A stretch of DNA of 34,231 nt, taken from positions 1 through 34,231 of the IMG/VR virus record IMGVR_UViG_3300035655_000051. One strand, 5' to 3'. Shown piece by piece: positions 1-34,231 of this stretch. The stretch comes from a virus (lineage: Duplodnaviria > Heunggongvirae > Uroviricota > Caudoviricetes). Below the pieces are notes generated by a model. That model made no database searches. It was not told where the DNA came from and saw only the letters and a program-made list of their open reading frames with translations. Every line of letters begins with the position of its first letter. Within the stretch, counting starts at the first letter, position 1. Both the position numbers and the translations under genes were made by a program.

Positions 1-27
1 CACTCCTTTTCTCTGAGTGCTAATTGT

Positions 28-56
28 ATTGTACTCATCTTGCTCTGAAAAATCAA
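28..56 (-). promoter_or_regulatory. sigma-A-type promoter for a gene beyond the left edge (probably host side of att)
   Basis: On the minus strand TTGATT (56-51), 17 bp spacer, TACAAT (33-28); an SD-like AAGGAG lies at 3-8 reading out of the window. Confidence 0.55.
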
Positions 57-169
57 GGGGTTTTGCAATTTTTATGAGAAAGTTTTCAGTTTTTTAACAT
101 ATTGACATTTTATTACGTTAATTCGTGAATTATTTGTATTCAATAATCTATTATGTGCCGCATGGTATG

Positions 170-228
170 GCATATCTTCGCATATCTTGGCGTATTTTCA
201 CCAAAATTGGTGTAGTGATTGGTGTAGT
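170..228. repeat. Probable att-site binding repeats: GCATATCTT x2 (170-178, 180-188) and ATTGGTGTAGT x2 (206-216, 218-228)
   Basis: Two pairs of tandem direct repeats immediately after the integrase stop, the layout expected for Xis and arm-type Int sites of Tn916/lambda-type recombinases. Confidence 0.6.
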
Positions 229-233
229 AACTC

Positions 234-1391
234 TCACATCTGTGCCACTTTTGCGAATTCAGTTTTTATCATATCAGCGTCGATTGACGTGTATACATCG
301 AGTGTAATTTGTACTGAGCTATGCCCCATTAGATATTGAACTGCCTTGATGTTCATGCCGCTGCTAACTTTTCTGGTACAAAAAGTGTGTCGAAGAACGT
401 GAGGTGTGAGATTTGGTAATTGACACTCTGGGTAAAGACTGTTATACGCCTTTGCAATTTCTCTTAGCTCATATTCAATGTTCCAAGCGGTCTTCGGGGT
501 TCCATTTGAATGAATTGAGATGAAACCACAATAGCCATCGACCATCATCTCGTTTGTTTGTGGCCGACGATTGATAATGGCTTTAATCGCGTGATATGCC
601 TCAGCGCTCAATGGAATCGTCCGAAACCCAGCTTTTGATTTTGGATCTGTGATGTAGAGTTCTCCTTTTGAGGTTTTGATGAGTTGTTTATCAATTACAA
701 CTTCATGTTTCACAAAATCAATGTCCGAAAGTGTTAATCCACAAAATTCACTTACGCGAATTCCAGTTTCATACAAAAAAACGATGTCATCATAATACTT
801 ACGAAAGACTCGATCGCATAAAACGAATTCAAGCAAATCAGAATACTGTTGTTCAGTTAATGCGACTCTTTTTTTAGTGTCGTTTTTTATAACTTCATTC
901 AGCTGAAAATCAAACGGATTCTTTAAAATCAAATCATCTTCTTGAGCCATTTTAAATGCAGCTTTTATCAGTGTTTTTATAGTTTTTATTGTACTGTATT
1001 TCAACCCATTCTGGCTCAAATCAATAATCAGTTGTTTTGCGTCTGAAATTTTTACGTCAATAATTTTTGTATTACCGATAGACGTATCCTTCAACTTGTT
1101 TGTCGTTGTATAATATGTCTTCAAACTCGATTTCTTTATTGATGTTTTCTTAAATTCATAATATCTTATAAGAAACTGATATGTTGTTATTTTACCGCCT
1201 TCAAAATCTATCCCTTGAGAAATTATTTTACTAGTATTATTTTCTTTTTCTCGAAGAACTTTTAAATCTTTCGCATAAATTGTGTGACGTTTTCCAGTTT
1301 TATCAGTCCATCGATATTGATACATGCCATCCTTTCTTTGGCTTTCGCCATTTTTTAAAACTCTGCCTTTACTATCTTTACGTCTTTCCAT
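234..1391 (-). CDS. int: Tyrosine integrase with Tn916-type N-terminal arm-binding domain
   Basis: N-terminal RRKDSKGRVLKNGESQRKDG; catalytic R (ETGIRVSE), HxxR (HVLRH), GH and Y (DVY); start moved to ATG at 1391 behind AGGAG. Confidence 0.95.
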   Translation of the reverse strand: MERRKDSKGRVLKNGESQRKDGMYQYRWTDKTGKRHTIYAKDLKVLREKENNTSKIISQGIDFEGGKITTYQFLIRYYEFKKTSIKKSSLKTYYTTTNKLKDTSIGNTKIIDVKISDAKQLIIDLSQNGLKYSTIKTIKTLIKAAFKMAQEDDLILKNPFDFQLNEVIKNDTKKRVALTEQQYSDLLEFVLCDRVFRKYYDDIVFLYETGIRVSEFCGLTLSDIDFVKHEVVIDKQLIKTSKGELYITDPKSKAGFRTIPLSAEAYHAIKAIINRRPQTNEMMVDGYCGFISIHSNGTPKTAWNIEYELREIAKAYNSLYPECQLPNLTPHVLRHTFCTRKVSSGMNIKAVQYLMGHSSVQITLDVYTSIDADMIKTEFAKVAQM

Positions 1392-1417
1392 AAATAGACT
1401 CCTTACATTTACTATAA

Positions 1418-1468
1418 AGAGCCTTGATGTGACACTATAAGTATACCACACCAAAGCTCTGATTTCAA
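1418..1468 (-). promoter_or_regulatory. int promoter embedded in an 18-bp hairpin
   Basis: TTGAAA (1468-1463), 17 bp spacer ending TG-G, TATACT (1445-1440); overlaps the stem AGAGCTTTGGTGTGGTAT/GTGTCACATCAAGGCTCT (1460-1418). Confidence 0.7.
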
Positions 1469-1659
1469 ATCGAATAAGACTGGTCTATGTATTTTTCAAG
1501 TGCCTTGCGTTTAATCAAGCGTTTTGATCCAACCCACAGCACAAGCTGCTTGTCGTCCTTGTCTGTAATTTCTCTTAGTTTATGTGTGCCGATATTAGAG
1601 TACGCGGCAGCCTCTTCTACTGTAAGCGCTATTTTTTCCCAGATTGGGACTTCCTTCAT
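1465..1659 (-). CDS. xis: Excisionase (MerR/HTH_17-like)
   Basis: VPIWEKIALTVEEAAAYSNIG...WVGSKRLIKRKALEKYI; adjacent to int; ATGA overlap with the folD stop. Confidence 0.9.
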   Translation of the reverse strand: MKEVPIWEKIALTVEEAAAYSNIGTHKLREITDKDDKQLVLWVGSKRLIKRKALEKYIDQSYSI

Positions 1660-2483
1660 TTGATCATCTCCTCCATCTTCTCTTCCCCATACTTTGCTAC
1701 ACATACATTATATAAGAGCATAGCGCGGGTCATAAGGCCGACCCCACCGATACGAGGTGTTACTTTGACATCTTTCATATCATAAACAGTATCAGTACAA
1801 TCGCCGTGTTGCTTTCCGTTCTCGTCATAGTTGATACCAACGTCGATGCAGACATCTACGTTAAACAAATCTAATGGTGAAATAAAATCGCGTTCCCCAA
1901 CCGCAGAAATGACAACATCTACAAGACCGTCGTGGAGAGCGTAATAACGAAGAGCGTTTCCGCTGCTATTCACAGAGATTACATTACAGTGCCGCTTAAT
2001 CAGCATATCGACCAACGGACGACCCACGATATTAGATTGACCACACACAAGCACGTTCTTGCCATCCAGATCATAACCGATGGAATCAAAAATTTTCATA
2101 ACGCCCAGTGGAGTGCATGGCTGAAATGGAGATGTAGAATTAAAGCCATCAACATCAACTGCGTCTGGAATGCAGATATTTTTGGGATCGATATGTTTTG
2201 GCAACGGAAGCTGAACAATGATACCATTTGCTTCTTCATAGATACGATTTTGCAATATCATTCTATTTAATTCATCTTCAGTAATATCTTCTGGCAGCTT
2301 GATAAGCTCTGCTTTAATACCAACATCTTCACAGTCACGCAGTTTACCACGAATATAAGTGTTGGACGCTGGATTATCCCCTACTTGATAAATATGTAAA
2401 ACAGGAATACAGTCTTCTTTTTTGATGATATTTTTGATTTTATCTTTAATGTCCAATGCAATAGATTTACAATCAATAATCAT
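1656..2483 (-). CDS. folD: Methylene-THF dehydrogenase/cyclohydrolase
   Basis: VGDNPAS..Y...K, GIIVQLPLP, DVDG, PCTP, GxSNIVGxP, DVGIN and GGVGxMT motifs. Confidence 0.93.
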   Translation of the reverse strand: MIIDCKSIALDIKDKIKNIIKKEDCIPVLHIYQVGDNPASNTYIRGKLRDCEDVGIKAELIKLPEDITEDELNRMILQNRIYEEANGIIVQLPLPKHIDPKNICIPDAVDVDGFNSTSPFQPCTPLGVMKIFDSIGYDLDGKNVLVCGQSNIVGRPLVDMLIKRHCNVISVNSSGNALRYYALHDGLVDVVISAVGERDFISPLDLFNVDVCIDVGINYDENGKQHGDCTDTVYDMKDVKVTPRIGGVGLMTRAMLLYNVCVAKYGEEKMEEMIK

Positions 2484-2502
2484 TATAAACCTCCTTTATT
2501 TA

Positions 2503-2519
2503 TAAGAATCCAAGTTTTA
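2503..2519. repeat. 17-bp junction motif TAAGA-N7-TTTTA (copy 1)
   Basis: Contains the stop codon of the ORF at 2517..2687 and precedes the folD SD. Confidence 0.7.
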
Positions 2520-2687
2520 TAAAATTGTTTTGTAACCAAGGTCTCTTAGACACTCACAGTAGCCACGAATGACATCTGACCCTACTTTATAAATAGAGCC
2601 AATGTATTTTTCGTTTTTATCGAAAAACTCAATTTGCCATTTTCCGTCACGGACGTACTTCGCTCTATAAAAGTCAAAATCCTTCAT
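2517..2687 (-). CDS. Hypothetical protein, 56 aa (MKDFDFYRAK...GYCECLRDLGYKTIL), absent from the ORF track
   Basis: Translated by hand; AAGGAG SD; TAATG coupling to the upstream gene. Confidence 0.75.
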   Translation of the reverse strand: MKDFDFYRAKYVRDGKWQIEFFDKNEKYIGSIYKVGSDVIRGYCECLRDLGYKTIL

Positions 2688-2881
2688 TAGCATTCTCCTT
2701 TATACCCACTACTACTATACAGAATATTTCGTAGCTGATTGATAAAATCATCCACAACGCATTCACTGCAATCTAAATTAACCGTACACATGCCACAGCT
2801 ATCAGTATAATGGTGCAGTAGATCTTCGATTGATCTTTTATAATATTCTGTTTGGTCTTTATAAAACCCTAACTCTTCCAT
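2687..2881 (-). CDS. Hypothetical Cys-rich protein
   Basis: CxxC-x4-CxxC; GAGGTG SD. Confidence 0.7.
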   Translation of the reverse strand: MEELGFYKDQTEYYKRSIEDLLHHYTDSCGMCTVNLDCSECVVDDFINQLRNILYSSSGYKGEC

Positions 2882-2885
2882 AAAA

Positions 2886-3305
2886 TCACCTCGTTACTGT
2901 ACTAACTCCATTATTTTTAATCTGTAATTTTTGAACATGAATTATTACAGAGTCAGCATTAACAGTATTGGTTGACTTATATTCGATATATGGAGCGTTG
3001 CTATCATATACAATTTTTACATGTCCTTTGATATTCATATAAGTGCCATTGCAAAGAACCGTAAGCATCTCATAATTTTCTGCTGGAATATTGGATACCG
3101 TAGTTGATGTATATCCATAGATACCCGGTTCTAGCTCTTCAATAGTAGCAGTCCACTCAATCGGATTATAATGACGATAGATACCGTCGCCAATCGCCCA
3201 TACAAAATATCCAACAATAAGAGTAATGAGCACACCGACTGTCAAAAACAAGATCTTTTCTCCAAGAGTGATTTTTTCGTTATTACCATCCAAGTTCAAC
3301 ACCAC
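2886..3305 (-). CDS. Hypothetical membrane-anchored protein
   Basis: N-terminal hydrophobic helix; fits operon packing. Confidence 0.7.
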   Translation of the reverse strand: MVLNLDGNNEKITLGEKILFLTVGVLITLIVGYFVWAIGDGIYRHYNPIEWTATIEELEPGIYGYTSTTVSNIPAENYEMLTVLCNGTYMNIKGHVKIVYDSNAPYIEYKSTNTVNADSVIIHVQKLQIKNNGVSTVTR

Positions 3306-3774
3306 TTTCGTTTACAATATAGATGCCGTTGTCTTTAAGATATTCTATAAATTCTTCGTGTGGTAATTTATGGGCGAGCTCACAAATAGTGTAGTTACTT
3401 CTGCCTTTCACCCACTTTGTTTCTTTACGTAAGCAGGACCATTGATGTACACGAAATTCTTTGCAACGCCATTTTAAATGAAAGGCATCTGCACACAAAT
3501 CGCAAATTGGTATCTCTACATAAAAGTCGCCAGGATAGCGTTTCCTTCGCCACCACTCCATGTCATAAAATACCATACCATAGAGTTCAGGATAATCTTC
3601 AAATCCATGTTCTCTAAGGTAAGCAAAACCCAATCCATTGATGGTCCATTCTGGCGACCTTGGAACCGTATATCGAAGCTGTGATTCTGTATGCGAGATA
3701 CAGGCATTATTATATTTGCCGTCGATGTCCATAATGTACCAGTCGGATTTATAGTAACCGATTTGCTTAGTCAT
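3283..3774 (-). CDS. Hypothetical protein
   Basis: ORF; start at MTKQ behind a GGTGA SD. Confidence 0.7.
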   Translation of the reverse strand: MTKQIGYYKSDWYIMDIDGKYNNACISHTESQLRYTVPRSPEWTINGLGFAYLREHGFEDYPELYGMVFYDMEWWRRKRYPGDFYVEIPICDLCADAFHLKWRCKEFRVHQWSCLRKETKWVKGRSNYTICELAHKLPHEEFIEYLKDNGIYIVNESGVELGW

Positions 3775-3955
3775 ATTTCTTTTCACCAGTTGTATCTCTA
3801 TATCCACAATCAACTAATGCGTCGCAGTAGATTTTAAGAGATTCTTTGTTTGAATATACTCTATTCCAAACACGACCATACCCATCTTCACGCTCATAAT
3901 CATGTGCCACAATCATAAAATCATCTACGACATAAAAACTCCCGCGTTCAATCAT
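3767..3955 (-). CDS. Hypothetical protein (shares a YCxxLxDxGY motif with 2517..2687)
   Basis: GAGG SD; shared motif. Confidence 0.7.
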   Translation of the reverse strand: MIERGSFYVVDDFMIVAHDYEREDGYGRVWNRVYSNKESLKIYCDALVDCGYRDTTGEKKYD

Positions 3956-3970
3956 AATCTTGCTACCTCA

Positions 3971-3987
3971 TAAAAGTCTAGTTCTTA
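3971..3987. repeat. 17-bp junction motif TAAAA-N7-TCTTA (copy 2)
   Basis: Contains the stop of the ORF at 3985..4113 and is directly followed by a GAGG SD. Confidence 0.7.
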
Positions 3988-4113
3988 AATGTATTTCTCG
4001 TAATCGTAAGGAATGGCACCAAATCTATTAAGATATTTTTGCGCCCGATGATGATTCTTTTTACGAACCTTTTTAGAACGGCCATGCTCTCGAAGATGGT
4101 ACATTCTGTTCAT
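3985..4113 (-). CDS. Small basic hypothetical protein, 42 aa (MNRMYHLREHGRSKKVRKKN...)
   Basis: Translated by hand; fills the gap; stop lies inside the junction motif; start uncertain. Confidence 0.5.
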   Translation of the reverse strand: MNRMYHLREHGRSKKVRKKNHHRAQKYLNRFGAIPYDYEKYI

Positions 4114-4218
4114 CTCTTTTAGTGACATCTTTCTCATCTCTTACACCATCCTTCGATTCTCTCACACGCTCTGCAAATTGCGTCAAAAAAGTCAACTCTT
4201 GTCTGCATCAGAAACAGT

Positions 4219-4575
4219 TTAAAGTACGCTCTCCGCTTCTTTGCGAGCCACCAATCGTTGTTCATATTCTTTGTTCGCGATTCGTTCTTGCTCATGCAAT
4301 TCAAGTCCTTTCAACCAGTAAGATGGACATTCATAAATTTTTTCAAGTGTGTTTGCATCGCAAAAGTATTCTCGATCTCTCTTATTGTAATCGTAATATC
4401 CAATAAACGACAAACCGTAATCGCTTATTACAATGTTGTCTTTTAAAGGAATCGGACGTTCATCACAGACCTTGACCCAACCTAGGAAGTCTTCGCAAGA
4501 TTCGGCGCAACTATCTCTTGTTTGCTTTCTATAAGCGCATACTTCTTTATGTAGACATTTACTGCAAATAGCCAT
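4219..4575 (-). CDS. Hypothetical phage protein (N-terminal CxxCxHxxxC, DUF551-like WxxxxERPI segment)
   Basis: GAGGTG SD; sequence pattern. Confidence 0.7.
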   Translation of the reverse strand: MAICSKCLHKEVCAYRKQTRDSCAESCEDFLGWVKVCDERPIPLKDNIVISDYGLSFIGYYDYNKRDREYFCDANTLEKIYECPSYWLKGLELHEQERIANKEYEQRLVARKEAESVL

Positions 4576-4592
4576 TTTTTCTCACCTCTTTC

Positions 4593-4609
4593 TAAAACAT
4601 ACATTCTTA
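4593..4609. repeat. 17-bp junction motif TAAAA-N7-TCTTA (copy 3)
   Basis: Contains the stop of 4607..4825 and precedes the SD of 4219..4575. Confidence 0.7.
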
Positions 4610-4825
4610 ATCGTTAAAAACTTCTTCTCGCAGAACCGGTTCATTATTACTCTCTACGCGATTACCGCATTCTGGGCATTTTGTTAGATAAAACAAAGTC
4701 ACATTCAGTGCTTTTGCAACAGAAACGCCTTCTGAATCAGACCAAAATTCACAACCACAACCACATTTAAAATGATATGCAAGTTCTTTTGGAGTCTGCT
4801 TATGTTGAATAATTTTAATTGCCAT
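4607..4825 (-). CDS. Zn-ribbon hypothetical protein
   Basis: CGCGC...CPECG; GGAGG SD before MAIKII. Confidence 0.75.
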   Translation of the reverse strand: MAIKIIQHKQTPKELAYHFKCGCGCEFWSDSEGVSVAKALNVTLFYLTKCPECGNRVESNNEPVLREEVFND

Positions 4826-5045
4826 CGGGCACCTCCACGGTAAAGATATTTTTGGTTGCTTCTTTCCAAGAAATAAACTCAGATCCAGCAACTTCTGCTC
4901 TACATCTATAGCACGCAATCACATTATTCTCAGGAATGTCCAAATCAGGATTTTCAAAAGAAGCCACTCGAATCTTAGTTGTGCAACCGCAATTCTTACA
5001 TGGAAATACGATTACCGGATTTTTCAAACTATCAGTCTTATGCAT
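4815..5045 (-). CDS. Zn-ribbon hypothetical protein
   Basis: CKNCGC...CYRC; GAGG SD. Confidence 0.75.
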   Translation of the reverse strand: MHKTDSLKNPVIVFPCKNCGCTTKIRVASFENPDLDIPENNVIACYRCRAEVAGSEFISWKEATKNIFTVEVPDGN

Positions 5046-5054
5046 ACTAATACC

Positions 5055-5282
5055 TCAATCCACAAACACAAACGGTGTATTAAAAATATCTTGGAAATTT
5101 CTTTCTTGAATCATGTTTTCCGCAGATAGAGCAACCTTGATAACTTCATCGTCTGTATGCGTCTCGTCATATTCTATTGTGTCGCAAACCTTATACATTT
5201 TGCCGTCTTTGTCCTGAAGTAGCATTCCCTCGCCAAGTTTTAATGGAGCTGTTTTCTTTTCTTTTCGAATATGTGCTTTCAT
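5055..5282 (-). CDS. Hypothetical protein
   Basis: Start MKAH after GGGTGGGTGGGAGG. Confidence 0.7.
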   Translation of the reverse strand: MKAHIRKEKKTAPLKLGEGMLLQDKDGKMYKVCDTIEYDETHTDDEVIKVALSAENMIQERNFQDIFNTPFVFVD

Positions 5283-5317
5283 ATTGTTTATTCCTCCCAC
5301 CCACCCGTAAATCTTAA

Positions 5318-5788
5318 TTAACAGCCGTATTCAAACTCATCAAGAATGGATTCAATATCATACGACTCGCCTTCTGATTCATGACAGATTTCGTAAAATC
5401 CATAGAAGTGTTTCGCATCTTCCTTAAAGGAAGCAACATCCTCATCGTAGTGATGCAAAGCCCTCTGCCATGCACGATAGTCCTTGTCAAGGTCTGTGAT
5501 CCAAAATCTATAACTCAGCTTCTCAAGCCATTTGTTTTTGATTTCAGGTGATGGATAAATTGCAAAGATATTCTTATAACCACTTTTTAAAAGCTGCTTA
5601 CGAACATCATCATGAGAAGATACGAACACATCATAACCCTGTTCTGATAAACCGATAGCCACATTACAATATGATTCGACCCAACTGCCGTCTTTGATAA
5701 AATTGCTACTTTCGAGGTCGATTGCCTTGTATTTGTGACTAACAGCGTATGTGCTTTTCCCGATGCACGGATATCCAACAATAATCAT
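5318..5788 (-). CDS. Small P-loop kinase/NTPase
   Basis: N-terminal Walker A GYPCIGKS followed by IDLESS. Confidence 0.75.
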   Translation of the reverse strand: MIIVGYPCIGKSTYAVSHKYKAIDLESSNFIKDGSWVESYCNVAIGLSEQGYDVFVSSHDDVRKQLLKSGYKNIFAIYPSPEIKNKWLEKLSYRFWITDLDKDYRAWQRALHHYDEDVASFKEDAKHFYGFYEICHESEGESYDIESILDEFEYGC

Positions 5789-5799
5789 ACTATCCTCCG

Positions 5800-5816
5800 T
5801 AAAATTTACCTTTTTA
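5800..5816. repeat. 17-bp junction motif TAAAA-N7-TTTTA (copy 4)
   Basis: Contains the stop of 5814..6119 and is directly followed by a GGAGG SD. Confidence 0.7.
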
Positions 5817-6119
5817 CTTAATACCGTATTTTGCTTTGACCTTCTTCAGAGTCTCACTCTTGTTGTGATAGTCGTCGCGAGCCGCCTGATAAGCAGTCAT
5901 TTTCTCTGCCAGAACACGCTTTGCTTCGGCCTCTGCAACATCAGCATCTGCCAGCTCCTTGTTCAAAACAAAGCCACTCGTCTTGATACCATCAATAAAC
6001 CCGTCCATACGATCCTTCTTGACGCTTTTCTCACACATTGCGCCAGTATCAGTGTTGAACATCTTTACAATAGAATCCTCGACACCGGCGATATTGTAAA
6101 CATAAAAATACTTAGCCAT
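5814..6119 (-). CDS. Hypothetical protein with C-terminal coiled coil
   Basis: GGAGGAG SD; ORF. Confidence 0.75.
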   Translation of the reverse strand: MAKYFYVYNIAGVEDSIVKMFNTDTGAMCEKSVKKDRMDGFIDGIKTSGFVLNKELADADVAEAEAKRVLAEKMTAYQAARDDYHNKSETLKKVKAKYGIK

Positions 6120-6122
6120 AAT

Positions 6123-6596
6123 TTACTCCTCCTCAACTTTTTCAAATTTGAAAATAGTGTTTTCGGTCTGAACAATAACATTCTTCTTGTCATCCGAGAT
6201 GTAATAATCGGTAACATGTGATGTATGCATTGCGCCCGGATAATCGTGTCCCTCATTGTCTTTGATGTACCGGAAACCGGCAGACTCATCGACCTTCAGA
6301 CGCACAATCTTCATAGTCATGCCAATCCAAGTGGGATACCAGCCGTCGTTTCGAGTACGGCCAGTTACCAGTGAGATTGCGTTCGTTAGCTTGTACTGAT
6401 TTCCCATAATCTCATCATCAATCGGATTTTTATGAGTCAATGCAGCATTCGGCATCTTCTCAATTGTGCGTGTCAAAAGAAGCATGAAATGCATAAACGC
6501 ATCATGTTTTTCTTCTCCAACATCGATTTCTGCGTACTTGCCTATCCGATACAGAAGCTCGGACGTATCGATTGTCTTTCCCATAATTCCCTCCAT
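6123..6596 (-). CDS. Hypothetical protein
   Basis: ORF between dut and the next gene; alternative start MGKT at 6584. Confidence 0.7.
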   Translation of the reverse strand: MEGIMGKTIDTSELLYRIGKYAEIDVGEEKHDAFMHFMLLLTRTIEKMPNAALTHKNPIDDEIMGNQYKLTNAISLVTGRTRNDGWYPTWIGMTMKIVRLKVDESAGFRYIKDNEGHDYPGAMHTSHVTDYYISDDKKNVIVQTENTIFKFEKVEEE

Positions 6597-7075
6597 TACT
6601 TCACTCCCGTACTTCCAAAGCCTCCGACTCCGCGCTCCGTTTCATCCAGTTCCTCAACCACATTAAACTGTGCCTGATAATACGGAACGAACATAAACTG
6701 GGCAATACGGTCACCATGAACAATCTCTTGCGGCATATCAGAGTGATTATGAAGCGGAACCATAGCCTCTCCCCGGTAGTCTTGATCAATAACGCCAACG
6801 CAATTTGCCGGTGCCAACCCCCTCTTAGTAGCCAGACCGCTGCGAGCATAGCCAAGAATCGCCCAGCCTTCAGCCGGAGCAAAACGCAAGCCAGTGCCAA
6901 TCATACGAGTCTCGTGCGGACGAATATAGATGATGGGATTGCCGTGTTCATCAAACAGATCGGCCTGATTTGCCGGAATATAAGCATACACATCAGCACA
7001 CGCAGCGCACTTAGAACCATATGTAGGGATGTGTGCATCAGGATAAATTTTGTTTATTTTTACAATGGGATTCAT
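6596..7075 (-). CDS. dut: Trimeric dUTPase
   Basis: ACAD, RSG, GVIDQDYRGE, GDRIAQ and RGVGGFGSTG motifs. Confidence 0.95.
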   Translation of the reverse strand: MNPIVKINKIYPDAHIPTYGSKCAACADVYAYIPANQADLFDEHGNPIIYIRPHETRMIGTGLRFAPAEGWAILGYARSGLATKRGLAPANCVGVIDQDYRGEAMVPLHNHSDMPQEIVHGDRIAQFMFVPYYQAQFNVVEELDETERGVGGFGSTGVK

Positions 7076-7076
7076 A

Positions 7077-7313
7077 TTAGTTCTCCTTTTCAATATTCAA
7101 TTTGATTGTTTCAGCACGGATTCGCGGATTATCGTACTCGATATTTGGATAATATTCCGCTTCATCTTTGATATAAGACTCCAAATCGTTAGCCAGAACA
7201 GACTCGGTCAACCCATAGTGTTTGATAAATTCGTCCAGAGTCTCACCATCTAGCAAATGTTCATTGATATCAAGTTCGATTGTTATTTTCGCTTCATACT
7301 TCATTTTTGCCAT
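7077..7313 (-). CDS. Hypothetical protein
   Basis: AAGGAG SD; ORF. Confidence 0.65.
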   Translation of the reverse strand: MAKMKYEAKITIELDINEHLLDGETLDEFIKHYGLTESVLANDLESYIKDEAEYYPNIEYDNPRIRAETIKLNIEKEN

Positions 7314-7795
7314 AACACAACTTCTCCTTTCTCAAGACTTTTCTTTACATCAACAACTCTCTGATTTCGGCTTCCAGCCCACGGCAATGAAATATCGCGC
7401 TCGGCTTCGACATATGGGCCATCCACAAGCACATCTATATAATGCAAGTGATCCCAGTCTTTAATTTGATTCCACTCGTATCCAGTCCACATCCAGATGT
7501 CTTTGGTGTAGCCAAACTCTTTGCGAACTCGCTCACAGATGTAGCCAGCAATCAATCGGTTCTGAATGAAAAGTGGATCTCCCCCACTGAACGTCAAACC
7601 GCGAATATAATCATGCCGAAGCAGATCAAGCAGTTCTTGCATTGTATCTTCAACAAACGGATTGCCGGCAGCTGCATCCCATGTCTGAGGATTTTGACAG
7701 CCGGGGCAATGATGCGTACAACCCTGCACGAACAATGTGACGCGTACCCCCTCGCCATTTGCTATATCACAGGGAACGATTTTAGCGTAATTCAT
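7301..7795 (-). CDS. nrdG: Anaerobic ribonucleotide reductase activating radical-SAM protein
   Basis: DIANGEGVRVTLFVQGCTHHCPGCQN, GGDP, DVLVDG, GSRNQ. Confidence 0.95.
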   Translation of the reverse strand: MNYAKIVPCDIANGEGVRVTLFVQGCTHHCPGCQNPQTWDAAAGNPFVEDTMQELLDLLRHDYIRGLTFSGGDPLFIQNRLIAGYICERVRKEFGYTKDIWMWTGYEWNQIKDWDHLHYIDVLVDGPYVEAERDISLPWAGSRNQRVVDVKKSLEKGEVVLWQK

Positions 7796-7796
7796 C

Positions 7797-7997
7797 TCAA
7801 ATAAACCTCGTCCACATACTTGCACAAACTATAATAAAAACATTCAGCGCGACGCAGCCATACATTCCATTCTTTTTGTCACCTTTGAAAATATATGTAG
7901 AAGTATCATACAGAATCTGTTCAGAACGAATGCCTGCTGCGGTGAAAATCAAAATAATATAAACCTTGATCATAAACCAAGCAATATTAGTTAGCAT
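7797..7997 (-). CDS. Small two-TM hypothetical protein
   Basis: Two hydrophobic segments. Confidence 0.65.
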   Translation of the reverse strand: MLTNIAWFMIKVYIILIFTAAGIRSEQILYDTSTYIFKGDKKNGMYGCVALNVFIIVCASMWTRFI

Positions 7998-8002
7998 TTA
8001 TA

Positions 8003-8278
8003 TCACTCCCACTCATACCAAAACTCACTCCAATTGAGTGCTTGTCCGCAACAACCACAAAAATTATTTAATGTATCATGGTCATTTTCAAGAAAATCTG
8101 CTTTGCCACACGACGGGCAGACATATCTACCAATTCGTTCATCAACGACAACCTTCATAGAACCCCTCGTCCTTAAAGCGTCCATTCCCATCCGACACGC
8201 TTCTTCGACAACCTCAATCGAATCATAGTGTTCGCGGTGTTCTGGATCTAAGATTTCAATCGCACGCTCAACCGTCAT
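8003..8278 (-). CDS. Zn-ribbon phage protein
   Basis: CPSCG...FCGCCGQAL.W. Confidence 0.75.
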   Translation of the reverse strand: MTVERAIEILDPEHREHYDSIEVVEEACRMGMDALRTRGSMKVVVDERIGRYVCPSCGKADFLENDHDTLNNFCGCCGQALNWSEFWYEWE

Positions 8279-8292
8279 AATTCACCATCCTT

Positions 8293-8808
8293 TCATGCCA
8301 CTTTTACTTCAACTGTACAAATCGTATCATTGTGCCACCCACCATGCGGAACCAGAAGAATTCGAGTGATTTCAAATCCATACTTGCGCCCTATACCGCC
8401 GGAGTTCCAACCGAATGTAATGACTTTTCCGCCGGGTTTTACAATTCTGGATATTTCCTTCTTCTGATTTCCCCAGAATGACGCCCGTGTTGTTTCACTT
8501 GTCACATTCATGCCGACTCCCTGATAACACTCTGTCACCTGACGCGGAGAATATGGCGGGTCATATAACACACCATCAACTGATTCATTTTGAAATGTTT
8601 TCAAGAAATCGAGTGCATCCATGTGATAGTCCGTATCAAAATCCGGATTCAAGTCATTCGTAATAGCTGCCAACTTATTCTGATTCGCAAACGGGTCAAT
8701 CCATGTCCCATTGGTTAGTTCTGACTGAATCAATTCTTTAATAGGCTTGATATCAAATGTATTCTTGTTGGGCATCGCCCACTGTCTTTGAATGTCTATG
8801 TATATCAC
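8293..8808 (-). CDS. Small amino-methyltransferase-like protein (putative N6-adenine/N4-cytosine DNA methylase)
   Basis: IDPFA SAM-binding motif and DPPYS catalytic motif; GTG start inferred. Confidence 0.75.
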   Translation of the reverse strand: MIYIDIQRQWAMPNKNTFDIKPIKELIQSELTNGTWIDPFANQNKLAAITNDLNPDFDTDYHMDALDFLKTFQNESVDGVLYDPPYSPRQVTECYQGVGMNVTSETTRASFWGNQKKEISRIVKPGGKVITFGWNSGGIGRKYGFEITRILLVPHGGWHNDTICTVEVKVA

Positions 8809-8818
8809 CGTCCCTGCT

Positions 8819-8923
8819 TTACAGAACCATGTATACGATAACAGCAATCAACATCCATGCGGTAATCGTTGCAAGTGTGATAGCCCAAAAAGACTGTTGC
8901 AGCGTTAACTTTTTATTTTTCAT
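8819..8923 (-). CDS. 34-aa single-TM peptide (MKNKKLTLQQSFWAITLATITAWMLIAVIVYMVL)
   Basis: Translated by hand; fills the intergenic gap. Confidence 0.55.
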   Translation of the reverse strand: MKNKKLTLQQSFWAITLATITAWMLIAVIVYMVL

Positions 8924-8935
8924 ATTGACACCATA

Positions 8936-9136
8936 TTACTTTCCATTAATGGTTCCTCTGATAACGCTTTGAATAAGAACTGCTGCGAGCCAAATACCAG
9001 TTGACACCTTGAACGAGAATGGTTTTTCAAGCAGATTGAAAATACACCACAGGACACCAGCAGTAAACGCCCAAGAAATAAAATATTGAATAATTAGGAA
9101 CAACAACACTCCTAGAAATTTTTGCCACGCCTTCAT
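8936..9136 (-). CDS. Small membrane protein
   Basis: Hydrophobic; GGAGG SD before MKAW. Confidence 0.7.
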   Translation of the reverse strand: MKAWQKFLGVLLFLIIQYFISWAFTAGVLWCIFNLLEKPFSFKVSTGIWLAAVLIQSVIRGTINGK

Positions 9137-9315
9137 TTTAAACCCTCCTGACTGTTCGAAATATTGATTGGATTTCCCCACCCGCCAGTTGGATGAATCT
9201 CAGGCGCTGGGTATTTTAATTCATCAATAAGGTGCACATCCGACCACGTTTTACCGTTATCGAAGCTGATTTTATCAATTATGAATTTAGTTACTTGCAA
9301 CTTTGATCTCCTCAT
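9133..9315 (-). CDS. Hypothetical protein
   Basis: Overlaps both neighbours; start uncertain. Confidence 0.5.
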   Translation of the reverse strand: MRRSKLQVTKFIIDKISFDNGKTWSDVHLIDELKYPAPEIHPTGGWGNPINISNSQEGLK

Positions 9316-9496
9316 GCGAAATGGATTTATTGGCCCACATCACACATTCTTCAAGTGCGTTCAGTGCCAATGCTTTCTCACGGCTTGGTTTGCAGTTTGT
9401 ATCAATACATTTCTCAAGCCAAGCAGCATCGTGAACAATACCATTGATACGTTCTTGCTGCTCTTGTGTAATCGGTCCTGATTCAAAACAATTCAT
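9287..9496 (-). CDS. Acb2/Tad1-like helical-hairpin protein (putative immune-signal sponge)
   Basis: C-terminal PSREKALALNALEECVMWANKSI matches the Acb2/Tad1 hairpin pattern as recalled. Confidence 0.6.
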   Translation of the reverse strand: MNCFESGPITQEQQERINGIVHDAAWLEKCIDTNCKPSREKALALNALEECVMWANKSISHEEIKVASN

Positions 9497-9507
9497 AGAT
9501 GACCCCC

Positions 9508-9729
9508 TCAATCTTCCTGTGCATGAACATGGGCAATTTCTACTTTTTGATCACTTAAAAATATTGAAGCTTTACCATTTAAGATATCGACTCCTGTATT
9601 CACATGATCGCCATCTTCGTTCTCCCATGGTTCAGCTTTAATATAAAGTCTGTCACAAAACCAGAAAGGGTCTCCAAAGTTCAATGACGCGAACATTACG
9701 ATATCTCTTAAACTTTTACGAACTTCCAT
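9508..9729 (-). CDS. Hypothetical protein
   Basis: Start MEVRK downstream of a GGGTGGGTGGGTAGG tract. Confidence 0.65.
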   Translation of the reverse strand: MEVRKSLRDIVMFASLNFGDPFWFCDRLYIKAEPWENEDGDHVNTGVDILNGKASIFLSDQKVEIAHVHAQED

Positions 9730-9772
9730 AATATAAAACCTACCCACCCACCCTTCGCTTTGCGCGAACTAT

Positions 9773-12235
9773 TTATTTATGTACTACCCGGTTGTGCTTG
9801 ACACGCAACTCGACTTCTTGCTGTTTGCCAAGGTTGAAAGCTGTTGTATAGTTCCCGGTGATATAACCTGTCACACGACGCAGTCGCTCAATATTACGAC
9901 TACCACACTGTGGACAAGTATCATTTATCTCATCACAGTATCCGCAGTCCACACAAGTATCGTTTGGTACATTGACCGCAAAATACGGTACATCGTGATC
10001 CATAGCATAATTTACAACGGTCTCAAGCGCATCCAAATTGTGTTTTACTGTTGCATCAAATTCTGTATACAGGATGCAACCTGCACTAGAATACGAATCC
10101 AACTGAGACTCGACATCGATTTTTTCAAACGGTGTCACTTCTTCCCACACTGGTACGTGAACACTATTTGTAAAAAATTTCTTGTCAGACACGTTTGGAA
10201 TCTCACCATACTTTTCTTTGAACTTCGTCATAGCTGTGAAACACAGATTTTCTGCAGGGGTAAAGTATACGCCGAAGTTTAACGATGTCTCGTTCTTAAA
10301 TTCTTCACAACGATCCTTGTACAACTGGCAAATCTCTTTTGCAACTTCCATACCATATGTGTCAAGCTGGTTTTTACCAATCAGAATCTGAAGTGTTTCA
10401 GCCATACCAAGCATACCGATTGCCAGAGTTCCATGTTTCATAGCAGACCGGATATCAACACCGTCATATCCAGAAAGCACACCGTTGTCCCACATGAATT
10501 TTGCAGATGCAGGAGACTGAGAACAAATCCAATCAAACCGTTCAATCAAAATCTGCTTTGCTTCATGCAACTTCTGGTCGAGGATTTTCATAAATTCTGT
10601 GACTGTATCTCGGCAATCGTGATAATCCCGCACAGAAACCGCATGTTCGGCTTCCATTGCCAGTGTCGGAAGAATAATAGTCACAGGACAGATGTTACCA
10701 CGACCGTCCTTCTGAGCAGCCGACAGCAGATCGTCAAATCGTAACCGACCAGTTTTAATAACTGATTGAATATTAGCCTCATATACCTCTTTGAAGTTGA
10801 TGTCATAGGAATTCCAAGTTCGACAACCCATTGTACTGCTGATTTCAAATGGAGCCTCGTACTCCTTGTTAATCATCAAGTCGCCCTTATAAGCGACAAT
10901 ATATAGCTTATTTGCAAGGTCGTTATCTTTTGACAGTACATCATACAGACGTTTCTTTTCTGCAGGGTTCAATGCATCCAGAACTTCTTGTTTAACTTTG
11001 CGATCGTACTGAACAGCCGCCTTCTGATTGCTCCAATCGCAGTTGCAGTAATTCGGATACAGCCGCTGTGCAGTCGATTTCAAAGCCAGACGATACAGGT
11101 CATAGTTTGGGTCGCCAGGTTTCTGGTTTACGCCAATCTTTTTCTGGAAAATAGCACATGGGAAAATACTCGTCCGATGATACTTTCCAGTGCCGCGAAT
11201 CAGACCTTCTAGGAATTCCCTTGTGACCATCCGTCCTTCTTCTTCAGTACAAAGGCCAAAGTTGATTGAGCTGAAAGGAAGTTGATTGCCACTACGAGAT
11301 TGCAGACTGTTCAAATTGTGGAGCAGACCCTCAGTTGCTTGCTTACATTCACGACGAGTCATCTCCATTGCGTAATCCCAAGCATCAGGATGTTGTGCCT
11401 GAAATTCTGCATCATCAAAATGGATAGTGCCGTCCGGATGATTTTCATCGTGCTCAAGCCACTTTCTGAAACGATCGGCTTTATATGTGGATTTCTTTTC
11501 GATGTAAACCAGACCATCCTGAAGATGCTTTGTGAAGCTCTTCCGAACATAAGGCATCATACTGAAATCGAAGTGTGTTGCTGCGATCCCACCGAATTGA
11601 GAAAGTGACTGGATCTGGAACAAAACTGCCACAAGCTGATATGCCGTATTGATAGACTGAGCAGGACGAATATCAACCTGACGAGTCTTAAATCCATTAG
11701 TCAAATGCTTATCTATATTGCAGCTCGTACAGTTGTGATCGCCGACGGCATAATTATCGAGATCATGAGTGTAGATCTCGTTGTTCTCATGGTCCCTCTT
11801 TGCGAGGTCTGACATACAATAATCCAGCGCATAACGCTTAGAAACAACACGGCTCATCTCACCAGTACGACCACCGAAAGATGCTTCATCAACATTGGCA
11901 TTTTGATTGTCGATCTTCTTACCCATCAGCTTTTCATCGACCGTATCCATCAGCTCTTTGTACTTATTACGAGCAATACCGTGCAGATAGCGATAATTCA
12001 TGTAGCAGCGAGCGGTTTCATAATGGCAGCTCTGCATCAATCGATTTTCCACGGCATTCTGAATCGCTTCAACATCCATCGGCTGGCTGATAGCTGCGAT
12101 TTCATTTGCAATTTGCTCGCTCAATTTGTGATTAACCGAATCAGAGGAATCGTTCATCGCCTTTTCAATCGCATTTACGATCTTAGACTTGTCGAACGGA
12201 GCTTTTACGCCATTACGTTTAATAACATAATCCAT
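9773..12235 (-). CDS. nrdD: Class III anaerobic ribonucleoside-triphosphate reductase with ATP cone
   Basis: VIKRNG ATP cone, HDLD, QSRSGNQLPFSSIN, MGCRT, TPAENL, CxxC..CxxC and RVTGY glycyl radical motif. Confidence 0.97.
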   Translation of the reverse strand: MDYVIKRNGVKAPFDKSKIVNAIEKAMNDSSDSVNHKLSEQIANEIAAISQPMDVEAIQNAVENRLMQSCHYETARCYMNYRYLHGIARNKYKELMDTVDEKLMGKKIDNQNANVDEASFGGRTGEMSRVVSKRYALDYCMSDLAKRDHENNEIYTHDLDNYAVGDHNCTSCNIDKHLTNGFKTRQVDIRPAQSINTAYQLVAVLFQIQSLSQFGGIAATHFDFSMMPYVRKSFTKHLQDGLVYIEKKSTYKADRFRKWLEHDENHPDGTIHFDDAEFQAQHPDAWDYAMEMTRRECKQATEGLLHNLNSLQSRSGNQLPFSSINFGLCTEEEGRMVTREFLEGLIRGTGKYHRTSIFPCAIFQKKIGVNQKPGDPNYDLYRLALKSTAQRLYPNYCNCDWSNQKAAVQYDRKVKQEVLDALNPAEKKRLYDVLSKDNDLANKLYIVAYKGDLMINKEYEAPFEISSTMGCRTWNSYDINFKEVYEANIQSVIKTGRLRFDDLLSAAQKDGRGNICPVTIILPTLAMEAEHAVSVRDYHDCRDTVTEFMKILDQKLHEAKQILIERFDWICSQSPASAKFMWDNGVLSGYDGVDIRSAMKHGTLAIGMLGMAETLQILIGKNQLDTYGMEVAKEICQLYKDRCEEFKNETSLNFGVYFTPAENLCFTAMTKFKEKYGEIPNVSDKKFFTNSVHVPVWEEVTPFEKIDVESQLDSYSSAGCILYTEFDATVKHNLDALETVVNYAMDHDVPYFAVNVPNDTCVDCGYCDEINDTCPQCGSRNIERLRRVTGYITGNYTTAFNLGKQQEVELRVKHNRVVHK

Positions 12236-12251
12236 AACACACACCTCCTTA

Positions 12252-13223
12252 TCAGTAATACCGCTGCTCACCCATCATATTTGCGGCGTAATTCTCATAC
12301 CAACGAGCCTTCTCTTCATCCTGCTCTGCGGTCACACCGGGCTTAGAGCCATTACGGAAACGATATTTGTAGGCATTGCAGATACAGAACCAACGGACAG
12401 CATCGTCGCCGTACAACTTGCGCATTTTTTCGATGCACTCAGTGCCATGATAGTGAGCGGGACCATCTACATACTCGTAATCGGTAGAGTCCTTGGACTC
12501 GTCTTCGTCATCGTGATCGTTTAGGTCTGCGTACTCACAGTTCTCGCAATCGCCATCGCAATCGTCAGCATCGTTGTTTTCTTTCTCGTCTTCAACGGAG
12601 TCATCTTCTTCATAGTGACAGATGCAATCGCCGTCGCCAATCATCTCTCCATATTCACAATTTTCGCAATCGTAGTCACACTCGGAGTCATCCATATCGA
12701 TATCCTGCTCATGAATTGCAAAAATCAGAGACAGACGGGACATGGTGTCAAAGCCATCGATGTCAAGATCGTCCGCCAACGCCCGCAGTGCATCTGTGTC
12801 CATTTCTTTCAGGCCGCCAATCTCCAGTCGTCCAAGGCGATGCCCAGTCTCTTCGTCAACCTCGCCTGTGGCAGTCACAACAACAGTTCCAACCAGTTCA
12901 TCATCATCGCAGTCGGGGCAGTCACAGGTTTCAGGTTCAATCTTTTCGTCTTTGATATTATTCAAAACAGCCATATAATCCTCCTTGTGGTTCTTGTAAG
13001 CATCTGCGAGTAAAGGGTGTACAGGAGAAATGCTCTTGCCAGCGCCTTGTTCAGCCAAATAATGAATCCATTCCTTCGGATCGAAGATCTTCATAGCTTT
13101 TTCGTTCAGTTCGTGATTGGAACGTGCATGAACCAAAGTCATCGGAAAATTAAAACCCGGCATATCGTAAATCAGACGCAGGCGGCCGCTCTCAAACAGG
13201 ATATCGCAATTGTTAATATTCAT
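12252..13223 (-). CDS. Multidomain protein: Rho_N-like HeH motif, acidic Cys-rich repeats, C-terminal DUF3310-like domain
   Basis: LKEMDTDALRALADDLDIDG..MSR.SLIFAI; CDxDCENCEY x2; PAHY...ECIE...NAYKYRFR...DEEKARWY. Confidence 0.7.
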   Translation of the reverse strand: MNINNCDILFESGRLRLIYDMPGFNFPMTLVHARSNHELNEKAMKIFDPKEWIHYLAEQGAGKSISPVHPLLADAYKNHKEDYMAVLNNIKDEKIEPETCDCPDCDDDELVGTVVVTATGEVDEETGHRLGRLEIGGLKEMDTDALRALADDLDIDGFDTMSRLSLIFAIHEQDIDMDDSECDYDCENCEYGEMIGDGDCICHYEEDDSVEDEKENNDADDCDGDCENCEYADLNDHDDEDESKDSTDYEYVDGPAHYHGTECIEKMRKLYGDDAVRWFCICNAYKYRFRNGSKPGVTAEQDEEKARWYENYAANMMGEQRYY

Positions 13224-13234
13224 ATGTACTCTCC

Positions 13235-13924
13235 TTACTTCTCTACGGTTTTATATATATCTGCCAGCTTCGGATGCCGCCCACAACAGCGGTTACCTTC
13301 AGGACAGAACGGATACTTTGGATTTGCTTCACAGGACGGGACCATCCATGCGGCAAGTTCGGGGCAAACTGTGGCGACTTGACTCTTGATTAGCCGAAAC
13401 ATAGACCGGATTTCACTTTGTGCTCGAGTGCAAAGACGCAGATGGCTCATTTCAATTAGTGACCGCGCATTGATTGTGACGTACAACTTGGTACAACAAG
13501 CGTTTGGCAGAACAGCGCGGGCGTCCTCATTGGCGGCATTGTGATACTCTTTGAGAATTCTGTAGTTGTTTGCAGCGTCTGCCATCATGTCATTAAACAC
13601 GTCCGCATCTTCTCCATTGAACGGATTGACATAATCAAAATTGTCCATGGAAACGTATCTCTGTGACTGTACACTCAGGCTGATATGACGATGACGACTT
13701 AACTGTGCCAACAGTGCTCGACTGACGCCGCTTACTTCAAACGTAAATGAAATATGTTCAAGCACGCTCCGATGACCCGTCGCTTTGCATCCCTTTACGA
13801 TTCGATATGTATCTGTCGGTTCAGAATCATAACAGACACTCGCTGCCAGCTCTGCAATCGACAACGGATTTTTATCTCCATCTGAATTGACTGGTTGTGA
13901 ATATGAGATCAATTTAACTTCCAT
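13235..13924 (-). CDS. thyX: Flavin-dependent thymidylate synthase
   Basis: GHRSVLEH, RHRHISLSVQSQRY signature, EDARAVLP, AQSEIR. Confidence 0.96.
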   Translation of the reverse strand: MEVKLISYSQPVNSDGDKNPLSIAELAASVCYDSEPTDTYRIVKGCKATGHRSVLEHISFTFEVSGVSRALLAQLSRHRHISLSVQSQRYVSMDNFDYVNPFNGEDADVFNDMMADAANNYRILKEYHNAANEDARAVLPNACCTKLYVTINARSLIEMSHLRLCTRAQSEIRSMFRLIKSQVATVCPELAAWMVPSCEANPKYPFCPEGNRCCGRHPKLADIYKTVEK

Positions 13925-13938
13925 TTTCGAAACCCTCC

Positions 13939-14157
13939 TTATTCATCGCGCCAGTTTTCGGGGATATCATTCTCGTCAATTACGATACAATTACGAGGTG
14001 CCACGTTTGATGTGCTTTCCCCATCTTGAACTTTAATCATTACGTTCATAATGCCTACGACTTTATGAATACTCCAAAGAACTCCCGTACTCTTGTATGT
14101 TCTTGCCCGAAGAACCGTATCACCAACATGGATTTCTTTTTCAAGTAAATCAGTCAT
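13939..14157 (-). CDS. Hypothetical protein (small beta/SH3-like)
   Basis: SD and operon packing. Confidence 0.7.
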   Translation of the reverse strand: MTDLLEKEIHVGDTVLRARTYKSTGVLWSIHKVVGIMNVMIKVQDGESTSNVAPRNCIVIDENDIPENWRDE

Positions 14158-14344
14158 TTACACCCTCCCCTATAAAATCATCTACTGTTTTCTCACCCGT
14201 CAACACCTGTTTTAGTTGCTCTGGTGATAATTTATATGTAATAACCTCGCCACACTCATAGCCGTATCGCCGCAATTGACGATAGTATTCTGCTGTGGCG
14301 CGTTCTTTGCGACCCAACTCTCTTTGATCAATTCCTGAAACCAC
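14150..14344 (-). CDS. Hypothetical protein
   Basis: GGAGG SD; VITYKLSPE. Confidence 0.7.
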   Translation of the reverse strand: MVSGIDQRELGRKERATAEYYRQLRRYGYECGEVITYKLSPEQLKQVLTGEKTVDDFIGEGVND

Positions 14345-14362
14345 AAGGCTTCACCTCCCCTC

Positions 14363-14566
14363 TTATTCTGTATTTACTATTTCGACTTCTACATCGTAAT
14401 CATATTTCCAGTACTTGGGGAATGCGACCATCGTGCCGTGCGCCCATAAGAAATAGATTTCGTCTAACTCTGCCACGATTTCATATCGATTGCCGTAGCG
14501 GAGTCTCCAACATAAATTTTCGTCTTGATAATTAAGTTTTAGATATCGACGCTTCCAACTTTTCAT
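14363..14566 (-). CDS. Hypothetical protein
   Basis: AAGGAG SD. Confidence 0.65.
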   Translation of the reverse strand: MKSWKRRYLKLNYQDENLCWRLRYGNRYEIVAELDEIYFLWAHGTMVAFPKYWKYDYDVEVEIVNTE

Positions 14567-14732
14567 GACGTGCTCTCCTTAACGTCCCCGAGAGAGCTTC
14601 CTCAGCGTTTCGGAGATCATCAATTGCACGATCGATATACTCAGGCTCACAAAACTCAAAGTGATTCCAAGCAACTTCAAGTTCTTCGAGATCTCCTTTG
14701 AGTCCACTTTTGATTCGTTCATCATTATTCAT
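14532..14732 (-). CDS. Hypothetical protein, DUF2508/YaaL-like
   Basis: AWNHFEFCEPEYIDRAIDDLRNAE resembles the YaaL pattern. Confidence 0.5.
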   Translation of the reverse strand: MNNDERIKSGLKGDLEELEVAWNHFEFCEPEYIDRAIDDLRNAEEALSGTLRRARHEKLEASISKT

Positions 14733-14739
14733 ACACTCC

Positions 14740-14946
14740 TCACCATGTTGTTTCGAAAAGTGGCGATCCATCTTTTTCTTCCACGCATTTCATTTTGCCG
14801 TTGTGTTTGATTCTATATAGATAATATCTGGTGTAGAAACCGCCACTGATTGGGATTTCTTTATAAGTTATCATCCATTCATACTTAGAATCGTCAGGTT
14901 TATAGTAGCTGTGGAATGTTTCGCCTGCTGGTACATATGGTTTCAT
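14740..14946 (-). CDS. Hypothetical protein (paralog of 14943..15182)
   Basis: ATGA coupling; shared motif. Confidence 0.7.
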   Translation of the reverse strand: MKPYVPAGETFHSYYKPDDSKYEWMITYKEIPISGGFYTRYYLYRIKHNGKMKCVEEKDGSPLFETTW

Positions 14947-15182
14947 TCGAACTCTGTTCCTTTCAATGCGCTAAAATATGGATCACTATCCCGTTTTTCT
15001 ATCTGAGTCAGTCGCCCGTCGTCGCCAACTGAGTACAATCGGAAATTTTTAAAGATATCGTCACCTTTGATAGTTGCCAGCGACGTGATGACGTATTTGA
15101 CATTGTGTTCTTCTGTTCCATCAATGAGTTGAACTTCTAGGCGTTCCTTCTTTGGAATGGTCAGCTTATGGAAATCACTCAT
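14943..15182 (-). CDS. Hypothetical protein
   Basis: ATGA coupling. Confidence 0.7.
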   Translation of the reverse strand: MSDFHKLTIPKKERLEVQLIDGTEEHNVKYVITSLATIKGDDIFKNFRLYSVGDDGRLTQIEKRDSDPYFSALKGTEFE

Positions 15183-15505
15183 ATGGAATACCCCCGTTCT
15201 TTCCAACGTTGAACAATTTGCAGACCAACAGGAATTGGGCAGTGAGGGTTTATCAGTTGATTCGGAGATAAAATATTTTGCTCAATCGGACGAATGCAAG
15301 GTTCTTTAAACAGCCTATCGTCAAAAAGAACGCCATAAATTGGACCATAGCGTGTATTACGCAATTTCTGTGTAATTCCGATAAATTTCCAAATCGTAGA
15401 TAGTTTACTGCTTTCAAATGGCACCCAAACTCCATCGGAAAAATGACAATTAGCATTGATTATGCGTAAAATTCTTTTCCGTGTCTTTTTTGACAAATTC
15501 GGCAT
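15179..15505 (-). CDS. Hypothetical basic protein
   Basis: AAGGAG SD. Confidence 0.65.
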   Translation of the reverse strand: MPNLSKKTRKRILRIINANCHFSDGVWVPFESSKLSTIWKFIGITQKLRNTRYGPIYGVLFDDRLFKEPCIRPIEQNILSPNQLINPHCPIPVGLQIVQRWKERGYSI

Positions 15506-15514
15506 ATATACTCC

Positions 15515-16084
15515 TTATTTTATAATGTCTTCTTCTGCACTCTTTCTTGTTCTTTTGGGTTTCTGTGGCATTTCATAATGGGTCAGCGCTTCACGCATTT
15601 CGTGGAGAAGAAACGCATGGATCAGCCACGAGGTTGAAGTTGATTCGCAGAAAATGATCTGACAATTATATCGAGCAAGCCATGTGGTGAGACTGCCCAG
15701 CAATGAAGCGGGTGTCATTTTACTGCGATATGCACCGCGATTGATCTTTTCCCATGAACCGTTTTCAATGAGTATGTAAGTTTTTGCTCCGGCTGCTGCC
15801 GCCCTGTCGAACTCTTTAGTGAACCGGATACGATTCGTTGTAAAATTGCCGCATATTTCTGTTAAGTCGTATTTCCTTTCGACCACTACTTTGTCTGCCA
15901 GCGAGAATTTTTCACCGTTCGGCAGCGTTACTTCTGCGGTATAGTCTCCGAAGTCCAGTCGCTTACGCATAAATGCACACGGAAATGAAGTCAGCCGCTG
16001 ATGTAGAAGCGGAGTGTCTTTTTCCCGATCATCCACAACGATAACCATAGATTTGAGAATTTGTGTGATTTCGTTATATGTCAC
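15515..16084 (-). CDS. ERCC4/XPF-type endonuclease
   Basis: VVDDREK, LDFGDY, VVERK motifs; GTG start after GGAGG. Confidence 0.9.
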   Translation of the reverse strand: MTYNEITQILKSMVIVVDDREKDTPLLHQRLTSFPCAFMRKRLDFGDYTAEVTLPNGEKFSLADKVVVERKYDLTEICGNFTTNRIRFTKEFDRAAAAGAKTYILIENGSWEKINRGAYRSKMTPASLLGSLTTWLARYNCQIIFCESTSTSWLIHAFLLHEMREALTHYEMPQKPKRTRKSAEEDIIK

Positions 16085-16112
16085 TAATTCACCTCCTCTC
16101 AAAAGCGCCGCG

Positions 16113-19100
16113 TCATCTAACGTGCGCGTATTTACGAAGAATCGTTTCTTTGTCTGTCTGGGACTGAATCCACTTGCCTGTTTCATCCTTCGACCAACGT
16201 CCTTCTTCCCGTTCTTCATCGATACGGAGAATATCGCCTTTTTCAATCGGATCAGTTTCCAGTGTGCGAGCTTTGACTTTAAGCCGGCGCTGCTGACCGT
16301 TTTGCAGAACATATCCTAGAACTGTCTTGTTGGAGAATTTACCGTCAATATCTAGGATGTAGATATAAGAAGGATTTAATTTTGGAATAGTGAGTTGGAT
16401 ATATCCAAGGCAATCAGCTTCATACTGTATTCGTTCAGTAATTGAAGTCTTGATATCGGAAGTTTTCATACAAAGTAGTTGGACGATTCTTAGCCAATCG
16501 ACATTGACATATTTCTTTTCAGTTTCTTTTTCGCACAGTTTGAGCATTGTGTCATGTGGCAGCAGCTCGTCCAAATCAAGCTTGTTAAGCTGCTTTGCAC
16601 CATAGAATTCATTGAAGATTTTTACCTGCTCCAGAAGCTGATTCGGATTGCCAAACTCAGAGAAGAAGTCAAGCTTGATAAGAATATCCATCTGGCGGCT
16701 ATCGGCAATTTTTTTCTTCTGATTCATAACAAGCAGATCAACAAAAGAATCGAACTTGGTATTGCGTAGCTTGTAGAATTCACGACTTAGCCGTTTGTTT
16801 AGATACTTGATAGATTCCATGCCTTGATAGATCTTTTTGTCGCTTCTGTCGTAGACATATTCATCTCTTGAATGCCTGAACTTGATTGGCATAATTTGAA
16901 TTCCACGCTCACCAGCCAATTGAGTTGCCTTAATGATTTTATCTTGCGTATCTGCTGTATTAAGCAGCGCCGTGATAAACTCATGCGTGTAGTAGTAACG
17001 ATAATACGCACAATAATATGTAAGAATTGAGTACCCGGTAGCATGGTTCAAACCAAACTGATACGAGGCGGAGTTCTCGATAACCTGTAAGAATTCTTTT
17101 GCTTCTGTCTCAGCAGTCTCTCTTGATTTTGTCGAGTGATTACAATAACCATTCAGGATACGAGGCATCGCTGCATCCAACTCCGCCTTGTTCTTATGAC
17201 CGATTGCACGACGAACACTATCTGCATCACCGCCGCTCATATCACAGAACTGTTGTAGGAATGCAATAGTCTGTTCCTGAAAAACAAGCCAACCCAAGCT
17301 ATCTTTTAACAGCTCGTCAATTTCAGGCGATGGGTTGTGATTTGCTTCATGCCGGAAGAGCTTATCTCTGTAAGAAGCACCGCCGGGTCGAATAGCTGCT
17401 GTGACCAAGCTCAAATCTGCAATGCTGTGAACATCGTATTTTTTGAGCGAATCAAATGCAAAATCCTCAACAAACTGGAAGATACCAACAGGAGATTTTT
17501 TCATGTCATCCCAAACCTTTTGGTCATCGAAGTTCATTTCCCATGTGTGTGGGTACGGAATATCAGCCAGCTTACAAGTCTTATCAATAACAGATACTGT
17601 ATCAAGACCGAGGATATCGTATTTTGCCAGACCGACTGCATGAGACGCTTCCATGTCAAGACACAGAATAGGCAGACCGTCTTTATCTTGGAAGACACCA
17701 TACCTTTTATAAAGGTCGATTGGAGCAATGATAACGCCAGCTGGATGGTGAGACAGCGATACGATTGTCCCCTGCAATCCATCGAAATAGTAGAAGATAT
17801 CAGGATGGTCTGCACGGCACTTTTCAGCGTCGGCGTCGTATTCCTTTTTCACTTTTGCAATTCGATCAAGAGAATAAGGGTTCTCAGACTCATCTGTGCC
17901 CTGATTTTCTCGCTTCCAGACCTTAGCAAGAGCTCGTCCAATCTCGTCGATTGTCGCCTTTCCTGCCAGAGTACCCATAGCCAGAACATACGCGCATTTC
18001 TCACGACCGAACGATTCAAAAATATGGTTGTAAATTTTGGAACGATAAGCATCGGGAACATCGATATCAATATCGCCAATCTCTACTCGATTTTCGTTAC
18101 AAAAACGAGAAAACACAAGATTCCAGCGAACAGGGTTTACATCGATAATGTCAGTAATAAATGCACATCGAGATCCAGCAACAGAACCGCGACTTGGACC
18201 GAACGGAATTCCATCGTTCTTGCCCCAAATCATCAGGTCGCTCATAGATAGCATAAAACCCAGCATATTGGTCTTTTTAAAAACTTTTAGCTCTTCTTCA
18301 ATGTCTGCTTTAAACTGCTCAATTTCGTTCTCTGGAATAATTTTGCGTTTGACCTTATCGTTAAACATCCTGTGGGTACGACTGATATATTCCTTTTCGT
18401 CTGATTCTGTAGACCCTGTCAAAATTGGATATCTTGCTTTTGTGTTTAAAGTAAAATCCTTGACACTATCAGCCATCCGGTTCGTATTCCTGATTGCTTC
18501 CATCCAGACTTCGCGTGGGAGTGAATTTTGAACTTCAAACGCGCTAACAAGTTGATCATAAGATTTGAATGTCAGGTCGAATTCGTCCTCGCCAGTGAAC
18601 TCGATTCCCTTGCCCATCATAAGGATCTTGCGGCATTCTGCTTTATACGCATTCAGACTGTGAGTATCAGTTGCAGCAATCAGTGGCTTGTGATATTTTT
18701 TGGAAAGCTCCCAGAGATACTGGTTATATTCCTTTTGATCGTCACAATCGTGATATTGAATCTCATAATAATCATAGGTCTCGCATAGTTTGTCATAGAT
18801 TTCCTGACGAAATCCATCACATTCTGACGTGTATTTACGAAGCGGACTTGCCAGACAGGCAGAGATTTTGATGATGTTATCAGACAGACCAAAGAATTCT
18901 TCAAAAGTAATGCGCGGCTTATAATACTTGTGGTCAGCATCATAAGATGCGCCCATTACTTTGTTTAACTCCAGAACACCACGGGCATTTTTGCAAAGAA
19001 GAATCGTATGGAAGTTGTCGCGAACTTTATAACGTCCGGCGTCCATCATTTTGCCGATTTCCTCTTGTGCTTCCTGCGGGTCCCATCCCTGATAAGATTC

Positions 19101-19361
19101 ATAAACCTCGTCTGGAATCTCTGGATAGTGATACATATCAGAAGTAAGATAAACCTCGCAACCAACGATAAACTTCAGCCCCTTCTTTTCTGCGTACTGT
19201 TTCTTTGCAGTCCAGTTAAGGTTGTAACCATGGTTTGTAGAGGCGATTGCTTTCATTCCGTAAGAAGCAGCGAGATCAACATAGTCTTCCCATTTTGTAC
19301 AAGAATCAAGGAGCGAACCTTTATCGTCGTGGATATGGTATACACAGTAGTTTTGCTCCAT
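16113..19361 (-). CDS. dnaE: DNA polymerase III alpha subunit (family C)
   Basis: PHP domain (HIH..SLLD, TNHG, DTH), SRGSVAGS, GDIDID, HPAG, KYDILGL, YQFGLNH. Confidence 0.96.
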   Translation of the reverse strand: MEQNYCVYHIHDDKGSLLDSCTKWEDYVDLAASYGMKAIASTNHGYNLNWTAKKQYAEKKGLKFIVGCEVYLTSDMYHYPEIPDEVYESYQGWDPQEAQEEIGKMMDAGRYKVRDNFHTILLCKNARGVLELNKVMGASYDADHKYYKPRITFEEFFGLSDNIIKISACLASPLRKYTSECDGFRQEIYDKLCETYDYYEIQYHDCDDQKEYNQYLWELSKKYHKPLIAATDTHSLNAYKAECRKILMMGKGIEFTGEDEFDLTFKSYDQLVSAFEVQNSLPREVWMEAIRNTNRMADSVKDFTLNTKARYPILTGSTESDEKEYISRTHRMFNDKVKRKIIPENEIEQFKADIEEELKVFKKTNMLGFMLSMSDLMIWGKNDGIPFGPSRGSVAGSRCAFITDIIDVNPVRWNLVFSRFCNENRVEIGDIDIDVPDAYRSKIYNHIFESFGREKCAYVLAMGTLAGKATIDEIGRALAKVWKRENQGTDESENPYSLDRIAKVKKEYDADAEKCRADHPDIFYYFDGLQGTIVSLSHHPAGVIIAPIDLYKRYGVFQDKDGLPILCLDMEASHAVGLAKYDILGLDTVSVIDKTCKLADIPYPHTWEMNFDDQKVWDDMKKSPVGIFQFVEDFAFDSLKKYDVHSIADLSLVTAAIRPGGASYRDKLFRHEANHNPSPEIDELLKDSLGWLVFQEQTIAFLQQFCDMSGGDADSVRRAIGHKNKAELDAAMPRILNGYCNHSTKSRETAETEAKEFLQVIENSASYQFGLNHATGYSILTYYCAYYRYYYTHEFITALLNTADTQDKIIKATQLAGERGIQIMPIKFRHSRDEYVYDRSDKKIYQGMESIKYLNKRLSREFYKLRNTKFDSFVDLLVMNQKKKIADSRQMDILIKLDFFSEFGNPNQLLEQVKIFNEFYGAKQLNKLDLDELLPHDTMLKLCEKETEKKYVNVDWLRIVQLLCMKTSDIKTSITERIQYEADCLGYIQLTIPKLNPSYIYILDIDGKFSNKTVLGYVLQNGQQRRLKVKARTLETDPIEKGDILRIDEEREEGRWSKDETGKWIQSQTDKETILRKYAHVR

Positions 19362-19370
19362 AACTCCTCC

Positions 19371-20471
19371 TTAAAACAATTCATTCATCGCTGCGTCACT
19401 CGGATCTTTTGTTGCATAAAACTGCTTCTTATTGATACAATCTCGTAGCGGTTCACAGGTTTTACGATGTCCACACAGATTTGTACAGAAGAAGTTCGGA
19501 TTGCCGTTCTTCTCTTCAATCTCACGCGCAGGCCATTCACCTGTCTGCTTTCGCTCTTCGAATTCATCTGCCGTTTCGTTTATGTAATCAATGCATTCCT
19601 TGCGCAGTTCGTTTGTGATATGATACGGACGAACATATGTAGTCAATTTAAACTGGCAGCGGATATCTTCTGGCAAATCATTGATGTCGTTTGATTCAAT
19701 AAATGCCTGTGTTGCGATTTCAATTTCGTCGCTGTCGTATCCCGCTGCTTTCATCTTGGAACGAACCGTAGCCCGAAGTGTGTAACCAACTTTGCATCTA
19801 TCGAGTACTTTTTCAGTTAGTTTTGCTCGTCTGCCAGAACCAACTTCATAAACGATCTTACAGTATTTCACCATGATCCAAGCCGCTCCAGCCACTGTAA
19901 ATCCGGCCTGTTCCAGTGCCAAAGTATAAGCAACTAACTGCCGACCATAATGAAGAAGATCTTTGTCTTGGAATTGACTCGACGTCTTGATATCCAGCAC
20001 CTGCAGCCGACCATCCGGCAAAACACGAATCAAATCAGCATACCCCTGTAAATATCTATCCTCTCTCAGTTTAAGAATCAGTAGCTTTTCAACCTCGAAC
20101 TTGCCTTTTGGACTGATATAATCTCGAGCCATGCACATCATATTGCCAACCCAGCGATCTCTGATGCCATTGCCACCATCTCGTGTCTTTGGAAAATCAA
20201 TACCAAGCATATCGAGCTCATCTAAGGCATTTTGAAGTGCTGGTTTAATATCTGCTTCTGTGTTCTTGCCCTCAATGATTCCTTCGAGAACGTCGTGGCA
20301 GGTTCCGCCGAGATAGGAATATACATTCTGGCACTGTTCGCGCTTTTCGATATATGTAAGATACGCATTATACGGACAATCATGAATCGTGCCGAGCTTT
20401 GAATAGCTGTACACTTGCGCCCCTTTGTCGTACAACGCCTGTAGTTCTTGGGCAACGACTCTTTGACCCAT
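19371..20471 (-). CDS. PD-(D/E)XK nuclease (RecB/Cas4-like exonuclease)
   Basis: SYSK...CP, G...H, GYADL...DIKTS, QL..Y and C-terminal Cys cluster. Confidence 0.88.
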   Translation of the reverse strand: MGQRVVAQELQALYDKGAQVYSYSKLGTIHDCPYNAYLTYIEKREQCQNVYSYLGGTCHDVLEGIIEGKNTEADIKPALQNALDELDMLGIDFPKTRDGGNGIRDRWVGNMMCMARDYISPKGKFEVEKLLILKLREDRYLQGYADLIRVLPDGRLQVLDIKTSSQFQDKDLLHYGRQLVAYTLALEQAGFTVAGAAWIMVKYCKIVYEVGSGRRAKLTEKVLDRCKVGYTLRATVRSKMKAAGYDSDEIEIATQAFIESNDINDLPEDIRCQFKLTTYVRPYHITNELRKECIDYINETADEFEERKQTGEWPAREIEEKNGNPNFFCTNLCGHRKTCEPLRDCINKKQFYATKDPSDAAMNELF

Positions 20472-20476
20472 TTACA

Positions 20477-21496
20477 TCACTCCTCTACCCACTTCACATA
20501 TTTTGTTAATCCTTCTTGATAAGCTTCGCGTCCGAGGTCGGCAACGTTCTTTTTAGACCCTTCTGGAATCAACCCATCAGGCCATACATATCCGACCTTT
20601 GTTTTCAGGATCGGGTTATTCACAATTAGCTTTTTGCACTCATTGACCAGATGTTCTTCTTCAAGTCCTTCGTCATAAGCCAGAATAATTTTCTTTGGAA
20701 GAAGTCGCTTTATGTATTTTGCTTGAGTTTCTGACACATGACAGCCACACGTTGCAAGGGCAATATTACTGCCAAACGAATCACATTGCTGAACTGCCTT
20801 TTCAGATTCAAACAGAATCAGATTTTGGGTTTCTTGAATGCGCCGATAATTTTCGCCGTACCCAAACAATGTCTTGCTTCGTGGGCAAGATATCAATGGA
20901 AACCATCGTTTGTCGTGATCACATTCATAATTAGCACGCCCCATAATGCCGACCAATGAACCATCTATCGCACGCTCTGGGATTGTGATTCTATTTGAGT
21001 CAACATCATATCCAATGCCGAATTTTTCTTGTGTTCTCAAACTGATACCGTCTTTGACAAATTGAATACTGAATTTATTTGCATACGGTTCCAAAATCTC
21101 TTCTGGATACGTTTCCAATTCTTCCATCTCTTCTTCGTAATTCGGCAACAGTTTTAAAAAGAAACCACCAAATGGCCAGCGAGTTTTAATATTTAACTCT
21201 TCCAACGACAAACCGGCTTTAATTGCGGCGAACTTCAACGCATCAGGAAATGAACATCGTTTGACATCCATAATCAAGCTGAATATGTTTCCTTTTTGGT
21301 TCGTAGAAAAGACAAAGAATCGTAACGTTGCACAATCCACCAGACAGCTGGTCGGGTTTCTTTGTTCTTCGCGAGCAAATCTCAGATTGTTTTTTTGAGG
21401 ATTGAACTTGATATTTTCAAAGCCAAGAGCTTCAAGAATTTGGATGATTTTGTCTGGCTGATTTTCAAGCTTAGACTGCAAAGCGTTTACATCCAT
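20477..21496 (-). CDS. dnaG: DNA primase (TOPRIM)
   Basis: RITIP...G..GR, FESEK, LAYDEG; adjacent to the helicase. Confidence 0.85.
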   Translation of the reverse strand: MDVNALQSKLENQPDKIIQILEALGFENIKFNPQKNNLRFAREEQRNPTSCLVDCATLRFFVFSTNQKGNIFSLIMDVKRCSFPDALKFAAIKAGLSLEELNIKTRWPFGGFFLKLLPNYEEEMEELETYPEEILEPYANKFSIQFVKDGISLRTQEKFGIGYDVDSNRITIPERAIDGSLVGIMGRANYECDHDKRWFPLISCPRSKTLFGYGENYRRIQETQNLILFESEKAVQQCDSFGSNIALATCGCHVSETQAKYIKRLLPKKIILAYDEGLEEEHLVNECKKLIVNNPILKTKVGYVWPDGLIPEGSKKNVADLGREAYQEGLTKYVKWVEE

Positions 21497-21521
21497 TCAT
21501 ACCGAGTCCTCCCTTCTTTAT

Positions 21522-22991
21522 TTATCTCCTATCATACTGGCCATGATCGTTTATAATGGTACAATACCCAAGCTCTCGCCAGCAGTTCCATGCGCCATCA
21601 AACTGAAAAAGGATTGTTTGTCCATCTTCATCGTTTCTCGTTTTATTCAAAAATGCGACAACATATGTTTTGTCTTTGTCAAGCACAATCGGAATCTTGA
21701 TTTTTGGATTTTCCTTCGAACGATAGTACGGATCACAATCGAACTTTTCACCAGTATATTCATCCTGCCAAAGTCTACGAACCATCACGAGCTCGCTAAT
21801 AACTTCTTTAATCTGTTTTGAATTAGATAAGCAAGAAGCATCAAGCCACCGCTGGTTTGTTGTATGTAATGCAAGCTGAAAAGTACTGACAAATGCGATT
21901 TGCTCTTTATTGACCACATTGAAAATACGACGACTGTTCATAAGCAATGCTTGCCACATGTTATCATCTACACTGTCATCACTTTTGAGTGTATCGTACA
22001 CAACGACTTTCGTTCCTGTTCTTGCTAGTCGTTTTATGTGTTTCAATAGTTTTCCAGTGTCGTTTTCGAACATTTTTATGAAACGAATATTGGAGTATTT
22101 TTCTTTTGTGATTTGTGCGGCCTTACGAAGCATCTTCCATTCTTCTTCATTAAAATGCCCTATTTTTAATTTCTTACGTGTGATTTTCCAATAATTCAAA
22201 TCTTTTGTAAGAATATGGACAAGCAACATATTTTTATACGCTTTTGACATCATTTCGTTTGAAATTATAGCCACCTGATTTCCCTGTTCGGCGAACGGAA
22301 GTACCATCAATTCAAATATCAGGCTCGACTTGCCCGCGCCGCTATGCCCGGCAAGCATATACATATCTCCCACGGGTGCACCAAGTGTCAGATAATTCAA
22401 AATAGGAGCGCCAGCCGCATAACTAATTCCTTGGTCTTGTCCTTCATTACATTGCTGCAAATACTTTTCATCGACGACCAAATCCTCAACCTTGGAATCC
22501 TGTCCTGTAATAAGCGCCGCCTGATTATTGAGCAACTCAAAAGTGTTATACACATCTTCATTTGTTGCATCATCAAACCGTTCTGGATGACTAAGCAGTT
22601 CGTCATACTTGGTCGCCAAGATTTTGAGCGTATTCATCTTAGAGATCTGGTTGTAATAGCTATCCGTGTTTTCAGGATCAACCAAATCCATCATAGCTAC
22701 ACAGGCACGCCAGCCATTTAATTCCTCATAATGCTTACGGAGAGAGGGCTTGTCGGCCAGATATGTGTCAAGCGTGATGTTGTCAATGTTCGCAAACCCT
22801 TGCCGACGGATGCCACGTCCAATCATGAAATAAAACACCTGATCTTCACAAATCAGAGTCTTATCCATTCCCTCATTGACGTTTTTATAATCATCGTATC
22901 GCTGAGGATCTTTCCACAAACAAAAAACAAAGCTTGCTTCGGCACGTACTCGATTTTCTTCGATTCTCGCAATAGCTTTGTTCAAATCCAT
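21522..22991 (-). CDS. dnaB: Replicative helicase, DnaB-like
   Basis: AGHSGAGKS, SNEM, VVYD, FQL, KTRN. Confidence 0.88.
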   Translation of the reverse strand: MDLNKAIARIEENRVRAEASFVFCLWKDPQRYDDYKNVNEGMDKTLICEDQVFYFMIGRGIRRQGFANIDNITLDTYLADKPSLRKHYEELNGWRACVAMMDLVDPENTDSYYNQISKMNTLKILATKYDELLSHPERFDDATNEDVYNTFELLNNQAALITGQDSKVEDLVVDEKYLQQCNEGQDQGISYAAGAPILNYLTLGAPVGDMYMLAGHSGAGKSSLIFELMVLPFAEQGNQVAIISNEMMSKAYKNMLLVHILTKDLNYWKITRKKLKIGHFNEEEWKMLRKAAQITKEKYSNIRFIKMFENDTGKLLKHIKRLARTGTKVVVYDTLKSDDSVDDNMWQALLMNSRRIFNVVNKEQIAFVSTFQLALHTTNQRWLDASCLSNSKQIKEVISELVMVRRLWQDEYTGEKFDCDPYYRSKENPKIKIPIVLDKDKTYVVAFLNKTRNDEDGQTILFQFDGAWNCWRELGYCTIINDHGQYDRR

Positions 22992-23572
22992 AAATCGTCA
23001 CCTCCTAGCAAGCTGCTAACATCATTTCCTTTATGTACTGTTCCAATATTTGACAGGTCAACCATTGTATCGAGATCCGGTCTAGAATCTTCTCTTGCGG
23101 TCTTCCTTGTTTTGTTTTTCTCGCGATCATATACGCCTTTGATTTTATTGCGAATAATTGCCATCAAATAACTCGCCGCGCCAGCATCATCTTCGAAGTT
23201 TTTATTCTGCATCGCCCACTGAACTGCATCTGCACTTTCATCCAATGTTTGCTGAATAATTTCGTCTGAGTAAAAATCAAGTTCTTTTAGTCGTCGAAAC
23301 ACAATCGTCGGCATCGGCTGTGCTCCACCTCGCTCATAACCAAGGAAATCTGCAATGGTATCACAGAGTTTCTTGTACGATTCAGGAGTTCTGCCCGGCT
23401 TGTCATAATGTTTCGGCTTGTTCTTCAGAGCTTTTTCTTTTCTACGACCAGCCAGCCACGCTTGATAAACCGCTTCAGACTGAAAATACCGTTTGTTAGG
23501 CGCTTTATAATACTGATCTCTTGGGCCTTTGACGCCTGTGGCCATACATGTAACCATTACCGGCTTAGCCAT
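22982..23572 (-). CDS. Hypothetical replication-module protein
   Basis: ORF overlapping the helicase start; possible loader or initiator. Confidence 0.75.
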   Translation of the reverse strand: MAKPVMVTCMATGVKGPRDQYYKAPNKRYFQSEAVYQAWLAGRRKEKALKNKPKHYDKPGRTPESYKKLCDTIADFLGYERGGAQPMPTIVFRRLKELDFYSDEIIQQTLDESADAVQWAMQNKNFEDDAGAASYLMAIIRNKIKGVYDREKNKTRKTAREDSRPDLDTMVDLSNIGTVHKGNDVSSLLGGDDLWI

Positions 23573-23632
23573 ATTTACTCCTCATAATAAATTCCCACCA
23601 ACCCACCCTGCTGTTATATATTTAAGTTATGT

Positions 23633-24763
23633 TTATACGATCAAAGAATAAACTTTCTTCAGTTCTGCAATCGGGAACTCCGGATCTGAGAACTTCTTGC
23701 CGATGTTGTTACGCACTTCAGCAACCTTCGCTTTTACATCATCAGATGCGCTCTTATAGTTATTCTGAATTGCACTAATCCACTCGGCGCGATACTGTTC
23801 ATCCTCTTCATCCTGAGCTGCTCCAACATACTGCTTTACACGCTCGGCCTGTACCGACTCAACTTTCTTCTTCTCTGCTGCCTGCTTCTTCAGATCTGCT
23901 TCATAAGAACGACCGCCCTTATCATGTTCTGCCTTGATTGCATCGGTCAGAGCCTTGATGAACTCATCTGCGTCCAGAGGAATACGGTCAACAATATCAG
24001 CGAAACGACTCTTGGAGTCCACAGAGAAGTTGTCATCGCGGAAGCAAATCACACGACGCTCGGACTTAACCTTGCCGATAATTTCCTCTTTGCCATTGAC
24101 AACATTCTTACGACCGGTTTTTACCTTATCGATATCGCGATCAATATATGCGACACCAACGACATCGACCTTGTTTTTCAGTGCATTGAAATACCGCTTG
24201 TCCATATTAGTAGACAACATGGAGTAACTTGCCAGAGTAACAGGATCAGTAATATCGGTCTTCTTTGTATGACCAATAATGATAGGGCTGATACCTACAC
24301 GCTTCAGTTCCCACAGACGATTCGTAACTAATTCGGTTGCTTTATCAGTGGGGCCGTTAAATCCAGAGAAAGTTGCCTTAAAAGACTTTGTGCGCTTATC
24401 AGGATTCTCACGGTTCCAAATTCGAATTGTCTCATCTTCGGCCATTCGCATCAGTTCATCGATGGTATCAATGACAACAACCTTCAAATCACTATAATCA
24501 GTGAAGCGATTTTCAATGATATCCATAGTGACTTCATCAAAATGTTCCCAATCCCACACGGCTTCCTGAACGATACCTTCAATAGTGGCCTGATCTGCTT
24601 CTTTACCACAGGTCAAAAAGATATAGCCATCATCACCAACCATTTTTTCACAAACCTGTTTAACCAGCGTAGTTTTGCCAATGCCGCCCTCGCCCATCAA
24701 ATAGATACTATAATCAAGAGGATTCAAACTAATTTCAGTTTTCTTACCAAATTTACGCGCCAT
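23633..24763 (-). CDS. AAA_24/Sak4-like ATPase
   Basis: GEGGIGKTT, VVIDT, IIIGH, KSRF. Confidence 0.8.
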   Translation of the reverse strand: MARKFGKKTEISLNPLDYSIYLMGEGGIGKTTLVKQVCEKMVGDDGYIFLTCGKEADQATIEGIVQEAVWDWEHFDEVTMDIIENRFTDYSDLKVVVIDTIDELMRMAEDETIRIWNRENPDKRTKSFKATFSGFNGPTDKATELVTNRLWELKRVGISPIIIGHTKKTDITDPVTLASYSMLSTNMDKRYFNALKNKVDVVGVAYIDRDIDKVKTGRKNVVNGKEEIIGKVKSERRVICFRDDNFSVDSKSRFADIVDRIPLDADEFIKALTDAIKAEHDKGGRSYEADLKKQAAEKKKVESVQAERVKQYVGAAQDEEDEQYRAEWISAIQNNYKSASDDVKAKVAEVRNNIGKKFSDPEFPIAELKKVYSLIV

Positions 24764-24815
24764 TATATATTCTCCTTATTAAGTATTTTTAAGTTCTGTT
24801 TGTAAGAGCAAAAAA

Positions 24816-25937
24816 TTAGAACAGCGTATCAATGCCATCGTCATCATCGCCCTCTTCCACCTTGACGGTCTTAGCAGGCTTTGTCGCGGGCTTCTTGTAA
24901 GAACTCTTCACCATGTCATCGACAGTTTCATCCTCAGACGGAGAATAAATCATATCTTCAAACTCGCGAACAGTCATATCGGAGTCTGCTGCGGTCTTGC
25001 AGTCCTTGAATTCATCCTTAACCAATGGCTTGATCAGGCGCAGTTCGTGAACCTTCTCGCCGTAAATATTGCCACGCGGCTTGAAATCCTCCAGCTTATT
25101 CAGACCAGCCTCAATAAACTCACGCTGGATATCAGTCAGGCAGCTCTCGTCGAACTCCTTCTCCTCTGCACCATTCACCACGCCGATTGCCCAGTTCATA
25201 TGAACGGGATTCTTAGACTTGGTTTCGAGGTAACGCATCTTCAGGTCGTAAATCCGCTTGTGCTTCTCCTTGCTCATATCCAAAACAGAAGTGTTAAACA
25301 CGGTGCTCACAGGGAACATCTTCTGAGCGGCATCTGCGGCCGACCACATCGGAGTGTAGCAATTCATGAAGATCTTACCTTCAGACTTCTCTTCGGAACG
25401 ATCGATACTGTTCTTATCATAATACAGATCCAGATTCATAGTTAGATGCGGAGTGTCTTTGCCGTCAACTGCTGCATACACATTCTGAATCTGGAACTCC
25501 TCAAAAATGCGATCCTTGTATGCGCCTGTGCCGGGACGCAGCTTGTAAATACCAGCCACAACGATCGGCTCAGCATAACCAGTCAGGGCAGATTCCAGAT
25601 ACTCGATCATATCCCATGCGGTAATGAACTCCTTGCGCTCGCCCAGATTCACGACATACTTTCGCATACTGGACACCATATCGACAGTATCCTTATCAAA
25701 ACGATCGTCCCAATCAATCTCGATATCCTCATTATCGACATTCTTGGTCTTAATAGTATCGTTCTTGAAACCCTGAGCAGACACATAAACGCAATTCATG
25801 CCGTTCTTGATTCCCATGTTCAGGCTAATCTTTTCAGAGTTGTTATAAGTATCGCGCTTTACCCAAGGGTTGTTCCGCTTCGGAATGACGATATCGCCAC
25901 AAAAATTAAAACGAGGATAAATGTTCTTCTCTGCCAT
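24816..25937 (-). CDS. Putative single-stranded DNA-binding protein
   Basis: Acidic tail EEGDDDDGIDTLF; position upstream of the Sak4-like ATPase and helicase. Confidence 0.6.
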   Translation of the reverse strand: MAEKNIYPRFNFCGDIVIPKRNNPWVKRDTYNNSEKISLNMGIKNGMNCVYVSAQGFKNDTIKTKNVDNEDIEIDWDDRFDKDTVDMVSSMRKYVVNLGERKEFITAWDMIEYLESALTGYAEPIVVAGIYKLRPGTGAYKDRIFEEFQIQNVYAAVDGKDTPHLTMNLDLYYDKNSIDRSEEKSEGKIFMNCYTPMWSAADAAQKMFPVSTVFNTSVLDMSKEKHKRIYDLKMRYLETKSKNPVHMNWAIGVVNGAEEKEFDESCLTDIQREFIEAGLNKLEDFKPRGNIYGEKVHELRLIKPLVKDEFKDCKTAADSDMTVREFEDMIYSPSEDETVDDMVKSSYKKPATKPAKTVKVEEGDDDDGIDTLF

Positions 25938-25961
25938 ATGTGCCTCCTATGTATATCAACA

Positions 25962-26219
25962 TTAGTAATCGATTTCTTCAGTGGTTTTAGACTCCCAGAC
26001 AGGGATACTACTATTAGGAATACCACCTGCTTCAATTGTCGGCTCATGCTTACAACGGGAAATAAATTCGTCCGTCAGCTTATCAACACAATCAGAGCAC
26101 ATGGAAAACTTCATCCGGTCTCCGTCGCGTTTGCTTCCATAAAAGAACCGTACAGTCAGATCTCCCAAATTTGCTTCGTCACAGGGGTCCAGCGTCTTAC
26201 CACAAAAATTGCAAAGCAT
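25962..26219 (-). CDS. Zn-finger hypothetical protein
   Basis: CNFCG...YGSKRDG...CSDC. Confidence 0.75.
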   Translation of the reverse strand: MLCNFCGKTLDPCDEANLGDLTVRFFYGSKRDGDRMKFSMCSDCVDKLTDEFISRCKHEPTIEAGGIPNSSIPVWESKTTEEIDY

Positions 26220-26323
26220 ATTATTTCTCCTATCTAATTTGATTTTCGCCTATTATCGCATCAAATTGGGAGAAGCTCGTCCATACAGCATCTCTGTTCC
26301 CCTTTCATTTTTTATTTATAAAC

Positions 26324-27055
26324 TCACTTCAGTTCTATGATGTCGTTATAGAGCATCACATAATCATCCGTGTATTTATCTCCATGAAAGTGGCCAAAAT
26401 ACCACATCGGTTTATGGTCCGCCGGGAATTGCTCGTAAAGGTCATCAAAAAACTCTTCTGTTGATGTATCGACCGTACTTTGATCAATTCCATTCAAGAA
26501 CAGTTCTTCAGGTTCAAACCGCAGCGGACAAGTATGAGTCAACATAATGTCGATCGGATATCTGGCTGCCATAAGACGAACAAGACCTTTTGTAAGCTCG
26601 TTTGGTTGTTCATCTGGCCACCAATTCCAACCGCGTTGTAATCGATAATATTTGTCAACCGAATAAGCGCCACCGCAAACCAGTGCATTCAATGTACGTT
26701 CAGATGTTTGAATTACATAAATCGCACCATCAATCGCAAAATATTGATTAGGATGCTCGGAGCTCCATAACATTGGGCCCCGAATTGCGCCTTCTGTGAC
26801 TTCGACCTCTTGATATCCTTCTGTCTCACTCGGGCGACGTTCATGGTTGCCGTGGATACAAAACAGTTTTGCAGGAATTGAATCGGCAACATTTTTGATG
26901 AACATTTCTCTTGGATAATCCTTGCCATAGTAATTCAGACCCACATCACCGAGACATATAACCCATTCAATGTTAGGATGGTCGAGACAGAAGTATTTCA
27001 AATCATAAAACCGACTTGGATTACCATGAATATCACCTGTCATGTAAATCGACAT
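26324..27055 (-). CDS. Calcineurin-like metallophosphoesterase
   Basis: GDIHG, LGD, GNHE, THT and GHFH motifs. Confidence 0.92.
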   Translation of the reverse strand: MSIYMTGDIHGNPSRFYDLKYFCLDHPNIEWVICLGDVGLNYYGKDYPREMFIKNVADSIPAKLFCIHGNHERRPSETEGYQEVEVTEGAIRGPMLWSSEHPNQYFAIDGAIYVIQTSERTLNALVCGGAYSVDKYYRLQRGWNWWPDEQPNELTKGLVRLMAARYPIDIMLTHTCPLRFEPEELFLNGIDQSTVDTSTEEFFDDLYEQFPADHKPMWYFGHFHGDKYTDDYVMLYNDIIELK

Positions 27056-27212
27056 TTGGGAACTCCTTTCTTAGAAAATCATAGCAGGCTTTTTTGAATT
27101 CGCATCCTTCGCAATCAAGATTGGCTGCCACTCTTGCATTACATGTCTCTTCTACGCCTTGATTTTCCGCTACAAACTTATTATAGTTATCGAATGAATA
27201 TCGGTGACTCAT
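27033..27212 (-). CDS. Hypothetical protein, 59 aa (MSHRYSF...CEGCEFKKAC...)
   Basis: Translated by hand; GGAG SD. Confidence 0.65.
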   Translation of the reverse strand: MSHRYSFDNYNKFVAENQGVEETCNARVAANLDCEGCEFKKACYDFLRKEFPNVDLHDR

Positions 27213-27225
27213 TACGCTCTCCTCC

Positions 27226-27405
27226 TTAACATGGAATGCCTCCTGACTTTTTTAAAATTTCCCATTCACATGGATAATCATCATTGTATGGAGTGACAAA
27301 CCGAGTGCAAAATTCACGATACATACAATCGTCGCAATTTTCAGATTGTGTGCATTCATTAATAAAATCCAATAATGCAACTTCTAAATCTTTTGGATGT
27401 GTCAT
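27226..27405 (-). CDS. Cys-rich hypothetical protein
   Basis: AAGGAG SD before MTHPK. Confidence 0.7.
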   Translation of the reverse strand: MTHPKDLEVALLDFINECTQSENCDDCMYREFCTRFVTPYNDDYPCEWEILKKSGGIPC

Positions 27406-27439
27406 TTGACTTTCTCCTTCCATTTTAATATATATTTTC

Positions 27440-27514
27440 TGGTTGCGCTGGTGTGAGTTGAACACACGATAGGGAGGTCAAAGCTCCCGGCCTTTACCGC
27501 TTGGCTACAACGCA
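27440..27514 (-). tRNA. tRNA-Gln(TTG)
   Basis: Cloverleaf TGCGTTG/CAGCGCA; anticodon arm GGGAG-CTTTGAC-CTCCC; CCA encoded. Confidence 0.95.
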
Positions 27515-27559
27515 TTATATAAGGCGGCACCCAGTGCTACCTGAGCACCGCCGAAGATT

Positions 27560-27664
27560 TTAAGTTTTAAATGTTGGACCATGGAAGAGATAGCCAGCCG
27601 CAAAAGAAGCTAACATCAATCCGCCCACAATCCAAATTGCTTTACTGATTTCAATCCAGATCAA
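27560..27664 (-). CDS. 34-aa single-TM peptide (MIWIEISKAIWIVGGLMLASFAAGYLFHGPTFKT)
   Basis: TTG start behind a GAGGTG SD that overlaps the SBP stop. Confidence 0.6.
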   Translation of the reverse strand: MIWIEISKAIWIVGGLMLASFAAGYLFHGPTFKT

Positions 27665-27675
27665 TCTGAATCACC

Positions 27676-29262
27676 TCAGTTCTCGATTCGCATGAAACTG
27701 ATATCCGTGGACTGATACACGCTTGCATCACTACTCAGAGCGCCAGCCGCCTTATCAGCCTGATACTTTGCATTGCCGGAACCAGTGACAATCAGTCGAT
27801 TCTGATCAATACCCTGAGATGCCAGATAGTTTGCAACGGTCTGAGCACGATTAGCAGAAAGCTGCACGCCAAACTCAGTCTGGTTATTCGCATTGATATT
27901 ACCGTTGATAACAATCATAGTGCCATCCAGAGTCTTAGCGATGTTCACGAAATCATTTAGAACAGAAGCAGCGCTGGCTTGATCGGTAAACACGGAAGAA
28001 TCTGGCACAAAAGTCACATTCGCGGTCTTGCTCAGCATAGAGTCATAGTCCAGATTGCCAGTAACCTGCTGAGTGATGTTTGCACGAGTCTCGTCGCTTA
28101 CAGTCACCTTCGTAGTAGCATTTGCAGCAGAAGTAGACCTGAAATCGCTCTTGAGCGCATCGATATATGTAGTATCAAACAGCGTATTTACGAGATCACG
28201 ATTAACGGTTTCACCCAGACCCTCCCAAATGTCGCACATCTGGTTATAAATCATCGGAGCGGTATCATTCAGAATATTGTAGTTGTCTTTCCAGCTTGCC
28301 ATCTTAGCGTTTGCATAAGTCGCATCAATATCGGCATCAGAAGAAGTAGAGTACATCGGGAACACTTCACGAGCTGCATTGTAATTGATAGGCTGGTCAT
28401 AAGACATCAGAATGCCCTGAACGAACTTCTTGACGGTATCTTCATGAGCCGCTGCCCAATCTGCGTCAAACACAATGCCGTCCATAACCAGAGAGGAGGA
28501 AGACTTCGTATCAAACACGACAGTGCTATTGGTGTAAGTCTTGGCCTGAGTCAGATAGGGTTCCCATGTTGCAGCCACATCAATCTGGCCAGCGAAATAT
28601 GCTTTAGCGGTATCGTCTGCGGTGCCGAACATAATCAGATTGTTCATGATAGTTGCCTTGTCAGCATCAGACAGACTGGAATTATTAACAAACCAAGCAA
28701 CCAGAGTCTCCGCCTCAGAGAACTCAGGGACACCGATCTTGGCATTGACCCACGAATTCACATCAGCGAACTTAGTAGAAGCGATGATACCGTCACCGCC
28801 ATAGCTGTAGTTGGTGAAAATCGGCATGATAACATTCTTGCCAGCGTCAGTAAACTTCTGAGACAAGAATGCCACACGGTTCGTAGTATAACCAGCGGCC
28901 TGCAGGTCACCAGAGATCAGAGCGTTACTGGACTCAGTCGCATCGTTGATGACATTGATATTCACCTTGATGCCGAGCTGATCAAACACAGAACCGGGCT
29001 GAGTAGTAAGACCGCCATTTGCCGTAACGCAACTCAGCCAGCCCGCCCATTCATCCAGAGACAGATTGATCGTATCATCCCCGGCGGAATTAGACGGCTT
29101 ATCCGTACTGATAGAAGTGCTCGGCTTCGAGGCTGTCGGCTTCTTTTTGTCGAACTTGATCACGCCGCCCTTAATGCCGCCAACAACACCAACAGCAACA
29201 GCCACAGCAAGCACCACGCCAACAACAGCGCGCCCAGCCTTAGTCAATTTGAACTTAGACAT
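27676..29262 (-). CDS. Membrane-anchored NMT1/THI5/SsuA-type substrate-binding protein fused to an OmpA-like C-terminal domain
   Basis: N-terminal TM; W.GW, SYGGDGII, ATWEP and D.IV motifs; C-terminal F..DS...I.G...LSANRAQTVANYL..GID.NRL...G.G. Confidence 0.88.
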   Translation of the reverse strand: MSKFKLTKAGRAVVGVVLAVAVAVGVVGGIKGGVIKFDKKKPTASKPSTSISTDKPSNSAGDDTINLSLDEWAGWLSCVTANGGLTTQPGSVFDQLGIKVNINVINDATESSNALISGDLQAAGYTTNRVAFLSQKFTDAGKNVIMPIFTNYSYGGDGIIASTKFADVNSWVNAKIGVPEFSEAETLVAWFVNNSSLSDADKATIMNNLIMFGTADDTAKAYFAGQIDVAATWEPYLTQAKTYTNSTVVFDTKSSSSLVMDGIVFDADWAAAHEDTVKKFVQGILMSYDQPINYNAAREVFPMYSTSSDADIDATYANAKMASWKDNYNILNDTAPMIYNQMCDIWEGLGETVNRDLVNTLFDTTYIDALKSDFRSTSAANATTKVTVSDETRANITQQVTGNLDYDSMLSKTANVTFVPDSSVFTDQASAASVLNDFVNIAKTLDGTMIVINGNINANNQTEFGVQLSANRAQTVANYLASQGIDQNRLIVTGSGNAKYQADKAAGALSSDASVYQSTDISFMRIEN

Positions 29263-29290
29263 GTTATTCTCTCCTATTTAATTTTTGATT

Positions 29291-30121
29291 TTATTTCTTG
29301 GACTGAGTATTCAATCCAGACGACTTAGAAAACGCATTCAGGTCAGGAATATTATATGTAACCACATTCGGATTGCTCTTTTTCAGACTCTCTAAATACG
29401 AACTCACTTTATAATCAGCAGTGTTTGCGTCCGCCCTGTCCAGCTTTCCCTCTCGACTGGTCTGATACAAAACCTTTGCACCCGCAGCTTTTTCACGACT
29501 CTCCTGAAGTCCATCGCGAGTAGCATTGAGCATTTTATCAGTGCCGGTAGATGCACGCAGACGGTCCAGATTGGAATATACATCAGCAACCTGCTCGTTC
29601 GCCTTTAACTCAGCCACAACATCCTTGCTCTCACGCTTCAGGGCTGCCAACTGATTTTCAAGCTTTTCCTTGATTGCCTTGACTTCTTCCGCAGCAGGCT
29701 TCATCTTCTGGAACTGATCAGCCAGATTCTCAGCTTTATCGATCTCCTCCTGTAACAGTCGAGCGTAGGTTCGTGCAGATTCCACATCGCCGTGACTCAT
29801 GGCTGCCTTTGATTGTTCATCATATGTCTTTGCCTGCTTCTGACAGACAGCATAGTTATCTTGAATCGTCTTGAGTTTTCCAGTCAGATCTCGCAGAGTA
29901 TTACAGGCATCTGCGTATTTCTTAGTCATTTCATCGATTTTCTGAGCATAGATAGCACGGGCACCATCCGGCGTCTTGGCTGTATCCTGCACGAAAACCT
30001 GTAAGAAACCACCGGCTAATGCTTTAATCTGCTGACGGAATGACGGAAATAGAATTAAACTACCGACCGCAACAACACCAACACAGATAAGCGTAAACTC
30101 AGGGATTGTAAAAGAAAACAT
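29291..30121 (-). CDS. PspA/IM30-like coiled-coil protein with N-terminal TM
   Basis: TP..A......IDE, A..AM..GD.E.AR and long heptad pattern. Confidence 0.7.
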   Translation of the reverse strand: MFSFTIPEFTLICVGVVAVGSLILFPSFRQQIKALAGGFLQVFVQDTAKTPDGARAIYAQKIDEMTKKYADACNTLRDLTGKLKTIQDNYAVCQKQAKTYDEQSKAAMSHGDVESARTYARLLQEEIDKAENLADQFQKMKPAAEEVKAIKEKLENQLAALKRESKDVVAELKANEQVADVYSNLDRLRASTGTDKMLNATRDGLQESREKAAGAKVLYQTSREGKLDRADANTADYKVSSYLESLKKSNPNVVTYNIPDLNAFSKSSGLNTQSKK

Positions 30122-30723
30122 TACTGAGCACCATCCTTCCCGGCGGACTCCGTCTTATCCTCTTCGATAAATTCCTCAATAGAAGAAATCATCTTGAGTT
30201 CGTCCTGGACTGTGTTGGTGATCTTTTCAATGGCCGCACCAGCTTCAACGTTGCGATTAGTCAGCGCTTCAATCTGTTCCTTCATGGATTCAATCTGTTG
30301 GTCATTGCTCTTCATCTCGTCAAACAGAGCATTCATCTTGTCATTACCAACCGTCCGCAGGAGTTCCTTGCGCTGCTCTGCATCAGAAATAATCGTGGTC
30401 GCATCATAGCCCAATGTCGTCATCAGGTTTTTGACTGTTGCTCGCTTTGTCTTGGTGGGCATCTCAGACGGGAATGTATCGATCACATCCTTGATCTTGT
30501 AGACCGTTACGGCGTCGGCAGGATTCATACTATTGGCTTCGTAGACAGCTCCGATGTCAATCGTGTCACCCTCCGGGACCTCGGCCTGCACAGGAGTCGG
30601 CTGTTCGATATTAGGTCCAAAAGAGACACCAACATTCACGTCCGCTACTTCTGGCATTTCATACTCAGAAGTTACTTCCGACTCAACAAGACCGAGCTTC
30701 TCGAAAAAACTTTTCTTTGCCAT
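30121..30723 (-). CDS. Hypothetical coiled-coil protein (FFEKLGLVE N-terminus)
   Basis: TAATG coupling to the PspA-like gene. Confidence 0.8.
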   Translation of the reverse strand: MAKKSFFEKLGLVESEVTSEYEMPEVADVNVGVSFGPNIEQPTPVQAEVPEGDTIDIGAVYEANSMNPADAVTVYKIKDVIDTFPSEMPTKTKRATVKNLMTTLGYDATTIISDAEQRKELLRTVGNDKMNALFDEMKSNDQQIESMKEQIEALTNRNVEAGAAIEKITNTVQDELKMISSIEEFIEEDKTESAGKDGAQ

Positions 30724-30736
30724 AATTTTCTCCTCT

Positions 30737-30913
30737 TTAATCTTCTTCTCTGACTTCTATTGATATACAATGGTCGCTTCCAAATTCACTAAGGCCGCCA
30801 CCATAATACCAACCGTGAGACTCGACAAATTTTAAAAATATATCTGTAACATCATCCAGACTGATTTTATCTGGAACAGTTAGACAACCTTCAATCTCAA
30901 TTTCGTGTGACAT
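30737..30913 (-). CDS. Hypothetical protein, 58 aa (DUF469/YggL-like D.FL.FVE..GW.YGGG)
   Basis: Translated by hand; AAGGAG SD. Confidence 0.65.
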   Translation of the reverse strand: MSHEIEIEGCLTVPDKISLDDVTDIFLKFVESHGWYYGGGLSEFGSDHCISIEVREED

Positions 30914-30922
30914 AATCTCTCC

Positions 30923-31675
30923 TTACGAAAACTTCCACTTGAAAATCTTCTTGATACAGACGCTCGTAATCCAGTCAAACAGGATACTGAAAATCACAAT
31001 CGCCAGAATTCCAACAAATACCAACGTTGTGCGACCACGAGCAGACGAAGTATAGATCAGATACCCGATACCATACTTTGCATTCACCGTTTCCGCTACC
31101 GCGATATATGTCCAACCGATTGCGTACATTGTAGCGAATGATTGACAGATAGACGGAGCAGCGATCGGAAGAATAATTCGTGTGACCGTGTTAAATCTTC
31201 CTGCTCCATCGATGCTTGCTGCTTCAATCACGTCGTCACAGACATCATCTAGAGCGATCAGTACGCTTGGCAACATAAACACAAAGCTTGCCACAAACAA
31301 GAAGGCGATTTTCATTTGCTCCCCTATTCCGAACCACATCGTGAGCAGTGGATAGAAAGCGGTTACCGGTAGGAATCTCATCGCTCGAATCGCCGGATAC
31401 AACAGGTTTTGAATCGGATGACAGATTTTCATCAGACAACCAAGTGGAACTGCGATACCGGCACTCAGAAGAGCTGCTGCTGTGATGCGAATCAATGAAT
31501 ATCGAAACGCCTTCAACATCGTTCCGTTCTGAATCAGCAGAAAGAATTCACGAAACACAGCTCCTTTCTGGGGAACAAAAATTGGCGAAGTCAGAGCCGC
31601 GCCAATGTCCCAGATAATCGCCAACAGAATCAGAAGAATCACACGATAGATCCAATCTTTCTTCGTCGTTTTCAT
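30923..31675 (-). CDS. ABC transporter permease, SsuC/TauC type
   Basis: SLIRI, RFLP, WFGIGE, EAASIDGA (EAA loop), W...AE, GIGYLI. Confidence 0.93.
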   Translation of the reverse strand: MKTTKKDWIYRVILLILLAIIWDIGAALTSPIFVPQKGAVFREFFLLIQNGTMLKAFRYSLIRITAAALLSAGIAVPLGCLMKICHPIQNLLYPAIRAMRFLPVTAFYPLLTMWFGIGEQMKIAFLFVASFVFMLPSVLIALDDVCDDVIEAASIDGAGRFNTVTRIILPIAAPSICQSFATMYAIGWTYIAVAETVNAKYGIGYLIYTSSARGRTTLVFVGILAIVIFSILFDWITSVCIKKIFKWKFS

Positions 31676-31902
31676 GATTCGGTTTTCTCCTTTGGCGGGT
31701 CCTCTGGCAGAGGCATCCAATGTGTAACATTGTTTAAATACCAACATTCATTTGCATCACACCACTGGTTGTCATCATCAAGATAACCTTTGCGCTGTCC
31801 GCATTCTTCGTCATAAACCCAAACGACATCACTACAAGCCCACTTCTTATCTTCTTTAGGTGGTAAGGAGGTTTTTACGGAGATCCAATCACTTGTTTTC
31901 AT
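31672..31902 (-). CDS. DUF551-family phage protein
   Basis: WISVKTSLP...VTHWMPLPEDP. Confidence 0.88.
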   Translation of the reverse strand: MKTSDWISVKTSLPPKEDKKWACSDVVWVYDEECGQRKGYLDDDNQWCDANECWYLNNVTHWMPLPEDPPKEKTES

Positions 31903-31936
31903 TTTGATACCTCATAATATTTAATTTTCAAAAAAA

Positions 31937-32008
31937 TAGCCTGTACCGGAATTGAACCGATGTTTCCGCCGTGAAAGGGCAGCGTCTTCACCTCTTGACT
32001 AACAGGCC
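31937..32008 (-). tRNA. tRNA-Glu(TTC), CCA not encoded
   Basis: GGCCTGT/ACAGGCT; CTGCC-CTTTCAC-GGCGG; T-loop TTCAATT. Confidence 0.93.
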
Positions 32009-32011
32009 ATA

Positions 32012-32100
32012 TGGCGCGGCGAATCCGATTCGAACGGATGGAGGTTTAACCCTCAGAAGTTTTCAAGACTCCCGCATTAGACCAACTATGCTACCGCCGC
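32012..32100 (-). tRNA. tRNA-Ser(TGA)
   Basis: GCGGCGG/TCGCCGC, G73, long variable arm, loop CTTGAAA, CCA. Confidence 0.92.
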
Positions 32101-32138
32101 ATATAACAAGCCTTTTCACATCATGCTCGGGATGATTC

Positions 32139-32167
32139 TTGACAATTGCGTGACTCTGTGGTACACT
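32139..32167 (+). promoter_or_regulatory. Strong sigma-A promoter of the plus-strand peptide gene
   Basis: TTGACA (32139-32144), 17 bp spacer ending TG-G, TACACT (32162-32167). Confidence 0.8.
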
Positions 32168-32250
32168 GTCAGCCGATTCAATATCTCCTTCTTACGTCTT
32201 CAGTAACTGCAAAAATGTGTCAATAGACGCAGGAAGGAGGTGCGTTCTCT

Positions 32251-32352
32251 ATGAACAGTCGAATCTTTGGCGCTCTTGGTGTCGCTGGTTCTGTTTGTAG
32301 CATCATCGGCTTAGTTTTGATGGTGTGGCAAATGTTCCACGTCGCTATTTAA
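32251..32352 (+). CDS. 33-aa hydrophobic peptide MNSRIFGALGVAGSVCSIIGLVLMVWQMFHVAI, putative type I toxin
   Basis: AAGGAGG SD, own promoter and terminator, SD-sequestering 5' UTR, single TM. Confidence 0.75.
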   Translation: MNSRIFGALGVAGSVCSIIGLVLMVWQMFHVAI

Positions 32353-32356
32353 CGCC

Positions 32357-32393
32357 AACAGCTCAGTGGTTATGACCGCTGGGCTGTTTTTTT
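32357..32393 (+). terminator. Intrinsic terminator
   Basis: AACAGCTCAGTGGT-TATG-ACCGCTGGGCTGTT stem followed by a T run. Confidence 0.85.
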
Positions 32394-32406
32394 GTTGTCA
32401 AGAAAT

Positions 32407-32508
32407 TGGGGCAAACGGTAGGATTCGAACCTACAAGACGAGATGTTCTCTCATCCATCTGTTTATTAAAGCGCGCTCAGATGCCTAGTCCTATTCGGCT
32501 GCGTTTGC
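32407..32508 (-). ncRNA. tRNA-like RNA with a 16-nt loop in place of the anticodon loop
   Basis: Perfect GCAAACG/CGTTTGC acceptor plus CCA, canonical T-arm, long variable arm; ATCTG-AGCGCGCTTTAATAAA-CAGAT. Confidence 0.8.
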
Positions 32509-32521
32509 ATATAAAAGAGGA

Positions 32522-32806
32522 TTATTCGTCCTCTGTTTTTCTTTTCTCGATCTCTTTATCAACATCTTCCAGAAAGCTCATCCAGTTTTGAAGATCAAAT
32601 TCATCTCCAAAATCAAAGCCTTCATCCAGACGTTGGAGTAGATCTCGCTGAAAGCACCATAGCGTTTTATCTGTCAACTCGCTCAGATACGGTGTAATGA
32701 AATCGATCACAAGACCAGGCATATATGTTTTGCGCCCAACTGCGTATCGAACAGCACAATTACAAATGGCACCGAAGTCATCATTGTGCGGATCAATCAT
32801 TGCCAT
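32522..32806 (-). CDS. Hypothetical phage protein (CAVRYAVGRKTYMP)
   Basis: AAGGAG SD before MAMIDP. Confidence 0.75.
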   Translation of the reverse strand: MAMIDPHNDDFGAICNCAVRYAVGRKTYMPGLVIDFITPYLSELTDKTLWCFQRDLLQRLDEGFDFGDEFDLQNWMSFLEDVDKEIEKRKTEDE

Positions 32807-32966
32807 AATCTTCAAACTCCTTTTTGATTTGTTCCCGCTCAATACGTTTTAGACGAGCTTTTGCTAATTTACGATCAAATTTTTTGTCTGGCTTATATTG
32901 ATAATGCGGCCAGTCTTCATAGTACCAACTATCAAAAAGCCCTTTATACGTCTGCTGCTGTTTCAT
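32793..32966 (-). CDS. Small basic hypothetical protein
   Basis: GGGAG SD before MKQQQ. Confidence 0.6.
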   Translation of the reverse strand: MKQQQTYKGLFDSWYYEDWPHYQYKPDKKFDRKLAKARLKRIEREQIKKEFEDYGND

Positions 32967-33273
32967 TTGCAGTCTCCCACCAGATTTCATTTTCAGGAAC
33001 GGTTTCATCTTGTACAGGTGAATAATTCATCCAGTCAAATGAGATCATAGATTGCGCTTTGTCTTGCCGGAGCCGCTTAGTAATTTTGTTCCGTTTCCAA
33101 TTTGAACGCAGCCGTTCATCGACTTCGCTATAAGTTTTCGGATTGATTTTCATCTGATGAACGTTTGTTACAGCGCCGACCTTGATGATGTTGAACAAAC
33201 CGACTGCTTTATAGAATTCAGTCGAACAGGAACTTTTTACATAGTCCTCTGGTTTGAATTTCACGACGTTCAT
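32944..33273 (-). CDS. Hypothetical protein
   Basis: AAGGGG SD; ORF. Confidence 0.75.
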   Translation of the reverse strand: MNVVKFKPEDYVKSSCSTEFYKAVGLFNIIKVGAVTNVHQMKINPKTYSEVDERLRSNWKRNKITKRLRQDKAQSMISFDWMNYSPVQDETVPENEIWWETANETAADV

Positions 33274-33299
33274 AAAATCATCCCCTTGTCATTTGTATG

Positions 33300-33375
33300 T
33301 GGCAAGCCCATTCCGACTCGAACGGAAATCGACGGTTTTGGAGACCGCAACTTTAACCAATTAAGCTATGGGCCT
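33300..33375 (-). tRNA. tRNA-Trp(CCA)
   Basis: AGGCCCA/TGGGCTT; GCGGT-CTCCAAA-ACCGT; CCA. Confidence 0.94.
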
Positions 33376-33510
33376 ATATGATTGCTGTCTTTCCAGCCGC
33401 CATCGGTTTATGTTTTTGTTCCTTCCGCAGAACTACTAACAATACCATCACATCAGCCGTACGCGCTAATGCTGGCTACAATAGTTGCAACTCGAAAACT
33501 ACTTACCGCG

Positions 33511-33586
33511 TGGTGCAACCGGCGGGTTACGATCCCACTACCCCTTGATTAAAAGTCAAGTGCTCTACCGATTGAGCTACGATTGC
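33511..33586 (-). tRNA. tRNA-Lys(TTT) with atypical T-loop ATCGTAA
   Basis: GCAATCG/CGGTTGC; CTTGA-CTTTTAA-TCAAG; CCA. Confidence 0.9.
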
Positions 33587-33712
33587 ATATAAAAGTCGGC
33601 TTACGCACCCTCGCGAGTTGGCATCATCACCGATAATCAAGGCTGCCATTGTAATAGTAACAGCCCCTAAAAGGCTAATCCTTTGTTCTGCGCAATTTAA
33701 GAATCACTTACT

Positions 33713-33800
33713 TGGTAGGTCAGGTAGGATTCGAACCTACAACGTTTCTGATGTCACAGATTTACAGTCTGCTGCCTTCAACCATTCAGCACACTGACCT
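33713..33800 (-). tRNA. tRNA-Tyr(GTA)
   Basis: AGGTCAG/CTGACCT; GCAGA-CTGTAAA-TCTGT; long variable arm; CCA. Confidence 0.94.
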
Positions 33801-33807
33801 ATATAAC

Positions 33808-34231
33808 GACCACAGAGGGATGTCACCTGTGGTCCTCGTCCTGGCTTTAACGGGTCAGGCGTCCGGCATTTACCGTTTCCTTTAATTGGGAACTATTGGC
33901 GATATGCTTTCCACTGCGGTTCTCAAACTCGATCATCCTTTTGGGTCAAGCCCCTCTGGGTTATAGCCGCGCTACATAAGGTTTTTCGGTGTTATCCCTT
34001 CACCATGCCTACTTTGTTTCAGGATGTCACCGATAATGTACACTTTCGACAACATAATCAACTACAAGAAACTTTCGGTCTTGTCGTGGCTGGACTCGAA
34101 CCAGCGGCAATGGGTGGGGCTCACCTTGCTCTACCATCGTCTGAGCTACACGACCATATAAACTGTTTTCGAGTTGGTGAGACTCACGCACAGTTGCGCT
34201 CGGAATGCGGATCTTACATCGTCAGGGCACG
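33808..34231 (-). ncRNA. Candidate large multibranched ncRNA (GOLLD/ROOL-like), 5' part running off the window
   Basis: No ORF in the track; nested stems with GAAA-rich loops, a long-range closing helix and loop-loop complementarity; located in a phage tRNA island. Confidence 0.55.
34081..34155 (-). ncRNA. tRNA-like element with degenerate anticodon arm and no CCA
   Basis: GTCGTG/CACGAC acceptor, GCTC/GAGC D-arm and GCTGG-TTCGAGT-CCAGC T-arm; anticodon region GGTG-AGCCC-CACC lacks U33. Confidence 0.7.

Follow-up and report, generated by a model that had tools for sequence, protein, structure and literature searches.

To our knowledge, the non-tRNA RNAs of phage tRNA clusters have been without a known role ever since RNAC and RNAD of phage T4. 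These two small RNAs, encoded among the tRNA genes of that phage, are thought to be cut from the tRNA precursor, and PMC3014915 gives their roles as unknown. The giant RNAs GOLLD (RF02032) and ROOL (RF03087) occur in phage tRNA islands; bioRxiv 10.1101/2024.12.08.627333, which reports cryo-EM of GOLLD, ROOL and OLE, takes covarying adjacent loop bases that stay self-complementary as evidence for interchain pairing. Theta ribozymes, as described in PMC10879173, are structured RNAs located directly 3' of gut-phage tRNAs. The Y RNAs YrlA and Yrn1 combine a tRNA-like domain, a non-standard anticodon arm and a stem with a CCGAA motif, according to PMC4201824.

The locus analyzed here resembles all of these systems and differs from each. 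As in T4, small non-tRNA RNAs lie among phage tRNA genes, but here at least five modules appear to be exchanged between phage groups, and the likeness is one of description, the stability of the present RNAs being presumed. With GOLLD and ROOL the locus shares the tRNA-island setting and the loops with covarying, self-complementary adjacent bases, but it matches neither model, has no conserved long-range core and is built of modules of 75-200 nt; true ROOL is encoded separately, in other arrays where one of these modules (F) is found as well.

The window covers bases 1 to 34,231 of a virus record of 150,250 bases, a gut phage of ~150 kb (G000) that encodes DNA polymerase III alpha, DnaB and NrdD, as well as an MrpR-like domain just past the window end. 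For the last 856 nt of the window, the original prediction proposed a giant ornate non-coding RNA with embedded tRNAs, either a GOLLD/ROOL relative or a new class of large RNA. The tRNA array lies on the minus strand and runs from 35995 to 31936, beyond this stretch, which is thus the middle part of a longer array (Table 1). The tRNA-Lys and tRNA-Tyr noted in it were confirmed. The stretch had also been described as non-coding, and this label stands, because the one 123-codon plus-strand ORF (34005-34376) is open in just 1 of 21 loci with these modules. In most relatives (e.g. L010:6983, L011:6947), a tRNA with the anticodon CUA (amber reading) is found where the window has tRNA-Trp.

Table 1. 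Coordinates of the tRNAs and RNA modules in the window
Feature	Position	Strand	Description
tRNA-Trp(CCA)	33300..33375	-	downstream boundary of the stretch; ARAGORN, Rfam
module G	33376..33510	-	self-closed multibranch RNA directly after tRNA-Lys
tRNA-Lys(UUU), CCA encoded	33511..33586	-	ARAGORN, Rfam
module F	33587..33712	-	predicted pseudoknotted ~110-nt RNA directly after tRNA CCA
tRNA-Tyr(GUA), CCA encoded	33713..33800	-	ARAGORN, Rfam
module E2	33805..34004	-	~200-nt multi-hairpin RNA
module E1	34005..34081	-	tail hairpin of the tRNA mimic
tRNA mimic	34082..34155	-	acceptor, D and T arms; then E1
module D, 3' half in window	34163..34231	-	whole module at 34163-34295 in the genome

Relatives were collected through an upstream ORF of 213 aa, which retrieved 76 viral loci, and from metagenomes, where 51 family loci were found among 118 matches and the other 67, being chance matches, were dropped. 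The pooled set, including the window and one further locus, comprises 117 family loci, and presence and absence of modules were counted in 80 distinct complete arrays. A scan with a 106-aa ORF returned mostly the same phage family. The label "septicolysin-like" found no support for the 213-aa ORF, and the PHROGs assignment of this protein is phrog_1491.

The stretch is a row of independently gained and lost RNA modules (D, mimic+E1, E2, F and G) rather than one giant RNA. The 80 arrays display 17 presence patterns, and all five modules coexist in only 8 of them. Neither D with G (p=0.39) nor E1 with E2 (p=0.65) shows significant co-occurrence; the sampled arrays are kin, so that all such counts overstate the number of independent events.

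According to the original prediction, a single GOLLD/ROOL-like molecule, possibly closed by a 12-bp inverted repeat, would carry the mimic, tRNA-Tyr and tRNA-Lys. The location in a phage tRNA island agrees with this, the perfect repeat (33488-33499 / 34165-34176) is indeed present and rare by chance (when the 856 nt are shuffled 2000 times, 1.1% of the shuffles contain a perfect inverted repeat of at least 12 bp), and the palindromic loops described below recall the bridges of GOLLD and OLE. Moreover, 31 of the 37 loci with both arms can still form all 12 pairs, 3 of them perfectly and 28 using G-U. However, the helix is broken in the remaining 6 and compensatory changes were not seen in any of the 37; 70 other loci have the 5' arm only, 2 the 3' arm only and 8 neither, some of these loci being cut short. 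The 5' arm belongs to D and the 3' arm to G, which is absent from 42 of the 75 D-bearing arrays and is also found without D. Furthermore, the 3' arm has a predicted partner inside G, and arm and partner are both kept in a phage group that lacks D and E2. The second long-range helix, of 13 bp, forms 11 of its 13 pairs in the window as predicted but is not kept among relatives: in the 61 loci with E2, its 5' arm, which lies in E1 and is part of the E1 stem in most folds, is absent from 38, and the helix has 4 pairs in 4 loci, 10 in 18 and 11 in the window only. The long-range helices fail because one arm is often absent and because each has a partner within its own module, and among the relatives no long-range helix was conserved that would link the domains into a single molecule.

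The covariance models point in the same direction. With the region extended, GOLLD, including its conserved 3' domain, gave no match at the gathering threshold or at E<=10 (the positive control being for ROOL only), and ROOL gave none in G000 or three relatives, whereas the ROOL model scored 305-306 bits in 2 of 5 other phage records, where its gene stands apart, downstream of a copy of F. Rfam assigned a family to none of the modules, whether in the window and its extension, in a further 120 kb of the genome, in 13 relatives or at 12 distant loci. The reading as one giant RNA is therefore largely refuted by the presence patterns and now seems extremely improbable; what survives of the original prediction is conserved structured RNA without an Rfam family, distributed over several modules. 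A practical lesson is that a giant RNA should be proposed from complementary arms spanning a tRNA array only after their presence and absence have been compared.

The smaller motifs noted in the stretch fared unevenly. The direct repeats, an 11-nt word at 33627/34027 and GGATGTCACC at 33818/34022, are present but depend on a base found in no other genome of the set (1 of 54 E1-bearing loci has them), and an 11-nt direct repeat occurs in 5.7% of 2000 shuffles of the 856 nt. That all spacers fold is not borne out by energy, which does not rise above the shuffled background (z is 0.06 for 33801-34079 and, with 20 shuffles, -1.31 for the whole stretch; by module, D +1.23, E1 +0.91, E2 -0.48, F +0.09, G -1.79), but local structures with compensatory changes do exist. 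These were assessed by pairs changed on both sides and a covariation score, against 500 shuffles; the structures derive from the very alignments tested and the shuffles ignore kinship, so that the figures lean in favour of covariation. With this proviso, the homologs yielded compensatory changes in F, G and E2 and weak ones in D.

Module F has the layout TTAAATT...TTATCGGT...AAGCCGAC and starts directly after a tRNA CCA. In an alignment of 24 diverse variants (A5; 24 of 33 remaining or earlier variants, with 9 F-pattern loci excluded as chance matches or unrelated repeats), 11 of 24 pairs have changed on both sides, with a score reached in 0 of 500 shuffles. The predicted pseudoknot helix is invariant in this alignment, and an F paralog, read by eye, appears to swap two of its pairs. 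F follows tRNAs of the Tyr, Phe, Trp, Ala, Arg, Leu, Ser or Pyl type, or occurs alone, in several phage groups; its palindromic loop is not kept by all distant homologs. Its layout resembles what we take to be that of the pistol ribozyme, a candidate that was rejected as Rfam gives no pistol match. In module G, 8 of 34 pairs have changed on both sides in 22 variants (0 of 500 shuffles), and the core of the apical loop is GTAC or GCGC, the loop being lost in two variants. Homologs of G are found in three records of another phage group, two of them complete by CheckV, in which D and E2 are absent genome-wide.

Modules D and E2 are confined to the family as far as they were searched for: pattern scans retrieved nothing outside it, and an E2 model run on 25 records matched the family control alone. 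Of the modules in the array, D has the widest distribution (75 of 80 arrays). Its 56 variants share 94% column identity and only 1 of 25 predicted pairs has changed on both sides; being nearly invariant, D offers too little variation to test its structure. In the 38 variants of E2, 7 of 45 named pairs have changed on both sides, with a score reached in 0 of 500 shuffles but a pair count reached in 37 of 500, and one of the seven is a mostly mismatched kissing pair. This pair belongs to the first and last loops of E2, for which kissing had been suggested. The loops are complementary at 6 of 6 positions in the window, whereas in 56 of 60 loci an A-C mismatch in the centre leaves 5 of 6 pairs; the mismatch is replaced by G-C in the window and by A-U in one locus, one further locus mends the centre and breaks an end, and one forms four pairs. 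Kissing is thus possible and weakly supported.

The tRNA mimic keeps the acceptor, D and T arms, has a non-standard, variable anticodon arm and lacks an encoded CCA. The prediction of a pseudo-tRNA holds insofar as ARAGORN reports it, at a relaxed threshold only, while Rfam makes no call. A 7-nt anticodon loop with a conserved anticodon, as expected of a functional tRNA, was not found in its 22 variants, where the arm varies and the predicted loops are mostly of 3-5 nt. Such a mimic stands before 81 of 82 E1 matches. The 82 viral stretches with mimic+E1 come mostly from contigs of 40-60 kb outside the family, and 39 of them have no ARAGORN tRNA within 400 nt. At the base of the E1 stem is an invariant CCGAAA / AGTAGG, which presumably fits the S-turn consensus. 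RNAalifold finds no pairs in the sequence alignment; the stem is taken from per-sequence folds, 2 of 15 of which, including that of the window, fold otherwise.

At its tip E1 carries a self-complementary loop (GTGTACAT at 34036-34043 in the window). The loop reads GTG(TA or CG)CAT in 55 of 55 copies, 35 with TA and 20 with CG, across four stem types and without being demanded by the search pattern, so that the hexamer is either TGTACA or TGCGCA. In the scan that permitted all four centres, the 82 matches comprised 64 with CG, 18 with TA and none with CA or TG. Among 59 isolated adjacent double changes, 3 keep the hexamer palindrome, one each in E1, F and G, where ~0.3-0.5 would be expected by our own estimate, the pattern having been noticed post hoc; the E1 switch may represent as few as two events, and those in F and G one each. 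Since adjacent bases are unable to pair inside one loop, self-complementary covariation points to pairing between chains, and as distant F homologs and two G variants depart from the palindrome, predicted dimerisation is best for E1. The sequences thus yield a sharp prediction, namely a mimic+E1 homodimer formed through the palindromic loop, with a built-in TA/CG specificity swap. The dimerisation initiation site of HIV-1 is a hairpin whose loop consists of purines followed by a self-complementary hexamer; the loop of E1 is of the same type, while the sequences are unrelated and dimerisation of E1 is a prediction only.

Taken as a whole, the locus is probably a phage tRNA operon with independently gained and lost structured modules, which probably come free as separate RNAs once host enzymes excise the tRNAs. 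In established tRNA processing, RNase P and 3' trimming define the tRNA ends, and the release of modules would follow from it: one long transcript would cover tRNAs and modules, RNase P would cut the 5' end of each tRNA or mimic, and 3' trimming would stop at the CCA, so that F and G would be released and D would be separated from mimic-E1-E2. The module ends are consistent with this scheme, as they adjoin a tRNA CCA at one end and, at the other, a TAT leader rich in A/U; of 189 distinct tRNA starts, 141 have TAT in the preceding 5 nt, vs 258 of 3510 random positions. Contigs from RNA libraries cover C-D-E2 (C being a hairpin upstream of D) of a relative that lacks mimic+E1 (three runs of one study), although they may stem from DNA and do not reveal ends, strand or level; D is also covered by a contig in one further run of uncertain type. 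The flanking ORFs have no cover in these runs, which is not used as evidence because the runs were found via the non-coding stretch. A promoter scan gave 16 sites vs 13.6 in shuffles, that is, no excess. Modules are 90-99% identical between phages whose MrpR-like proteins are ~32% identical, which fits exchange, selection or both, and cassettes might spread by recombination in the conserved tRNA genes. ORFs resembling HNH or PD-(D/E)XK nucleases by eye adjoin tRNA-Lys in three relatives (L008:7160-7630, L026:6970-7570, L055:7030-7510), and the insertions in L008 and L026 repeat the tRNA 3' end; such ORFs are a possible driver of cassette exchange.

Several other accounts of the modules have to be weighed against release as separate RNAs. 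D and E2, perhaps with hairpin C, could form one RNA of 340-450 nt in which mimic+E1 is an optional insertion. E2 accompanies D in 46 arrays and never occurs without it, the two are directly joined in 17 of 55 arrays and in the contigs from RNA libraries, and 11 or 12 pairs of a 12-bp helix between D and E2 can form in all 61 loci. Yet D lacks E2 in 29 of 75 arrays, neighbours are linked anyway, and the helix has no pair changed on both sides, is in competition with a local helix of E2 and would arise by chance with a probability of ~0.08 (own estimate). Given that E2 never occurs without D and that the two are often directly joined, this RNA remains a candidate, albeit a rather improbable one. 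Still more doubtful is a role confined to the precursor, where the modules would insulate folding or block exonucleases, thereby tuning tRNA maturation, before being degraded. F and G do begin right after the CCA and end at the TAT leader, and theta ribozymes (PMC10879173) illustrate that phage tRNA trailers can serve processing; against this, F and mimic+E1 also occur alone, without a true tRNA, and invariant unpaired motifs together with exchangeable tips point to a function in binding.

Self-cleaving ribozymes that process tRNA ends would explain the position of modules directly 3' of gut-phage tRNAs, as with theta ribozymes, the predicted pseudoknot of F and the words CTGACGA...GAAA in D. 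However, Rfam detects no ribozyme at the modules while detecting twister elsewhere in the genome, and neither Rfam nor our own, uncontrolled descriptor for an HDV-like core (0 matches) revealed the nested double pseudoknot at a tRNA 3' end and catalytic C that characterize theta ribozymes. The hammerhead-like words of D were rejected as well, given that CTGA is part of a helix in which a pair has changed on both sides and that the G of GAAA is variable, and ribozyme activity of one or more modules is very unlikely. No more credit is due to the idea that mimic+E1 serves to decoy a host Ro60 protein in the manner of a Y RNA, in spite of its tRNA-like domain and a stem that starts with G(A/U/C)CCGAAA, near the Ro60 motifs GGUCCGA and GNCGAAN0-1G given in PMC4201824. 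In YrlA, by that account, the motif is at the 5' end and the T arm precedes the D arm, whereas here the motif, GNCCGAAA, with a spacing off by one base, lies 3' of an unpermuted cloverleaf. In addition, Rfam gives no YrlA match at the unit, and a Ro60/TROVE gene was found in 0 of 5 phage records searched, including the ~4 kb around the unit, with a positive control.

Once paired with a second copy through its loop, mimic+E1 would most likely serve as a decoy for host tRNA-binding proteins, which is a guess. Carried further, phages might trade a kit of RNA parts punctuated by tRNAs, in which the mimic, dimerised through a loop like that of HIV-1, would display two tRNA elbows as a decoy for host defences that sense or cut tRNA or as a building block of an RNA assembly put together from separate pieces; this extended picture is speculative, and we consider it unlikely as a whole.

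Within a common family of gut phages, the modules represent four or five families of short RNAs that are not in Rfam and for which natural variants exist; judging from sequence matches, three of them (mimic+E1, F and G) also occur in other phage groups. No description of the modules was found in the literature, and three of their motifs are absent from the part of the PMC10690425 supplement that was searched; some modules may be among the 10,006 candidates of that study.

A better match to a giant ornate non-coding RNA with embedded tRNAs than the 856-nt stretch is an RNA of ~450 nt at genome position ~34770-35213 on the minus strand (L001:4770-5213), 500 nt past the window end and right after the phrog_1491 gene. 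Its outer closing helix is kept in distant phages despite different sequence, and it contains AAAGYT-like repeats. The tRNA inside it is inserted in a variable arm of this RNA, is called Gly, Tyr, His, Phe, Leu or Ser in relatives and is absent from several distant ones. RNA-library contigs from three studies cover it partly, one bridging the inner tRNA; among Rfam families it has only a weak RAGATH-27 match (E 0.32).

Further structured elements were observed around tRNA genes of these phages. In G000, a second tRNA cluster at 64600-65750 and 68450-69150 (minus strand) has structured spacers, a CCGAAA...AGTAGGC hairpin and GGAAAGAC hairpins that resemble the end of G. Another module beside tRNA-Lys, with a predicted H-type pseudoknot, is shared between phage groups (L010:6890-6980, L034:7150-7240, L541:1320-1410), and a Type-P5 twister ribozyme (46.5 bits) is located at L003:6615-6705 (genome 76615-76705). 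Upstream of D, modules C (genome 34296-34409) and B (34565-34651) are long hairpins with swappable interiors that lie between tRNAs, C being present in at least three types.
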